The notes beneath the pieces were generated by a model. The model made no database searches. It was not told the origin of the DNA and saw nothing but the letters and a program-made list of their open reading frames with translations. From Halarcobacter sp. (GTDB taxonomy: Bacteria; Campylobacterota; Campylobacteria; Campylobacterales; Arcobacteraceae), in the NCBI GenBank assembly GCA_048571215.1, contig CP182352.1, positions 3,328,001 to 3,392,000 of the forward strand: a stretch of 64,000 nt of DNA, in the 5' to 3' direction. The translations under genes were made by a program, and so were the position numbers. Positions 1 through 64,000 of this stretch are shown piece by piece; the stretch's first letter is position 1, and each line of letters opens with the position of its first letter.

Positions 1-125
1 ATTTAAAATCTAGTTTCAAGGGGGAAAGCATAGTAAAAATTGAAAAAGTCGGTGAGTGGTGTATTGGATGCTATGTCATCGAACCAACACTATAAAATTA
101 ATTTAAAATAAATAAGGGGTAAAGC

Positions 126-1244
126 ATGAAAAAAATAGTAAAAGCGTTAGCATTAAGTGGAATGGTAGCTTGTACATTAGCTGCAAGTGATACGGTTAAG
201 ATTGGAGTTCAAGCACCAATTACAGGAAAGTATGCAAATGAGGGGCAAAGTATTAATAACTTTGTAAAACTAATTGTTGCAGAAAAAAATGAAAAAGGTG
301 GACTTTTAGGTAAAAAAATTGAAGTTGTAACTTGTGATGATGAAGCAAAAGCTCAAAAAGCTGCTGTTTGTGCTAAGAAATTAGTAAACGCAGGTGTCTT
401 TGCTGTAATTGGTTCTTATACTTCTGGTGCAACTGAAGCTGCTCAAACAACATATTATAGAAATAAAGTTTTACAAACAAGTGATGGTACAAGTGATTCA
501 TTAATCTCTAAAAAATATTGGACATTCTTTAGAAACTCATTTCCAAACTCTGCACAAAGTGATTTTACAGCAGATTATTTTGTAAATACAAAAAAATATA
601 AAAGAATAGTTATTTTATCTGATTACTCTTCATATTCAGATGGACTAGGTAATGCAACAGAAGAATCAATCAAAAAAATTGGTGGTAATGTAATTTTCAG
701 AGGAAAAATCAAATCTGGAACTCAAAACTTTACAGCAGTACTTACTAAAATAAAATCAATGAACCCAGATGTTATTTATTATTCTGGATACTATACTGAT
801 GGTGGACTATTAAGAGCTCAACAAATTCAATTAGGTATTGATGCAGATTTTGTTGGTGGGGATTCAAATGATAACCCAGATTTTTATAAACTTGCAGGAA
901 AAGCTTCAGCTGGTACAGTTATTATTAACTTCCCAACACCTGAATTATTACCTTATCCAAAAGCAAAAAAATATTTAGCTGCTTATCATAAAGAGTTTAA
1001 ATCAAATCCTCCATCAATCTGGCCTGTTACAAATGCAGATGGTTTATTAGCAGTAATCGAAGGTGTTGAAAAAACAAACTCTTTTGATACTAAAAAAATC
1101 TCTGATTATATTAGAGATGATATGAAAGATTTCCCTGGTATTACAGGACCTTTTAATATTAGAGAAGATGGAGAAAGAGTTGGAGCTAAGTTTGTTGTAT
1201 ATAAACTTAACAACAATGGTACAAAAGACGTAGTTACTCAATAA
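126..1244 (+). CDS. Branched-chain amino acid (LIV-type) ABC transporter substrate-binding protein
   Basis: Signal peptide; KIGVQAPITG and VIGSYTSGAT motifs of the LivJ/LivK family; first gene of a complete LIV-type operon. Confidence 0.9.
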   Translation: MKKIVKALALSGMVACTLAASDTVKIGVQAPITGKYANEGQSINNFVKLIVAEKNEKGGLLGKKIEVVTCDDEAKAQKAAVCAKKLVNAGVFAVIGSYTSGATEAAQTTYYRNKVLQTSDGTSDSLISKKYWTFFRNSFPNSAQSDFTADYFVNTKKYKRIVILSDYSSYSDGLGNATEESIKKIGGNVIFRGKIKSGTQNFTAVLTKIKSMNPDVIYYSGYYTDGGLLRAQQIQLGIDADFVGGDSNDNPDFYKLAGKASAGTVIINFPTPELLPYPKAKKYLAAYHKEFKSNPPSIWPVTNADGLLAVIEGVEKTNSFDTKKISDYIRDDMKDFPGITGPFNIREDGERVGAKFVVYKLNNNGTKDVVTQ

Positions 1245-1257
1245 GTAAAGAGGCAAT

Positions 1258-2160
1258 ATGGATATTTTTCTTCAACAATTAATAAATGGTTTAACTGTTG
1301 GAAGTCTATATGCATTAGTTGCTTTAGGTTATACAATGGTCTATGGGGTTATGAAGTTAATTAACTTCGCCCATGGAGACCTTGTAGCCTTCTCAGCTTA
1401 TGTAGGACTTACAATTTTTACTCAATTTTTCGGATCAGGAGCAACCTCAATAGTAAGTATTGTAATAGTATTTACATTAACTGCAATTATTGTTGCTATA
1501 GTTGGTGTCCTTCTTGAGCGCCTAGCTTACAGACCTTTAAGAACGGCACCAAGACTAAGTGCGGTTGTTTCTGCATTAGGTGCATCGTTGGTGATTCAAA
1601 ATGGAATCATGTTGATTTGGGGACCTAATATGAAAATTTTCCCAGCAGATATATTTCCAAATACATCATGGACATTTGGAACAGTTGTTATTTCATTTAC
1701 ACAAATGGTAATTTTACTTTTATCAGCAGTTGTAATGATAGCTCTTTATTTCTTTATCAATAAAACAAAAATTGGTACTGCAATTAGAGCTACAGCAATT
1801 GATCAAGATGCTGCAAAATTGATGGGTATAAATGTTAATAGAATTATTATGACTATTTTTATTATAGGTTCTATGTTAGGGGCAATTGGTGGTTTGTTTA
1901 TTGGTATTTACTATAGAGGATTAACTTTTGATATGGGTTGGCTTTATGGTTTAAGTGCTTTTATTGCAGCAATTATTGGTGGAATTGGTTCAATTCCTGG
2001 AGCTATGCTTGGTGGACTTTTACTTGGATTATTTAATGCAATGATTGCAGGATATATTTCAACAGAGTGGGCAGAAGCATTTACCTATATTCTATTGATT
2101 ATAATTTTAATTGTAAGACCAACAGGAATACTTGGTGAAAAAACAGCGGAGAAAGTATAA
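1258..2160 (+). CDS. livH: LIV-type ABC transporter permease
   Basis: GSLYALVALGYTMVYG..LINFAHG motif; multi-TM. Confidence 0.92.
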   Translation: MDIFLQQLINGLTVGSLYALVALGYTMVYGVMKLINFAHGDLVAFSAYVGLTIFTQFFGSGATSIVSIVIVFTLTAIIVAIVGVLLERLAYRPLRTAPRLSAVVSALGASLVIQNGIMLIWGPNMKIFPADIFPNTSWTFGTVVISFTQMVILLLSAVVMIALYFFINKTKIGTAIRATAIDQDAAKLMGINVNRIIMTIFIIGSMLGAIGGLFIGIYYRGLTFDMGWLYGLSAFIAAIIGGIGSIPGAMLGGLLLGLFNAMIAGYISTEWAEAFTYILLIIILIVRPTGILGEKTAEKV

Positions 2161-3122
2161 TGAATAATAAAAATATTATATTAGCCTTTGTGGTAGTAAT
2201 GGCAATTTTCCCGTTTGTTGTTGATTCGGCTTGGTTAAGTATTGGAATTACATTTTTAGTATTTTCAGCGGTTGCATTTTCCCAAGATATTATTTTAGGA
2301 CGTGCAGGTATTTTTAATATGGGACATGCAATATTTTTTGGAATGGGAGCATATACAACGGCAATTTTAAATATCCATTTTGGATTTGAGATTATTGCTA
2401 CTGTACCATTTGCTATTGTTATTCCAGCTATTTTTGCAGTCTTGTTAGCAGGACCTATTATCCACTTAAGAGGGGATTATTTATTAGTTGCCACAATTGG
2501 ATTTAATATTATCTTTGAACAGGTATTAAAAAATGATGTATTTGGTTTAACTGGTGGTCCAAATGGTATTTTTGGAATTGATGTGGTAAGAATTTTTGGT
2601 TATGAGTTATTCTCTGATATGGCAATATATTATATTGCCTTTGGATTACTTCTAATCACTTTATTAATCATTAGAAATTTAGATACCTCTGCCTTTGGTA
2701 GAGCATTATATTATATAAATAAAGATGAAATTGCAGCAAAATCTATGGGTATAAATATCTCATATTATAAACTTTTTGCTTTTGCATTAGGTGCTGCTAT
2801 TGCAGGTGCTGCTGGTTCTGTTTTTGCAATTCAATATTCAGCTGTATCTCCTGAGTCATTTAACTTTATGCAGTCAGTTATGTTCTTTGCAATTGTACTT
2901 GTTGGTGGCTCTGCTTCACTTCCTGGGGTTATTATAGGTACCTTTGTAATGTTTGTATTACCTGAACTTTTCACAGAGTTTAAAGAATCAAGATATCTAA
3001 TATTTGGTGCAGCTATGATTTTAACCATGATTTTAAGACCAAATGGAATATTACCAGCTAAGTTTGGGATTGTTCCAAAGTTTATTAAAAAACTAGCAGC
3101 TAAAAAAGGGGAAGCAAAATGA
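2160..3122 (+). CDS. livM: LIV-type ABC transporter permease
   Basis: LRGDYLLVATIGF and LTGGPNGI motifs; TAATG coupling to livH. Confidence 0.9.
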   Translation: MNNKNIILAFVVVMAIFPFVVDSAWLSIGITFLVFSAVAFSQDIILGRAGIFNMGHAIFFGMGAYTTAILNIHFGFEIIATVPFAIVIPAIFAVLLAGPIIHLRGDYLLVATIGFNIIFEQVLKNDVFGLTGGPNGIFGIDVVRIFGYELFSDMAIYYIAFGLLLITLLIIRNLDTSAFGRALYYINKDEIAAKSMGINISYYKLFAFALGAAIAGAAGSVFAIQYSAVSPESFNFMQSVMFFAIVLVGGSASLPGVIIGTFVMFVLPELFTEFKESRYLIFGAAMILTMILRPNGILPAKFGIVPKFIKKLAAKKGEAK

Positions 3123-3898
3123 AATATGTACTTGAAATAGAAAGTGTTTCTAAGTTTTTCCATGGTTTAGTTGCAATAGATGATTTAACTATCAAAGTTA
3201 AGCCAGGTCAAATTTATGGGATTATTGGTCCAAATGGGGCAGGTAAAACTACACTATTTAACTGTGTAACTGGTATTTATAATCCTGAAAAAGGAACTAT
3301 TAAATATAAAGGTGAAGATATAACAGGTATGCAGCCTCATAAGATTGCCCAAAGGGGAGTTTTAAGAACATTCCAAAATATTAGACTTTTTAAAGAGATG
3401 AGTGTTGCTGAAAATATTATGGCAGGTTGTCACACAAAGTCAAATCAAAAGTGGTACCATGCGATAGTTCACACACCAGCTTATAGAAAAGATGAAATGA
3501 AACATTGGAAAAAAGTTGAAGAACTTATGGAGTTTTTTAATTTGACCAAGTTTGCTATGATTCCCACAGGTGACTTATCTTATGGGGTTCAAAGAAAAGT
3601 TGAGATGGCAAGAGCACTTGCAGCTGAACCTGAACTTCTAATCTTAGATGAACCAGCAGCTGGGCTTAATGAAAATGAGACTATTGAATTAACTGGTATT
3701 ATCCAAAGAATTAAAGAGATGGGTCTTGGGATTATGATGATTGAGCATGATATGGATATGGTAATGAATCTTACTGATTATATTACTGTTATTAACTTTG
3801 GGAAAGAGATTTCTCAAGGTGAACCAAGTTTTGTTCAAAATGATCCAAATGTTATAGAAGCATATATTGGTTCAGATGATGATGAGGAGGATGCGTAA
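3119..3898 (+). CDS. livG: LIV-type ABC transporter ATP-binding protein
   Basis: Walker A GPNGAGKTT, RTFQNIRLF, LLILDEPAAG, IEHDM. Confidence 0.92.
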   Translation: MKYVLEIESVSKFFHGLVAIDDLTIKVKPGQIYGIIGPNGAGKTTLFNCVTGIYNPEKGTIKYKGEDITGMQPHKIAQRGVLRTFQNIRLFKEMSVAENIMAGCHTKSNQKWYHAIVHTPAYRKDEMKHWKKVEELMEFFNLTKFAMIPTGDLSYGVQRKVEMARALAAEPELLILDEPAAGLNENETIELTGIIQRIKEMGLGIMMIEHDMDMVMNLTDYITVINFGKEISQGEPSFVQNDPNVIEAYIGSDDDEEDA

Positions 3899-4620
3899 TG
3901 GTTGATCATGAAATATTATTAGAGATAAAAGACCTCCATGTATCATATGGAGCAATTGCTGCTATAAAAGGGATTGATATTCAAGTTAAAAGGGGTGAAG
4001 TTGTTACAATTTTAGGAGCAAATGGTGCTGGTAAAACTACAACCTTAAGAACTATATCTGGATTATTACAATCAAAATCAGGAAGTATCATTTTTGATAA
4101 AAATGATATTACAAATACCCCAGCTCATGATATTGTATCTTTAGGAATGGCTCATTCTCCAGAAGGAAGAAGAGTTTTTGGAACTTTGAGCGTTGAAGAA
4201 AATCTTATGATGGGGGCATATACATTAAAAGATCATGATAAGGAGACATTAGACTGGATTTATGACATCTTACCAAGGTTAAAAGAAAGAAGAAAACAAC
4301 TTGCTGGTACTTTAAGTGGTGGCGAGCAACAAATGCTTGCCATAGGTAGAGCAATTATGTCAAAACCAAAACTTTTGATTTTGGATGAGCCAAGTCTTGG
4401 ATTAGCACCAATTTTGATTAAAGCAATTTTCAAAGCGGTTAAAGAGATATCTTTAAGTGGTGTTACTGTGTTGTTAGTTGAACAAAATGCAAAGGCAGCT
4501 TTAAAACTAGCTGATAGAGCATATGTTTTAGAAGTTGGGAAAGTTACCCATCAAGGTACTTCTGAAGAGTTGTTAAATTCAAAAACAATTCAAGAAGCAT
4601 ATTTAGGAAAAAAACACTGA
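3898..4620 (+). CDS. livF: LIV-type ABC transporter ATP-binding protein
   Basis: GANGAGKTT, PEGRRVF, LSGGEQQMLA, LDEPSLGLAP, LVEQN. Confidence 0.92.
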   Translation: MVDHEILLEIKDLHVSYGAIAAIKGIDIQVKRGEVVTILGANGAGKTTTLRTISGLLQSKSGSIIFDKNDITNTPAHDIVSLGMAHSPEGRRVFGTLSVEENLMMGAYTLKDHDKETLDWIYDILPRLKERRKQLAGTLSGGEQQMLAIGRAIMSKPKLLILDEPSLGLAPILIKAIFKAVKEISLSGVTVLLVEQNAKAALKLADRAYVLEVGKVTHQGTSEELLNSKTIQEAYLGKKH

Positions 4621-4786
4621 TATGAGACATAAGCGTAGATTACAATCAAAGGTACAAGATTTACATAAAGGCCAGGAAATCCTTAAATAAAGTAGCAAGA
4701 TAACTTAGTATTTGAGCACATTTAAAATGTGCTCTTACGCTACTTAAAATTAATTTAAAAGAACAATAAATTTTTAAGGACAATAC

Positions 4787-7700
4787 ATGAAAAATGAAAC
4801 AAAAATTATAGATTCAGCTATTGAATTAGCTGAAAAATGGCAAAATAGAGCAACACAACTGGTTAGTGACTTTGATAGAGAATTCTATGTAAAAATGAAC
4901 AAAATGCTTGATCATCCAAAAGATAAAGCACTTTTAATTGAGTTGATGGATCAGTGTTTTAGATGTAAATCAAATGATAGAGTAGCCAACCAAATTATTT
5001 TCTTACTTGAAAAACATGGTATGGCACATTTCTTTACTACAAAAGATAAAACACTTCTATGGTTATTCCAAAACTTTGGTAAATTTTTACCAAATCTTTC
5101 TGTTCCTATGTTTGTAAATCAAATAAGAGAAGATACAAAAACAGTTGTTATTAAAGGAGAAGATGAGCCTTTTAATAAACACTTAGTGATGAGAAAAAAA
5201 GAGGGTACTAGAGTTAATATTAACCTTATTGGTGAAGTTGTTCTTGGAGAAGAAGAAGCAAATGAACGAATTGAAAAATATTTAAAAGCTTTATCTAACC
5301 CAAATATTGATTATATCTCTATCAAAATATCAACTATCTATTCTCAAATAAATCCTTTGAATTTTGAGCATACAGTTCAAGTACTTGTTGAAAAACTAAC
5401 TAAAATTTATGAGCAAGCGATGAAATATCCTTATATCGCACCAGATGGAACAAAATCAAATAAATTTATTAATCTGGATATGGAAGAGTATAGAGACTTA
5501 GCTATTACTGTTGAGGTATTTAAAAGAACATTAGATAAACCACAGTTTAAAGATTTCTATGCTGGTATTGTATTACAAGCATATATTCCAGATTCATTTT
5601 TAGTACAAAAAGATTTATTAGCTTGGGCTAAAACAAGAGTTGAAAATGGTGGTTCTCCTATTAAGTTTAGACTTGTAAAAGGTGCTAATATGGAGATGGA
5701 AGAGACTGAAGCTAGTCAAAAACATTGGGAGATGGTTACTTACACTGATAAAAGTGATACAGACTCAAACTATAAAAGAATGGCAAGATTTGCTTTACAA
5801 TCAGAAAATGCTCCATTTATGCATATAGGAACTGCTTCTCATAACTTATTTGAATTAGCATTTGCTACAACTCTAGCAAAAGAGTATGATACAAGTAAAT
5901 ATCACACTTTAGAGATGTTAGAGGGGATGAGTGAAGCTGCAAGACTTGCTATTAATGAGATATCAAAATCTGTAATTTTATATGCACCAACGGCAGCAAA
6001 AGAACAATTTACAAATGCTATTGCATACTTAGTGAGAAGACTTGATGAAAATACAGGTCCAGATAACTTTATTAGATACTCTTTTGGTTTGACTGTTGGT
6101 TCAAAAGATTGGATAATGCAAAAAGAGCTATTTTTAAAATCTTTTGAAAATGAAAAAACATCTTTTGTTGGTTCTAAAAGAACACAAAATAGATTTGAAG
6201 AGAAATGGGAAGATTTTTCTAATTCATCTTATGATACAAAACAATACCATGCAGAAGCTGATACGGATTTTATTCTTCCTCAAAATCACGAATGGGCAAA
6301 AAGTATTGTAAAAAAATGGAAATTTACTAAAGATACTGAACATAAAACCACTCCAATAGTTGTTGGTGGAGAAGATTTAATTGAAGGTAGAAAAGTTATT
6401 GAAGCAATTGATAAATCACAATTAAAAGATGGGGTACTAGCAGGTAAGTTTGCAAATGCAAGTGCTAAAGATTTACAAAAAGCAGTAGAAGTGGCTCGTG
6501 CTGATGTTGATGGATGGAGAGATTTATCCCATGAACAAAGACATGAAATTTTAAAACAAGTGTCTATAAAAGTTCGAGAAAGAAGAGCAGACTTAATAGG
6601 AGTTGCAGCAGCAGAAGTAGGTAAAGTTTTTACAGAAACTGATGTAGAAGTTTCTGAAGCAGTTGATTTCTTAGAGTTTTATCCATATAGTGCACACTAT
6701 TTTGAAAAATATCAAAACTTAGAGTTTAGTGGAAAAGGTGTTGGTGTTGTAGTTCCACCTTGGAATTTCCCTGTTGCTATCCCATTGGGTGGTGTTGCTG
6801 CTTCATTAGCTGCTGGAAATACAGTAATAATCAAACCAGCATCAGCTGCAGCTTTAACAGCTTATGAGATGTGTAAATGTTTCTGGGATGGAGGTATTTC
6901 TAAAAATGTATTACAATTTGTTCCTTGTCCAGGAGCCCTTGCAGGTGAACATTTAATTGCAAATAAAGATGTTGATTTTGTGATTTTAACAGGTGGTGAA
7001 GATACAGCTGCAACTATGTTAAAAACAAGACCAGATCTATTATTAACAGCAGAAACTGGTGGAAAAGATGCAACTATTGTAACTAATATGGCAGATAGAG
7101 AACAAGCAATTAAAAATGTGTGTTTAAGTGCATTTAATAATTCTGGTCAAAAATGTTCTGCAACTTCACTTTTAGTTTTAGAAGAGGAAGTTTATAATGA
7201 TGAGTCATTTAAAAAAGCTTTAGTTGATACAGCTCGTTCTATGAGTGTTGGTTCTGTTTGGGATTTTAAAAATAAAATAGGTACCTTAGCAAACCCAGTA
7301 TCTGGAAACTTGAAAAAAGCTCTTGAAAGCTTAGAAAAAAATGAGAAGTGGTTACTAAAACCTGAGTATGCTGATGATAATGAATATATGTTAAAACCAG
7401 CAATTAAATGGGATGTAGATGAGGGTAACTTTATCCACAAAAATGAGCTTTTTGGTCCAGTACTTGCTGTAATGAAAGCAAAAAATTTAAAACATGCGGT
7501 TGATATTGTAAATTCAACTGGTTATGGGTTAACTTCTGGAATAGAATCATTAGATGAAAGAGAAGTTACATATTGGAAAGAAAACTTAAAAGCTGGTAAC
7601 CTTTATGTAAACAGAGGAACTACTGGGGCGATTGTTATTAGACAACCATTTGGTGGAATGGGAAAATCAGCAATTGGTGCAGGTAGAAAAGTTGGTATAT

Positions 7701-8359
7701 TTAATTATATCACTCAATTTGTTGAGTTTAAAGAAAAAGAGGCTCCAACAGTTTCAAGAAAATATAATAATGCATTAGTTCAATTTATTAATAAATGTAA
7801 AACAACACAAACTAATAAAGCAGAGTTTGAAAAATTAGAAAGTGCATTACAATCATATCTTGAAAATTATGCAAATGAATTTTCACAAGAAAAAGATTAT
7901 GCAAAAGTTAGAGGTGAAGATAACCACTTTAGATATATCCCTTTAAAAAATGTATTAATTAGAGTATCAAAAGATGATTCGATTTTTGAAGCAGTTTCTA
8001 GAATCTTAGCAGCAAAAGTTGCAGGTGTTCATTTTAGAGTTTCTGTAGATGAAAATAATGAAATAAAAGCATTTTTAGAAAGTGCAAAAGGGGAACTATT
8101 TACTGCAAGAGATACTTTAGCTTATGAAGATGAAGCAGAGTTTATAAAAACAATAGCTTCTTATGAAAGGGTAATATATTCTGATATATCAAAAGTATCA
8201 CCAGAAGTATTTGCTGTAGCTGCTAAATCTTTAACATTTATAGTTAGACAAAAACCAATGATGGAAGGAAGACTTGAACTTCTAAACTACTTTATGGAAC
8301 AGTCTGTTTCTCACTCATTTCATAGATATGGGAATATTGGAGCAAGAGGTATTGAATAA
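4787..8359 (+). CDS. putA: Bifunctional proline dehydrogenase / glutamate-gamma-semialdehyde dehydrogenase
   Basis: PRODH motifs (NLDMEEY, RLVKGAN, YLVRRLDEN) plus ALDH motifs (PWNFP, ETGGKD, SGQKCSA, ELFGP, QPFGG). Confidence 0.95.
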   Translation: MKNETKIIDSAIELAEKWQNRATQLVSDFDREFYVKMNKMLDHPKDKALLIELMDQCFRCKSNDRVANQIIFLLEKHGMAHFFTTKDKTLLWLFQNFGKFLPNLSVPMFVNQIREDTKTVVIKGEDEPFNKHLVMRKKEGTRVNINLIGEVVLGEEEANERIEKYLKALSNPNIDYISIKISTIYSQINPLNFEHTVQVLVEKLTKIYEQAMKYPYIAPDGTKSNKFINLDMEEYRDLAITVEVFKRTLDKPQFKDFYAGIVLQAYIPDSFLVQKDLLAWAKTRVENGGSPIKFRLVKGANMEMEETEASQKHWEMVTYTDKSDTDSNYKRMARFALQSENAPFMHIGTASHNLFELAFATTLAKEYDTSKYHTLEMLEGMSEAARLAINEISKSVILYAPTAAKEQFTNAIAYLVRRLDENTGPDNFIRYSFGLTVGSKDWIMQKELFLKSFENEKTSFVGSKRTQNRFEEKWEDFSNSSYDTKQYHAEADTDFILPQNHEWAKSIVKKWKFTKDTEHKTTPIVVGGEDLIEGRKVIEAIDKSQLKDGVLAGKFANASAKDLQKAVEVARADVDGWRDLSHEQRHEILKQVSIKVRERRADLIGVAAAEVGKVFTETDVEVSEAVDFLEFYPYSAHYFEKYQNLEFSGKGVGVVVPPWNFPVAIPLGGVAASLAAGNTVIIKPASAAALTAYEMCKCFWDGGISKNVLQFVPCPGALAGEHLIANKDVDFVILTGGEDTAATMLKTRPDLLLTAETGGKDATIVTNMADREQAIKNVCLSAFNNSGQKCSATSLLVLEEEVYNDESFKKALVDTARSMSVGSVWDFKNKIGTLANPVSGNLKKALESLEKNEKWLLKPEYADDNEYMLKPAIKWDVDEGNFIHKNELFGPVLAVMKAKNLKHAVDIVNSTGYGLTSGIESLDEREVTYWKENLKAGNLYVNRGTTGAIVIRQPFGGMGKSAIGAGRKVGIFNYITQFVEFKEKEAPTVSRKYNNALVQFINKCKTTQTNKAEFEKLESALQSYLENYANEFSQEKDYAKVRGEDNHFRYIPLKNVLIRVSKDDSIFEAVSRILAAKVAGVHFRVSVDENNEIKAFLESAKGELFTARDTLAYEDEAEFIKTIASYERVIYSDISKVSPEVFAVAAKSLTFIVRQKPMMEGRLELLNYFMEQSVSHSFHRYGNIGARGIE

Positions 8360-8381
8360 GAAGGGATTCCTTCTTATTCAA
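8352..8381 (+). terminator. Stem-loop at the putA 3' end
   Basis: Perfect 13-bp inverted repeat TTGAATAAGAAGG-gatt-CCTTCTTATTCAA overlapping the stop codon; no long U tract. Confidence 0.55.
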
Positions 8382-8458
8382 ACTGTGTACTCTAATCAAC
8401 TATTAGTACCAACCCTTTTTGGTTAAATCGATAATCAATAATTTTATTAGGAAAAAAC

Positions 8459-10156
8459 ATGGAAATATGGATTATGATATTCATATGTTTATTTATTTTG
8501 ATATTTGCTTGGTATATCCATGACAAATATGTTCAAAGAAAACACCAGATATTGGTTAATTATCCAATAATTGGAAGATTAAGATTTGTGTTTCAAGAGT
8601 TTAGAGAGCCCTTTAGACAATATTTTGGTGATGAAAAGTTTTATGAATCTATGGATAAGCTGGATTGGGTTTATAGTGCTGCTAGGGACAAGGTAAACTT
8701 TTCTTCTTTTTCACCATCTCAACCACTTCCTAAACCAAAGTTTATGCTAAGACATACAAATATAGTACTTAATGAGAATGAGGTAGATAGTGATTTCTCT
8801 GTTGTTTTTGGAGAGAAAAGGGAAAAACCTTTTGTAAGTTCTTCAATAATAGGAAGAGGTCCTATGAGTGATGGTTCAATATCACCAGAAGGTACAAGAG
8901 CTTTTGTAGGTGGTTCTTTTTTAGGGAATTTCCCTATAAACTCAGGGGAGGGTGGTTTAACATCAAACTTTTTTGTTACCCATAATAATTATGATTCAAA
9001 ATATATAACAGAAGTTAGAGGAAACAATTTTGAACATAAGATTTTTAAATTAGCAAAAATATTTTTTAATGTACCCGTAGCAATTGACTTTTATAGAAAG
9101 ATGGTATTTAGAAAAGATCTTTTAGCAGATACTTATGTATTTAACAAAGAAAAAGAGTGTTTTTATAGACCTAATTGGGAAGCTCCACTTGAAAACTTCC
9201 CAGAAGATGTTCCCTCAGATATGCCAGACATCATCTTACAAATTAGTTCGGGCTTGTATGGAGTTAGAACAAAAGAGGGTGAGTTTGATATTGAGCGTTA
9301 CAAAAAACAGATGAGTTTTTGTCGTATGACAGAGATAAAAATAGCACAGGGTGCAAAACAAACTGGTGGAAAGCTCATAGCTGCAAAGGTAACACCTACA
9401 ATTGCATATTATAGAAATATTGAAGCACATAAAGATGCCTTTTCCCCAAATAGATTCCCTTATGCTAATACAAATGAGGAACTATTTGATTTTATTGGAG
9501 AGTTGCAAAAAGCTTCTAAGAAACCAGTAGGGATAAAGATTGTAATTTCAGATTATGATAATATTGTTCCCATTGCAAAAGAGATTAAAAGAAGAGTTGA
9601 ACTAAATCTTCCCTATCCAGATTATATCTCTATAGATGGTGGTAGTGGTGGAAGTGCAACAGCACCACTTGATATGATGGAAAGAATTGGTATGGATATT
9701 AGAGATGCTTTATATTTAGTTGACAAGGTGCTTAAAGATTATGGGGTTAGGGAACATGTAAAATTAAGTGCAAGTGGGAAAATCCTTACACCTGATGATA
9801 TTGTGATAATTCTTTGTTTGGGTGCAGATTTTGTACAAATAGCTAGAGGATTTATGATGAGTGCTGGATGTATTAGAGCAAGGTATTGTTCAGGGGCAAC
9901 AAAACATCAATGTCCAGTAGGACTTGCAACCCAAGATATCAAAAAAAGGAAACATTATTTTGTTAAAAAACATTCTGAGTATGTTAAAAACTATCATAAT
10001 AATGTTTTAAAAAGTATGAAGAGTTTATTAGCAGTTATGGGACTAAAAAATGTTAAAGATTTAAGTAAAGAAAAATTGATTTTCTTAGATAAAGATTCGA
10101 TTATACATGATGATATGGACTCTTTATTTGAAAGAAGAATCTTACTAAAAAAATAG
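8459..10156 (+). CDS. FMN-binding glutamate synthase family protein
   Basis: N-terminal TM; NSGEGG, EIKIAQGAK, KPVGIK, IDGGSGGS, CIRARYC..CPVGLATQ. Confidence 0.88.
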   Translation: MEIWIMIFICLFILIFAWYIHDKYVQRKHQILVNYPIIGRLRFVFQEFREPFRQYFGDEKFYESMDKLDWVYSAARDKVNFSSFSPSQPLPKPKFMLRHTNIVLNENEVDSDFSVVFGEKREKPFVSSSIIGRGPMSDGSISPEGTRAFVGGSFLGNFPINSGEGGLTSNFFVTHNNYDSKYITEVRGNNFEHKIFKLAKIFFNVPVAIDFYRKMVFRKDLLADTYVFNKEKECFYRPNWEAPLENFPEDVPSDMPDIILQISSGLYGVRTKEGEFDIERYKKQMSFCRMTEIKIAQGAKQTGGKLIAAKVTPTIAYYRNIEAHKDAFSPNRFPYANTNEELFDFIGELQKASKKPVGIKIVISDYDNIVPIAKEIKRRVELNLPYPDYISIDGGSGGSATAPLDMMERIGMDIRDALYLVDKVLKDYGVREHVKLSASGKILTPDDIVIILCLGADFVQIARGFMMSAGCIRARYCSGATKHQCPVGLATQDIKKRKHYFVKKHSEYVKNYHNNVLKSMKSLLAVMGLKNVKDLSKEKLIFLDKDSIIHDDMDSLFERRILLKK

Positions 10157-10176
10157 ATACAATTTTGTATCTATTT
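10151..10176 (+). terminator. Probable terminator hairpin
   Basis: Inverted repeat AAATAGATACA-attt-TGTATCTATTT over the stop codon. Confidence 0.5.
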
Positions 10177-10270
10177 AAAAATAGTATGGTTTAACTTTAC
10201 TTATAAACTTTTATAGTTATTATTCTGAAATAATTATAAGATAGATAAATTAAGTGATAAAAGGTAAAAA

Positions 10271-11155
10271 ATGACAGATAAGTCAAAAAGTACAATCTTT
10301 GTACTTATATGTATAGCCCTATGGGCAATGATACCACCTGCTGCAAAGTTTGGGCAAACAAATCTAGATAATCACCAGTTTCTTTTTTATTCTAGTATTA
10401 TCTCTTTTGGATGTTTGTTTTTAACAACTTTGCTAAAAGGAAAGTTCTCCCATATAAAAGAGTATAAACCTAAAGAGTGGTTTTATGTCATAGTTTTAGG
10501 ATTGCTTGGAACTTATATTTATTATCTATTTTTATATTTAGGTTATAAAGAAGCAAAAGGTTTAGAGGTATTGGTTGTTCAGTATACTTGGCCTATTTTG
10601 ATTGTGGCTTTCTCTATGATTTTTTTAAAAGAGAAATTAACCATAAGAAAAGTTATAGCCTTAGTTTTAGGTTTTTTAGGAGTGGTAATTGTACTTACAA
10701 AAGGGGATTTGTCAAATATTCATATTGATAATTTAAAGGTGATATTTTTAGTATTTTTAGGGGCTTCATCTTTTGCCTTATATAGTGTATTGAGTAAAAA
10801 GATACATTTAGAACCAATAGGTGTAGTTAGTATCTATTTTCTAAGTGCAACTGTAGCTTCATTTTTTTCAATGTTGTATTTTTCAAGTTTTGCAATACCT
10901 AGTTTAAATGAATGGTTTCCAATCATTCTAAATGGAGTTTTATTAAATGGGTTTTCATATCTATTATGGCTAAATGCATTAAAGATGACAGAAGCTTCAT
11001 ATTTAGCCCCTTTTATATTTATCACACCTATATTGTCTGCAATTTATTTGGTTTTGTTATTTGATGAACCTGTATTGTTTGCCTATGTTATCGGTTTGGT
11101 GTGTGTTGTTTTAGCAGGCTTGGTCAATAGTATAAAAGTATCTAGAAAAATCTAG
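10271..11155 (+). CDS. DMT/EamA family transporter
   Basis: About 10 TM segments, duplicated EamA pattern (QYTWPIL..FLKEKL; FITPIL..LLFDEP). Confidence 0.88.
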   Translation: MTDKSKSTIFVLICIALWAMIPPAAKFGQTNLDNHQFLFYSSIISFGCLFLTTLLKGKFSHIKEYKPKEWFYVIVLGLLGTYIYYLFLYLGYKEAKGLEVLVVQYTWPILIVAFSMIFLKEKLTIRKVIALVLGFLGVVIVLTKGDLSNIHIDNLKVIFLVFLGASSFALYSVLSKKIHLEPIGVVSIYFLSATVASFFSMLYFSSFAIPSLNEWFPIILNGVLLNGFSYLLWLNALKMTEASYLAPFIFITPILSAIYLVLLFDEPVLFAYVIGLVCVVLAGLVNSIKVSRKI

Positions 11156-11177
11156 ATACTTTATATCAGATTTGATA
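11133..11177. repeat. Left copy of a 45-bp direct repeat bounding the tricarboxylate island; includes a bidirectional terminator-like hairpin
   Basis: TAAAAGTATCTAGAAAAATCTAGATACTTTATATCAGATTTGATA is 44/45 identical to 27665-27709; contains the AAAGTATCTAGA/TCTAGATACTTT inverted repeat. Confidence 0.9.
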
Positions 11178-11215
11178 TTTTAAAGAATAAAAGCAAGAAC
11201 TTTTTTTTTATTATT

Positions 11216-11248
11216 TGCAAGGTTTATGACAGACTATAAATCTATAAT
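11216..11248 (+). promoter_or_regulatory. TGCAAG-N5-TGACAG box plus -10 (TATAAT) for usp-tctDE
   Basis: TGCAAGgtttaTGACAG at 11216-11232, 10-bp spacer, TATAAT at 11243-11248; same geometry at five other sites. Confidence 0.7.
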
Positions 11249-11277
11249 TCAATAAATCTTTCCATAAAGGATCATAA

Positions 11278-12126
11278 ATGAATTATAAGAAGTTGTTTTT
11301 CCCTATAGGTGGGGGTGATGAATTAGTAGAAAGATTGTATGGAGCTTTTTTGGTAGCTAAATACTTTAATACTAATTTAGAAATATTAAAATGTAGTTTT
11401 AATGCTAATAAAAATCTGTATAAATTGTTACCTCTACCAAAAGATGTTCTAGATAATATTAATGATGTTATTGATTCAAATTATGAAGATGAAAATTCAG
11501 AGTTTAAATCTATAATTGAACAAATCTCTAAAGACTTGGATGTTAAGATTGTAAAAAAAGCTTTGCATAATGAAGCTTCTGTAACAGTAAATATTAAACA
11601 AGGAATTAGAAGTACTTTAGTTGAAAATGAATCAAAATATTGTGATTTGGTTGTTGTAGCCGCTCCTCCATCAGGTATAACAACTGCCACTTTTGAAACA
11701 GCAATACTTAAAAGTGGTAAATCAATTCTGATGATTCCTAGAATCATGAGACAGTTTAGTTTGGACACAGTAATTATTGGTTGGAATAATTCACCAGAAT
11801 CTTCAAGAGCAATAACATCATCAATTGAGATATTAAAAAATGCACAAAAGGTACATATAGTATCATCTACAGAGTATTTAGAAGAAGAACACTCTATTGA
11901 AAAATTGATTGAGTATCTAAAAATTCATGAAATAAATGCGACTTATGAGATAGTAAAAACTACAAAAATCCCAGGTGAAGCTTTATTAAATGCTGCTTTA
12001 GATGGAGATTTTAATTTAATAGTTGCAGGTGCTTACGGACATAGAGGATTAAAAGAGCTTATGTTTGGTGGTGCTACTAGGTATTTACTTGAACATTCAT
12101 CAATACCAGTTTTTATGTCACATTAA
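11278..12126 (+). CDS. Universal stress protein (tandem USP)
   Basis: LIVAGAYGH..LKELMFGGATRYLL..PVFMSH C-terminal USP motif. Confidence 0.88.
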   Translation: MNYKKLFFPIGGGDELVERLYGAFLVAKYFNTNLEILKCSFNANKNLYKLLPLPKDVLDNINDVIDSNYEDENSEFKSIIEQISKDLDVKIVKKALHNEASVTVNIKQGIRSTLVENESKYCDLVVVAAPPSGITTATFETAILKSGKSILMIPRIMRQFSLDTVIIGWNNSPESSRAITSSIEILKNAQKVHIVSSTEYLEEEHSIEKLIEYLKIHEINATYEIVKTTKIPGEALLNAALDGDFNLIVAGAYGHRGLKELMFGGATRYLLEHSSIPVFMSH

Positions 12127-12146
12127 TATTATGTTAAAATACCATT

Positions 12147-12803
12147 ATGAAAATATTACTTTTAGAAGATAATGAAACATTAGCAAATGGTATTAATAGA
12201 AAACTCCAAGAGATTGGATATATAGTAGATTTTTTTTATAATGGAGAAGATGGTTTATATACATTAGAAACAGTAAAATATGATCTACTTATATTAGATT
12301 TAGGTCTTCCTGGAATTGATGGTATAGAAATTATAAAAAAATTAAGAAGTACAAAAAAAAATCTTCCAATACTTGTAATATCAGCAAGGGATAAATTAGA
12401 TCAAAGAATATTGGGTTTAGATACAGGAGCTGACGATTATTTATGTAAACCCTTTGAATTAGATGAGGTTGTTGCTAGAGTTAATGCCTTATTAAGAAGA
12501 AGTAATAATCAAGTAAGTAATATTATCAAGTATAATGATCTTGTATTTGATACTCAATCTTTAATACTAAAAAAAGAGAATGAAATTATAGAATTAAGTA
12601 AAAGAGAACTAAGAATTTTTGAATATCTTTTATTAAATCTAAATGCTATTATAAGCAAAGAAAATATTGTTGAACAAGTAACAACAGTTGATGATGAGTT
12701 CAATCCTACAGCTGTTGAGACATATATCTCAAGATTAAGAAAAAAACTAGGAAACTCTATTAACCTAAAAACTGTAAGAGGTTTAGGTTATATGTTAAGT
12801 TAA
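12147..12803 (+). CDS. tctD: OmpR-family response regulator, TctD-like
   Basis: Receiver (LLEDN, ILDLGLP, DDYLCKPF) plus wHTH (VETYISRLRKKL, TVRGLGY); lies next to TTT genes. Confidence 0.75.
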   Translation: MKILLLEDNETLANGINRKLQEIGYIVDFFYNGEDGLYTLETVKYDLLILDLGLPGIDGIEIIKKLRSTKKNLPILVISARDKLDQRILGLDTGADDYLCKPFELDEVVARVNALLRRSNNQVSNIIKYNDLVFDTQSLILKKENEIIELSKRELRIFEYLLLNLNAIISKENIVEQVTTVDDEFNPTAVETYISRLRKKLGNSINLKTVRGLGYMLS

Positions 12804-12805
12804 CT

Positions 12806-14179
12806 ATGAATACTGATATTCCGTCAATTAGTTCCAGACTAATAACCTGGCTTACAATACCTTTACTAATCTTAACCACCATAGTGTTTGTTTATTTTTA
12901 TATTTTTTCAATTGAAAAAATTACAAAGTTTTTTGATAACAGATTGCTTGCAAGTGCAAAAAGTATTGAACACAGTTTAGGTATAGAAGATGGTGAACTT
13001 TTTGTTGATATCCCAAGTTTTTCTATTGAATTATTATCAACTAACGATAGGGGTTTAATTTATTATTCTATAGTCGATGAAAAAAAGAATCTTTTAGTAG
13101 GTTATAATCTATTATTTAATAGAAATCTAAAAGATGAAGATGAACCAGAATTTTATTATACTACTTATGATGGCTCAAAATTAAGAGCTATCTCTTATAA
13201 AACTACACTTTATAGTTCAGGTAAAGCCTACAGTGCCTATATAACTATAGGGGAAACTACAGAAGAGAGAAATGAAAATATAAAACAAGTATTGATTTTA
13301 CTATCAGCTATAATGGGAATAGTTGTTGTTTGTAGTATAGTAATCACCTTGCTTGCAGTGCGTCAAGGATTAAAACCCCTTAAAGATTTGAAGAAGATTA
13401 TCAAAAAAAGAGATGAAAAAGATTTAGAAGTATTGGTTTTTGATGCTCCTAAAGAGATAGAAGATATTGTAAAAAGTATAAATATTTTATTGAAAAGAAG
13501 TAGAAATACTATAGAGTATATAGAACAGTTTAATTCAGATATTTCCCACCAGTTAAGAACACCATTAGCAGAGATGGCAGTTCAATTGGAAACCATATAT
13601 GATAAAAAAGATAAAAACTACATAACCTTAAATTCTATCTTGAAAAATATGAAACATATCACTGAACAACTATTGTTATACGCTAAAACAAATCCAAATA
13701 CAATAAACTTAAAACGATTTAAAAAAGAGAGTCTTAATAAGATTTGTAAAAACTATAGTCTTAAGGTGGCTCCAAAAATTTATAAAAAGGGCTTTGAGTT
13801 TGCTTTTGAAGATATGCAGGAGGAGTTTTTTATCAATTGTGATTCAATAATGATTGAAAGTATGCTTGACAATATAATTAATAATGCTTTACACTATGCA
13901 GTTGATAAAAATGGTAATCCTATTGGAACAATCACCTTATCTTTAAAGAGACATAATAATACTATTTGGCTTAGTGTTAAAGATGAGGGGAAAGGTGTAG
14001 GGAAAGAGTTCTTAGATAGTATTTTTAAAAGATACTTTAGAGTTGATGGTGCTAAACAAGGAACAGGTTTAGGTTTAAGTATAGTAAAACAAATTGCCTC
14101 TTTACACAAGGCAAAAGTTAGTGCAATAAATGAAAATGGTTTAAAAATCTCAATAATTTTTAAAAATGAAAATAAATAA
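12806..14179 (+). CDS. tctE: Sensor histidine kinase, TctE-like
   Basis: Two TM segments, FDNRLLASA periplasmic start, SHQLRTPL H-box, NALHY, DEGKG, GTGLGLSIV. Confidence 0.75.
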   Translation: MNTDIPSISSRLITWLTIPLLILTTIVFVYFYIFSIEKITKFFDNRLLASAKSIEHSLGIEDGELFVDIPSFSIELLSTNDRGLIYYSIVDEKKNLLVGYNLLFNRNLKDEDEPEFYYTTYDGSKLRAISYKTTLYSSGKAYSAYITIGETTEERNENIKQVLILLSAIMGIVVVCSIVITLLAVRQGLKPLKDLKKIIKKRDEKDLEVLVFDAPKEIEDIVKSINILLKRSRNTIEYIEQFNSDISHQLRTPLAEMAVQLETIYDKKDKNYITLNSILKNMKHITEQLLLYAKTNPNTINLKRFKKESLNKICKNYSLKVAPKIYKKGFEFAFEDMQEEFFINCDSIMIESMLDNIINNALHYAVDKNGNPIGTITLSLKRHNNTIWLSVKDEGKGVGKEFLDSIFKRYFRVDGAKQGTGLGLSIVKQIASLHKAKVSAINENGLKISIIFKNENK

Positions 14180-14181
14180 TC

Positions 14182-15510
14182 GAGACCGTTCAAAAATCTG
14201 TGTCAAGTCACCTAAAGTAACAAATCCATACTTGTTACAACTCTAAATAATTATCCAATCTCCCTTCGAAAAATATAGCAAGTTGGGAGATTGTTAAACT
14301 CCAATTATGCACTGGCTGAGTCCATTTTACTTTTGCATTTAATATTCCCATATACAACAATTTTAAAAGTGAATTCTCATTAGGGAAAGCTCCTTTTGTT
14401 TTGGTTAATTTTCTAAATTGCCTATGTACAGATTCAATAATATTTGTAGTGTACATAATCTTTCTTATCTCTTTTGGATATTTAAAATAATAAGATAAAT
14501 TCTCCCATTTATTTTGCCAAGATTGAAGTACTATGGGATATCTTTTCCCCATTTTTCATCTAGTTTTAAAAGCTCATCTTCTGCAAGTTCTTTTGTTGTT
14601 GCTTGATAAACAAGTTTTAAATCTCTCATAAACTCTTTTTGGTCTTTAGAAGCTACATACTTCAATGAATTACGAATTTGATGTACAACACAAAGTTGTA
14701 CTTCGGTATTTGGATATATTGTTTTAATAGCTTCAGGAAAGCCTTTAAGACCATCTACTGATGCAATTAGTATATCTTCTAATCCTCTATTATTTAAATC
14801 AGTAAGAACACTAAGCCAGAAGTTTGCTCCTTCACTTTGGGATAAATATAATCCTAATATATCTTTTTTACCATCAATTCCCATCCCTAAAACTGTGTAA
14901 ACTGCTTTACTCACATACTTCCCACCATCTTTTATTTTATAATGTATCGCATCAAGCCATACAAATGGATAAATAGCTTCTAAAGGTCTACTTTGCCAAG
15001 CTTTTACCTTATCTATAATTTTATCTGTAATAGTGCTTATTGTTGCACTTGATAATTGTATTTGATATATCTCTTCAATATGTTTTATAATATCTCTATA
15101 GCTTAATCCTAAGCCATACATAGATAATATCTTTTCTTCTATTTCATTAGACATTGTTGTTTGGTTTTTCTTTACAAGTTGTGGTTCAAAAGAACCTGTT
15201 CTATCTCTTGGAGTATTCAATTCAAAGGAACCACTTGTTGATTTTATTGTTTTAGAGCTTTTACCATTCTTTCTATTTTTATTTCCTGCAAATACATCTT
15301 GAGTTATATGAGAATCTAATTCTGCTTCTAAAGCAGCTTCAACTAATTGTTTTACTAATGGAGCAAGTACTCCATCTTTACCATTGATATTTTTACCTGC
15401 AAGTAAATCTTGTACAGCTTCATTAAAATCAAATTGTTTTTTCTTTTCCATCTATATCAATCCTTATAATATTTATTATATCAGACTGACACAGATTTTC
15501 TAACACTCCC
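14182..15510 (-). mobile_element. IS256-family insertion sequence, copy 1 (1329 bp)
   Basis: Imperfect terminal IRs (GAGACCGTTCAAAAATCTGTGTCA / GGGAGTGTTAGAAAATCTGTGTCA); 8-bp target duplication AAATAATC at 14174-14181 and 15511-15518; near-identical to 60676-62005. Confidence 0.95.
14235..15451 (-). pseudogene. IS256-family transposase, frameshifted
   Basis: Split into 306-aa and 105-aa ORFs; C4 run at 14547-14550 versus C5 at 61041-61045 in the intact copy; could be a sequencing error. Confidence 0.8.
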
Positions 15511-15517
15511 AAATAAT

Positions 15518-16477
15518 CTAATCTTTAATCAAATAGTTATATTTTTTATATTCTTCAAGTAAATCTTCTAAAATTTTTTTAGAATTTTTAGGACCTATCC
15601 ATAGATGCCCTATATTGTTTTTCTTTAAAATATTTTGTACTTTTCTTTTTGCTAAAACTTTTTTTATGGTATTTTTTAATAATTTATATCTTTGTGGGTA
15701 TAACTCTTTAAATTTTTTTGAAACGGCCATTCCCCTTATGGAACCATTGATAATAGGCATCGTAATGCCTATTTCCTCAAGAACCTCATTTATAGTAGGA
15801 GCATCCCATCTTTTTGATCTTTTTTTAGAAATTATCGCTAAAGGGGTTACTTTTTTTCTATATTTTTCACTCCCTTGCCCTGCAATTACTAATAAATCAA
15901 TTTTAGAATCAATTAAAGCTTTTCTAGCATTTCTGCCTCCACTAAAAAGTTTTAAATTTATGTTTTGAATAGGAAGGTTCAATTTTTCAAGAAGTAATTT
16001 AAATGTGATATGACTACTTGATTTATTCATTACTCCTACTTTTAATTTTTTTGGATATTTTTTTATATATTCTAGTATTTCTAACAAAGATTCAAATTTT
16101 GAATCCTTGTTAACCAAAAAAAGGTCAAATTCAAACCATTGTAAATTTATTATCTCAAAATCTTCTAATGAAAAATTTGTATCATCTCTTAAAATTACAT
16201 TTAATAAATAGGGTGAAAATGCAGATGAGAAAAGTGTATAACCATCATTTTTTTGACTTAAGAAATATTTTGTAGCATCTAAAGAAGCGTTATCTTTTAT
16301 ATTTTTGACATCTAATTCTACACCTAACTCTTCTTGAAGAAGTGGTATCATGATTCTTGTCATTCTGTCTGCACTTCCCCCTTCTCCAAGACCAACAATT
16401 ACCTCTATAGTCCTATTTGGATAATTGTTTGCTAAAATTATGTTAGTTAGTAAAATTAACAGAAATAATATTTTCAT
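15518..16477 (-). CDS. Tripartite tricarboxylate transporter substrate-binding protein (TctC/Bug family)
   Basis: Signal peptide, YPNRTIEVIVGLGEGGSADRMTR, DGYTL. Confidence 0.82.
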   Translation of the reverse strand: MKILFLLILLTNIILANNYPNRTIEVIVGLGEGGSADRMTRIMIPLLQEELGVELDVKNIKDNASLDATKYFLSQKNDGYTLFSSAFSPYLLNVILRDDTNFSLEDFEIINLQWFEFDLFLVNKDSKFESLLEILEYIKKYPKKLKVGVMNKSSSHITFKLLLEKLNLPIQNINLKLFSGGRNARKALIDSKIDLLVIAGQGSEKYRKKVTPLAIISKKRSKRWDAPTINEVLEEIGITMPIINGSIRGMAVSKKFKELYPQRYKLLKNTIKKVLAKRKVQNILKKNNIGHLWIGPKNSKKILEDLLEEYKKYNYLIKD

Positions 16478-16485
16478 TAGATGCC

Positions 16486-17244
16486 TTATAAAGATACATA
16501 TATATTAATTGAATCAAAAATTAATTTACTGCCAAGTATAAGTATAACAATTTTTAAAATCTTTTTAAATAAAACATCGTTAGATTTATCAAGTAATTTT
16601 TTTCCAATAATTGTTCCTAGGTATGAAACTAATATTAAAAGCACTATTAAAAATAACCATAAGGAGTAGTCAAAGCCTAAATTTCCAAATATTATAGCTT
16701 TTCCTAAATTTTGAAAAGAGACACACCATGCAAGTGTACCAACTATAAATTGTCGATTATTTATAAAGGCACTGAAAAAAAGTATCACTATTGGACCCAT
16801 TGCTCCAATAAACATGGTTAAAAAACCAGTTATTGCACCAACTAATATTATCATATAGTTATTTACTTTTTTTATTTGAAATTTTGGTAAAAAATTTAAT
16901 AAGATAATCCCTAAACCTAGTATAAATTTCATTATATATTCAGGTAGTGTAACTAAAAAATGTATTGATAGGGAATATCCCAATAAAGTTCCAAATAAAA
17001 AAAGGAGAAAGATTTTAAATATTACAGATTTTCTAAAAATAAAAGAACGAACGAAACCTGCACCAGCTTGGGTTAAAGCATGGACAGATAAAAGGGTAGT
17101 TGCAGGTAGAACCATACTCATACCTGCAATTACAAAAAGTCCTCCTCCTGCACCTACACTAGTTGTTATAAGTGAACCAAAAAAGCAACTAATTAATAAA
17201 ATAATTAGATCTATGGTATCTATAGGAAGAGTAAAGAAGTCCAT
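16486..17244 (-). CDS. TauE/SafE (TSUP) family membrane transporter
   Basis: GAGGGL and GFLTMFIGAMGP motifs, about 8 TM. Confidence 0.8.
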   Translation of the reverse strand: MDFFTLPIDTIDLIILLISCFFGSLITTSVGAGGGLFVIAGMSMVLPATTLLSVHALTQAGAGFVRSFIFRKSVIFKIFLLFLFGTLLGYSLSIHFLVTLPEYIMKFILGLGIILLNFLPKFQIKKVNNYMIILVGAITGFLTMFIGAMGPIVILFFSAFINNRQFIVGTLAWCVSFQNLGKAIIFGNLGFDYSLWLFLIVLLILVSYLGTIIGKKLLDKSNDVLFKKILKIVILILGSKLIFDSINIYVSL

Positions 17245-17246
17245 TT

Positions 17247-18317
17247 TTACACCAAAACTTCACCATTAAGAAGTAATCTAATTGTTCTTGTAGTTTTCCC
17301 TTCAACTTCCATAAAATCTTCACTAGGGAAATTAATCCCAACATCAATTACTCCAGAAGGTGTTTCAATTTTAACATTATGTTCGCCAATTTTAAACTCT
17401 TTATTATTTATTTGGTTTAATAGAGTTCCTTTTATAAAACATCCTGCACTTACACAAAATCCTGCACTTACAGCAAGCGCTGGGTGAGCTGTTTCGGGAG
17501 TAAAGTATCTTATATTTATATCTGCTTCATCTTGTGCTTTTGAAATAACTGCAAATTTTGGTATTACATTTCCTTTGCATGGACCTAAGCCCATTGCATG
17601 TGAGGCTAAATCTCTAATCTTTTCTAATTTTTCAAATAACTCTTTTTTTTCATCTAGTTTGGCAGGTGTCTCATAACCACTGATTCCCATATCTTGGGCT
17701 TTTACAAAAACAACTGGCATTGAGATATCAATACAAGTTGCTTTAACTCCATCAAATTCATCAATCACATTACCTGTGGGCAAATAAGAACCTGTTTTAC
17801 CTCCAGCAATATTTTTGAAAAACATTTTTACAGGAGCTGCAGTTCCTGGAACTCCAGGAATTGAAAAATCTCCTTTATAAGTTATAGTTCTATTTGGAGT
17901 TTTAATAGTTTGAGAAATAGTTGCCCCTGTATTAACATCATATACATTTACAATAGTTTCTCCATCTTCAATATTTACCAAACCTCTTTCTAAACCAAAA
18001 GCACCTACTGCTGTCAAAACATTTCCACAAGTTGGTTTATCATCAACAATAGCTTCATTTAGACTAGGTTGCATAAATTTATAATCCAAATCTATCCCTT
18101 CTCTTTTTGAAACTGAGATAACAGCAACTTTTGTTGTTACTGTAGTTGCCCCACCAATTCCATCTATTTGTCTAATATCTGGACTACCCATAATTTTTAG
18201 TATTAAATCGTGTCTTTCTTTTGTATCTGCTGGTAAATCATTTTCTAAAAAATAAACACCTTTAGAGGTTCCAGATCTATAAATCATACAATTTATTTTA
18301 TTTAAATCATTTTTCAT
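17247..18317 (-). CDS. PrpF/GalD-family isomerase (4-oxalomesaconate tautomerase / aconitate isomerase-like)
   Basis: RSGTSKGVYF, MGSPDIRQIDGIGG, CGN, IPGVPGTAAP, ETPSG motifs. Confidence 0.85.
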   Translation of the reverse strand: MKNDLNKINCMIYRSGTSKGVYFLENDLPADTKERHDLILKIMGSPDIRQIDGIGGATTVTTKVAVISVSKREGIDLDYKFMQPSLNEAIVDDKPTCGNVLTAVGAFGLERGLVNIEDGETIVNVYDVNTGATISQTIKTPNRTITYKGDFSIPGVPGTAAPVKMFFKNIAGGKTGSYLPTGNVIDEFDGVKATCIDISMPVVFVKAQDMGISGYETPAKLDEKKELFEKLEKIRDLASHAMGLGPCKGNVIPKFAVISKAQDEADINIRYFTPETAHPALAVSAGFCVSAGCFIKGTLLNQINNKEFKIGEHNVKIETPSGVIDVGINFPSEDFMEVEGKTTRTIRLLLNGEVLV

Positions 18318-18318
18318 T

Positions 18319-20310
18319 TTAGTTTCCTTTTAAATACATATCATAAATTAGTCCCGTAGGAAGATGTAATGTCATAGCATCAGAAACAAACAATAAGAAA
18401 GCTATAGCACAAGAGGTAATAATGGCTATTTTCAACCAAGAACTGTTCATTTTTATTCTTATAACTAGAATAAATAAAATTGCCAATGCTGGAATAAACC
18501 CTAAAATCCAAGTCCCAAGTAAGAAAACCGGTAATATTAAGAAGTTTATCCAGGTAGTTGTCCAAGCTGAAGATAGTTGTCCATTTTCAAGGATTTCTAC
18601 TGATAATATATCTTTTTGTCTTTTTTTAGAAGTTATTTGTATTGATAAAATTACCCCAAATAGTAAAAGTAAGGAGCTGACAATTATAGGAAAAATACCA
18701 CCTAAAAATCTTAAGTCAAAAGAATCAATTAGAGCAAATAGTGCAAATGCCATTAATCCCCAAATAAATATTAATTCTCCAGAAAAGAATGTGTATTTAA
18801 AATTGCTTTCTTGATTTTCTACAGGGTTATTCTCTTTATTCTTTTTATCGTCTCTTTTTTTGAAATATAGACTTAAAAGAATTGATGCAAGCATAAATAC
18901 TATTAGGATAATTACACCTGGTCTTTCTAACATTCCCCATGAATAAAATTGTACAGCTTGATAGTAGTATGTCTCAATTGTTCCTGCCAAAACAAAACCG
19001 ATTAATAGTGCAGGTCTTGGCCAATCAAAGTACTTAAATAGTGTCCCTAATGCACCAATAGCAATAAGTAAAATTAAATCTTCTAAACTTCTTGTTGCTT
19101 GTAATGCTGCAAAAAAGATAATCATTAACATAAAAGGTGCAACATATCCATAAGGGATAGTTGTGATTTTAGAAATTTTGTTTGATAATAGCATACAAGT
19201 TACTGTACCTACGATATTTGCAAGGGCAAGAGACCAAATAATAATATATGAAACTTCTAAGTTCTCTTTAACCATACCAGGACCTGGTTCAATTCCAAGT
19301 ATTACTAAACCACCTAAAAAAACTGCCATTGAACCACTTCCTGGGATACCAAAAAGTAAAGTTGGAATTAATCCTCCACCTTCTTTTGCATTATTTGCAG
19401 ATTCAGGAGCAATAACACCTCTAATATCACCTTTCCCAAATTTAGATTTATCTTTTGAAGTTTGAACAACATGACCATAAGCAATCCAGTCAACAACACT
19501 TCCACCTAAACCAGGAATTGCTCCAATCATAGCTCCTATTGGGGCACATCTAGCAACTATCCATTTATGTATCCATACATCTTTTATCCCTTGGACAAAA
19601 CTACCTTTTAGTTTTTCTGATTTTGATATTTTTTTATTTTCAATTAATAAAGAGATGATTTCTGGAACTGCATAGATTCCAAGACCTAAAATAACAAGTT
19701 TGATTCCATCATATAAGTAGAAACTTCCAAATGTCATTCTAAATTCTCCTGTTGCAGGAGATGAACCAATACAACCTAAAAGTAATCCAATTGCTGCAGC
19801 GATAAAACCTTTATATAAAGATTTACCACTTAAAACACCAACCATACTAAGTCCAAATATCCCAAGAATAAATAGTTCCGCAGATCCTAACTTTAAAATA
19901 AGCTCCCTTGCAAAAACTATAAAAGCAGATAAGATAATAGCTCCCAATAATCCACCAATCAAAGATGCTGCAAAAGCTGCCCCTAGAGCCCTTGCCGCTT
20001 CACCCTTTTGGGATAGTGGATATCCATCTAAAACCGTTGCTTGTGATGCAGATGAACCAGGTATCCCCATAAGTACTGATGTGAAAGTATCTGAAGTTGG
20101 AACAACTGCAACCATTCCAATTAACATTGCTAAAGCAGATGTCGTATCCATCCCATAAAGAAAAGGTAACATTATTGAAAAACCTACAATTCCTCCAAGT
20201 CCAGGTAAGATACCTACTATAATACCTAATATTACGCCCCCAAAGAGGTATAACATGTGGTGAACTTGCATCAATTCTGTAAATGCATTCATTAAGGTAT
20301 CAAATGCCAT
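18319..20310 (-). CDS. tctA: Tripartite tricarboxylate transporter permease TctA with a C-terminal TctB-like extension
   Basis: GILPGLGG, GIPGS, APESANNA..GGLIPTLLFGIPG; 663 aa with about 4 extra C-terminal TM ending in LPTG. Confidence 0.85.
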   Translation of the reverse strand: MAFDTLMNAFTELMQVHHMLYLFGGVILGIIVGILPGLGGIVGFSIMLPFLYGMDTTSALAMLIGMVAVVPTSDTFTSVLMGIPGSSASQATVLDGYPLSQKGEAARALGAAFAASLIGGLLGAIILSAFIVFARELILKLGSAELFILGIFGLSMVGVLSGKSLYKGFIAAAIGLLLGCIGSSPATGEFRMTFGSFYLYDGIKLVILGLGIYAVPEIISLLIENKKISKSEKLKGSFVQGIKDVWIHKWIVARCAPIGAMIGAIPGLGGSVVDWIAYGHVVQTSKDKSKFGKGDIRGVIAPESANNAKEGGGLIPTLLFGIPGSGSMAVFLGGLVILGIEPGPGMVKENLEVSYIIIWSLALANIVGTVTCMLLSNKISKITTIPYGYVAPFMLMIIFFAALQATRSLEDLILLIAIGALGTLFKYFDWPRPALLIGFVLAGTIETYYYQAVQFYSWGMLERPGVIILIVFMLASILLSLYFKKRDDKKNKENNPVENQESNFKYTFFSGELIFIWGLMAFALFALIDSFDLRFLGGIFPIIVSSLLLLFGVILSIQITSKKRQKDILSVEILENGQLSSAWTTTWINFLILPVFLLGTWILGFIPALAILFILVIRIKMNSSWLKIAIITSCAIAFLLFVSDAMTLHLPTGLIYDMYLKGN

Positions 20311-20360
20311 AATTTATCCTTTCTGTAGTTATTAACTACTAATTATTTAATTTATTGAAA

Positions 20361-20393
20361 AGATTAACATTATTGGCTGGCGTGAAACTTGCA
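20361..20393 (-). promoter_or_regulatory. Shared box plus extended -10 for the tctA operon
   Basis: Minus strand TGCAAGtttcaCGCCAG (20393-20377), 10 bp, TAATCT preceded by TGn. Confidence 0.7.
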
Positions 20394-20401
20394 GAAAAAA
20401 T

Positions 20402-20432
20402 AAAAAAGCCACTATCAAAAAAGATAGTGGCT
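20402..20432 (-). terminator. Intrinsic terminator after tcuB
   Basis: AGCCACTATC/GATAGTGGCT 10-bp stem followed by a T run on the minus strand. Confidence 0.8.
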
Positions 20433-20455
20433 AAAAGAGTTATTAAAAGATTTTT

Positions 20456-21571
20456 TTAGTTATTTCTAACATATTTTGCATATTTAAGTAAGGCACCTAA
20501 TCTATATAATAGGTGTACAAATTTACAATATGGCATAATCAAAAAGAAAGCTAAAACAAAACCTAAGTGAATACATAACAAAGATGGCATCCATGCCCCA
20601 TCTCTAAGCACTAATAGCAATAAACCTGTTATATTAACCAAGGCTAACATTGCAATAAATGAATAATCCATACCAAGAAGTTTTTGTGACATTGGAATTG
20701 GATCTGCTTTGATTTTAATATATGTTAAACCAATACATCCTATTACCATTAAAATACCACCTAATGTTCCTGTTATAACAACTAATGAATTAAAATCATA
20801 TGGAGCTTGTAGACCTAAAAAGTGGTGATAAATAGCTGCCAGCGTTGTAGAGATTAGTGTTAAGATAAATCCATACATAACTGCATGATGAAACCATTTT
20901 CTAGAGTGTCCAAATCTATCATCCATATGATTGCACCCATGACCATTATCTCCCCCATCAAGGTGTTTTAATGTAGCAGCTGCACCCATTGCATATTTCC
21001 AAAGAGATAAATCAGCTAATTCAGACATCTTATCCCCATTTTCAGTCCAAAATCTTCTAAAACCAACAATAAAAGCTACAATTACATGAAAGAAAATCAA
21101 AGCTGAAACTAAAGTCATTATTTCATATGGAATTACTTTAAAAAAAGATCCCTTCCCATCATAAGCTGTAAAAAGTGAATCTGCACTGTTAAAATATGCT
21201 CCTGCAATAAACAATAAACCTATACAAATTGCAATTAAAATACTTACAACTGTTCCATTTTTTGCAAATAATTTTCCTAAAATATTAGGAAATGCATATT
21301 GAATATATGAATCAACCCTTAACTCTGAAAATGTTTTTGGTATATTTAAATCAAATTCATGTGGGGGTGCATATTGACAACCATGGTAACAACCTTTACA
21401 GTTGTGACAAAGATTTGATAGATAATTTAATGTTGGCTTATCAAAGGTTCTATACTGTGTGATTTGGGGAAATACTGGACATAAAGTCTCACAATACCTA
21501 CAGGCATTGCATATCTCCATAGCTCTACTAGCATCTTTTAATCTTAATATACTATTTTCATTACTAAACAT
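20456..21571 (-). CDS. tcuB: Tricarballylate utilisation 4Fe-4S membrane protein
   Basis: ICNACRYCETLCPVF, LCHNCKGCYHGCQYAPPHEF, PYCKFVH; start moved to ATG 21571 (AAAGGAG RBS, overlaps the tcuA stop). Confidence 0.93.
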   Translation of the reverse strand: MFSNENSILRLKDASRAMEICNACRYCETLCPVFPQITQYRTFDKPTLNYLSNLCHNCKGCYHGCQYAPPHEFDLNIPKTFSELRVDSYIQYAFPNILGKLFAKNGTVVSILIAICIGLLFIAGAYFNSADSLFTAYDGKGSFFKVIPYEIMTLVSALIFFHVIVAFIVGFRRFWTENGDKMSELADLSLWKYAMGAAATLKHLDGGDNGHGCNHMDDRFGHSRKWFHHAVMYGFILTLISTTLAAIYHHFLGLQAPYDFNSLVVITGTLGGILMVIGCIGLTYIKIKADPIPMSQKLLGMDYSFIAMLALVNITGLLLLVLRDGAWMPSLLCIHLGFVLAFFLIMPYCKFVHLLYRLGALLKYAKYVRNN

Positions 21572-22937
21572 TTGCTGCTCCTTTACCTGCAATTCTTCCA
21601 AAAACTCCACCAATAGTCATACCTATACCTGCAAGATATCCTTGGCTTAAAATATTTCCTGCAACCATTTCTCCTGTTGCAAATAAGTTTGTCATTGGTT
21701 TCCCATCTTCCAAATATACCCTTGCATCTTTATCTATTTTTACACCAAGATAAGTAAAAGTAACACCTGGTCTTAGGGTATAACCATAATATGGAGGAGT
21801 ATCAATTCTTCTAGCCCAATGGGTTTTATTTACTTCTAATCCTTCTGTTTTACAATTATCAAGTTTAGCAAGATCAAACTCTCCATCAACAACTGCACTA
21901 TTAAACTCATCTACTGTTTTGATAACTTGTTCTATTGGTAAATCTAGTTTTTTGGCTAATTCTTCTAATGTGTCTGCTTTAGTTGGCTCAAATACAGAAG
22001 GCATAAACAGATCAAAACTTTTACTATCAATAATTACATGTCCTACTTGATTTGGTTGAGATGCAACTAATCTTCCCCAAATTGCATATCTTTTAGGCCA
22101 AAAATCTTCACCCTCATCATAAAATCTATTTCCCTTTTCATTTAAAACAATACCAAAAGGAACACAGTCAAGTCTGGTTACAATCCCACCATCATATAAT
22201 GGCGCTCTTCCATCAACAGCAACAGCATGACCTTGTTCCTCTTTTCCTACTCTTTGAACCCCTTGAGTCAAAAGTGATTTTAGAACTTTTCCTTGATTAA
22301 ATTGAGTTCCTCTAATTAAAAAGTTTTTAGAGTGTTCTCCCCAAGCTTCTCTAAGCCATTCTCTATTTGACTCAAAACCACCACTTGCAGCTACATATGC
22401 ATCTGCTTTAAATTTTTCTATTTCACCATTTGGTAGTTTTACTTCTAAAAACTCAACTTCATTATTAAGTAGTTTTACATTTAAAACTTCATGCTCATAT
22501 AAAACTTTAACCCCTAAATCTTCCGCGATTTGATACTCTCTATTAACTAAAGTTTTTCCACCACCTAAAAAGAAAGCATTTGTTCTTGATAAACTTAGTG
22601 TTCCTTTTAAACTTGGTTGAAAATTGATACCAAGATTTTCCATCCAATAATATAAATCAACAGAACTTTTTATAGTCAAAGTTGCTAACTCTTCATTGGT
22701 TTCACCTTTTGTTACTTTAAGTAGATCTTCATAATATTCTTCAAAAGGGTAACTTTCAACTAGTGTTTTAGTTGGTTTAGGATGGTGAGTTCTCATATTT
22801 CTTGTATGTTGAGAATTCCCCCCTCTCCACTCTTTAGGTGAAGATTCAAGTATAGTTACCTTTGCTCCATGTTGGGCTGCTGATATGGCTGCACACAATG
22901 CAGCATTACCACCACCAATTACTATGACTTTTTTCAT
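21564..22937 (-). CDS. tcuA: FAD-dependent tricarballylate dehydrogenase
   Basis: VIGGGNAALCAA, RGGNSQHTRN, LSRTNAFFLGGGK, DEGEDFWPKRYAIWG. Confidence 0.95.
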   Translation of the reverse strand: MKKVIVIGGGNAALCAAISAAQHGAKVTILESSPKEWRGGNSQHTRNMRTHHPKPTKTLVESYPFEEYYEDLLKVTKGETNEELATLTIKSSVDLYYWMENLGINFQPSLKGTLSLSRTNAFFLGGGKTLVNREYQIAEDLGVKVLYEHEVLNVKLLNNEVEFLEVKLPNGEIEKFKADAYVAASGGFESNREWLREAWGEHSKNFLIRGTQFNQGKVLKSLLTQGVQRVGKEEQGHAVAVDGRAPLYDGGIVTRLDCVPFGIVLNEKGNRFYDEGEDFWPKRYAIWGRLVASQPNQVGHVIIDSKSFDLFMPSVFEPTKADTLEELAKKLDLPIEQVIKTVDEFNSAVVDGEFDLAKLDNCKTEGLEVNKTHWARRIDTPPYYGYTLRPGVTFTYLGVKIDKDARVYLEDGKPMTNLFATGEMVAGNILSQGYLAGIGMTIGGVFGRIAGKGAANV

Positions 22938-23051
22938 AGATATCTCCTTGAAAATTTTATAATGGAATTTTAGCCTAAAGCTATATATAAGTCAAATTCA
23001 TATATATTATGGATTGATAACTTTTTTGCATAAATAAAAGAGGGGGTAAAA

Positions 23052-23951
23052 ATGAAAATTACAATAGATGACTTGGAAGCTTTTATTACTATAGCAGATT
23101 TTGAGAGTTTTAATTTAGCAGCTAATGAGTTGGGAATTACTCAGCCAGCTTTATCAAGACGAATAAAAAAACTTGAAGATACTCTAGGTGCTAAACTTTT
23201 AGATAGAACAACAAGAAAAATAAGTGTTAGTATCGTTGGGGAAGAGTTTATTATAGAAGCTAGAAGAATGCTTGAAGAGTTTAACAAATCAATAGATGAT
23301 GTACAAGAGTTGATAAAAACAAGAACAGGTTCTATTTCATTGACTACAAATATGACAGTTGCTACTTCTATCTTACCAGATATTGTTTGTGATTTTAAGA
23401 ATACAAATCCAAATATTCGTTTAAGAATTAGTCAAGATTCTAGTCCAGAAGCTATAAAAAAAGTTTTAAGACGAGAGTGTGAATTTGCAATTGCACAATA
23501 TAGTCAAGATGACCCTAATATAGAATTTGAGCCCTTGATTAATGATAGTTTTGTAATGATTTGTAACAAAAATCATAAATTAGCAAAAAAGAAAAAAATA
23601 AATTGGAAAGATTTTGATTCCCATAACTTTTTAAAATTGGGTTCAAATAGTAGAACAATGAATATTTTAAAAAGTGAATTAGGTGAAAAAATTGATTACT
23701 TAAAAGGGGATATTGAGGTTGATCAATTTAGTGCTCTAATAGGATTAGTAGAAAAAAACTTAGGAGTCTCTGCAATACCATCTTTAGCAAAATTTAAAAG
23801 ACCTGAAAATGATATTATTACACGTGATATTGATAATCCAACTGTAACTAGAATGCTTGGAATAATTACCTACAAAGGTCGTTCTTTGTCCCCTGCTAGC
23901 AAAGTTTTTTGTGATTTAATAAAAGAAAAAATAAGAATTTTAGGACAATAA
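23052..23951 (+). CDS. LysR-family regulator divergent from tcuAB
   Basis: SFNLAANELGITQPALSRRIKKLE HTH, LLDRTTR. Confidence 0.92.
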   Translation: MKITIDDLEAFITIADFESFNLAANELGITQPALSRRIKKLEDTLGAKLLDRTTRKISVSIVGEEFIIEARRMLEEFNKSIDDVQELIKTRTGSISLTTNMTVATSILPDIVCDFKNTNPNIRLRISQDSSPEAIKKVLRRECEFAIAQYSQDDPNIEFEPLINDSFVMICNKNHKLAKKKKINWKDFDSHNFLKLGSNSRTMNILKSELGEKIDYLKGDIEVDQFSALIGLVEKNLGVSAIPSLAKFKRPENDIITRDIDNPTVTRMLGIITYKGRSLSPASKVFCDLIKEKIRILGQ

Positions 23952-23957
23952 AATATA

Positions 23958-23983
23958 AGGTAAAGTCAAAATAGACTTTACCT
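23958..23983. terminator. Bidirectional terminator between convergent LysR and tctC-like genes
   Basis: AGGTAAAGTC-aaaata-GACTTTACCT inverted repeat. Confidence 0.7.
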
Positions 23984-23990
23984 ATATTTA

Positions 23991-25070
23991 TTAGAATCTT
24001 ACATTATATTTTTTTGTAAGCCAATCTTTTACCCATTGTTTATCTTCTTTACGAATATTAGTTCCCATTTCTTTTAGTTTTTTAGCTTTTTCACCAACTG
24101 ATTGAGCATATAAACCTAAATTTTTTGTTTTTAGTCTTCTAAAATTATCATTAGCTAAGACTTTTTTTACTGCATTTTGATATGTTTCTAATACATCTTT
24201 TGAAACACCTTTAGGAAGAAAGATCATTTTTTGAGCAGAAAAACCAGCTATAAAAAAACTTTTCCATGCTCTAAAAGCTTTATCTCCTGAAGGTTTTTTA
24301 CCATAAAATGCTTCATATACTTCACCAAAATGTGGCAGTTGAGGGAAAGTTGGATCTCTTTGCAAGTTACCATTTTCATCAATAACTCCCCAAGAAAAAA
24401 GTGGAATAATATTTCCATTTTTTATGGTTGGTATTACATTTTTAATATATGAAGTACTAGTTTGATAATCTATTGTAGTTTCCCCTCTTAAAAATGCTAA
24501 TCTACCTGATTTTCTCCCCTTCATACCAAAAATTGGTTCCACGTCTAAACCTAAAATATCAAAAGCTAAAAGTGGAATTAAATCTAAAGATGTTGCCCCT
24601 TGAGAACCAAACTTTAATGTTTTTTTCAAGTTTTTTAAATCTTCAATATTTTTAACTCCAAGGCTTGATGGAATATAAACCACTCCTCCCGTAGGTGAAC
24701 CAAGAACAACTTCCCAATCATTATAATCATATCTTACTCTTTTATCATCAAGTAAATATGGAAATTGAGTAGAACCAGATGAACCAAAAATAGTTAAACC
24801 ATCTTTAGTTGCTCTTTGTGCAAAAAAGTTAGCACCTTTTGTTGAACCACCCCCTGGCATATTTTTTATAACAACTACAGGCTTACCTGGTAAAGCTTGT
24901 GATAGTAAAGGAGCATAAAATCTTCCCCATTTATCTGTTCCACCACCTGCTTTAAATGGCATTATCCATTCAATAGTTTTCCCCTCAAAACTAACCTCTT
25001 TTGCACTAACTATATTTAGTAGCATCCCCACAGCTAATCCTGATTTTATTAATGATTTAATAAATTTCAT
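23991..25070 (-). CDS. Tripartite tricarboxylate transporter substrate-binding protein (TctC-like)
   Basis: Signal peptide from ATG 25070 (AAGGAG RBS); FEGKTIEWIMPFKAGGGTD, NMPGGGS, DGLT. Confidence 0.85.
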   Translation of the reverse strand: MKFIKSLIKSGLAVGMLLNIVSAKEVSFEGKTIEWIMPFKAGGGTDKWGRFYAPLLSQALPGKPVVVIKNMPGGGSTKGANFFAQRATKDGLTIFGSSGSTQFPYLLDDKRVRYDYNDWEVVLGSPTGGVVYIPSSLGVKNIEDLKNLKKTLKFGSQGATSLDLIPLLAFDILGLDVEPIFGMKGRKSGRLAFLRGETTIDYQTSTSYIKNVIPTIKNGNIIPLFSWGVIDENGNLQRDPTFPQLPHFGEVYEAFYGKKPSGDKAFRAWKSFFIAGFSAQKMIFLPKGVSKDVLETYQNAVKKVLANDNFRRLKTKNLGLYAQSVGEKAKKLKEMGTNIRKEDKQWVKDWLTKKYNVRF

Positions 25071-25098
25071 TTCTCTCTCCTTATTTAGTTTCAAAAGA

Positions 25099-25131
25099 AG
25101 ATTAACATTGAATTCTGTCATGAAACTTGCA
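25099..25131 (-). promoter_or_regulatory. Shared box plus extended -10 for the tctC-like gene
   Basis: Minus strand TGCAAGtttcaTGACAG (25131-25115), 10 bp, TAATCT. Confidence 0.72.
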
Positions 25132-25140
25132 TTTGCATAA

Positions 25141-25611
25141 TTATAAATTAATTCTATAACCTATACCTTGATAATTGGTTAAAATGTTTTGTGGAATCTT
25201 TTTCTTTAAATTTTTAATAAATAGTCTAACTGCATTGTTTGTTGTACTATCAGAGTCTTTCCATAAAAGATTAAGCATCTCATCATATGTGATTATATTC
25301 TTTTTCATAATTATATTTTTTAAAAATAGAGCTTCTCTATTAGTTAAGGTACGATTAGAGTTTTTACCTTTTATAACTGAATTGTTTTCATCAAAGTAAA
25401 AATCATTTGAAAGTTTATAAAGTTTTTTCTTGTTTAATAGTGAGATGAATATATCTAAATTATTTATTAGATCATCTTCATTTAATAGATTTTTTATCTC
25501 CACTTCAATTGAATCTGATTTATTATAGTCTTTTATACAGATATTATCATTATATTTTTCTTTTAAGAAAATGATTTTATCAATATCTACTTTTTTTACA
25601 ATTATTTTCAT
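25141..25611 (-). CDS. OmpR/PhoB-type winged-helix DNA-binding protein lacking a complete receiver domain
   Basis: LTNRE..LW..NAVRLFIKNLKKK..GIGYRI; short N-terminus. Confidence 0.75.
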   Translation of the reverse strand: MKIIVKKVDIDKIIFLKEKYNDNICIKDYNKSDSIEVEIKNLLNEDDLINNLDIFISLLNKKKLYKLSNDFYFDENNSVIKGKNSNRTLTNREALFLKNIIMKKNIITYDEMLNLLWKDSDSTTNNAVRLFIKNLKKKIPQNILTNYQGIGYRINL

Positions 25612-25639
25612 CTATATTTCTCCTTATAATATTTAAAGA

Positions 25640-25672
25640 AAAATAGCATTATTAACTTTCTTGAACCTTGCA
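25640..25672 (-). promoter_or_regulatory. Degenerate shared box plus -10 for the wHTH gene
   Basis: Minus strand TGCAAGgttcaAGAAAG (25672-25656), 10 bp, TATTTT preceded by TGn. Confidence 0.45.
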
Positions 25673-25709
25673 AAGATATAAAAAAATTGGCATTACATTT
25701 TTGTTAAGT

Positions 25710-25742
25710 TGCAAGTTTCATGCCAGAATCCAATGTTAGTAT
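25710..25742 (+). promoter_or_regulatory. Shared box plus extended -10 for the porin gene
   Basis: TGCAAGtttcaTGCCAG (25710-25726), 10 bp, TAGTAT preceded by TGn. Confidence 0.72.
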
Positions 25743-25773
25743 AAATTTGTCAAAATATAAGGAGAGTGAAATC

Positions 25774-26991
25774 ATGACAAAGATAATTAAAAGAAGTCTA
25801 ATTGCAACGCTTGCATTAGCATCGGTTTCTACATATTCTTTTGGAGCTGATTCTTTAGCTGAAGCTTTTACCAATGGTAAAATAAAAGGGGAAATTAAGT
25901 CATATTATTTTAATGAAGATTACGATTCTGCAAAATCTTCAAACAATGATATTTGGGTAAATGGTGCTAAGTTAAATTATGTAACAGATAGTTTTAATGG
26001 TTTTAAGTTAGGTTCTACATTTCAAACTTCTCATGTGGGAAGTATTGATGATCCTGCAAAAAAGCAAACTAAGACAATGGATGGATCTGGGTCTGTTTTA
26101 TCTGAAGCTTATTTAGAGTATAAATTTAGTAATACTAAATTTAAAGGTGGTAGACAATTTATATCTTTGCCTTTAATTAAAGGTTCTGGTTCAAGACTTA
26201 TTAAAGAGTCATTTGAAGGGTATTTCTTAACAAATACTGATATTCCTGATACTTTAGTATCTTTAGGGAAAGTTACAAAATATCAGACAAGAACAGATGG
26301 TGTTACAAAAACTACAAATGCAGCTTCTTTTACTAATACAAATGTAAATGCAGGTGATGTTGGTGGATTTAATAAAATTGGAACAGATGGAGCAGTTTCA
26401 TTATATATTAAAAACAATTCAATAAAAAATTTACCAATTCAAGTTCATTATGTTGATTTTATTGATGAGGTAAAGGATTTATATCTTGATGCAACATATA
26501 AGTTTGGGGGAGAATATAAACCATTTATTGCAGCACAATATTATAATTCAAATTATGATTCATCATCTACTAATGATAGTTCAATGGTAGGATATAAAAT
26601 AGGTGCAACACTTTTTGGTATTAATTTTCATACATCTTATACATCAACTGATGATAAAGGTAATGTAACAAGAGGTATAGGTGAAGCTGCAACTGCAGCA
26701 TTTACATCTTCATCATCTACTACGGGTAACTATACAGCAGGAACAGATAGCTGGCAAATAGGAGCAAAAAAGAAATTTGGAAATCTTTCTACTAAATTAA
26801 CCTATACTAATAGTAACGCTATATTAGAAAAAAATGATTTAAAACAAACATATCTTGGTTTAAAGTATAAATTTTCAGGTGCATTTAAAAACTTAGCAGT
26901 ATCAGCAGAATATACAATATATGATTATGGTACGGGAAATAACTCTAAAGATAAAAATGAATTAAGAACAAAATTGATTTATTCATTTTAA
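25774..26991 (+). CDS. OprD-family outer membrane porin
   Basis: Start ATG 25774 after AAGGAG; signal peptide, LAEAFTNGKIKGEIK, LSEAYLEY, KGGRQ, C-terminal ELRTKLIYSF. Confidence 0.85.
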   Translation: MTKIIKRSLIATLALASVSTYSFGADSLAEAFTNGKIKGEIKSYYFNEDYDSAKSSNNDIWVNGAKLNYVTDSFNGFKLGSTFQTSHVGSIDDPAKKQTKTMDGSGSVLSEAYLEYKFSNTKFKGGRQFISLPLIKGSGSRLIKESFEGYFLTNTDIPDTLVSLGKVTKYQTRTDGVTKTTNAASFTNTNVNAGDVGGFNKIGTDGAVSLYIKNNSIKNLPIQVHYVDFIDEVKDLYLDATYKFGGEYKPFIAAQYYNSNYDSSSTNDSSMVGYKIGATLFGINFHTSYTSTDDKGNVTRGIGEAATAAFTSSSSTTGNYTAGTDSWQIGAKKKFGNLSTKLTYTNSNAILEKNDLKQTYLGLKYKFSGAFKNLAVSAEYTIYDYGTGNNSKDKNELRTKLIYSF

Positions 26992-27031
26992 AAATAGATT
27001 TACGAAATTAGCGCGAACTTACAAAGAGACT

Positions 27032-27538
27032 TTAATGTCTCTTTGGTACATTAATAGTATTTAATTTTTCAGAAGATATAAGAACTCCATCTTCATCAGC
27101 ATATATAAAATCACCCTCTTTAAAACAAATATTACTAAAATTTAGCTCTATACCTTTTTGTGAAGAAGTTTCTTCAAAATTTCGTAAGGGGCAAGTTCCA
27201 ATTGCATATAAGCCAATATTGATCTTTTTTGTTTCTGCAATATCTCTAACATAGCCATTTATAATTAATGCTTGATAGTTATTTTTCTCTGCATAAGAAG
27301 ATAAGATATCTCCAACAATTCCAAAATAAGCTTTTTCCACATCAACTACTACTATTTTATTGTTTCCAGGAGTATTTTTTAACAAATCTATTAAAGCCCA
27401 ATTGCTTTTTTCTAGTTTGATAGTAGTGATCTGTCCCCAAAAACCTTTTTTACCACCATAAGATTTGAAATCTGGAGGTAATACTTGGATTTTTTTGTCT
27501 GGATTCATATCACATAAATCAGCTGTTTTATAGTACAC
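27032..27538 (-). CDS. RraA/MenG-family protein (HMG aldolase / oxaloacetate decarboxylase-like)
   Basis: TADLCD, VVVD..GD, INGYVRD, GDFIYADEDGV; likely GTG start at 27538 after AAAGGA. Confidence 0.85.
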   Translation of the reverse strand: MYYKTADLCDMNPDKKIQVLPPDFKSYGGKKGFWGQITTIKLEKSNWALIDLLKNTPGNNKIVVVDVEKAYFGIVGDILSSYAEKNNYQALIINGYVRDIAETKKINIGLYAIGTCPLRNFEETSSQKGIELNFSNICFKEGDFIYADEDGVLISSEKLNTINVPKRH

Positions 27539-27562
27539 ATCTAGTCCTTTAATTTTTTTGCA

Positions 27563-27595
27563 ATAATACATAATGTGTCTGTCACTAAACTTGCA
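27563..27595 (-). promoter_or_regulatory. Shared box plus -10 for the RraA-family gene
   Basis: Minus strand TGCAAGtttagTGACAG (27595-27579), 10 bp, TATTAT. Confidence 0.7.
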
Positions 27596-27664
27596 TTTTT
27601 AATCTTGAGACCTAGATATAGTAGCTATTGGTTTAAAAAGTTTTTATGTAGTTTTAATATAAGG

Positions 27665-27709
27665 TAAAAGTATCTAGAAAAATCTAGATACTTTATATTA
27701 GATTTGATA
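27665..27709. repeat. Right copy of the 45-bp direct repeat (3' end and terminator of the ADP-ribosylglycohydrolase gene)
   Basis: 44/45 identical to 11133-11177. Confidence 0.9.
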
Positions 27710-28763
27710 ATTTAGTGGATAAACTTAATAACTCCTCTTTTTCATTTAATCCATCAACAAATCTTTTTGGGATATTTTCAAAGCCAACTTGTGCACCTAT
27801 AAGTGCTCCTGTTAAAATAGCTCTTGCTTGATTTTGCCCACCACCATTTATTGCATGTAAAATTCCACTTTCAAAATCATCTTTAAATCTAGCAGATAGA
27901 TAATAACTAGCAGGTAGTATATGGTAAATAGCACATGGCATTCCATACACTAAAGAAACTTTCCATGCAGGTTCTATTTTAATATCAGGATCACTAGCTG
28001 CTTGTGCCATAAAAGAGGGTGAAAGTAGGGCATCAGGAGATGCAAAAAGCCCTATATTTGAAGGATCTTTGCTTCCTGGTTTTGGAGGATTTAATCCATC
28101 TGTGGTAACTGCATGAAAGGGTAACTCTTTATCTTTTACTAGTTTCATTAGTTTGTTTGAGATTCTCTTATCTAGCTTTTCACCTTGAATAAGTTGAGCT
28201 AAAACAGCTCCATATGCTACGGTCATGGAACCAATTATATCATCAACTTGAGTTAAAAAAGTATTATGAGAAATTGATTTTGCAAGATTTTTTGGCTCAT
28301 ACGCATATCTTACAGCTAATGCTAAAGTACGCTCTATAGCTTCTGTTGTATCTGCTCTACTTCCCACTTCATCCCAAGAAAGTTTTTGTTCTACTCTTTG
28401 TCTATAAACTTCTCTAATAGATTGGGAAGTATAACCTCCTGGTCCATTCATTGGATTCCCATCAATCTTTGTAAAAAGTTCTTCATCTAGTTTTTTACAA
28501 AAATCCTCTTGATTATATCCTTTGTTATCAAGAATCGAATTAATCATAAGTTTTAAAATAAACCCAGCTTGTGAAAGATTACCAGCTTTTTCATTTTCGT
28601 GGTATCTTCCTTCTTTTGGCGTTGTATAATCTGTAATCCATGTTCCATAATCTTTATGTTGTTGTTTAAGATCATAATACCAATGACATCCAAGAGCAAG
28701 TGCATCACCTATAAATGCCCCCATTATAGCTCCCCTAGCTCTATCTTGTTTTGAAATACTCAT
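27693..28763 (-). CDS. ADP-ribosylglycohydrolase (DraG/ARH) family protein
   Basis: GAIMGAFIGDALA, AINGGGQNQARAILTGALIGA..G..IP; start ATG 28763 with AAGGAG. Confidence 0.85.
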   Translation of the reverse strand: MSISKQDRARGAIMGAFIGDALALGCHWYYDLKQQHKDYGTWITDYTTPKEGRYHENEKAGNLSQAGFILKLMINSILDNKGYNQEDFCKKLDEELFTKIDGNPMNGPGGYTSQSIREVYRQRVEQKLSWDEVGSRADTTEAIERTLALAVRYAYEPKNLAKSISHNTFLTQVDDIIGSMTVAYGAVLAQLIQGEKLDKRISNKLMKLVKDKELPFHAVTTDGLNPPKPGSKDPSNIGLFASPDALLSPSFMAQAASDPDIKIEPAWKVSLVYGMPCAIYHILPASYYLSARFKDDFESGILHAINGGGQNQARAILTGALIGAQVGFENIPKRFVDGLNEKEELLSLSTKLSNLI

Positions 28764-28871
28764 ATGGACTCCTTTTTTTGATTGTATCACTCTTAATATT
28801 AATGTCAAGTCAAAAATTTAATTATTGTTTTTTTTCTTTTAGTTATAATACAAAAAAAATAAAGGCATTTT

Positions 28872-29270
28872 GTGGAAATTGAAATATCAACACCAGCACT
28901 ATTATTCCCAGCTATTTCTCTACTTCTTTTAGCATATACAAATAGATTTTTAACAACAGGGCAACTTATTCGGTCCCTTAGTAGACAATCAAGAGAACAT
29001 GCAGATCAAGAGCTTAGCGGACAGATTGCAAATCTAAAAAGAAGATTAGAGCTAACAAAATGGATGCAGTTTTTTGGAGTGGTATCTATGTTGTTGTGTA
29101 CCATTTCTATGTTTTCACTTTTTTTAGGATTTTATGATGTTGGTAAAAAAATATTTGGATTGAGTTTACTTGCTATGTGTTTATCTTTATGTATCTCTTT
29201 ATGGGAAGTTTATATCTCATCAAATGCATTAAACCTAGAATTAAAAGATTTAGATCAGAAGTTTAAATAA
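28872..29270 (+). CDS. DUF2721-family membrane protein
   Basis: TPALLFPAISLLLLAYTNRF signature. Confidence 0.8.
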   Translation: MEIEISTPALLFPAISLLLLAYTNRFLTTGQLIRSLSRQSREHADQELSGQIANLKRRLELTKWMQFFGVVSMLLCTISMFSLFLGFYDVGKKIFGLSLLAMCLSLCISLWEVYISSNALNLELKDLDQKFK

Positions 29271-29288
29271 AAGTTTGTACCTGAACTT

Positions 29289-30509
29289 TTATTTAAAATA
29301 TTTTTCCAAACGGTGAAAAAGTCCTTTCCAAGTTTTATCTTCTAAGTGATTTAAAACTTCATTAATATCATATTTTTTATCATCTAAAATTTCAAAACTT
29401 ACTTCATCTATTTTTAGAGTTAATTCTTTTTCAAAAGCATCAATATCCTCAGGATATGGAGTATCTACATTTTTTAGTCTTGGCATTTTTATATATCTTA
29501 TTGCCCCTAATTTTTTCAAATCTTCTCCCATAAACTCATCAAGTCCTGGTAAATCTGTACAGACAACCTTAACACCTGAGGCTATAGCTTCAATAACAAC
29601 TAAAGGTAAACCTTCAAAAAATGAAGGAAGTATAAACATATCGCAAGTTCTTAAAAACACTGCTAATTTTTCTTGAGGTATGGCACCTAGATAATTGATT
29701 GTAGTTTTTCTTTTACTTAAACTTTTTATTATCTCTTCACTCTCTTTTACATTTCCATGACCTATTAAGTTTAGTTCAATATTTTCAAAGTTTTTAGTTC
29801 TATCAATAGCATTAAGCAGATTTGGAACACCTTTATAGTTGCAGATTTTACCCACATAAGCTATTTTGATTTTTTGATTCTTTTCTCTTTTTATGGGGAA
29901 AAACATATCAGGGTTATATCCACTTCCACTTGTAATTACTTGGCTGTTTTTTACATTGTGTAGTTGAAGTATCTCTTCTCTTTGTGCAGAGTTTAAAGCA
30001 AATAGATAGTCACATTTTGGTACAGCTTTTTTTACAATAGGAACCAATCTCGGCGAGCGTTCAAGCTGTCGCAAATCTGTTCCATGGCATAAAACCAAAA
30101 CCTTTAAATTTGGAAATAAATCTTTTATATATCCACATAAAAGCCAAATATGATTACAAATAACAACATCAGGCTTGAACTCTTCCACAGCTTTTTTAAT
30201 AACTTTTTTAAACTCTTGTTCATAAGAGATATACATATTTTCATCTAAATCGCTATATTTAGTACTATCATATGGCATAACATCACTCATACCCACAACT
30301 GGAAAATTAAGCTCTTTTGTCTCAAATAAGATGGGATAAAAGTTATCTTCTTTTAGATTGCCAATATTAGGGTTTTGTTCTTTTATTGGAACCCCTGCAA
30401 TAACAGCTTGCTTGTGTTTTAGTTCATATCCTGTTTTAAATAGTTGTTGTAGAAAAACTCCACTTCCTGTTTTGCCAGGTCTTTGTGCTAAAGCGTGTAA
30501 AATTCTCAT
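29289..30509 (-). CDS. Glycosyltransferase family 4
   Basis: HGTDL, YVGKI..KG, LPSFFEGLPLVVIEAIASG. Confidence 0.88.
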   Translation of the reverse strand: MRILHALAQRPGKTGSGVFLQQLFKTGYELKHKQAVIAGVPIKEQNPNIGNLKEDNFYPILFETKELNFPVVGMSDVMPYDSTKYSDLDENMYISYEQEFKKVIKKAVEEFKPDVVICNHIWLLCGYIKDLFPNLKVLVLCHGTDLRQLERSPRLVPIVKKAVPKCDYLFALNSAQREEILQLHNVKNSQVITSGSGYNPDMFFPIKREKNQKIKIAYVGKICNYKGVPNLLNAIDRTKNFENIELNLIGHGNVKESEEIIKSLSKRKTTINYLGAIPQEKLAVFLRTCDMFILPSFFEGLPLVVIEAIASGVKVVCTDLPGLDEFMGEDLKKLGAIRYIKMPRLKNVDTPYPEDIDAFEKELTLKIDEVSFEILDDKKYDINEVLNHLEDKTWKGLFHRLEKYFK

Positions 30510-30636
30510 TTTTGCCTCTGTATTAATTTTATAAATGAAATAATAACAAATTTATACTTCTTTTAAAAAGTGTGCTAATGATGAGACACTCTTTGGATAA
30601 AATAGATTATAAGGATATTTACAATGAATCTAATGG

Positions 30637-32280
30637 TTAATTTAAATGATATTCCTTTAAAGAATAAAAAGATTGTTTTTTAAGCTCAACTCTATCAAAC
30701 ATATCAAGCATATTGGTATAGTTTGGATGTAGGGTTCTATCAATAAAAAGATCTCGTCCTTCTAAAATAGCTATAGCCTTATCAAGTTGAGTTTTACCAT
30801 AGACATCATAAAGTGAAGTCTCATAATCATCCCAGTTTAGTTCAGCCTCATGCATTCTTATTAGTTCAGATATGATATCAGCTATTTTATTATTGCTAAA
30901 CTGTAGTTGTTGCCGTGCTTCTTCCATCCAAGCTAAACTTAAAAAAAGTTGCGCTTTAAACTCACCCAAAGTAAAATTGTTTTTAAAAATAACACCAATA
31001 TATGCTTCAATATCTAAAGAATCATCTAGGGTTTCTATTGCATCTAAAATATCATTTGTGTCATAGTTTTCAAAATTTAAAACCATATCACGAATCCATT
31101 TACCACTATTTTTATTATTGTAGGTTAAATCTTCTATAGGATAAACCTCTGAAACTTCGGGGACTATCATTTGGCAAGAGTAAAACCCTAAATAGTTATA
31201 TTCTCTTAGATAAATCTCTTTATCCATTTTATTTAAAATATCTAATAAAAAATCATACTCTTGCACGCTACCTTTGCCTTTATATTTCCAAGGTGCAAAT
31301 TCAAAACTCTTTTTTGCACTTAGAAACTTAAAGCCTAGTTTTCCAGTTGAGTCAATAAAGTGTGATTCTATATTGAAACTATCACTTACTATACTCATAT
31401 CAAAAGTGGGAGCTGCAAAGTCATCAAGTTTGTCTATATCTCTTCCTTGCATAAGTTCTGTCATAGTTCGCTCTAAAGAAACCTCTAAAATAGGATGTGC
31501 TCCAAAAGAGACAAAAAGTGTTGAATTTTTGGGATTGATAAGTGAGATAGCTGTTACTGGAAATTGCCCATTAAGTGAAGCATCAAGCACTTCAACTATA
31601 TAACCTAACTCTCTTAGTTTTTTCACATCCGCAAAAACTTTTGGAAATGTTTCTAAAATCTCTTGTGGAAATTTTGGTAGGGCATAACCTTTTTTGATGA
31701 TTTGAATCTTTGTATATCGTTCAAATATCTCACTTAGTGCTTGAACTTTGGCTTCATGGGGCGTATTTCCTGTAGCTAAACCATTGCTAACATATAGATT
31801 ACTTAAAATATTGATTGGAATATATATCTTTTCTTGATTTGACTGCTTAATAAAAGGTAGAGCTACAATCTTATCTGTATAATCACTATTATAATCAATC
31901 AAATCCTCTAGGTTTAATTCCCCATTTGGGTTATAAATAGCATTTAATTTTTTATTTAAATATGCCCCACCAAACTCAAATGCTACTTCATCTGGATAAT
32001 ATTTTCTTTGTGGAAGATAAAAGTCGATAAAAAAATTATTGGTTTGCAATCTTTCAATATATTCTCCATAAGCACTTGCTACTGAGGCTTGTGAGTAGAT
32101 GCCTTTCCCATTTGAGTAGATATGTTTGGGTGCTTCAACTGAGGCTAGGTTGACTGAAAAACAGTTTTCAAGTGGATGTTTCTCTTGTGCAAAAGTAGTT
32201 TCACAGCCAACACTTTCTAAGGCAGTTTTCATTTTATTTATTGATTCTTCTAATGGAAGATTTTTTGATGCTAAATTCAT
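30637..32280 (-). CDS. ycaO: YcaO-family protein (E. coli YcaO-like)
   Basis: SNGKG..ASAYGEYIER, SNGLATGNT..QALSEIFER, FGAHP..SLERTMTELMQGR. Confidence 0.88.
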   Translation of the reverse strand: MNLASKNLPLEESINKMKTALESVGCETTFAQEKHPLENCFSVNLASVEAPKHIYSNGKGIYSQASVASAYGEYIERLQTNNFFIDFYLPQRKYYPDEVAFEFGGAYLNKKLNAIYNPNGELNLEDLIDYNSDYTDKIVALPFIKQSNQEKIYIPINILSNLYVSNGLATGNTPHEAKVQALSEIFERYTKIQIIKKGYALPKFPQEILETFPKVFADVKKLRELGYIVEVLDASLNGQFPVTAISLINPKNSTLFVSFGAHPILEVSLERTMTELMQGRDIDKLDDFAAPTFDMSIVSDSFNIESHFIDSTGKLGFKFLSAKKSFEFAPWKYKGKGSVQEYDFLLDILNKMDKEIYLREYNYLGFYSCQMIVPEVSEVYPIEDLTYNNKNSGKWIRDMVLNFENYDTNDILDAIETLDDSLDIEAYIGVIFKNNFTLGEFKAQLFLSLAWMEEARQQLQFSNNKIADIISELIRMHEAELNWDDYETSLYDVYGKTQLDKAIAILEGRDLFIDRTLHPNYTNMLDMFDRVELKKQSFYSLKEYHLN

Positions 32281-32408
32281 AAGGGTATTCTCGATTCTGT
32301 AGCTATTTTTTTAATGAGAAGTATATCCAAAATAAAGATTTTATCGCTTACAAGCCCAAGTTTATTTGGATATAATGACAATAAATAAGAAAAAAATAAA
32401 GGATTCAT

Positions 32409-32834
32409 TTGGCAAAGGGTAAAAAAGTTGCAATAAAAGAGATTAAGAGCTTAGAGGATAATGATATTTTAATCAATGGAAAAGAGTATATTCTCCTTGA
32501 AGAGTGTGAAGATATACAAAGTGCTAAATTTATGAAAATATCATCAAATGGAAATAGAATATTAAGATTTGAAGATGAAAATAAAATAGCAAAGATAGAT
32601 GTGAAAAGAGATATTGATATTGTAAAATATACCTTCAAAGACCCTCAAAAAGCAGAAAAATTTGCCAAATCAAATGACAAAGGTTTTTTAGCTAAAGAAG
32701 CAAGTAAAGAGGTTATAGGTAATGCCAATTCATACACCAAAGCCAAAGAGATTTTAGCAAATTATAAAAATAAAAAAAGTGTAAACTATGATGCAAATCC
32801 AAATACTTTTTATCTAAGTGAAGAGATTGTTTAG
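32409..32834 (+). CDS. Hypothetical protein
   Basis: 141-aa ORF with AAGGA RBS before TTG, upstream TATAAT, downstream hairpin. Confidence 0.7.
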   Translation: MAKGKKVAIKEIKSLEDNDILINGKEYILLEECEDIQSAKFMKISSNGNRILRFEDENKIAKIDVKRDIDIVKYTFKDPQKAEKFAKSNDKGFLAKEASKEVIGNANSYTKAKEILANYKNKKSVNYDANPNTFYLSEEIV

Positions 32835-32857
32835 CAAATATCTTAGCTTTTAGATTT

Positions 32858-32889
32858 ATTGAAGCAAAGAAAAATTTTTTTGCTTCAAT
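32858..32889 (+). terminator. Terminator hairpin at the left edge of the accessory island
   Basis: ATTGAAGCAAA...TTTGCTTCAAT inverted repeat. Confidence 0.6.
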
Positions 32890-32940
32890 GAATATTTATT
32901 TTTTATCTTCTTTGATGCTCTCATATAGATTATATTATTT

Positions 32941-33296
32941 GTTAGATATAAAGTAAAATCTAGTTTTGAATTATCTTTGAAAAGATGACCTTTTTATGTA
33001 AATAGTATGATATATCATCTTTTTCAAAATTTCCCTTTTAACTTTTTAGATTTTATTGAATCAAATCATTTGGATTGAAATATATACCATTTTGGTATGA
33101 GAATTTATTGTATGAATTGATTCTCAAACAAAATAAGATAGGACGAGAGATTAGTGAAAAAGAAGTGATTGGAGCTATTAAATATTTAAAAAGCCAAGGT
33201 AAGATTGTAAATCAATTAAATATATCGGAAATTATTGGATGTCATTTTACTATACATAAAGGATTTGTACGGATTTATAAAAATCTAAAATCATAA
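32941..33296 (+). pseudogene. tniQ: Probable C-terminal remnant of a TniQ-family protein
   Basis: Broken frames read SMIYHLFQNFPFNFLDFIESNHL / KYIPFWYENLL..REISEKEVIGAIKYLKSQG..VNQ; resemble TniQ C-termini as I recall them; no start or RBS; not database-verified. Confidence 0.5.
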
Positions 33297-33470
33297 ATAA
33301 CCACTTTCTTTAAGTGCTTGGAGACATATACGAGATAAGGACGAGTCAAGTTCTTCTGCCTTATTTTCTAAAATTTTTTTTTGACTTTCTGTAATGTTTA
33401 CAAATATTTTTGCAGTTTTTTTTCTACTTTTAATAGTTTTCGGTCGTCCAACTTTAGGCTTTTTAATCAT
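33291..33470 (-). CDS. Small ribbon-helix-helix-like DNA-binding protein
   Basis: 59 aa from ATG 33470: GRPK, IFVNITESQKKILENKAEELDSSLSRI (beta-alpha-alpha pattern). Confidence 0.6.
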   Translation of the reverse strand: MIKKPKVGRPKTIKSRKKTAKIFVNITESQKKILENKAEELDSSLSRICLQALKESGYL

Positions 33471-33722
33471 TATTAATTCCAAATTATTTTTTACAGTATT
33501 TAATTGTATTATAAAGTATATTAAAGTATAATATATTGAAAAAGAAACCATATTAGTGTGGATGTTTTTATTAGTTAAATTTAGCTAATATTGCGGTTTT
33601 AATTGAAAAGAAAAATAAACATTAAAACACGTCAATATGATTAAAATATTGCAAAATGTAATTAAATTTAAAGATTTCGATTTTTTAATTTACAATTAGC
33701 AAGAAAAATAAAAGGAGAAGTT

Positions 33723-35315
33723 ATGACAATACCAATGAAAATCAAAACATCTGAAAAAACTTTGGGAGATTATTATTGGGCTTATTCTGATATTCTAAGA
33801 GATATAGGAATAAATGAGTCTACTTATGACCAAAGAATAATGGCTTTTATGGCTTTAAAACTTCTTATAGACAATGATAAAATACAATTTAATTTTGAAT
33901 ATAAAAATAAGTTTGGATTAACTACAAAATTATATAACCAATATAAAAAAGAGGATACTAAATCTACATTCTTAAATCTTATTCAAAATATTGAGCAGCT
34001 TGGACAAAAATTAAATTATTTTGAGCAAGATAGCAAATACAATCCAGATGATTCGACAAATATTTTAACTTATCTAAATCATTTTAAAACTTTTGAACTT
34101 GAAAGATATATTCAAGAGCTACCTAATAACCATCTTGAAAATGTACTTGATATATATACTTACAAAGCAAACTTTAGAGACTATCCAAAAGAGCAATATA
34201 AAGATTTATATGAAACCACTATTTCAAGAATGAAAAAACTTAGTGGTGATTTGACTGGTCAGCACTTTACACAAAAATCTATCATACATCTTATGTGTGA
34301 AGTCTCTTCTTTGGATGTGCGAACAAGGGATAAAATAGCTATCTATGATCCTGCTTGCGGGACCTCGAGTATGCTTATGGAGTCAGCTCATTACTTTTAC
34401 AACAAAAATAAAAAACAAAATATAGAAGTATATGGGCAAGAACTTCATGGACAAACTTGGCTGCTAGCAAAAATATTTTTAGAGATAAGTTCACTTGATG
34501 GTAAAAAACAAGGGATCAAAAATACTATAGCTTATGGAAATACTTTAACAAACCCAGCTTTTGCGAATGGTATTAATGGAAGCGAGAGCTTCGATTTCAT
34601 AATAGCCAACCCACCGTTCGGGGTGGATTGGAAACACAACTATGAAGAAGTAGTTCAAAATATGAGATTAGGTAAAAAGAGTGATTTCTTTATAGTAGAA
34701 GATGAAAAAGGAAAGATAGTAACTCCTAAAAAATCAGATGGACAATTTCTATTTATGCAACATATTATCAATCTTATGGAAGCTGAAAAGAACAGAGGCA
34801 AAAAAGCACAAGCTGCTATCATAAGCTCATCTACTCTTATAAGTACTGGTGGTGCTACAAGTAGTGAAGCAAAGATAAGAAAAGCTATTTTTAAGACAGG
34901 ATTTGTAAGTGCCGTACTTGAACAACCAAATGCGATGTTTACTAACACTGACATAAGTTCTCATATATGGTTTTTAGATAGCGATGAAAGTGACAGCGTA
35001 AAAATAGTAAAAGCAGATACAAAAGAAGATGAACTTTGTAGTTCACATCCTATGCCAAACGATAAAATGAAAAATTGTTATAGTGAAAAAAATATAAAAG
35101 ATATTGTCAAATATATTCAAAGAAAAAAAGATTATGAATACATATCTAAAACAATTAAATCAAAAGATAGATGTGAGATAAATATATCAAATGAGATAGG
35201 TTTTAAAGAGACAAATGAAGATGTGAGTTTTGATGAACTTACAAATGAGTTAAACTCACTTATGAAACAGATGTGTGAAGATTTTCAAGATAATCTACTT
35301 TTTGGGATAAAGTAA
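33723..35315 (+). CDS. hsdM: Type I-like N6-adenine DNA methyltransferase
   Basis: HsdM-like N-terminus (YWAYSDILR), GQHFT, YDPACGT, YGQE, FDFIIANPPFG. Confidence 0.88.
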   Translation: MTIPMKIKTSEKTLGDYYWAYSDILRDIGINESTYDQRIMAFMALKLLIDNDKIQFNFEYKNKFGLTTKLYNQYKKEDTKSTFLNLIQNIEQLGQKLNYFEQDSKYNPDDSTNILTYLNHFKTFELERYIQELPNNHLENVLDIYTYKANFRDYPKEQYKDLYETTISRMKKLSGDLTGQHFTQKSIIHLMCEVSSLDVRTRDKIAIYDPACGTSSMLMESAHYFYNKNKKQNIEVYGQELHGQTWLLAKIFLEISSLDGKKQGIKNTIAYGNTLTNPAFANGINGSESFDFIIANPPFGVDWKHNYEEVVQNMRLGKKSDFFIVEDEKGKIVTPKKSDGQFLFMQHIINLMEAEKNRGKKAQAAIISSSTLISTGGATSSEAKIRKAIFKTGFVSAVLEQPNAMFTNTDISSHIWFLDSDESDSVKIVKADTKEDELCSSHPMPNDKMKNCYSEKNIKDIVKYIQRKKDYEYISKTIKSKDRCEINISNEIGFKETNEDVSFDELTNELNSLMKQMCEDFQDNLLFGIK

Positions 35316-36668
35316 ATGATAGGTACTTTAGATAGTCAGGTTATTGAAAAGTTTAAAGAGTTTCAGGATAAAACTGGGAATTATAAACAGTTAAAACTTG
35401 AAGATATTGAGTTTAAACAGGAAATATTAGATAAATTAATTGATATTTTTGACTCACAAAGAGTACCCTTGAGTACTATCGAAAGAAATAAAAGAAAAGG
35501 AAAGTATCCTTATTATGGTGCATCAGGTATTATTGACTATATAGATGATTTTATTTTTGATGGAAAATATTTAATAATCTCAGAAGATGGTGAAAATTTA
35601 AGATCACGAAAAACACCTATCGCATTTTGGGCAATTGGGCAATTCTGGGTCAATAACCATGCACATATTGTTTTAGGGAAAGAAAATATATTATACACTG
35701 ACTATCTAAGATTATTTATATCAAGTAATAAACTGAGCAATTTTATTTCAAATTCATCGCAACCTAAATTATCGCAAGGAAATTTGCAAAAAATACCTAT
35801 TCCTTTACCAAAAGATTATAATGAACAGTATAAATCAATAGATATTCAAAAAGCTATAGTTGAGTTTTTAGAATTTTGGAAAATAAATTATACAGATGTT
35901 TTTAGACAAACCGTTACACATCAAAAACCAATCTTAGAAAAAATCAAAAAAGCTTTAATTCCTGGAACTTTAAGATATGATAAAACTATTGTAAATAGTT
36001 TTAATGAGTTTGCAAAATCAAATAATTATAAAATCAAACTTGAAGAAGTTACATTCAAAAAAATAGATTTTTTTAATATTAAAAAAAATGACTTATTATC
36101 TCCTAAAAAACTAGAAAAAAATCAAAATTTAATTTTACTAAACTCTTCAAATAATGGTTATCCAGTCTATTCTGGTGCTATAGAACCATTGTGTAAAGTT
36201 GATGAGTCAAAGTATCCAAATAAAATATTTGTACCAAATCATCAAAATCTAGATATTTCATTTGCAAATAATGGTGATGGCTCTGCTGGTAGAAACTTTT
36301 TTGTACATACCGATAAATACTTTGTTAATCAAGAGAGAACAGTTATATCATTTAAAAATGATAATGACTTTTATAGTTTATATATTTTAAATCAAATCAT
36401 TAACATGAGAGACAAATATAATATGAATCGTGAAAATCGACCAACGCCAAAAGATTTACCAAAATTTGGTATAGAAATAACTCTTCCATTTCATAATACA
36501 GTTTCTTCATTTGATATACAAAAAATATTAGTTCAATTTTGGGAAATGATTTTAAATAATATAGATGAAAGATTTACAAAATTTGATAATATAGAAAGAT
36601 TAACAGATAAAATCGATGAAGCCTTTTTATATAGAACGTTTAGCAAAATAGAATGGAGAGAAGAATGA
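35316..36668 (+). CDS. hsdS: Type I-like specificity subunit (two TRDs)
   Basis: TRD1 GKYPYYGASGIIDYID..QPKL..IPIPLP..IQKAIVEFL; TRD2 GYPVYSG..ITLP..IQKILVQF. Confidence 0.85.
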   Translation: MIGTLDSQVIEKFKEFQDKTGNYKQLKLEDIEFKQEILDKLIDIFDSQRVPLSTIERNKRKGKYPYYGASGIIDYIDDFIFDGKYLIISEDGENLRSRKTPIAFWAIGQFWVNNHAHIVLGKENILYTDYLRLFISSNKLSNFISNSSQPKLSQGNLQKIPIPLPKDYNEQYKSIDIQKAIVEFLEFWKINYTDVFRQTVTHQKPILEKIKKALIPGTLRYDKTIVNSFNEFAKSNNYKIKLEEVTFKKIDFFNIKKNDLLSPKKLEKNQNLILLNSSNNGYPVYSGAIEPLCKVDESKYPNKIFVPNHQNLDISFANNGDGSAGRNFFVHTDKYFVNQERTVISFKNDNDFYSLYILNQIINMRDKYNMNRENRPTPKDLPKFGIEITLPFHNTVSSFDIQKILVQFWEMILNNIDERFTKFDNIERLTDKIDEAFLYRTFSKIEWREE

Positions 36669-38752
36669 TAAATCAAAATGTATATAATCAAATTGATTCT
36701 TTTGTTGAAAAAAGAGTAGGAAAATCAAAACTCCATGAAATTAAATTTTATGTTGATAGTGAAACAGCAAAAGACAAAGCCTCCTTTGTAAAATTTCTTG
36801 TAGATAATAATGAAATAATTGAAAAAGGGAAGGCATATAAAACCATAGATTTGTGCTATGGTAGTGGAAATTTAACAACACATATTTTAGGTGATTGTGA
36901 TATTAAATTTTCTGAATTAGTTCTTAATGATGTGAATACAGACGATAGAAATAATGCAATCCTGATAGGCTCAAAGCAAGATGATGATTTTTTAGATGCT
37001 ACAAAATTTACTACTAAATATGATTTAATTGTATTTAATCCCCAAATTGGTGGTAAAGATACCTATCCTAACGGTATAGTCGAATTTGAAAAAATAGAAC
37101 CTATTATTTATAATAGCACTTTTGAAGATTATTTAATTTCTCAAGGAATTGATATAAATTTATTAGATATCTCAGTTGATGAAAATGAAAAAAGTATTTT
37201 AGTACACTCAGATGACATGACAAAATCTCAGATGAATGAGTTTTTTAAAAATATAAAAATATTTAATTATTACAATGTTTTTTATAAGTCTAAAACATCG
37301 AATACTGAAGGTAAATCAACAAAAATAGTTCAATTTAGAAAAACACTTGAAAATATTTCACATAAAAATAGTATTGTTATATTTTACGGAGAGATGAATT
37401 ATTTTAAATATTTATTTGCTGATTATACAAATATAAGATTTTATCTGCAAGACTCAGGGAAACAACTATTTGTTCTTGCAAAAGGTGAAAGCTCTAAAAA
37501 GTGTTATGAAAAAATAGAAAACCAATTTATAGAAAATGAAAATTGTGAAATAGAAAAAAATTCTGATGATGAAGATTTAGATATTGTAAAACTTATGGAA
37601 AAATTAGAAGAAAATAAAACAGAAAATAATTCTAGTGGTCTTCTTCAATCAGAATCATTAACTGTAACTAGTGTACAAAATGATAATGAGGAAAAATTCA
37701 AACAATCTAAATTTTCAAATGAACCAAAAGGTAATTTAATTTTTGAGTATAAGAATATACTTTTAAAGGGAGTCCCTGGTACTGGGAAAAGTGAAACTAT
37801 AAAAAATATAATTACTAATAAGTTAGATATGAAAGAGTTAGCTAATAATGTACTTCGTATTAATATTCATTCTGCTTCATCAAATAGTGACCTTATGCAG
37901 GGTATTTCAATCTCAACAACAAAAGATAATGAAAATGTACTTTATAGAGAAAAGCAAGGGGCTGTTTTAAATCATATCTTTAAAGCTATATATAAACCAA
38001 AGCAGCCTTTTGTATTAGTTCTTGAAGAGATACAAGAAAATAGTTTAAATGAGTTGATTGGAGATTTGATTTATCTTATTGAAGATAAAAAAAGAACGAT
38101 TGTAGATTTGGATATCCCTAATAATACCGAAATAGTTTATGATGAACTATTTGAAAAGATTAATGAAAAATCTAAAGAAAATGGTAGCTCTTTAGATTAT
38201 GTAGAATTACCAAGCTTAGTTGAAAATAGTCAAAACAATACAAAAATGATAGTGCCTGATAACCTTTTTATCTTTTGTACTTCAAATTATAGAGATGATA
38301 AAAAAGTGATAGAGGATAATCTTTTAAGAAGGTTTGATGTAATAGAGATATACCCTAAATATAACGGTATATATAAATCTGAAGATATACCAAAATTTTT
38401 AGAAAAACTAAATAATCAAATATTAGAACAGTTTAAAGATGAAATTCATCCTGATAGATATTTGATAGGTCATGCCAATTGGATTGACATACAAAAAGAT
38501 AATGAAGATAGTCAAATTACATTTTACAAGGCACTACTAAAAGTCATTATTGAGTTTAAGGAGATAAGGGAAATAGACTTTGATAGTGAAGTAAAACCTA
38601 TATTAGAAAAGGTCTTTAAAAATATAAAATCAATCTCTGATAGGCTGGATCAATACTTGAAAATATTTTATAATGATGACAAGTTAGAACTAAAATCTTA
38701 TAAGCATATTGTAGATCTCTTACAAAAAGAAATTTATAAATCATTTTTATAA
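36665..38752 (+). CDS. mcrB: McrB-family AAA+ GTPase with an N-terminal methyltransferase-like domain
   Basis: Walker A GVPGTGKS, Walker B LVLEEIQ, VPDNLFIFCTSNYRD (NxxD), LLRRFD, IGH; N-terminal IDLCYGSGNL and YDLIVFNPQI; ATGA overlap with hsdS. Confidence 0.8.
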   Translation: MINQNVYNQIDSFVEKRVGKSKLHEIKFYVDSETAKDKASFVKFLVDNNEIIEKGKAYKTIDLCYGSGNLTTHILGDCDIKFSELVLNDVNTDDRNNAILIGSKQDDDFLDATKFTTKYDLIVFNPQIGGKDTYPNGIVEFEKIEPIIYNSTFEDYLISQGIDINLLDISVDENEKSILVHSDDMTKSQMNEFFKNIKIFNYYNVFYKSKTSNTEGKSTKIVQFRKTLENISHKNSIVIFYGEMNYFKYLFADYTNIRFYLQDSGKQLFVLAKGESSKKCYEKIENQFIENENCEIEKNSDDEDLDIVKLMEKLEENKTENNSSGLLQSESLTVTSVQNDNEEKFKQSKFSNEPKGNLIFEYKNILLKGVPGTGKSETIKNIITNKLDMKELANNVLRINIHSASSNSDLMQGISISTTKDNENVLYREKQGAVLNHIFKAIYKPKQPFVLVLEEIQENSLNELIGDLIYLIEDKKRTIVDLDIPNNTEIVYDELFEKINEKSKENGSSLDYVELPSLVENSQNNTKMIVPDNLFIFCTSNYRDDKKVIEDNLLRRFDVIEIYPKYNGIYKSEDIPKFLEKLNNQILEQFKDEIHPDRYLIGHANWIDIQKDNEDSQITFYKALLKVIIEFKEIREIDFDSEVKPILEKVFKNIKSISDRLDQYLKIFYNDDKLELKSYKHIVDLLQKEIYKSFL

Positions 38753-38768
38753 AAAATGAGTTGTTAAG

Positions 38769-40943
38769 ATGATTCAAACAATCTTTTTGCAAGAGAGTGA
38801 AAAAGATATTTTTCGTTCTCTTCAAAATCAAGAGATCAATACCACCAAATTTGAACATCATTTTATTGATTTGTTCAATAAAATGTATAACAATGAAGTA
38901 GGCTATTACATCTTTGAGCAAGATGAACAAATTTATAAAATCATTATACTACCTAAAACGATAGATGAAAAAAGTCCAACAGTACAAAAGGAGTTTGTGG
39001 ATTATTTACTTCATTATCATCGAGTAAACAATAAATACAATTTTGACAAAACCAAACAAATACCAAATTCACTTCTAAGTCTTGCATTTGAACAGAACAA
39101 TCAAGATGAAAATAACTCACATAATCCAATTGAAGAGTTTGAGTATTATAAATATAAATCAATACTTGAATCTATAGAGGCATTTTTCAAACGACATAAA
39201 AACTATAAAAAAGTTCAAGTTGATTATAAATCACAAGATATAAAATATAAGCTTAACCTCTCAAAAAATATAAAAGAACTAGACAAAACAAAAATACATC
39301 AAACACAATCTATTGAGATGATGTATTCTCAAATAGCAACTATAGCTCAAGGTGCTTTAAAATTGTTTGCTAAAAGAAGAATTGATATTATCAAAGATGA
39401 AGAATATAAAAAACAACTTATTCAAGAAACAAAAAAAGTGATAAGTTTTATCGCTAAAAAATATCCAATAGATAAAAATTATAAATTTAGTTTATCAAAA
39501 TTGAATAATTCTAAAACAACAAAAGTGTATAGTAAAAAGAGTGATACTAAACTGTTGCTAGTAGATATAAAATCGTTGTTTGGTTTTGAACAGATGTATG
39601 AAGATAAGAATTTGTATGTTAATAATAGATATGACTTAACAACTACATCGTTTTTTATTAACCCTATACTTTTTTATGAGTGGTATGTGTATGATATATT
39701 AAATGATTTTACAAGTACAAATAATTATAAAACTTTATTTGATAAAGATGAAGATAATAAAACAACTATCAAATATGAGTTGGTTTCACAAAAGTTTAAA
39801 AAAGATAAAGAGAGAAGTTCAAACCCTGATTATATCTTGATAGATGAAGAAAAGAAGATAAAAATAGTTCTCGATGCAAAATGGAAAAACATAGAAAAGC
39901 TTGGAGATATAAAATCAAGTGATTTTTTAAAACTTAAACATGATGCTTCATTACTTGAAAACTCTTATAAAACTGTTCCTTATTTAATCTACCCTAATTA
40001 TTTAAGTGACGAGGATAAAATAAGTATTTCAAAAGATGATAATCAAGCTTTTAATTTTGGTATTTTACAAATTGATATGAATTTTGAGAAGGAAGACAAT
40101 AATATAGATTTTAAATATGATTTTGAAGAAATAGAAAAGCAAATTGAGAAAGATCAAAAAGATACTAGTGTCAAAAAATTATCTGAACATTTTATAAATG
40201 AAATTGAAAATAAAAGAACAGAATTAATAACTAAACTTTTAAATAGTGAAGATTTAGAAGATAAAGAAGATGTCTTTAATAAACTTGATAATCAGTTAAT
40301 AGAATCTTCCAAATTGTTAAGTAATCAACTAATTGGGGAAAAGTTACCAAATGAGATTGAACAAATATTAAAAGATTATGATAAAACACTCTCAGATATT
40401 AGTAAAGACTTTTTAAAATCATCTGGATTAATTTATAAGTACTATAAAAAGAAAAACTATAAATACTTTGACTATTCAATGCCTGCAAGTGGATTGTGGA
40501 AATTAGTTGAGAGAGAATTAAATACATCTTTTGTTTGGTATGTTAGAATTCAAAAAAGAGTTTGTGATTCAACTTGCCCTTGGACTTCATTGTTTACACG
40601 AAAAGATAAAATTACACATGAAATTGAAAAAGGTAAAACTGTAAAACTAAATCAATTTCATTATACAAAAGATGAATTACAAGGTGTAATGCTTGGTGGG
40701 ATAAATTTATTGTTAAAAGATAATGATATTTTAAATTACTTTAATACTTTTATAAATATTGATGATTATATAACTAGTGATATAATAAAAAATATTTCTA
40801 CTATTAGAAATGAAAATGCTCATATTAAAGCTATGAGTTTAGAAAAGTTTGAAGAATTATACAAATTATTATTTAAAGATGGAAATATTAATAAGCTATT
40901 AGATATGACGGGAATAATTAGAAATAAGATTGAATCTTTATAG
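38769..40943 (+). CDS. mcrC: McrC-like PD-(D/E)XK nuclease with coiled-coil and C-terminal HEPN-like domain
   Basis: IILPK N-terminal strand, FYEWYV, NPDYIL..VLDAKWK; C-terminal DYS..LWKLVEREL and RNENAH (Rx4H). Confidence 0.72.
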   Translation: MIQTIFLQESEKDIFRSLQNQEINTTKFEHHFIDLFNKMYNNEVGYYIFEQDEQIYKIIILPKTIDEKSPTVQKEFVDYLLHYHRVNNKYNFDKTKQIPNSLLSLAFEQNNQDENNSHNPIEEFEYYKYKSILESIEAFFKRHKNYKKVQVDYKSQDIKYKLNLSKNIKELDKTKIHQTQSIEMMYSQIATIAQGALKLFAKRRIDIIKDEEYKKQLIQETKKVISFIAKKYPIDKNYKFSLSKLNNSKTTKVYSKKSDTKLLLVDIKSLFGFEQMYEDKNLYVNNRYDLTTTSFFINPILFYEWYVYDILNDFTSTNNYKTLFDKDEDNKTTIKYELVSQKFKKDKERSSNPDYILIDEEKKIKIVLDAKWKNIEKLGDIKSSDFLKLKHDASLLENSYKTVPYLIYPNYLSDEDKISISKDDNQAFNFGILQIDMNFEKEDNNIDFKYDFEEIEKQIEKDQKDTSVKKLSEHFINEIENKRTELITKLLNSEDLEDKEDVFNKLDNQLIESSKLLSNQLIGEKLPNEIEQILKDYDKTLSDISKDFLKSSGLIYKYYKKKNYKYFDYSMPASGLWKLVERELNTSFVWYVRIQKRVCDSTCPWTSLFTRKDKITHEIEKGKTVKLNQFHYTKDELQGVMLGGINLLLKDNDILNYFNTFINIDDYITSDIIKNISTIRNENAHIKAMSLEKFEELYKLLFKDGNINKLLDMTGIIRNKIESL

Positions 40944-40991
40944 CTACTATTTTACTTGATTTTATCAGATAGTCTCAACAATCACCTCTCA

Positions 40992-41105
40992 AGCACGTCA
41001 TTATGCTCATTTTCATTGTTAATTTGAGCATGTCTATAAGTAAAGAATTTTAATTATTATAGGTGTCTTTAATAGTATCTCTTCTTCCTCTTTATGAAAA
41101 TGACA
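40992..41105 (-). mobile_element. Tn402/Tn5053-like transposon end with internal repeats
   Basis: Minus strand begins TGTCATTTTCATAAAGAG (compare Tn402 IRt TGTCATTTTCAGAAGAC); four related inner motifs at about 41085-41097, 41061-41074, 41027-41041, 40992-41006. Confidence 0.55.
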
Positions 41106-41119
41106 AAAGTTACCTCTGT

Positions 41120-41207
41120 ATTTAAAACTAGAAAATTGACCTTTTGAAGTTTGTATAAAGTCAAGAGATCAATTTTTTAGTTGAAGTTTTAAATTCTCAT
41201 TAACTAA
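41120..41207. repeat. About 90-bp palindromic direct repeat, copy A
   Basis: First 34 bp identical to 43217-43250; the remainder aligns with a few mismatches and indels to 43308. Confidence 0.9.
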
Positions 41208-41270
41208 AGATTTGCTTTTACATATTTTGAAAGTATAAGTAAATATTCTTTTTTGTAATTTTCAGAGAAA

Positions 41271-42989
41271 TTAGTCTTCGTTATTTAAATCATTGTGAAG
41301 TTTTCTTATTGTTTCATAATCATCTTTTCTAAAATAGGTTAATATCTCTATAACCTCTTCTCTTGTTCTTCCTAGATTTAGAAGAGTTTCTGCTCCCAAT
41401 CTTAAACTTCCTTCCGATGATTCTGGCATAGCCCACGAAGCTCCATGACTTAGGAGTGCATCTCTTGTTTTCATATTTTTTGTTCTTGATAAGATTCTCA
41501 TACTAGGAAATTGATTTCTTATATGTGAAACAATTTTTGAAGAAGTATAATGACTATCAACTGTAACAATAACAGCCTGAGCTTTTTCCAAACCTATTTG
41601 GGATAAAAAGTCAAGATTACTTAACTCTCCATAATAAACTGCTCTTCCCTCTTTTTGACCAAGTTCTACTCTTTGGGGATCTATATCAAAAGCTACAAAT
41701 GGCACATTTGCATGGCTTAGCATAGTTGCAACAAGTCGTCCAACTCTTCCATATCCTGCTATTATAACACCTTCCCATTCATCACTTGGAACATAAGCAG
41801 ATTTAATCTCAACAGGAGTTGTATCAAATTTTATTGATAGTTTTTCACTTATATTTACAACAATAGGAGTGATTAGCATACTAAATGAGATGATTGTAAC
41901 AGCTGCAATAAACATCTCATCTGAGATAACACCTAAAGCTTTTGCTGCTCCAAAAACAACAAATCCAAACTCTCCACTTTGAGCTAATAAAAAAGAAACT
42001 GAGATTGCAGTAGAGCGTTTATATCCCATAAAAAGCATAATTGAAAATAAAACTACAATTTTTATACCCATAATCACAACTAGGTGTTGGACTAAAATTA
42101 AGGGATCATTTAACATAGCCTTTAAATCTATCGACATCCCCACAGCTACAAAAAACAAGGTCATCAAGATACCTTTATATGGCTCTACATGCGCTTGTAT
42201 TTGATAATGATATCTTGAACTTGATAAAATCATACCCATAATAAATGCACCCAATGCCATAGATAAACCTGCATGTTCCATTGCCCAAGCTGCAAATACA
42301 ACCGATAAGATTACAGAGAAAAAGAACGCATCTTTGTTTTTGTTTCTAGCTAAATAATCCAATACTTTAGGTATCACAAATTTTCCAAGAACAAGTAAAA
42401 GTAAAATAAGTGCTACAGCTATTAAGACCTGTTGCCATAGTGGGTGTCCATCTGTAAGATTTCCTTTTTCAGCTAAAATTGGAACAAGTGCTAGTAGGGG
42501 AACAACTGCTAAATCTTGCATCAATAAGATAGAAAAACTACTTTTACCCATAGGGGAATATAGCTCCCCTTTTTCTTGTAAAATCTGCATAACAAATGCA
42601 GTTGAAGAAAGAGCAAAAGTTAAACCAACCAATATGGCAACTTGCCATGAAGTAGAATAAAAAATTGAATATAAAAATATAAAAAATCCAGAAACTAAAA
42701 TCTGTGCACTACCAAGACCAAAAACCTCTTTTCTCATACTCCAAAGCTTTTTAGGTTGCATCTCTAAACCGATAACAAAAAGTAGTAATACCACCCCAAA
42801 CTCGGTAATATGTCGTACCGCTTCAACCTTCTGGGTTAGTATTGGTCCAGGAGAATAAGGTCCTACAATAACCCCAGCAACTAATAATCCCAAAATACTA
42901 CCTAAGCCTAAATATTTCGATAGGGTGATTAAAACGGTAGCAACAACAATTAAATATAACGTTGAATTTAGAAGCTCTTCATTTGTCAT
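41271..42989 (-). CDS. CPA2 (KefB/KefC-like) monovalent cation:proton antiporter
   Basis: EFGVVLLLFVIGLE, ALSSTA, LLMQDL, LLAQSGEFGFV, TrkA_N IIAGYGRVG. Confidence 0.92.
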   Translation of the reverse strand: MTNEELLNSTLYLIVVATVLITLSKYLGLGSILGLLVAGVIVGPYSPGPILTQKVEAVRHITEFGVVLLLFVIGLEMQPKKLWSMRKEVFGLGSAQILVSGFFIFLYSIFYSTSWQVAILVGLTFALSSTAFVMQILQEKGELYSPMGKSSFSILLMQDLAVVPLLALVPILAEKGNLTDGHPLWQQVLIAVALILLLLVLGKFVIPKVLDYLARNKNKDAFFFSVILSVVFAAWAMEHAGLSMALGAFIMGMILSSSRYHYQIQAHVEPYKGILMTLFFVAVGMSIDLKAMLNDPLILVQHLVVIMGIKIVVLFSIMLFMGYKRSTAISVSFLLAQSGEFGFVVFGAAKALGVISDEMFIAAVTIISFSMLITPIVVNISEKLSIKFDTTPVEIKSAYVPSDEWEGVIIAGYGRVGRLVATMLSHANVPFVAFDIDPQRVELGQKEGRAVYYGELSNLDFLSQIGLEKAQAVIVTVDSHYTSSKIVSHIRNQFPSMRILSRTKNMKTRDALLSHGASWAMPESSEGSLRLGAETLLNLGRTREEVIEILTYFRKDDYETIRKLHNDLNNED

Positions 42990-43216
42990 TGTATTCCTTA
43001 AAAAAGTAATTTATAATTAATATCAATATTATATTTTACTCAATAATATTAAAGAAAGGATTAGAGATATTTGAATTTTGGAAAAGTTGGTGATATTGTA
43101 TGATTTAAGGTTATAAAAATTTATATTTATAGTTTGTTTTATGTTTTAAAATTGAACTAAAAAGTTGTGACTATGTTTATTTTCGTGATTGCGTTTTAGT
43201 CCAAGAATAGCATTTA

Positions 43217-43308
43217 ATTTAAAACTAGAAAATTGACCTTTTGAAGTTTGCATAAAATCAAGGGTCAAATTTCTAGTTGAAGTAGGCATTTAAATTCTCA
43301 CTAACTAA
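43217..43308. repeat. About 90-bp palindromic direct repeat, copy B
   Basis: Matches 41120-41207; internal arms AACTAGAAAATTGACC / GGTCAAATTTCTAGTT. Confidence 0.9.
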
Positions 43309-43338
43309 TGTATATTCTCATTAGTTAGTTTGTCTTAC

Positions 43339-43358
43339 ACCTCATGTCATAATCAAAA
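43339..43358 (+). repeat. 20-bp direct repeat containing a TGTCAT transposon-end-like motif, copy 1
   Basis: ACCTCATGTCATAATCAAAA, 19/20 identical to 48863-48882. Confidence 0.75.
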
Positions 43359-43486
43359 TAAATTTAGTATATAAATATTACTTATTTACGAACTTTATTA
43401 AGTTAGATATGAAAATTTATTTTTTTATTTGTCAAGTAAAAAATGATAATCAGTTAAAAATATTTTTATTTGTAATTAATTGAAAA

Positions 43487-43975
43487 TTATTTTACATTTA
43501 AGTGTTCAATGGTCACATCTACAGAACTATCTCTTAAATTTATATTTTTATTTAGTTGTAATAGTCTAAAATTTCTACCAAACACATCAAGTTTATTAAA
43601 GTTAATGTTTGTGTTTAATTTTTTCAATGAACTAGTATTGTTTATCTCAATTAAATTTATAGATTTTTTTGATTTAAGAGTTTGATTAGAGGTTATATAT
43701 ATGTTTACGATTTGCTTGTTAGCTAATTCTTCTTTGCCAAGAGAAAGAACAACTTTTTTATTTTTTTTATTTGCAACTTCAATCAAGTCTTTTATCTCAT
43801 TACCTTTAAGATAAATGCTTTTAGTTGCTCCAATATCATTGTTATAAGATTTGTTTCTTATTTTAATGATTTTCATTTTATCTTCAATCGTTAAGTTTTT
43901 TTTATTAAAAGAACTATCTGCATTTAAAATATAGTGAGAAAATAGTATGCAAATTAAAAAGCTAATTGTTTTCAT
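43487..43975 (-). CDS. Secreted hypothetical protein, Asn/Ile-rich beta-strand C-terminus
   Basis: Signal peptide ending ILNA; ATGA overlap with the upstream lipoprotein gene. Confidence 0.75.
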   Translation of the reverse strand: MKTISFLICILFSHYILNADSSFNKKNLTIEDKMKIIKIRNKSYNNDIGATKSIYLKGNEIKDLIEVANKKNKKVVLSLGKEELANKQIVNIYITSNQTLKSKKSINLIEINNTSSLKKLNTNINFNKLDVFGRNFRLLQLNKNINLRDSSVDVTIEHLNVK

Positions 43976-45366
43976 GATTGTACTCCACCATAGCTAATAA
44001 ATTTAATGTTCCCTTGATTATCTCTGTATAATTTAAATTTTCTTTTAAGTGTTCTGCCTTCTCTTTTAATTTCAACATTAACGGTATATATTGATTTCTT
44101 AAAAGGTGGAATTAAAATTTTTAATGATTTAATGTCATAATTAGGTTTACCTCTTAGTTTAAAAGTTTTAAGGTTATTCCAGCTTGTTTTAAAAGTTTGT
44201 GGTAACCATATATATTCTAGTTGATATTTACAATCATTAACCTTTTTGTAGTTAGATTTTTTGTCATTCATGAATCTAAAAAAGTAGCTAATAATTTCTC
44301 TTTCATCTTTAAAATCATGGAATGTCTCATTATTCCCATAATAATCAGTCATTTGGTTTTTAATATCATTTAGTTTTTTGATTCCTTTTTCATCAAATTT
44401 TACAGGGATTAAATTATATAAAGAAAAAGCTGTTGATAAATCTGCTTTATCTCCTAATAAACTTAGGTTATGGTATCCATTCTTTAAATCAATAGTAGAG
44501 TATCTGTTGTAAGTACCTTTTTTCTTGAAATTTGTTGCATCAAAAATGTCATTAAGTTTTTTTAAAATATCTTGTTGACTTCTTGATGAAAGTGTGTCTA
44601 TAAAGTGGTTTTTTAATAAAGTTTTATATTCTTCATTGTTAGTTCCTAAGATTCTATTATAATCTATAAAATTTATTGTTGAATATAATTGGACGAAGGC
44701 AACATCAAGTAAAGCGTAAATTGCATCTTGTTTTGATTCGTATATTATTTTATTGTCATTAATACCAAATCCTGTACCTGCAATATAAACATTAAATCCA
44801 AAACTATCAGTTTTAGACTTAATAGTGATTTTAGTACTTTGCGTTCCATACATTATATTTTCATTTCGATTGTAAATGTTAAGTGTAAGTGTCATTCTTA
44901 TATCTTCTATAATATTTTCAATACCAGTATAGTTACTAGAAGAACCTCTTCCTTTTCCACCTTCAATTGTAAAATCTTTACCAATTGATATTGATTTTGT
45001 AGTTTCACAAAAAAGAATAGGTTCAATTGAAAAATCTTGAGAATTTAAACCTTCATTATATTTAATTGTTGAATCTTCAAATCGTGTAGCTCTTCCTTTT
45101 ATCCAAGCTATAAATATAGAAGAATCAAATTTTTTAAAACAGTTTGAAAATGCACCTTCTGTAAATGCAATATTAAATCGGTTATTTTTGAAAACTTTAT
45201 TATTTACTTTTGCAAGTTCATTGTATCGTTTGACATATTGATCAGTATAAACTTCAACATTTTCTACTTTTTGTTTGCCAAAAGGATTTGATAAATTAAC
45301 ACTTGAACAACCTGATAAAACGAAAATGCTAAATATAAACAGAGTGTAAATCTTTGAACTTTTCAT
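43972..45366 (-). CDS. Lipoprotein, possibly CsgG/HfaB-like secretion pore with extra C-terminal domains
   Basis: Lipobox LSGC; IKGRATRFE, Gly-rich beta hairpins, RMTLTLNIYN..TKITI..ESKQDAIYALLDVAFVQL follow the CsgG/HfaB layout by eye. Confidence 0.5.
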   Translation of the reverse strand: MKSSKIYTLFIFSIFVLSGCSSVNLSNPFGKQKVENVEVYTDQYVKRYNELAKVNNKVFKNNRFNIAFTEGAFSNCFKKFDSSIFIAWIKGRATRFEDSTIKYNEGLNSQDFSIEPILFCETTKSISIGKDFTIEGGKGRGSSSNYTGIENIIEDIRMTLTLNIYNRNENIMYGTQSTKITIKSKTDSFGFNVYIAGTGFGINDNKIIYESKQDAIYALLDVAFVQLYSTINFIDYNRILGTNNEEYKTLLKNHFIDTLSSRSQQDILKKLNDIFDATNFKKKGTYNRYSTIDLKNGYHNLSLLGDKADLSTAFSLYNLIPVKFDEKGIKKLNDIKNQMTDYYGNNETFHDFKDEREIISYFFRFMNDKKSNYKKVNDCKYQLEYIWLPQTFKTSWNNLKTFKLRGKPNYDIKSLKILIPPFKKSIYTVNVEIKREGRTLKRKFKLYRDNQGNIKFISYGGVQS

Positions 45367-45412
45367 TATCAATCCTTTTTCATTATTGGATAATAAAGGT
45401 GTAAAACCTTTA

Positions 45413-45724
45413 TTATCTACTTATATTACCTATTATGGCACTTGCTTCTTTCCCAACTTTAATACTTCTACCTTTGTAATTAACACTATATTTTGAGTTA
45501 CTAACATTGCCCCCTGTTTGATTTCCTATGAATAGAAGACCTTCTTTTTCAACTACTGCACTAGTTAGATTTACATCAGCTATCATTTTAATATTAGATA
45601 CTTTTGTATAAGTACTGCCTGAGACTGAAGCAAGTTTTTTTAAAAAAGTTGCAGATAAATTTAGAGCAGATAAATTTAAAGCACAAACACACCCGATAAC
45701 TGTTACTTTGATTACATTTTTCAT
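45413..45724 (-). CDS. Small secreted protein with two 28-aa beta-rich repeats
   Basis: Signal peptide; KVSNIK..SAVVEKE..IGN and NVSNSK..SIKVGKE..IGN align ungapped (11/28 identical); AAGGA RBS. Confidence 0.75.
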   Translation of the reverse strand: MKNVIKVTVIGCVCALNLSALNLSATFLKKLASVSGSTYTKVSNIKMIADVNLTSAVVEKEGLLFIGNQTGGNVSNSKYSVNYKGRSIKVGKEASAIIGNISR

Positions 45725-45839
45725 GACTTTTCCTTCATATTTACTATATTAGATAATAAAGGTATTCACCTTTTTTATCTAATATATAAGTTGAAATGAT
45801 TTCAACTTTGCTACTGATTAATATCATTTATAGATGATA

Positions 45840-46043
45840 TAACAACGTCTTTTTACACCAATATTATCCATGTCTATGTTAGACTAATATTGTGTTAGAA
45901 ACATTTTTTCAAGTACTTCTTGATGTAGAAGCAATTTCTTTATAAAATGTTCCAGACAGTCCAAAAGTCCAAGATACTTCTATTACAGACATATTGTATG
46001 CACAAAGACAGCTTATAAAAGTAAATGAAATTACTTTTTTCAT
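45840..46043 (-). pseudogene. Decayed paralogue of the 103-aa secreted repeat protein
   Basis: AAAGGAG RBS, ATG 46043; reads MKKVISFTFISCLCAYNMS..LSGTFYKEIASTSRST*KNVSNTILV versus MKNVIKVTVIGCVCALNLS..LSATFLKKLASVSGSTYTKVSNIKMI. Confidence 0.75.
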
Positions 46044-46212
46044 TGTAAACTCCTTTAGTACATCAATAAATTGTTCAAATGAACACCACTCTTAGTAACC
46101 ATAAATGAACTATAGCATAGAAAATTTAAATTTAAAAGAGCCTATATATTAGATTATTATGATACATTTTGGATATGCAAATTTAAATTTACTGCGGTAT
46201 AATAATTTTAAG

Positions 46213-46250
46213 ATATTTTCGCATATTTTTCGCATATTTTTCGCATATTT
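46213..46250 (+). repeat. 11-bp tandem repeat (ATATTTTTCGC) x about 3.5
   Basis: ATATTTTCGC ATATTTTTCGC ATATTTTTCGC ATATTT between TATAAT (46198-46203) and the RBS of the 800-aa ORF. Confidence 0.85.
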
Positions 46251-46268
46251 AAATTTAAGGATGATGTT

Positions 46269-48671
46269 ATGGCTAGAGAACAAGTTTTTGATTCAAAGAT
46301 GTTTAAAGATAAAATAGATTTTTTTTTAAAAGAGTTTTATAAAGGTAATAAAGATGATTTATGTCATGATTTTTTAGAGTTTAAAAAATTAGATTTTTTA
46401 AAAGTAAAAAAAATTCTGAATATTAAAGAGAACCATGGTGGAACTGAACCTAAAAGATTATTAAACAATATTTTAAAATATAAAAATGAAGATTTTTATA
46501 AAAACCTTGATTTGATATATGATTATAAAACAAATGAAAAAAGCATTAAAGGAATAAATTCAACATTATATAGATGGTTAAGTAAACAACGTAGTTTACC
46601 TAATTTTTTTAAAGAGGCGTATGAAACTTTATATTTTTACCATAAGTATCAAAATTCTGATAAATTTCTTGAAAAAGAATATTTTAATAATAAAACTGAC
46701 ATAGAAGATTTTAAAAAAAGGGTAATAGCTTTTAAAAAAAGTGTTGAAGAAAATGAAGAGGATAATATTTTTAAAGATTTTAAATACTTATATATTTTTA
46801 GTAATACAATAAAGGAAAAATATGAAAAGGGTAAATCAAAAACTAAATTTGGTATTTATGATATAAAAACTATTTCAGACAATGAATTAATATTTAGGTC
46901 ACGAAATTTAAAAGAGAGATATGAAGTTTCTTATGCAATTAAAGATAGACAAATAATTCTAACAGCAGAAGCTGACTCAAGATATATTTTGATGTATATT
47001 TTTTATGATAATCCAAATTTTACAGTAACTAAGAAGATTGAAGATGATTATATTGTTGGTATATCAGTTTCATTAAGTACTTATAATAAAAAAGAACCTG
47101 ATGTTGTTACAAAAAAAATTATACTTTCAAAACATTTATTTTCAACTAATAACAGTGCAACATTATTAAATGAAGAACATCTTCAAACTTTCATTAATGG
47201 TTATAATTTGTTAAAAATAGATAGTTTTGACCACACTATATTAAAATCTTTAAATGAAAATAGCAAAACCAAAGATATGAAGTTATCAGAATATAAAATA
47301 AGAAGAATAGAAGATAATTTTATTGAACGAACAAATGAAGTTATTTCTTCTATTCACAAAAATGCACAGTTAATGATTGACTATTTAGCAAATAAGAATA
47401 CATTTTACCTTGAACCTATATTAAAACATTTAGAAAATAATCTGAGTCTTCTATCAAAAATTAAATATTCAAATCCTTCATTTACGATTGAAATGAGTGT
47501 TAAAAATACTTTTTTAGCAATTATCAATTCAAAACAATTTCAAAATAAAATTGAAAAAAATGAAATAAATAAGATTCGTTTTTTAATGAATATGGAGAGA
47601 AAAGTTTCAACTGCTTATTTTAAAAGTCAGTCTGAAATAATAGATTTTTTCACCCCACTTGAAAAACTTATTGAAAAAAATTTATTCGAATTGATAATTG
47701 TTCATAGTGAGCATCATAATGAAAAGATAAATGAGATTTTTAATACTTTGAGTGAAGTTAGAAAATGTACAAACCTAATTACCGTTACTGATTTAAATAA
47801 AGCAGGATTTGGTGAAAAAGAATACTTTTTTACAATAAATGAACTGTTGGTATCAAAAGACTCTACTAATAGTTTTTTTGAATGTACAATTTACAATAAT
47901 AAAGAAAAAGTAGAACATGCAAATAATATTTTTCATACAATTCTTAAAAAGACTGATAGAGTTGAATATAGATACAAAATAATATATTTGATAAAAAGAG
48001 AGCTAAAGAAGTATAAATTAAATTATAGTATAAATTCATTAGGGTATTTATTTTACAAACAATATCCAGATGAAAGAGATATTGCGGTTATAGAAATATT
48101 AAAATATGATAAAAATATTCAAAAAATATTGAATAACTTGTTAGTTAATAAAGAAGTATCTAATAAAAAACAAATTTTAAATTCTTTAAATGAATATTAT
48201 AAGTTAATAGATATTAGAGAAAAAGTATTTGATATTTTTTCAGATAGATACACTGAAGATAATTCATCTAAAAGCATTTCAGTAAAAAATAGAATTAATG
48301 GTTTTATTGAATATTATGAATTAAAATTTAAAGATTATGAATTTCTAGATTTTTATGCAACAATAAATGAAACTTGTAAAATATTAGATGATTTATTAAA
48401 TATACATGATGTTGAATTACCTTTTAGTAAAAAATGTATAAATAAACATCTTTTGGAATATTCTGAATATATTGAAAAAATAGTAAATGAAATTGAAGAA
48501 ATTAAAGATAATCTTATAAAACAGGGACTATCTAACATTTTATCAAATAAAAATATTAAAATAAATTTTGAAATTAAATTTGCTTTAGAAGATTTTATGA
48601 TTGGAGAAAATATTGATAAAGAGAATCTTAAAAAATTATTAGGTTTACAAGCTAAGAATTGTATGGAATGA
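46269..48671 (+). CDS. Large hypothetical cytoplasmic protein, possible N-terminal HTH
   Basis: 800-aa ORF with AAGGA RBS; INSTLYRWLSKQRSLP resembles an HTH recognition helix; no other motif recognised. Confidence 0.7.
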   Translation: MAREQVFDSKMFKDKIDFFLKEFYKGNKDDLCHDFLEFKKLDFLKVKKILNIKENHGGTEPKRLLNNILKYKNEDFYKNLDLIYDYKTNEKSIKGINSTLYRWLSKQRSLPNFFKEAYETLYFYHKYQNSDKFLEKEYFNNKTDIEDFKKRVIAFKKSVEENEEDNIFKDFKYLYIFSNTIKEKYEKGKSKTKFGIYDIKTISDNELIFRSRNLKERYEVSYAIKDRQIILTAEADSRYILMYIFYDNPNFTVTKKIEDDYIVGISVSLSTYNKKEPDVVTKKIILSKHLFSTNNSATLLNEEHLQTFINGYNLLKIDSFDHTILKSLNENSKTKDMKLSEYKIRRIEDNFIERTNEVISSIHKNAQLMIDYLANKNTFYLEPILKHLENNLSLLSKIKYSNPSFTIEMSVKNTFLAIINSKQFQNKIEKNEINKIRFLMNMERKVSTAYFKSQSEIIDFFTPLEKLIEKNLFELIIVHSEHHNEKINEIFNTLSEVRKCTNLITVTDLNKAGFGEKEYFFTINELLVSKDSTNSFFECTIYNNKEKVEHANNIFHTILKKTDRVEYRYKIIYLIKRELKKYKLNYSINSLGYLFYKQYPDERDIAVIEILKYDKNIQKILNNLLVNKEVSNKKQILNSLNEYYKLIDIREKVFDIFSDRYTEDNSSKSISVKNRINGFIEYYELKFKDYEFLDFYATINETCKILDDLLNIHDVELPFSKKCINKHLLEYSEYIEKIVNEIEEIKDNLIKQGLSNILSNKNIKINFEIKFALEDFMIGENIDKENLKKLLGLQAKNCME

Positions 48672-48700
48672 TTCTTATTTAAGATTATTTGAGAACTTCA

Positions 48701-48863
48701 GAGACCGTTCAAAAATCTGTGTCAAGTCACCTAAAGTAACAAATCCATACTTGTTACAACTCTAAATAATTATCCAATCTCCCTTCGAAAAATATAGCAA
48801 GTTGAGAGATTGTTAAACTCCAATTATGCACTGGCTGAGTCCATTTTACTTTTGCATTTAATA
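48701..48863 (-). mobile_element. IS256 fragment (right end and 3' end of the transposase, 163 bp)
   Basis: Matches 14182-14344 with one substitution seen; stops abruptly at the 20-bp repeat. Confidence 0.92.
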
Positions 48864-48882
48864 CCTCATGTCATATTCAAAA
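48863..48882 (+). repeat. 20-bp direct repeat with TGTCAT end-like motif, copy 2
   Basis: ACCTCATGTCATATTCAAAA. Confidence 0.75.
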
Positions 48883-49132
48883 AAGATTATAATGACCTTT
48901 ACTAATCTAGGTAACTATACTATAGAGGTCTTTCCCTTACTTTTTGACTTCTTCATATTAGAAATATATCAATTAAAAAATGATAATAGTTTGTTAAAAA
49001 CTGATATTACAAATTACAACATAAATATGAGTAATGGATAATACTTAATTATCAGTTGTTAATTTTTATATATTTTATCATACTTGTCATTACTATTGTG
49101 TCATATATTTAGAATTTTAAAAAAACTTTAAA

Positions 49133-49492
49133 TTATTCTTCTTTTAATACCGTTTCTCTAATATAAATTAATAAGTCTTTCTCATCAATAATAGTAACCT
49201 TGTCTTTTTTTACAATTATTTTATTCTTACCATTATTCATCAATTTATCATAAATAGTATTTGCTATTATACCCGCTGGTACTCCACTTAATAAACCTAT
49301 TGATAAACCTATAACTAAATCTTTTTTACCAAATGCTTTTTCATCAGATTCATTTTCAAATAAATATTTAACATCTATATCATTTTCTAATAAAATACTT
49401 TCTTCTTTATTTGGTATAGAATTAAATAAATTCTCTAAAAAATTAGTATCTTCGGTAACTATTGTAATATCTTTAAAAATCTTTGCATCCAT
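49133..49492 (-). CDS. Small hypothetical protein with one Gly-rich hydrophobic helix
   Basis: 119 aa from ATG 49492 (GGAG RBS, 1 bp after the upstream stop); LVIGLSIGLLSGVPAGIIANTIYDKL. Confidence 0.7.
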   Translation of the reverse strand: MDAKIFKDITIVTEDTNFLENLFNSIPNKEESILLENDIDVKYLFENESDEKAFGKKDLVIGLSIGLLSGVPAGIIANTIYDKLMNNGKNKIIVKKDKVTIIDEKDLLIYIRETVLKEE

Positions 49493-49493
49493 A

Positions 49494-50522
49494 TTAACTC
49501 TCCATATAAGTTTGAATTTTTCTATCCAATTCATCTAATAAATCTAAAAATCCTAAATCATCATTAGTGATCTTCATCATCTCATTTTTTAATCGACATG
49601 CTCTATCTAAAGGTGATGGATGTATTTTAGAAAGTTCTTCTCCATTTTTATACTCAATTAGATTAAGCCACATAAAGAAATAATAAATAGAATAAAAAGT
49701 TGACCACTTTTGAATATCCTCTTCTATATTAGCAAATAAGTTTTCAAAAGCAAATAGATCAGCTTTATATTCAAGTTCATGACTTTTACTAATTGAATCT
49801 ATATTAGAAATTTTTTCATCATCTTTTAACATATACATTTTATGATAATCCATAATATCAAAATCTCCATTTACTATGTGGCCTAACTCATGTAATCCAA
49901 TAAATTGCATAACCTTTATACTAAAGGATGATTGTGCTGCACTAGCTACTGAGTGAACATCATCTGGGTATTCATGCCAATAAATATCATTTGTTACTTT
50001 ATGATCTCGATTAAAAAATATATCTACTGATTTATTCAAGTAAGATGTTCCATCTCCTTTATATTCTATAAAGTCCCCTTGAAAATTTTCAATGATTATA
50101 CTTTTTGCAATTAATTGCAATGCATAGTATGTACCAAGATTAATAAAAATTGCATAACCATCTATGATTTCATCATAATCATTTTTATTTACACACCCTG
50201 CATGTATCTTACCACTTTCTAATATCCCAAGGCTTGATCTATTAATTATCTCTTCATACTTATTGTTCGTATATAAATTTAGATCTTCTTTTAAACTCGA
50301 TGCCATTTCACTGATAATATTTAAATAATTATCATAATTAGATCTTTCCTTATTAAATTGAGATAGTTGTCTAACACTTTCTTCATCATTATTTAGAGCC
50401 TTTAGTGTATTCTCTAAAACATTACTTTCTTTTTGACTTAAAGGATATGCTTTTAATAGCCAAGCATGAATACTTTTTCTTTCTTCTTCTTTTTTTATTT
50501 CTATAAATTCTTTAGCTGTCAT
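49494..50522 (-). CDS. HExxH zinc metallopeptidase, Lit (U49)/M48-like
   Basis: FIGLHELGHIV, HELEYKADLFA, HPSPLDR. Confidence 0.72.
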   Translation of the reverse strand: MTAKEFIEIKKEEERKSIHAWLLKAYPLSQKESNVLENTLKALNNDEESVRQLSQFNKERSNYDNYLNIISEMASSLKEDLNLYTNNKYEEIINRSSLGILESGKIHAGCVNKNDYDEIIDGYAIFINLGTYYALQLIAKSIIIENFQGDFIEYKGDGTSYLNKSVDIFFNRDHKVTNDIYWHEYPDDVHSVASAAQSSFSIKVMQFIGLHELGHIVNGDFDIMDYHKMYMLKDDEKISNIDSISKSHELEYKADLFAFENLFANIEEDIQKWSTFYSIYYFFMWLNLIEYKNGEELSKIHPSPLDRACRLKNEMMKITNDDLGFLDLLDELDRKIQTYMES

Positions 50523-52211
50523 TTATGATCCATTAAAAAGTTTAGGTGTTAATGATGTTGGTTTAATATTAGGTTCTTTAATTTTTATAATTATAGGCAT
50601 TGGCATTTCTATACTAATTAAAAGAGCTTCACCTGATTGTAATGTAGGTAAATAAGAAAGTGAATTTTTACTTCCCTCAGAACAAGCCTTTTCTATTACA
50701 GCTCTATCTGATTCATTTATTAATCTATGTACTATAAAAGTACCCATTTGACTTAATGTACCAACTGGTATATCTTTCGGATTTTGGGTAGAGATACATA
50801 AGAATAATCCATGTTTTCTACATTCTTTAGCTATTTTATCAAATGCATCAAGTTCTAAGTCCTGAATAGTATCATCATTAATTGTTTTCTTAAGAAACTG
50901 ATGTGCCTCATCTATAAATAATACTATTGGATTTTTCTTAAACTTATAATCTCTAGCTTCATCTAATAAATAACTTCCAATTGCATTTGTTAATATTTCC
51001 CTTAGTCCATTTTCAAAAGGAGCATCTTTTAGAGAGATTATAAAAAGTGTTTGTTCAGTTTGAGCTTCATCTAAAAAATCTTCTAATTGTTGATTAAACT
51101 CATTTTCATCATCCAGTTGTTTATCAAAACCAAAAATATTTTTGAACTCTTTTTGCCCCTTTATTCTTTCTATTCTATTTATCAGAGGATTAACATGATT
51201 TTTTGCTGTTTTATCTTCATCTCCAAATGAATTTGTAGCACTTGCTTTTACACATTCAGCATAAATTTGAGGACATAAATTATTGATTTTAAAATCACTT
51301 TTGTCAGATTCGACTTCTTTTCTATATTTATTTAATGCATTTTCATAATTACTTTTTGGTTGTCCAGCCTTTGGATATGTATTTTGACCATAGCCTTCAT
51401 TTAATTCTAATTGCTTTACTAATTTTAGACTCTTTATAGCATCAAGTAACCTTGGTTTCTGTACACCTTCACTTGGTTTAAATATTGATACTAAATCCAT
51501 TGTTCGTAATCTTGAATAATGAAAAAATGTATCTTCATTATTTGAACCAAATTTTACAGTTTTTACATTATCTAGCTCATAGAAGTTTTCATACTCACCT
51601 GTAGCATCAATTAGAATTGCTTTTGATTGATTTAATTCTAAAAACTCTTCAAGTATCCTGGAAACAGTATAACTTTTACCACCTCCCGTTGTCCCAACAA
51701 CAGCACAATGTCGTCCAAATAATTGATTTGGATTTAAAGGCAAACTAGTTTCTAAAGTATTAGTAAGTTTTGCAATATCAAAAGTAATACTACTATCTGA
51801 AGTATCACTCACAAATAGTGTTTTAATTAGATCTGCAGAACACAAATATACTTTTGAGCCTACAGCAGGATATTTATCTAAACCTTTATCAATCTTTGTA
51901 GAATAGTAATTAAATGATAGTAATAGTTCCACTTTACCTTGAGGATGAAATGAAGAATCATAAAAAGCATGCTCACCTAAAAAATTTTGTTCTTTTTCAG
52001 GTAATGAAATCTCTTGAAGCTTTCCTAAGAATCCATAGTTTTCACCTTCTATGACAACATAGTTTCCAACTATTCCACCTGATAATTCATCGTCATAATG
52101 CCAAAACTTTTTAAGTAATTTAGGAGTTGGAAAATGTATATTTGAAAAACTTGGTGTTACTTTAGATATATAACCTACAAATTTTTCATTTGTAAAGATA
52201 TGTTTATTCAT
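50523..52211 (-). CDS. herA: HerA/FtsK-family ATPase of a Sir2-HerA defence system
   Basis: HAS-barrel-like N-terminus, HCAVVGTTGGGKS, LIDATGEY, FIDEAHQF, IAKECRKHG..TQNP. Confidence 0.9.
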   Translation of the reverse strand: MNKHIFTNEKFVGYISKVTPSFSNIHFPTPKLLKKFWHYDDELSGGIVGNYVVIEGENYGFLGKLQEISLPEKEQNFLGEHAFYDSSFHPQGKVELLLSFNYYSTKIDKGLDKYPAVGSKVYLCSADLIKTLFVSDTSDSSITFDIAKLTNTLETSLPLNPNQLFGRHCAVVGTTGGGKSYTVSRILEEFLELNQSKAILIDATGEYENFYELDNVKTVKFGSNNEDTFFHYSRLRTMDLVSIFKPSEGVQKPRLLDAIKSLKLVKQLELNEGYGQNTYPKAGQPKSNYENALNKYRKEVESDKSDFKINNLCPQIYAECVKASATNSFGDEDKTAKNHVNPLINRIERIKGQKEFKNIFGFDKQLDDENEFNQQLEDFLDEAQTEQTLFIISLKDAPFENGLREILTNAIGSYLLDEARDYKFKKNPIVLFIDEAHQFLKKTINDDTIQDLELDAFDKIAKECRKHGLFLCISTQNPKDIPVGTLSQMGTFIVHRLINESDRAVIEKACSEGSKNSLSYLPTLQSGEALLISIEMPMPIIIKIKEPNIKPTSLTPKLFNGS

Positions 52212-53416
52212 TAACTAGCTCCATTAGAATCTAAATATTGACTAGATGGTAAATAGGTTACAAAATCTTTAAAAAACTCTCCAATTATAACTATTTGACT
52301 GCTTCTTTTTGATTGTTCAAATAGTTTTTTAAAATTTTCATTTAAATCGGGTTTTATAAATGGCTCGATTATTACTAAATTTAAACTAGGGTTTTGATTT
52401 AAAGCCTCATTTATCATAGTAAATATATGTTTATCTGCAAAACTAAATCCAACTGTTATTAAAGTTGTTGTTCCATTCTTTCTAAGTTCTGATTGAAATC
52501 TACTCATCATTTCAAAATATGGTTGTTCATATGATGATTCATACTTATTACTATTTGGATAAATCATCATAGCTTTAAGTGGACTATTTGTTTGAATTAC
52601 ATCATTGTCTTTTTTTTCCCAATTTACTGAACCATGAAGTTTATATAAATGAAATACATTATTTGCAAAATTCTCTGTTGACGAAGTACGACTATTTTCA
52701 CGAATTACTATATCATAATCAAAATATTTACCACTAAACTTTCTTGGTTGAGTGAAAGAGAAACCATCAATAATTACATATCCTCCTTCAGCTCCAGCTT
52801 CTTCAAATGCTCTATCATAATTTGTCGTAAATATTTTAAGTCTAGATTGTTTAGTTTTACGACTCGTAAGTTTTTTTATAAATTCCAAATGTATTGACTT
52901 ATCTATTAATGAAAAATTACATAGATTTAATATCCAACTTTCAATTGTAGCTACATGCCAAGCAATATTTTCATTATTATTAAATTCTAAATATAATTTT
53001 GCTTTTGATAAAACGGTTTCTAAATCTTTTTTACTTTTAATATTTTCATCTATACCAATAGTATTTAAAAATGTATTAAAATTATAATTCTCTCCTTGAA
53101 GTGTTAACATAAAATCCCATAGTTCCCACATTAATTTGCCACCAAATAATTCATCATCTTTAGAACTACCTGCACCAGTTAAAACTAATAGTTTTTCTGC
53201 AGATACTAGTTTTTCAAGTAATTTAATATAATAACTTTGAGATACTTCAAGAGCCTTTTTAGTTAAAGTTGCTTCATCCATTCCCTCAGGAGATAATTTA
53301 TATTCAATTGTTTCATCACCTTGTTTTTCTTTTAATAAAACTCCATTAATTTTTAATTCATCCCCATTAATTTCAACCAATTTATTTTTTGTACTTAAAA
53401 AAATTTTATTTTCCAT
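52211..53416 (-). CDS. SIR2-family NADase of a Sir2-HerA defence system
   Basis: VLTGAGSS, FTTNYD, YKLHGSVNW, VGFSFADKHI; TAATG coupling to herA. Confidence 0.9.
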   Translation of the reverse strand: MENKIFLSTKNKLVEINGDELKINGVLLKEKQGDETIEYKLSPEGMDEATLTKKALEVSQSYYIKLLEKLVSAEKLLVLTGAGSSKDDELFGGKLMWELWDFMLTLQGENYNFNTFLNTIGIDENIKSKKDLETVLSKAKLYLEFNNNENIAWHVATIESWILNLCNFSLIDKSIHLEFIKKLTSRKTKQSRLKIFTTNYDRAFEEAGAEGGYVIIDGFSFTQPRKFSGKYFDYDIVIRENSRTSSTENFANNVFHLYKLHGSVNWEKKDNDVIQTNSPLKAMMIYPNSNKYESSYEQPYFEMMSRFQSELRKNGTTTLITVGFSFADKHIFTMINEALNQNPSLNLVIIEPFIKPDLNENFKKLFEQSKRSSQIVIIGEFFKDFVTYLPSSQYLDSNGAS

Positions 53417-53463
53417 AAATTACCTCTTCTTTAATATCATAAAATCTATATTACTTTTATACT

Positions 53464-54189
53464 TCAAAAAGTTATCATTTTTAAATTATTCTCTAACTGT
53501 ATCTTGGTTTGTTCATGAGAAAGTTCCCATAAGCTTGATAAATAATTTATTACAATATCTACATCCCATGGATAAAGTGTACTATTATTCAAGATTGCAA
53601 ATGGACCATCTGTTTCTGGAAAAATCTTTTCTTTTGGTATTTTACTAATTAAAGACATACCTTTTTTTGCATAACACATTTTAGGATTTATACTAAAATA
53701 GCAACCTAAGTTAATAGCTCTATCTAATTCTCTTTGTGTACCTGAAAACCAATGTAAAATTGATGTACCACAACTAGGATACTTTTCTAATAAATTTAAA
53801 ACTTCCGTAGCTGCTCCTCTTGAATGTATACTAAGAACCTTTCCTGTTTGGTTTGAACACTCTTTTAAAACTTTTTCAAAAACATCAATTTGAAGATTAA
53901 AAGTATGTTTAAAATCTTTAGTCCCATCTAAGCCGATTTCACCAATATATTTAGTATTTTTTATTAAATCAATTAGTAAATTAACTTCATTGATTTTTTT
54001 ATCAACAATTTCAGGATGCAAACCTAAAGCAACATGTATATTCTTATAGTTCTTAAATACATTACTTGTCGCTACATATGCCCTTGGACTTGTTGTAACA
54101 CATAATGTAAATATATTATTTACATTAACTTTAGATATTATTTTTAGAGAATTTGGATACAAATCTAAATGTGAATGCATATCTATCAT
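53464..54189 (-). CDS. qatD: Qat system TatD-family nuclease
   Basis: IDMHSHLDLY, ALGLHPE, IGEIGLDG, SIHSR, LHWFSG, ETDGPF. Confidence 0.92.
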   Translation of the reverse strand: MIDMHSHLDLYPNSLKIISKVNVNNIFTLCVTTSPRAYVATSNVFKNYKNIHVALGLHPEIVDKKINEVNLLIDLIKNTKYIGEIGLDGTKDFKHTFNLQIDVFEKVLKECSNQTGKVLSIHSRGAATEVLNLLEKYPSCGTSILHWFSGTQRELDRAINLGCYFSINPKMCYAKKGMSLISKIPKEKIFPETDGPFAILNNSTLYPWDVDIVINYLSSLWELSHEQTKIQLENNLKMITF

Positions 54190-55478
54190 AATACGCCCTT
54201 AGCTTTTAAAAACTCACCTAATTCTTCAAGTCCATTCTTTACAACATTTACATATTTACTTCTATCATCTACTGACGAAAAAGACAATGAACCTCCTATT
54301 ACTGACTCTATCCCAAATTTTTTATATTTTACATAAGCTAAAGCAACAGCTTGAATATCATCATGCTTGTCATTTCTAGCAGCATCAGCTGTCAAATCTG
54401 TATAAAAATATTTTGTTTTATCTTCTATTTTTGCATGATAATAAGAAGCTCTTCTAACTAAACATGGCACACAACGTCCGCAATGTGTATAAGCAAATCG
54501 ACTGTATCTTCCACAACTTGTAGTAGTATTTATCAATGAATTTATAAGTGTTTTATTTTTACATTTTTTTAACATTTCACCTTTAGTAGTAAACTGATAG
54601 TTCCTTATTAATTTAACATTTATTCCTACACTATTTAATATCTCTTCAATTGAATTTAAAAAAACTGGATGTGTCGTTTTTGTACTAAGACTACCTAATC
54701 TAGAACCTGTTAAAGCTGTATTCAAACTTATAAATCCATTTTCAGCTATAAATACTGGAACAGTTACTTTCCCCCATTTTTTTAAGGATGATGCAGCAAG
54801 CAATGCATATGCTAAAAAGACTATTGAACGTCCTCTCGTAGAATCTTCAACCTTATTTCTTGTGATTGGGTTCTTCCATTGAAAATGTTTTAATTTAGGT
54901 GCTAGCTTCTGAGCAAACTCTATTTGCTTATCTGTATCTCCTTTAGCTCCCTGAGATATAAAACATGGACTATAACCATCTGAAACAAGGTCTATTCCTC
55001 CTATTAAACTATCCATACCACCTGAAAGTAAAGCAATACAGTCTGCATTATTATCTATTTTATCAAAGAGCTTTTTAGGTTTTGGTGGAGGCATTCCTCC
55101 ATCAAAAAAAGTAAATTCCCAAAAGTCACCTGTCAAAAACCTTATAGTTTTTTCCAACTTGTTTTTAACTTTTTCCCATGGCTTTTTGTTGTGTAAATAA
55201 ATCTCTAATTGTATTTTTCTAGTCCATCCATCACTACTAGAACTTCTAACACAACTTAAATCTGCTGCATATATACTAAAACATATCGATATAAAATCCC
55301 ATACCGTATCATCAGGATAAAAACCTTGTTTTTTTATTATTTTATCCCATCCAAAAGCAACATAACCTGGAACTTTTTTACCAGCTAATGAAAATCTTAA
55401 ATTATATAATGAAAAATATATAACATCTTTATCTAAGAATTCAGGTAATACTTCTATTGGTCCACATACAACTTTCAT
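54186..55478 (-). CDS. qatC: Qat system QueC-like protein
   Basis: LLSGGMDS PP-loop, ENGFISLN, STKTTHP, TKGEM, SC..HCGRCVPCLVRR. Confidence 0.93.
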   Translation of the reverse strand: MKVVCGPIEVLPEFLDKDVIYFSLYNLRFSLAGKKVPGYVAFGWDKIIKKQGFYPDDTVWDFISICFSIYAADLSCVRSSSSDGWTRKIQLEIYLHNKKPWEKVKNKLEKTIRFLTGDFWEFTFFDGGMPPPKPKKLFDKIDNNADCIALLSGGMDSLIGGIDLVSDGYSPCFISQGAKGDTDKQIEFAQKLAPKLKHFQWKNPITRNKVEDSTRGRSIVFLAYALLAASSLKKWGKVTVPVFIAENGFISLNTALTGSRLGSLSTKTTHPVFLNSIEEILNSVGINVKLIRNYQFTTKGEMLKKCKNKTLINSLINTTTSCGRYSRFAYTHCGRCVPCLVRRASYYHAKIEDKTKYFYTDLTADAARNDKHDDIQAVALAYVKYKKFGIESVIGGSLSFSSVDDRSKYVNVVKNGLEELGEFLKAKGVL

Positions 55479-56320
55479 TCAATTTCCTCTTCAAATACCG
55501 CAAATGTATTCTCTATTGCTTGTCTCATAATTGCATCTAGTCTAGTAATTTCAGGATCTGGATCTTTTTCTCTAAATGGTTTAATTTGAGCTACTATTTC
55601 TGCTTTCAAATATTCATACATTTCGTTACTTCTTTCAACTTGTTGAACTGGAGTTAATTTTGAACTTTCAAATATTTGTCCAATATCAAGTTCAATCCTA
55701 CTCTTTGCTTCATAAGATAAAACATTTTCAATTAAAGTCCATACTTCATTACTCCCCATATTTAATAAATCGATATCAGGATCAGTAGTTAACATCTCAG
55801 ACATTGCAAATGTCATAGAGTTTTTTATACTATCTTCATCTAGAGTGCCACCTTCATTTGTAACACGTTGAACTATTGCATCTATAATTTCATTTGGAGT
55901 TGGATTCTTTGAAATGAGATTTTTATGCCAATCACTAATTTCAGGAGTTGCTTCATTTTTAACATCATTTATAAAAGAGACTAAACCTGCTGTAGCTTTT
56001 GTAGAAACTCTCATTCTTTTTGATATGTTTTGAGCACCACCCATTCCTGTTTTGGAATAATGTCCCATTGACTTTCTAAAAGAAGTTCTATCACCAGATC
56101 TAGCATAATTTCCTAAATATCTACGTGCGTCAGCAAATCTTCTAGGTGGAGCTACTTCCTGATTAGGATTATCTTTTTTTGGTTCTTTTTTATCATCATT
56201 TGGTACTTCTGTATTTCCATCATTTGGTAAAGATGGTAATTCACTACCTAAATCATCTAGCCAAGGTGGATCCATAGAAACACCTGGACCTGGACCACCA
56301 CTTGAAGTTGAAGTTCCCAT
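55475..56320 (-). CDS. qatB: Qat system associated protein
   Basis: MGTSTSSGGPG..PPW N-terminus, position between qatA and qatC. Confidence 0.9.
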   Translation of the reverse strand: MGTSTSSGGPGPGVSMDPPWLDDLGSELPSLPNDGNTEVPNDDKKEPKKDNPNQEVAPPRRFADARRYLGNYARSGDRTSFRKSMGHYSKTGMGGAQNISKRMRVSTKATAGLVSFINDVKNEATPEISDWHKNLISKNPTPNEIIDAIVQRVTNEGGTLDEDSIKNSMTFAMSEMLTTDPDIDLLNMGSNEVWTLIENVLSYEAKSRIELDIGQIFESSKLTPVQQVERSNEMYEYLKAEIVAQIKPFREKDPDPEITRLDAIMRQAIENTFAVFEEEIE

Positions 56321-58179
56321 TATTTATCTCCTTTTACTTTTATTTCAATTGCATTTTTTACTCTTTTAGGAGTTGCATCATCTTTAGCCCATCTTGATAA
56401 TACTTCTTTAGCCCATTTCTCTGTTGAAATTATAGGAATCAAAGGAGCTGGTCTATTTTTAGGTGATATCCCATCTAATATTTGAATAAATATATTTGAT
56501 AAACTTGGATAAGCATTCACAATATGATAACATCGAAGAATAGAAACTGAACTTTCTTGTTCTCTAGCAATATGTTTTCTTAAACGAACAAGTAATTTAT
56601 TTGCTTGTTCTTCTCCTAATAATTTAATTTTAGGAATTAACATATTTTGGAAGTTTTTTATATTTAAAAGAGCATCAAATATCTCTTGAACTTCTAAAGA
56701 GAGTTCATCAATACCTACTAAAGATACATTTATATTTCTACTTAAATATAGGAAGGGACGTAAATCAATATCATTAAGTAAAGGTTTTATTTGTATCCAC
56801 TCTTGAATAAAACTATCATCCCAACTAGTATCAGGAGCTTTATAATCTTCCCCATTCTTTTGACTTTCTTCTAACTCAGTTAAAAACTCTGGTTTACCTG
56901 TCTTACTCTCATAAACTTTTTTAGATAAAAACTCAAATGCTGCTGTAGATGCACATCTTTCAAATATTTGTATTTTTACTAGTTCTTCAAAAGAAATACT
57001 CATTTCATGAGACTTAGCAATCTTCTCTCTAATAACTAAATTATTCAAAAAACGTTTTATTAATCTTGGATTACCAGCTAACTGATTAGAAGTAGCCATA
57101 ATAGCTGCTAATTGATCTGCAATATCTATCTCTTTTAATATTTTTGTATCTTTATTAAATGCTTCATACATGTCATTATGAGTAAGACCACCAAGCCATG
57201 GTTGTTTAAGTTTTTTTAGAATTTTTTCTTTTGCAGCTAAATAAGATTCTTTTGTTATTGTATTTTTTCTAACTGCCAAATCTGTTAAAAGTAAAATCAA
57301 ATAAGCTTTAACTTCATTAATACCTAATCTTGGCACTTGAAGAGGAACTTGAATTAGTTTATCAAAATAGCTTGTCACAAGTTCATCATCAATTTGAGCT
57401 GCAGAAAAATGTGCATGTACAGCATTTCTAATCATCTTCTCATCAGCTGCAATGATAAAAGCTGTTCTAGGTAAAAATAAAAGTAATCTCATAGCTTCTA
57501 GTGTTGAAATTGCCGTATTTGGCATACATCTATCTAAATCATCTATTAGAACTACTAGTTTAATATTTAATTCTTCCAAAATATCTTGAAAGTTTTTTCT
57601 TAAACTATTAACTTCTTTAGGTAAAGAGGTCATATCTTCACCTTTTATTAAATCAGATAATGCAGGTTCAACCTCTAGATACTTTTCATGTAGCTCTTGT
57701 ATTTGTTCTTGTGAAGGAGTAGCATTACCACTAAATAAACCACCAATAGAACCTATAAATGCTCCAATTGGTCCACCTGTAACTCCACCAATTGTTGCAC
57801 CAGTTATGGCAGGTGCGGAAAGCTTTATAAGCTTAAACCAATTAATTTTTTTTACTAGTTTTTTTACTTTTTCTAATAATTTCTCATCAGTTTGTGCTTT
57901 TTCAAGAAGTTTATCTGATACAGATTGTAATAAAGCTATTTTTGCTTCATCAAAACCTTGATATAGCCAGGCATTGAATTCAAGAAATATATATTCTGTA
58001 TTTTCTTCACTAAGTTCTTTACCTATCATTTTTACTAAAGAAGATTTTCCACTCCCCCAGCTACCAGAGATACCAATAGATAATGGTTCATTTCCACTAT
58101 CTTTAATTAGTTCTGCTGCAACTTTTGATAATGACTGAAAATTTAATAAATCGTTAGTAGTTTCAAGATCGTGCCACAT
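56320..58179 (-). CDS. qatA: Qat system KAP-family P-loop NTPase
   Basis: MWHDLET..DLLNF, GSWGSGKSS, FNAWLYQGF, IDDLDRC, YFDKLIQVP, GNPRLIKRFLN. Confidence 0.93.
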   Translation of the reverse strand: MWHDLETTNDLLNFQSLSKVAAELIKDSGNEPLSIGISGSWGSGKSSLVKMIGKELSEENTEYIFLEFNAWLYQGFDEAKIALLQSVSDKLLEKAQTDEKLLEKVKKLVKKINWFKLIKLSAPAITGATIGGVTGGPIGAFIGSIGGLFSGNATPSQEQIQELHEKYLEVEPALSDLIKGEDMTSLPKEVNSLRKNFQDILEELNIKLVVLIDDLDRCMPNTAISTLEAMRLLLFLPRTAFIIAADEKMIRNAVHAHFSAAQIDDELVTSYFDKLIQVPLQVPRLGINEVKAYLILLLTDLAVRKNTITKESYLAAKEKILKKLKQPWLGGLTHNDMYEAFNKDTKILKEIDIADQLAAIMATSNQLAGNPRLIKRFLNNLVIREKIAKSHEMSISFEELVKIQIFERCASTAAFEFLSKKVYESKTGKPEFLTELEESQKNGEDYKAPDTSWDDSFIQEWIQIKPLLNDIDLRPFLYLSRNINVSLVGIDELSLEVQEIFDALLNIKNFQNMLIPKIKLLGEEQANKLLVRLRKHIAREQESSVSILRCYHIVNAYPSLSNIFIQILDGISPKNRPAPLIPIISTEKWAKEVLSRWAKDDATPKRVKNAIEIKVKGDK

Positions 58180-58208
58180 TAAATACCTTTCATATTATAT
58201 ATTTACTA

Positions 58209-59933
58209 TTATATATCCATTATTTCAAAAATTTTACTTTCTAAGCAATTTTTTCTATTTTCTATAGAAGTAACATTCCACTCCATAGGATAATCAGCAA
58301 TAACTTTTTTAGTCATATCAAATGCTGTTACACCTGTATCATCTTCAGAATATTTACCTTTTCCTTTATAAATATTGATTTTTATATTATAAGGATTATT
58401 ACTTGCAGAAATATTTTTTGAACCACTCAATAGAGTTAAATTACCTAAACTATGTAAATATCTATTTACTTCATCTATAGTAAATTTATTTTTCCAATCA
58501 TCAAATTCATTCCAACCAATTGGTAAAATATGTTCTGTATGAATTGTATTATCTAAGTGAATATACGCTAATTTTGCATCATCTGTTATCCTATATTCTA
58601 TAATTGTTAATAAAGGCTTTATCCATGCTGTATGATAAACATCATTACTATTAATCACCTCTTTAACTTGTTTTACAATATTATCTTTTTCAAGTTTATT
58701 ATTTAAACTAGTAGTTATATAGTTTATATGCTTTTTATCTTTTATCCATGAAATCATATTAAATGAAATTTGTTTAATATGAGATAGTGTTTTTCCTGAC
58801 ATCCAATTTAAATAATAAAATCTTCTAAGAGCAATTTGTAACTCATCATAATATTCATAGTTTGTATGTAAGGCTGTAAGTAAAATACTCTTCCAATATA
58901 CTGTCCATCTTAAATACCAAAAGGAATAAAGTATTTTATCTTCCTTGTCCCAAATCTGATTTTTATAGGTATTAACAAATTCTGAAAAATCTTTTATAGT
59001 ATCATTAGGATCTTGTTGTTCAAAAATATCTTGCAATTCATCAGAAAGTGATTTTTTTGGATTTCTAGCAATTAAATAATAAAGATATACTGTAAACATA
59101 TCATTCATACTGTCACTTGTACCTGTTAATAAGTTTTCTAAACGTCTCCACTCAGCAATAAACTCGTTTTCATCTTCTATCCTCGCTTCAAAATTTTCAC
59201 CCTCATCAACATATTTTTTTTCTATTTGTTCTAATAAAAAGCTTTTTACTAAATCTGATGCAGTAAGGTCCATTCCCCTATCATTTAAGACTTGAAATAG
59301 TTTTATTGCAAAACTTCTATCTTCACAATCTATTCTAATTATTGACACTTTATTAAATAAATATTCAATTAAATCTCCTGATCTATCTTCACCAATCTCT
59401 TCAAGTTTACTTCTTAATATATAGGCACTATTTTGGAATTTCAACTTTGGTTGTTCATCATCCTTAAGTTGATACTTATAAGGTTTTTGATGCTTTAAAG
59501 TTGAACCCTCACTTATAATATTTTGTTTAAAGTCTGCAGAATGTTGGGGATCAGTAAGTAAAGTTAGTCTTTGATCACCAAAATTAAATATGGCACTGTT
59601 AATATGCTTTGTATTAATAGTATTTTTATTGTTATTAATATTAGGATATAAATCTCTTAATACGCATAACAATATCATTAAAGTTGTTAACCTTTGTTGA
59701 CCATCAACAATATCAAATCTATTTGAACCAGTTTGAGGAGCAGCAGTAATTATTGAACCTAAAAAATAGTTTTTTGATTCATTCACAAATGATTCAGAAA
59801 TATCATCCCATAACTGTTCAATTTGTTCATCTAGCCACTTATATGGTCTTTGATATTTAGGTATTCTATAAATAGAATCTGTATCCATAAAAAGTTGCTT
59901 TATTGTTCTTGATCTTGGTGTAAATAATTCCAT
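58209..59933 (-). CDS. GmrSD-like DUF262-DUF1524 (HNH) modification-dependent nuclease
   Basis: IPKYQRPYKW, YFLGSI, VDGQQRLTT, FQVLNDRG; C-terminal TEHILP..LGNLTLL..N. Confidence 0.88.
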   Translation of the reverse strand: MELFTPRSRTIKQLFMDTDSIYRIPKYQRPYKWLDEQIEQLWDDISESFVNESKNYFLGSIITAAPQTGSNRFDIVDGQQRLTTLMILLCVLRDLYPNINNNKNTINTKHINSAIFNFGDQRLTLLTDPQHSADFKQNIISEGSTLKHQKPYKYQLKDDEQPKLKFQNSAYILRSKLEEIGEDRSGDLIEYLFNKVSIIRIDCEDRSFAIKLFQVLNDRGMDLTASDLVKSFLLEQIEKKYVDEGENFEARIEDENEFIAEWRRLENLLTGTSDSMNDMFTVYLYYLIARNPKKSLSDELQDIFEQQDPNDTIKDFSEFVNTYKNQIWDKEDKILYSFWYLRWTVYWKSILLTALHTNYEYYDELQIALRRFYYLNWMSGKTLSHIKQISFNMISWIKDKKHINYITTSLNNKLEKDNIVKQVKEVINSNDVYHTAWIKPLLTIIEYRITDDAKLAYIHLDNTIHTEHILPIGWNEFDDWKNKFTIDEVNRYLHSLGNLTLLSGSKNISASNNPYNIKINIYKGKGKYSEDDTGVTAFDMTKKVIADYPMEWNVTSIENRKNCLESKIFEIMDI

Positions 59934-60119
59934 TTAAATCCTTGTTGTAAAATGTCGGATATGTAAATATAAATTTTAATAATACATAAATTATTATCTA
60001 AATAACTTTAATATATATTTTAAATTATTATTTGATAATACGAAGAATAATTATAATATAAAAAATAAAGCTTTTTTAATATACAGTTGAAAAATAACTA
60101 AAGTTTATAGAAAATAACT

Positions 60120-60473
60120 ATGTTAGAAGACTATATTAAATTTTTATAACGTAAAATAAAAAAGAGCTATCGTTCTGTTATTGGACATTTCCCTAGCATA
60201 AAAAATGGTAAATCAATTATTTATGAGTCCCTATTGGAAAGAGACATTTATCTATCTTTTGAATTTGATGATAGTGTTGTTAGTTATTATGAATAGCCTC
60301 AAATGGAAATATAATTTAAAAATAGAGAGATAACATATAGTTTGGATTGTTATATTGTAAGAGATAAAGAAAAAGAACTGAAAGATTCTATTAGTGAAGT
60401 AAAATCATATTTGTTTACTAATGAACTTACAATGAAATCTTTAGTGGAGTTAAACAGGAAAATGGGTAAATAG
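60120..60473 (+). pseudogene. tnsA: Decayed TnsA-like endonuclease (heteromeric transposase subunit)
   Basis: One frame with stops at 60147, 60294 and 60312: RKIKKSYRSVIGHFPSIKNGKSIIYESLLERDIYLSFEFDDSVVSYYE*P..TYSLDCYI..EVK. Confidence 0.8.
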
Positions 60474-60675
60474 AAGTTCTGGAGATACTTGATAAGTGAA
60501 AACTTCACTTTTTGTCATGTTTTTTACTACGACATCATAGTGACTATTCCCAAACTTATCTTCATCGAGTATTAGTTTTAAAGGAAATAAAAATTTAAAA
60601 GTATCATCTGGATTATCTGACATAAAATCTGGAATGATGTGAGAATCAATAAAAAATGATAATAGCTTTTCCTTT

Positions 60676-62005
60676 GAGACCGTTCAAAAATCTGTGTCAA
60701 GTCACCTAAAGTAACAAATCCATACTTGTTACAACTCTAAATAATTATCCAATCTCCCTTCGAAAAATATAGCAAGTTGGGAGATTGTTAAACTCCAATT
60801 ATGCACTGGCTGAGTCCATTTTACTTTTGCATTTAATATTCCCATATACAACAATTTTAAAAGTGAATTCTCATTAGGGAAAGCTCCTTTTGTTTTGGTT
60901 AATTTTCTAAATTGCCTATGTACAGATTCAATAATATTTGTAGTGTACATAATCTTTCTTATCTCTTTTGGATATTTAAAATAATAAGATAAATTCTCCC
61001 ATTTATTTTGCCAAGATTGAAGTACTATGGGATATCTTTTCCCCCATTTTTCATCTAGTTTTAAAAGCTCATCTTCTGCAAGTTCTTTTGTTGTTGCTTG
61101 ATAAACAAGTTTTAAATCTCTCATAAACTCTTTTTGGTCTTTAGAAGCTACATACTTCAATGAATTACGAATTTGATGTACAACACAAAGTTGTACTTCG
61201 GTATTTGGATATATTGTTTTAATAGCTTCAGGAAAGCCTTTAAGACCATCTACTGATGCAATTAGTATATCTTCTAATCCTCTATTATTTAAATCAGTAA
61301 GAACACTAAGCCAGAAGTTTGCTCCTTCACTTTGGGATAAATATAATCCTAATATATCTTTTTTACCATCAATTCCCATCCCTAAAACTGTGTAAACTGC
61401 TTTACTCACATACTTCCCACCATCTTTTATTTTATAATGTATCGCATCAAGCCATACAAATGGATAAATAGCTTCTAAAGGTCTACTTTGCCAAGCTTTT
61501 ACCTTATCTATAATTTTATCTGTAATAGTGCTTATTGTTGCACTTGATAATTGTATTTGATATATCTCTTCAATATGTTTTATAATATCTCTATAGCTTA
61601 ATCCTAAGCCATACATAGATAATATCTTTTCTTCTATTTCATTAGACATTGTTGTTTGGTTTTTCTTTACAAGTTGTGGTTCAAAAGAACCTGTTCTATC
61701 TCTTGGAGTATTCAATTCAAAGGAACCACTTGTTGATTTTATTGTTTTAGAGCTTTTACCATTCTTTCTATTTTTATTTCCTGCAAATACATCTTGAGTT
61801 ATATGAGAATCTAATTCTGCTTCTAAAGCAGCTTCAACTAATTGTTTTACTAATGGAGCAAGTACTCCATCTTTACCATTGATATTTTTACCTGCAAGTA
61901 AATCTTGTACAGCTTCATTAAAATCAAATTGTTTTTTCTTTTCCATCTATATCAATCCTTATAATATTTATTATATCAGACTGACACAGATTTTCTAACA
62001 CTCCC
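60676..62005 (-). mobile_element. IS256-family insertion sequence, copy 2 (1330 bp, intact)
   Basis: Same IRs as copy 1; 8-bp target duplication TTTCCTTT at 60668-60675 and 62006-62013. Confidence 0.95.
60729..61946 (-). CDS. IS256-family (Mutator) DDE transposase
   Basis: PRDRTGSFEP, VWLDAI, SVDGLKGF, QLCVVHQIRN, YTTNIIES. Confidence 0.95.
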   Translation of the reverse strand: MEKKKQFDFNEAVQDLLAGKNINGKDGVLAPLVKQLVEAALEAELDSHITQDVFAGNKNRKNGKSSKTIKSTSGSFELNTPRDRTGSFEPQLVKKNQTTMSNEIEEKILSMYGLGLSYRDIIKHIEEIYQIQLSSATISTITDKIIDKVKAWQSRPLEAIYPFVWLDAIHYKIKDGGKYVSKAVYTVLGMGIDGKKDILGLYLSQSEGANFWLSVLTDLNNRGLEDILIASVDGLKGFPEAIKTIYPNTEVQLCVVHQIRNSLKYVASKDQKEFMRDLKLVYQATTKELAEDELLKLDEKWGKRYPIVLQSWQNKWENLSYYFKYPKEIRKIMYTTNIIESVHRQFRKLTKTKGAFPNENSLLKLLYMGILNAKVKWTQPVHNWSLTISQLAIFFEGRLDNYLEL

Positions 62006-62108
62006 TTTCCTTTAATAAATATCATTTATTAGGAAGAACAATGATTTTACTATCTTCGTTTGATTATCAATGCATAAAATAAATATTGATAATAAAAACA
62101 ATCTTAAT

Positions 62109-64000
62109 TTAAATTTTCAACCTATAAACTTTTGCAATAGGAGTCATAATAACTGGTTCAAAAAGTTTTTTATCGTAGTTCTCTAATACAAAGTGTTGAA
62201 TTAACATAGAATTATAGACTTTTTCTTCTACCACTAAATACTTTCTATAACTAGACATATAAATAACTGAATATTTTCCGGTAGGGTATATATTAGAAAT
62301 ATGTTTTTTAAACTCTTTTTCTTTTGTGTATGCTGTTGTGATAAATCTTTTTATAGGGAAAGTATATTTCCCTACTTGAAGTAAGGCTTTATTTTTTATA
62401 ATTTTTACATTATTTCCTAAATCTATAGATATATTGTTTTCTGCAAAATCTACTGATTCAAAGAAGAAACTAGATTTTCTTTTTTCTCCAGTCATCAAAT
62501 CTAAATTTGAAAATAACTCTATAGTTGAATATAAACTTAACATTTTATAAGGATAGTAAAAATAAATTTCTCTTGTCTTTTTTGGTAAGTTTATTTTTGA
62601 ATTAAGTGAATCTAAAAAATCATTTGTATTTTTAAACTTATAGTCTTTTGTCATCATGGCTATATTAGGTATAACACCTTCTCTATCCTCTCTAAAGTTT
62701 GTAACATCTATAGGCATTGTTCTAAAAGCTTTTTCTGTATATTCTACATCTAGTCTTGCAAGTTTCGAAGATATATTTTGCTTATTCATAAGCATAAAAC
62801 TTACTGGAAAGCTAACACTGCCTCCATGTTTACCATGATCTGTTAATACTTTTGTATCACTATAATATCTAATAGGACAACCAAAATCCCACCAAGAAAC
62901 TACATAATCTTCTCTTGAAGCAATATTTTTTAGTTTATCTAAAACCTCTGCTTCACTATTACTAACTTCACTAGGTACTTTATATTTAACTATATGATTT
63001 AGATTGGGATATAAAGATAAAGATGTAAAGATAATTAACATTGAATAAAAAAATATTTTAGAGTCTTTTTTTATCCTCACTGTGATAAATTTAGAGAATT
63101 CATAAATAAAATATCCTAAACCCAAAGCAAAAATAGGTACAGCATATATGGAAAACCTTAATCCTCCTGATGGTATCAAATATGGGATACCATAAGCTAA
63201 CATACCTAATCCCATCAAAGGAAGAATTAAAAACATTATTCTATATCTATATATTAAAAATATCAAACCTAAAGTGGCAAATAAAAAGGAGATAAAATGC
63301 CCACTTACTCTTCTTGTAAACTCTAAAAAGCCAATATGACTTGTCTCTTTTATAGTTTGCATAGTAGTATAAAAATGAAGTTTTAACTCTTTTCCTAATT
63401 CTAAAATATGTTTTTGAAAAAGATAGTTTTCTAGTTTTTCCCAGATTGGAGTAATCCCTCCAGTAAAAACAAAGATTATACAAACTATAAAGAAAATATA
63501 AAATAGATAGTTTTTAAATATCTGTTTTTTTAGACTCAAATATAATCCTAATAAAACAATTACTTTTAATAAGGCATTTGCATATATCATAGAAAAAAGC
63601 ATTATGATAATAAGTTTTAACTCATATTTATAGTTTTGTTTTTTTACAAACAAATAAATTGTGTAACAAAATATTAAAAGAAAAAAAGCAAACTCTAGGG
63701 CATAACTTTGTGGATACCACCAACGATATGCAATAATCTCAAGACCAGTAAATAGTAGATATTTATCTTCTTTTGTTTTAAAGCTAAAACTAAAGACCAC
63801 AAAAGAAAAGTGGGAAAAACAATATTTAACATATCCGTATCATAGTATCCCACCATAGTACGATTGTAATAGCTCCATGATATAGAAGCTAATAAGGCAG
63901 ATATAAATCCAAACTCTATTTTATTAAAATTTTTTGCTAATAAAATCAAAGGGATAACTATAAGTGATGAGAAAAATATAGGCATATAAAAAATAATTGA
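62109..64000 (-). pseudogene. pglB: STT3/PglB oligosaccharyltransferase, frameshifted in this sequence and running off the window end
   Basis: SYYNRTMVGYYDTDML, WWYPQSY, TIKE, GGLRFSIY, REDYVVSWWDFG..DHGKH; frames join if the T4 run at 63776-63779 is T5; may be a sequencing error. Confidence 0.75.

Follow-up and report, generated by a model that had tools for sequence, protein, structure and literature searches.

A candidate Type I-McrBC hybrid restriction cassette in Halarcobacter with an McrB-type motor predicted to dock on HsdS

The ORF listing of a 64,000-nucleotide stretch of the Halarcobacter sp. genome (3328001-3392000; the window) contained a cassette of four same-strand genes, M, S, B and C, at positions 33723-40943. 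As the head of the B protein was predicted to plug into S, the cassette probably cleaves foreign DNA that lacks methylation in the absence of a conventional HsdR, and we assign a probability of about 0.6 to its being a Type I-McrBC hybrid of this kind. A wider claim, which we consider an even bet, is that it represents a new class of RM enzyme: a copy of HsdM, inactivated and joined to an McrB ring, would plug into HsdS, making an McrBC-powered endonuclease out of a Type I methyltransferase core and displacing HsdR completely, with the Campylobacterota adding a HEPN RNase on McrC as a further layer. The methyltransferase fold of the B head and the HEPN-like domain of C are points beyond the first-pass annotation of this cassette.

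The four genes had been described as tightly coupled, and this was apparent from the junctions read off the sequence: a 0-bp gap between M and S, an ATGA overlap between S and B and a 16-nt gap between B and C. An alternative in-frame start for B was present in the ORF listing further upstream, at an ATG at 36653. All four ORFs were intact, and their invariant catalytic motifs were common to homologues down to 40-50% identity. A homopolymer scan of the cassette detected no G/C tracts of at least 7 or A/T tracts of at least 10 nucleotides, and hence there was no sign of phase variation. No tRNA genes were found within positions 25000-50000 of the window, and a promoter/terminator scan, which is uninformative in such AT-rich DNA, returned 73 sites versus 65.7 expected.

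Table 1. Positions in the window of the cassette genes and of the domains assigned to B and C
Feature	Position	Strand	Evidence
M, hsdM-like N6-adenine DNA methyltransferase, 530 aa	33723..35315	+	Pfam, PADLOC, EcoR124 HsdM profile match
S, hsdS specificity subunit, 450 aa	35316..36668	+	Pfam Methylase_S, PADLOC Specificity_I
B, McrB-type AAA+ protein, 695 aa counted from the ATGA-overlap start	36665-38752	+	
B residues 1-295, gamma-class N6-adenine-methyltransferase fold	36665..37549	+	alignment A2, AF2, VIA
B residues 304-319 (DLDIVKLMEKLEENKT), amphipathic linker helix	37574..37621	+	predicted complex with S
B residues ~359-695, McrB-type AAA+ NTPase	37739..38752	+	Pfam AAA_5, Foldseek, VIA
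C, McrC-type PD-DxK protein, 724 aa	38769-40943	+	
C residues 1-430, McrC-like N-terminal domain and PD-(D/E)xK nuclease	38769..40058	+	alignment A1, fold
C residues 447-525, long helical hairpin (coiled coil)	40107..40343	+	AF2, helical-hairpin matches
C residues 530-724, HEPN-like domain	40356..40943	+	invariant R680-N-x-x-x-H685, fold

The M and S proteins resembled those of Type I RM systems (EcoR124I, family IC) in having an HsdM with NPPF and a two-TRD HsdS with conserved helices, and a bipartite target and the use of SAM would be expected here too. M matched Pfam N6_Mtase (E 4.9e-47) and PADLOC MTase_I (E 7e-52), and the M profile matched the EcoR124 HsdM (7bst_D) with an E value of 8.8e-27. 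Motif I was DPACGTSS and motif IV was NPPF in the context IIANPPFGVDW, with no variation at N296, P297, P298 or F299 in an alignment of 22 homologues. M was thus confirmed as an intact NPPF methyltransferase with the features of an HsdM, namely, membership of the gamma class of N6-adenine methyltransferases, a SAM motif and NPPY/F. TRD1 of S matched Pfam Methylase_S (E 9e-20), and 16 PADLOC Specificity_I models matched the protein. An alignment of 23 homologues (A3) resolved, in order, an N-terminal conserved helix, TRD1, a central conserved region, TRD2 and a C-terminal conserved helix, and the arrangement of two variable TRDs parted by conserved helical regions agreed with the earlier assignment of a two-TRD HsdS. 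The alignments also indicated that the TRDs are reshuffled from locus to locus while M remains 52-84% identical, which is the pattern of working Type I systems.

The SF2 motor and nuclease that Type I systems encode with M and S as HsdR was absent from the cassette. HsdR profiles were searched against the whole 3.61-Mb genome, and none of its 20 ResIII matches, nor its single TIGR00348 match, lay inside the window, as had been claimed. The genome was not HsdR-free, since one unrelated Type I locus with the canonical hsdM-hsdS-hsdR order was present 2.3 Mb away (C1:1066641-1071673); its HsdM was 24% identical to M over 347 residues. Pfam analysis of 70 + 73 ORFs from 22 related loci (143 ORFs scanned) detected no ResIII, Helicase_C, SWI2_SNF2 or EcoEI_R_C domains, and homologous loci were thus also without hsdR. 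In a complete genome of the same genus (G071), the cassette was present with 0 TIGR00348 matches, and the one large ResIII protein was a PLD-helicase-DUF3427 protein.

The C-terminal part of B was examined by family and fold comparisons. A Pfam AAA_5 match was obtained (E 3.7e-10), and the NCBIfam McrB match was weak. The AF2 model of B (pLDDT 80.6) aligned with the E. coli and T. gammatolerans McrB structures (6hz4/6ut4) with a VIA Z score of 16.9 over 242-245 residues at an rmsd of 3.6-4.3 (for 6hz4_D, Z 16.9, 242 aligned and rmsd 3.6) and with a Foldseek E value of about 1e-10; the BsuMI YdjA-YdiS model (9a5m_B) gave a Z score of 15.3. Walker A (GVPGTGKS, 369-376), Walker B (LEEIQE, 453-458) and the NxxD motif (N541-Y-R-D544) were invariant. 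These results indicated that B has the AAA+ fold and motifs of McrB, and the McrB component of the first-pass annotation stood. From the NxxD motif, the nucleotide used by B is predicted to be GTP; the LlaI and BsuMI motors were reported, in the available part of a preprint, to act without discrimination between nucleotides (bioRxiv 10.64898/2026.08.31.748284).

The first ~295 residues of B had an M.TaqI-like methyltransferase fold by structure comparison of the AF2 model, in which the pLDDT of this block was mostly about 90. VIA Z scores were 13.5 for lmo1582 (2f8l), 11.7 for M.BseCI, 11.6 for M.TaqI and 11.2 for a V. vulnificus Type I MTase. SAM motifs I-III were kept as invariant columns of alignment A2 (D62..G66-S67, N88-D89 and D108-F-L). 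Motif IV was degenerate, being N125-P-Q-x-G129 (NPQxGG) without a conserved aromatic residue: N125-P126 was invariant, the second proline was replaced by Q or T, and the fourth position varied (I/V/T/Y/H/M/S). No known modified-base reader domain was detected in B by Pfam or fold comparison. A recent origin of the head as an M paralogue was considered and rejected, as hhalign aligned motif IV only, with a probability of 5%.

The head is followed by an amphipathic helix whose pattern was kept in 23 homologues (alignment A2). A docking prediction was run on S and residues 1-350 of B using alignments built in this analysis, and ipSAE values of 0.67, 0.66 and 0.67 were obtained, with 0.00 for the best of 3 controls. 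The predicted interface placed B 304-319 against S 8-12, 192-196 and 419-440, which are in the conserved S helices; at least 41% of the contacts were shared between runs, and the partner pLDDT was at least 76. The prediction reached a mark that, in calibration, was reached by 116/157 solved complexes and 2/215 mismatched pairs. This score may mirror likeness to solved HsdM-HsdS complexes, and, given also the in-house alignments, it shows an HsdM-like docking helix and not binding.

For C, no direct family match was found in Pfam, NCBIfam, PADLOC or PDB sequences; per-member Pfam searches at E values up to 5 gave noise only, as did the C profile against PDB sequences (Pup-like coiled coils). 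The assignment as an McrC came from an unvaried nuclease site, P353-D354 ... D369-A-K371-W-K373 (PD...DAKWK, alignment A1), from a homologue and from fold matches. The homologue, a 410-aa C protein from locus L022, was 35% identical to C (E 1e-50) and scored 34.8 bits with Pfam McrBC PF10117, above its cutoff of 23.9. Tg McrC was the top Foldseek match (E 7e-3) and aligned by VIA with a Z score of 9.7 (6ut5_G; 117 aligned, rmsd 4.7), Ec McrC gave a Z score of 8.2, and hhalign matched C to the nuclease region of canonical McrC with an E value of 1e-4. The AF2 model of C was poor (pLDDT 61.2), and the McrC and HEPN fold matches (Z 7-10) are therefore moderate. Taken through the homologue and the fold, C has the DUF2357-type N-domain and PD-(D/E)xK site of McrC, and the McrC nuclease of the earlier account was substantiated.

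C is twice the usual McrC size, and the additional length consists of a coiled coil, with AF2 helices at 452-491 and 496-521 and many helical-hairpin fold matches, and a HEPN-like domain. In the latter, R680, N and H685 of an Rx4H motif were invariant in 24/24 sequences. Matches to five HEPN Pfam families were sub-threshold only (HEPN_Apea in 8/24, best E 0.0032), a profile of the domain against PDB sequences gave coiled-coil noise only, and on a middling model VIA detected RnlA (6y2r_A; Z 8.1, 139 aligned) and LsoA (5hy3_A; Z 7.3). The HEPN part appeared to be an add-on, since more distant M-S-B-C loci had a C protein of 410-430 aa without it.

A survey was made of 90 related loci, of which 83 had a 5'-complete B; the loci are related to one another and include a few duplicates (L006=L026, L013=L030, L018~L019). 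The methylase-like N-domain was present on B in 36/83 loci and absent in 47. Among N-domain loci with at least 1400 nt upstream, S was detected in 26/26 (25 by tblastn and the 26th by Pfam, either of which can miss divergent S subunits), versus 0/27 loci without the N-domain and with the same upstream length. M was present in 21/21 N-domain loci with at least 3100 nt upstream. The M-S-B-C order was the same in 5/10 genome loci, the remainder being short or variant, and was found in most metagenome loci having enough upstream DNA. The cassette lay among unrelated housekeeping genes, with tniA/B/Q-type genes adjoining in L006 and an integrase in G071, and the four genes travel together to insertion sites that are unrelated; the neighbourhood survey proposed earlier thus found the four-gene order conserved. 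The cassette was rare, occurring in 2/150 other Arcobacteraceae species genomes. Searches with B by tblastn returned one weak Mycoplasmopsis AAA match from plasmids and nothing from phages, and so gave no evidence of carriage there. As B-C relatives also occurred without any methylase (L066, L072, L076 and L067), with m5C methylases (L079 and L056) or with different N-domains such as LRR, the motor-nuclease is not intrinsically S-dependent.

The cassette was compared with several known systems. Unlike Type I RM systems, in which HsdM-HsdR contacts are used, HsdR was absent from the cassette and the related loci scanned, the motor is an McrB-type AAA+ ring predicted to join HsdS directly via an HsdM-like module, and an McrC-type protein, separate from the motor, is the nuclease. 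Type IV McrBC systems have a modified-base reader on McrB (ADAM/DUF3578, EVE, YTH or SRA-like) and no cognate methylase. The cassette shares with E. coli and T. gammatolerans McrBC the AAA+ fold, Walker A/B, NxxD, the order of B then C and an McrC N-domain with a PD-DxK nuclease, but it differs in its methyltransferase-fold N-domain and in the linked methylase and S subunit, found in 21/21 and 26/26 loci. In LlaJI, LlaI and BsuMI, an McrB-like motor and McrC-like PD-(D/E)xK nuclease are described, in the available text, as acting with protective methylases on unmodified specific sites (review; bioRxiv 10.64898/2026.08.31.748284), which shows that restriction that is site-specific and methylase-protected can be driven by McrBC-type motors. 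As described there, LlaJI uses a B3-type domain, LlaI and BsuMI a separate R1 DNA-binding protein, and all have stand-alone methylases, whereas here a Type I HsdS, used jointly with HsdM, would provide recognition, and a methylase-fold head is present on the motor. A Methylase_S gene is all that lies between M and B, the B N-domain is methylase-like and not B3, and LlaI.R1 and BsuMI.R1 were set apart by description; HsdS had 0 occurrences in the available part of the LlaI/BsuMI preprint (bioRxiv 10.64898/2026.08.31.748284).

A functional parallel in the accessible literature was an RM system in hvKp NUH66 described as 'Type I-like', with active HsdM and HsdS, no HsdR in the genome and an adjacent McrBC cluster; restriction was shown experimentally at HsdS sites and was SAM dependent, the nuclease being 'missing' (PMC12456054). 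By description, its McrBC genes lie upstream and are recognised by DefenseFinder, and its M and S proteins are of 717-718 and 505-506 aa versus 530 and 450 aa here (PMC12456054). In the parts available, an McrBC census (Bell et al. 2024, PMC11090510) describes NxxD-clade McrBC as 'surprisingly' linked to DNA methylases and leaves these clades to a 'forthcoming publication', without architecture. CoCoNuTs join McrC-type proteins, coiled coils and HEPN nucleases (PMC11090510, in the same parts); C has a coiled coil and HEPN-like domain as well, but CoCoNuT GTPases have NxD where B has NxxD, and in the cassette the McrC to which HEPN is joined appears to be active.

In the mechanism proposed, M and S are predicted to mark host DNA as an assembled Type I methyltransferase. 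B would mimic HsdM, its methyltransferase-fold head retaining the SAM motifs and lacking the motif IV aromatic, and the helix after the head is predicted to dock into the HsdS helical bundle, which would tether a hexameric McrB-type NTPase to S-bound sites. At an unmethylated site, C would activate NTP hydrolysis in B, with GTP as the predicted nucleotide, and DNA would then be translocated, with cutting by the PD-DxK site in C. A possible role for the degenerate methylase head is to sense SAM or whether the target adenine is methylated, and the HEPN-like domain may add RNA cleavage as a second defence line. We infer that the cassette cleaves unmethylated bipartite sites and depends on M and S. 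The earlier proposal that HsdS gives the specificity and McrBC stands in for HsdR was supported, since the strict co-occurrence of the HsdM-like module with HsdS and the predicted docking are what such a role of HsdS requires.

An unlikely alternative is that two independent neighbours lie side by side, an orphan Type I methyltransferase (M and S) and a self-contained modification-dependent McrBC with a base-reading N-domain. McrBC and Type I loci are often adjacent, according to the available part of the census (PMC11090510), B-C pairs without a methylase exist, and an inactive methylase fold could in principle read methylated bases. However, this account sits poorly with the ATGA overlap of S and B, the joint travel of the four genes, the distribution of S with the N-domain, the helix of B predicted to dock on S and the failure to detect a known reader domain in B. 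Equally improbable in our estimation is a scheme in which the B head is a working methyltransferase and S, B and C form a self-contained motor-driven RM enzyme (Type ISP/IIG logic) with M partly redundant, or in which S-bound sites trigger abortive infection through HEPN RNA cleavage as the main output. The retained SAM motifs mean that the head may be an active enzyme, N125-P126 is invariant, the fold matches active DNA adenine methylases and the Rx4H motif of the HEPN-like domain does not vary; against this, motif IV has lost its second proline and varies at its fourth position, M accompanies all such loci with sufficient upstream DNA, and distant loci have a C without HEPN.

Restriction by M and S through an HsdR encoded elsewhere, with B-C unrelated to them, was judged very improbable. 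The genome does have one hsdM-hsdS-hsdR locus, but its M and S are separate from those of the cassette, its HsdM is divergent, G071 has the cassette and no TIGR00348 match, and a linked HsdR was found in none of the 22 loci scanned. Scarcely more probable is a decaying or non-defence locus in which the methylase is kept for epigenetic regulation and B-C is inert: some relatives are degraded (M remnant in L011, truncated M in L032 and split S in L012), but the intact window ORFs and invariant catalytic motifs speak against decay of the Halarcobacter cassette. A hybrid in which B and C act at sites defined by S was the preferred reading.

The suggestion that the system is undescribed held in part. 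PADLOC 2.0.0 had no model recognising B or C, and no published description of an HsdS-coupled McrBC or methylase-fused McrB was found beyond the census remark and the Klebsiella case; these are nevertheless precedents, as methylase-linked McrBC clades and as HsdMS without HsdR beside McrBC. If the hybrid reading is true, it would add a third way to power HsdS-programmed restriction, beside HsdR and single-chain Type ISP enzymes. Modules of two textbook systems would have recombined, with an HsdM-derived adaptor re-aiming a Type IV motor-nuclease to unmethylated S-defined sites, and, under the wider claim, an arrangement of this type would account for the 'missing nuclease' of Type I-like systems without HsdR, for example, in hypervirulent Klebsiella. 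The natural exchange of TRDs could allow the system to be developed into a programmable motor-nuclease. In current annotation, the labels 'incomplete Type I' and 'orphan methylase' are given to loci of this kind. With these labels and no PADLOC model for B or C, restriction barriers would go unnoticed in bacteria of the Arcobacter/Sulfurimonas type and perhaps also in clinical Klebsiella.

Four co-directional genes, encoding an HsdM-type methylase (M), an HsdS specificity subunit (S), an McrB-type AAA+ protein (B) and an McrC-type PD-DxK protein (C), were detected as a cassette in the window. Reading of the junctions from the sequence indicated that S starts at the base right after the end of M, that the S stop codon (TGA, 36666-36668) is overlapped by an ATG of B at 36665, and that B and C are 16 nt apart. 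This ATGA start of B agrees with a 695-aa database protein (P0121). The tight coupling of four genes described in the first-pass annotation, with a 0-bp gap followed by an ATGA overlap and a short spacer, was thus reproduced. The G+C content was 24 to 30% in the cassette versus 30 to 34% in the YcaO/glycosyltransferase and Na+/H+-exchanger genes that flank it. Three minus-strand ORFs elsewhere in the window were very AT-rich (21 to 26% G+C); none had a PADLOC match, and the 466-aa and 162-aa ORFs had no Pfam match.

Positions of the cassette and of other features discussed (prefixed positions belong to the contig or surveyed locus named)
Feature	Position	Strand	Content
M	33723-35315	+	ORF
S	35316-36668	+	ORF
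B	36653/36665-38752	+	ORF; two candidate starts
C	38769-40943	+	ORF
Three ORFs	43487-45724	-	103, 466 and 162 aa, co-directional; last two overlap by 4 nt
Type I locus of the window's genome	G000:C1:1066641-1071673 (L015 4642-9673)		hsdM 483 aa (HsdM_N + N6_Mtase); hsdS 392 aa; hsdR 802 aa (ResIII + EcoEI_R_C); then DUF3800 gene
PLD-helicase-DUF3427 protein	G000:C1:2713627 region; L096 4339-7122 (G071)		927-931 aa
Split S	L012 2531-3910		two ORFs, 233 and 164 aa
LlaJI-like layout	L079 6959-11447		m5C methylase (559 aa), B (508 aa), C (403 aa)
Two-methylase layout	L056 943-7503		HsdM-like protein, m5C methylase, B (604 aa), C (723 aa)
Long-M layout	L081 283-8333; L085 4825-11559; L086 1779-10486		N6_Mtase protein (619-672 aa), two Pfam-less ORFs (about 480 + 610 aa or 293 + 349 aa), headless B (451-459 aa), C (434-489 aa)
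Layout lacking S	L013 2835-7183 (= L030)		M, Schlafen/AlbA_2-HATPase_c_4-HTH protein, 174-aa ORF, B (773 aa), C (727 aa)
Transposition genes	L006 365-4302		Mu-transposase-C/TniB/TniQ
Canonical McrBC pair	L007 206-2565		McrB (AAA_5, 380 aa), McrC (PF10117, E 5.8e-100)
Tyrosine integrase	L097 3111-4214 (G071)

M matched the Pfam N6_Mtase family (E 4.9e-47) and PADLOC MTase_I, its NPPF motif was unchanged across 22 homologues, and its profile reached EcoR124 HsdM at E 8.8e-27. It was classed as an HsdM-type enzyme of the Type I kind. S matched Methylase_S and 16 PADLOC Specificity_I models, and an alignment of 23 sequences revealed the classical layout of a Type I HsdS, with two variable TRDs set among conserved helices. 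In the same alignment, entire TRDs were swapped among loci: TRD1 of the window was also found in L049, L038 and L043 and TRD2 in L005 and L006. The S of L012 was present as two ORFs, though its tblastn alignment runs end to end, and may be frameshifted or decaying. Pfam, PADLOC and the homologue alignments therefore agreed with the earlier description of an NPPF methyltransferase and a two-TRD S subunit.

B matched AAA_5 and, weakly, the McrB family of NCBIfam. Across 23 aligned homologues of full length, extending to Bacteroidota, the Walker A motif GVPGTGKS (369-376), the Walker B motif LEEIQE and N541-x-x-D544 are all invariant; NxxD is given as the signature motif of McrB GTPases by Bell et al. 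2024 (PMC11090510). In the AlphaFold model (mean pLDDT 80.6), the C-terminal half resembled McrB of Escherichia coli and of T. gammatolerans, with a Foldseek E of about 1e-10 and a VIA Z of 16.9 (rmsd 3.6 over 242 aligned residues), as well as a model of BsuMI YdjA-YdiS (Z 15.3). B was classed as an McrB protein, in line with the McrB GTPase proposed initially. Fold comparison of the model indicated that the first ~295 residues form a gamma-class adenine-methyltransferase fold and not a modified-base reader (lmo1582, Z 13.5; M.BseCI, 11.7; M.TaqI, 11.6; a Vibrio Type I methylase, 11.2). Motif I (D62..G66-S67), motif II (N88-D89) and motif III (D108-F-L) of this head, or N-domain, were invariant, and motif IV read N125-P-Q-x-G129, in which the fourth position, normally aromatic, varies. 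From these motifs, we infer that the head binds SAM yet has lost adenine methylation. An origin of the head as a recent copy of M was ruled out (hhalign probability 5%). Near relatives of B differed only in that forms of about 800 aa have a ~110-aa insert ahead of the AAA+ part and forms of about 600 aa have a shortened methylase core. The N-domain on its own retrieved 65 proteins, nearly all AAA_5 fusions. Four proteins of 404 to 424 aa (P0241-P0244), which share 37 to 39% identity with the head but lack AAA_5 and any other Pfam domain, may represent the adaptor in stand-alone or split form.

C had no match in Pfam, NCBIfam, PADLOC or PDB sequences, and its 20 homologues, from Arcobacteraceae, Sulfurimonas, Sulfurovum and relatives, were all annotated as hypothetical proteins. 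P353-D354 and D369-A-K371-W-K373 were invariant among these homologues. Residues 1 to 426 shared 35% identity (E 1e-50) with a 410-aa protein of a more distant M-S-B-C locus, which passes the Pfam McrBC model (34.8 bits; cutoff, 23.9), as does a second such protein (33.8 bits). Profile comparison aligned the PD..DAKWK region to the canonical McrC nuclease motif (E 1e-4, probability 56%). The model of C was weak (pLDDT 61.2), with T. gammatolerans McrC as its top Foldseek match (E 7e-3); this McrC also ranked first when the same model was compared with 48,161 chains by a method other than Foldseek (Z 9.7; rmsd 4.7 over 117 aligned residues), and E. coli McrC scored Z 8.2. C was classed as McrC through this homologue, profile and fold evidence, which upholds the McrC nuclease of the first-pass annotation. 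Past residue 447, C contains a long helical hairpin and then a ~190-residue domain with an Rx4H motif (R680...H685) that was invariant in 24 of 24 sequences. Matches of this domain to five HEPN Pfam families were all sub-threshold (8 of the 24 sequences hit HEPN_Apea, with E 0.0032 at best), and in the low-confidence model its fold resembled two HEPN toxins, RnlA (Z 8.1 over 139 aligned residues) and LsoA (Z 7.3); it is tentatively termed HEPN-like. The domain is missing from the 410- to 430-aa C proteins of distant loci. PADLOC 2.0.0, a check proposed at the outset, has no model matching B or C and recognized neither them nor their shorter relatives.

The absence of hsdR from the window was confirmed: in the 3.61-Mb, single-contig genome, the sole TIGR00348 match falls outside 3328001-3392000, and so does each of the 20 ResIII matches. 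One canonical Type I locus, whose HsdM shares only 24% identity with M, was found elsewhere in this genome. It had been stated earlier that the idea would fail if homologous loci usually contained hsdR; across 22 loci, scans of 70 ORFs at E <= 1e-5 and of 73 ORFs at E <= 1e-3 gave no ResIII, Helicase_C, SWI2_SNF2 or EcoEI_R_C match. G071, a complete genome from the same genus that carries the cassette, had no TIGR00348 match, and another genome (G052) had hsdR on a different contig. The largest ResIII protein of G071 joins a PLD nuclease, an SF2 helicase (ResIII/Helicase_C) and DUF3427, and is conserved in the window's genome; it is not an HsdR.

The neighborhood survey envisaged in the first-pass annotation used C as bait for species genomes (10 loci) and B as bait for metagenomes (80 loci kept of 127 confirmed). 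Among the species-genome loci, five had the same M-S-B-C order (L005, L006, L007, L010 and L012), three had upstream DNA too short to judge (L008, L009 and L014) and two were variants (L011 and L013). The AAA+ part of B was present in 88 of the 90 loci, and B was 5' complete in 83 of these, with the N-domain in 36 and absent from 47. With the N-domain, S was found in 26/26 loci having at least 1,400 nt upstream (25 by tblastn; L042 by Pfam) and M in 21/21 having at least 3,100 nt; without it, the corresponding counts were 0/27 for S, of which a divergent form may escape both tblastn and Pfam (Pfam overlooked S of L022 and L039), and 8/14 for M. The loci counted are related and include at least three duplicate or near-duplicate pairs (L006/L026, L013/L030 and L018/L019). 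C was present in 2 of 150 other Arcobacteraceae species genomes.

Loci without the N-domain included bare short B and C (L066, L072, L076 and L067). The other layouts are listed in the table; the long M of L081, L085 and L086 is reminiscent of the 717-aa M of Klebsiella NUH66, and the N terminus of the L013/L030 B is a leucine-rich-repeat domain. Flanking genes varied by locus. Transposition genes lie immediately upstream of the cassette in a Sulfurimonas MAG (L006), in which a Tn7/Tn5053-like element may carry it as cargo, and in G071 the cassette adjoins a tyrosine integrase. In another Sulfurimonas MAG (L007), a canonical McrBC pair lies ~2.4 kb upstream of M-S-B-C, so that two McrBC kinds share one island.

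The strict association between N-domain and S raised the possibility that B is attached to S in the manner of HsdM. In Type I systems, the C-terminal helices of HsdM bind the HsdS coiled coil. An amphipathic helix past the methylase fold of B (304-319, DLDIVKLMEKLEENKT) was conserved among homologues and resembled the C-terminal helix of M (…SFDELTNELNSLMKQM…). Complex prediction for S and B 1-350, each supplied with its own alignment, yielded ipSAE values of 0.67, 0.66 and 0.67 against a top value of 0.00 for three controls. The mark thus reached is attained by 116/157 solved complexes and 2/215 mismatched pairs, counts that are rough here because own alignments were used. At least 41% of contacts were common to the runs, and partner pLDDT was at least 76. 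The confident interface joined B 304-308, 310-311, 313-314 and 317-319 to S 8-12, 192-196 and 419-440, which belong to the N-terminal, central and C-terminal conserved helices of S. As HsdM-HsdS complexes have already been solved, this outcome may reflect likeness to them, and what the modelling shows is an HsdM-like docking element on B rather than binding itself.

In comparison with known systems, the cassette has the M and S of Type I but lacks HsdR, and it departs from Type IV on both counts, a modified-base reader on McrB and the absence of a cognate methylase. B and C place it with the McrBC family. Several McrB clades are described as "surprisingly" tied to DNA methyltransferases and left for a later paper in the available text of Bell et al. 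2024 (PMC11090510); a literature search for that paper found none. In Klebsiella pneumoniae NUH66, the accessible part of Oo et al. 2025 (PMC12456054) reports HsdM (717-718 aa) and HsdS (505-506 aa; TGHAYNNNNNTGA) with no HsdR and an McrBC cluster upstream, and site-specific, SAM-dependent plasmid restriction by an endonuclease stated as unidentified. LlaJI, LlaI and BsuMI are presented as site-specific, methylase-protected McrBC-type restriction in a review and in a preprint (bioRxiv 10.64898/2026.08.31.748284). The cassette would be similar to these in its proposed working but differs in its recognition module.

By family knowledge, M and S would methylate host sites. S-tethered B is predicted to assemble an McrB-type ring at S-bound sites, and at an unmethylated site, C would trigger NTP hydrolysis, DNA translocation and cutting at its PD-DxK center, a step proposed by analogy with McrBC and with site-specific LlaJI, LlaI and BsuMI. 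The nucleotide is predicted from NxxD to be GTP; LlaI.R2 and BsuMI.R2, however, are motors that reportedly show no discrimination among nucleotides (bioRxiv 10.64898/2026.08.31.748284). The degenerate methylase pocket of B may sense SAM or the target adenine, and the assembly may be M2S plus B or M-S-B. The earlier reading, in which HsdS provides specificity and McrBC replaces HsdR, was supported computationally by the N-domain/S pairing, the predicted docking and the lack of a linked HsdR. Overall, the cassette is viewed as restriction-modification in which Type I M and S parts and an McrBC-type motor-nuclease are joined through a putative HsdM-derived adaptor, and we consider the proposed mechanism probable (roughly 60%).
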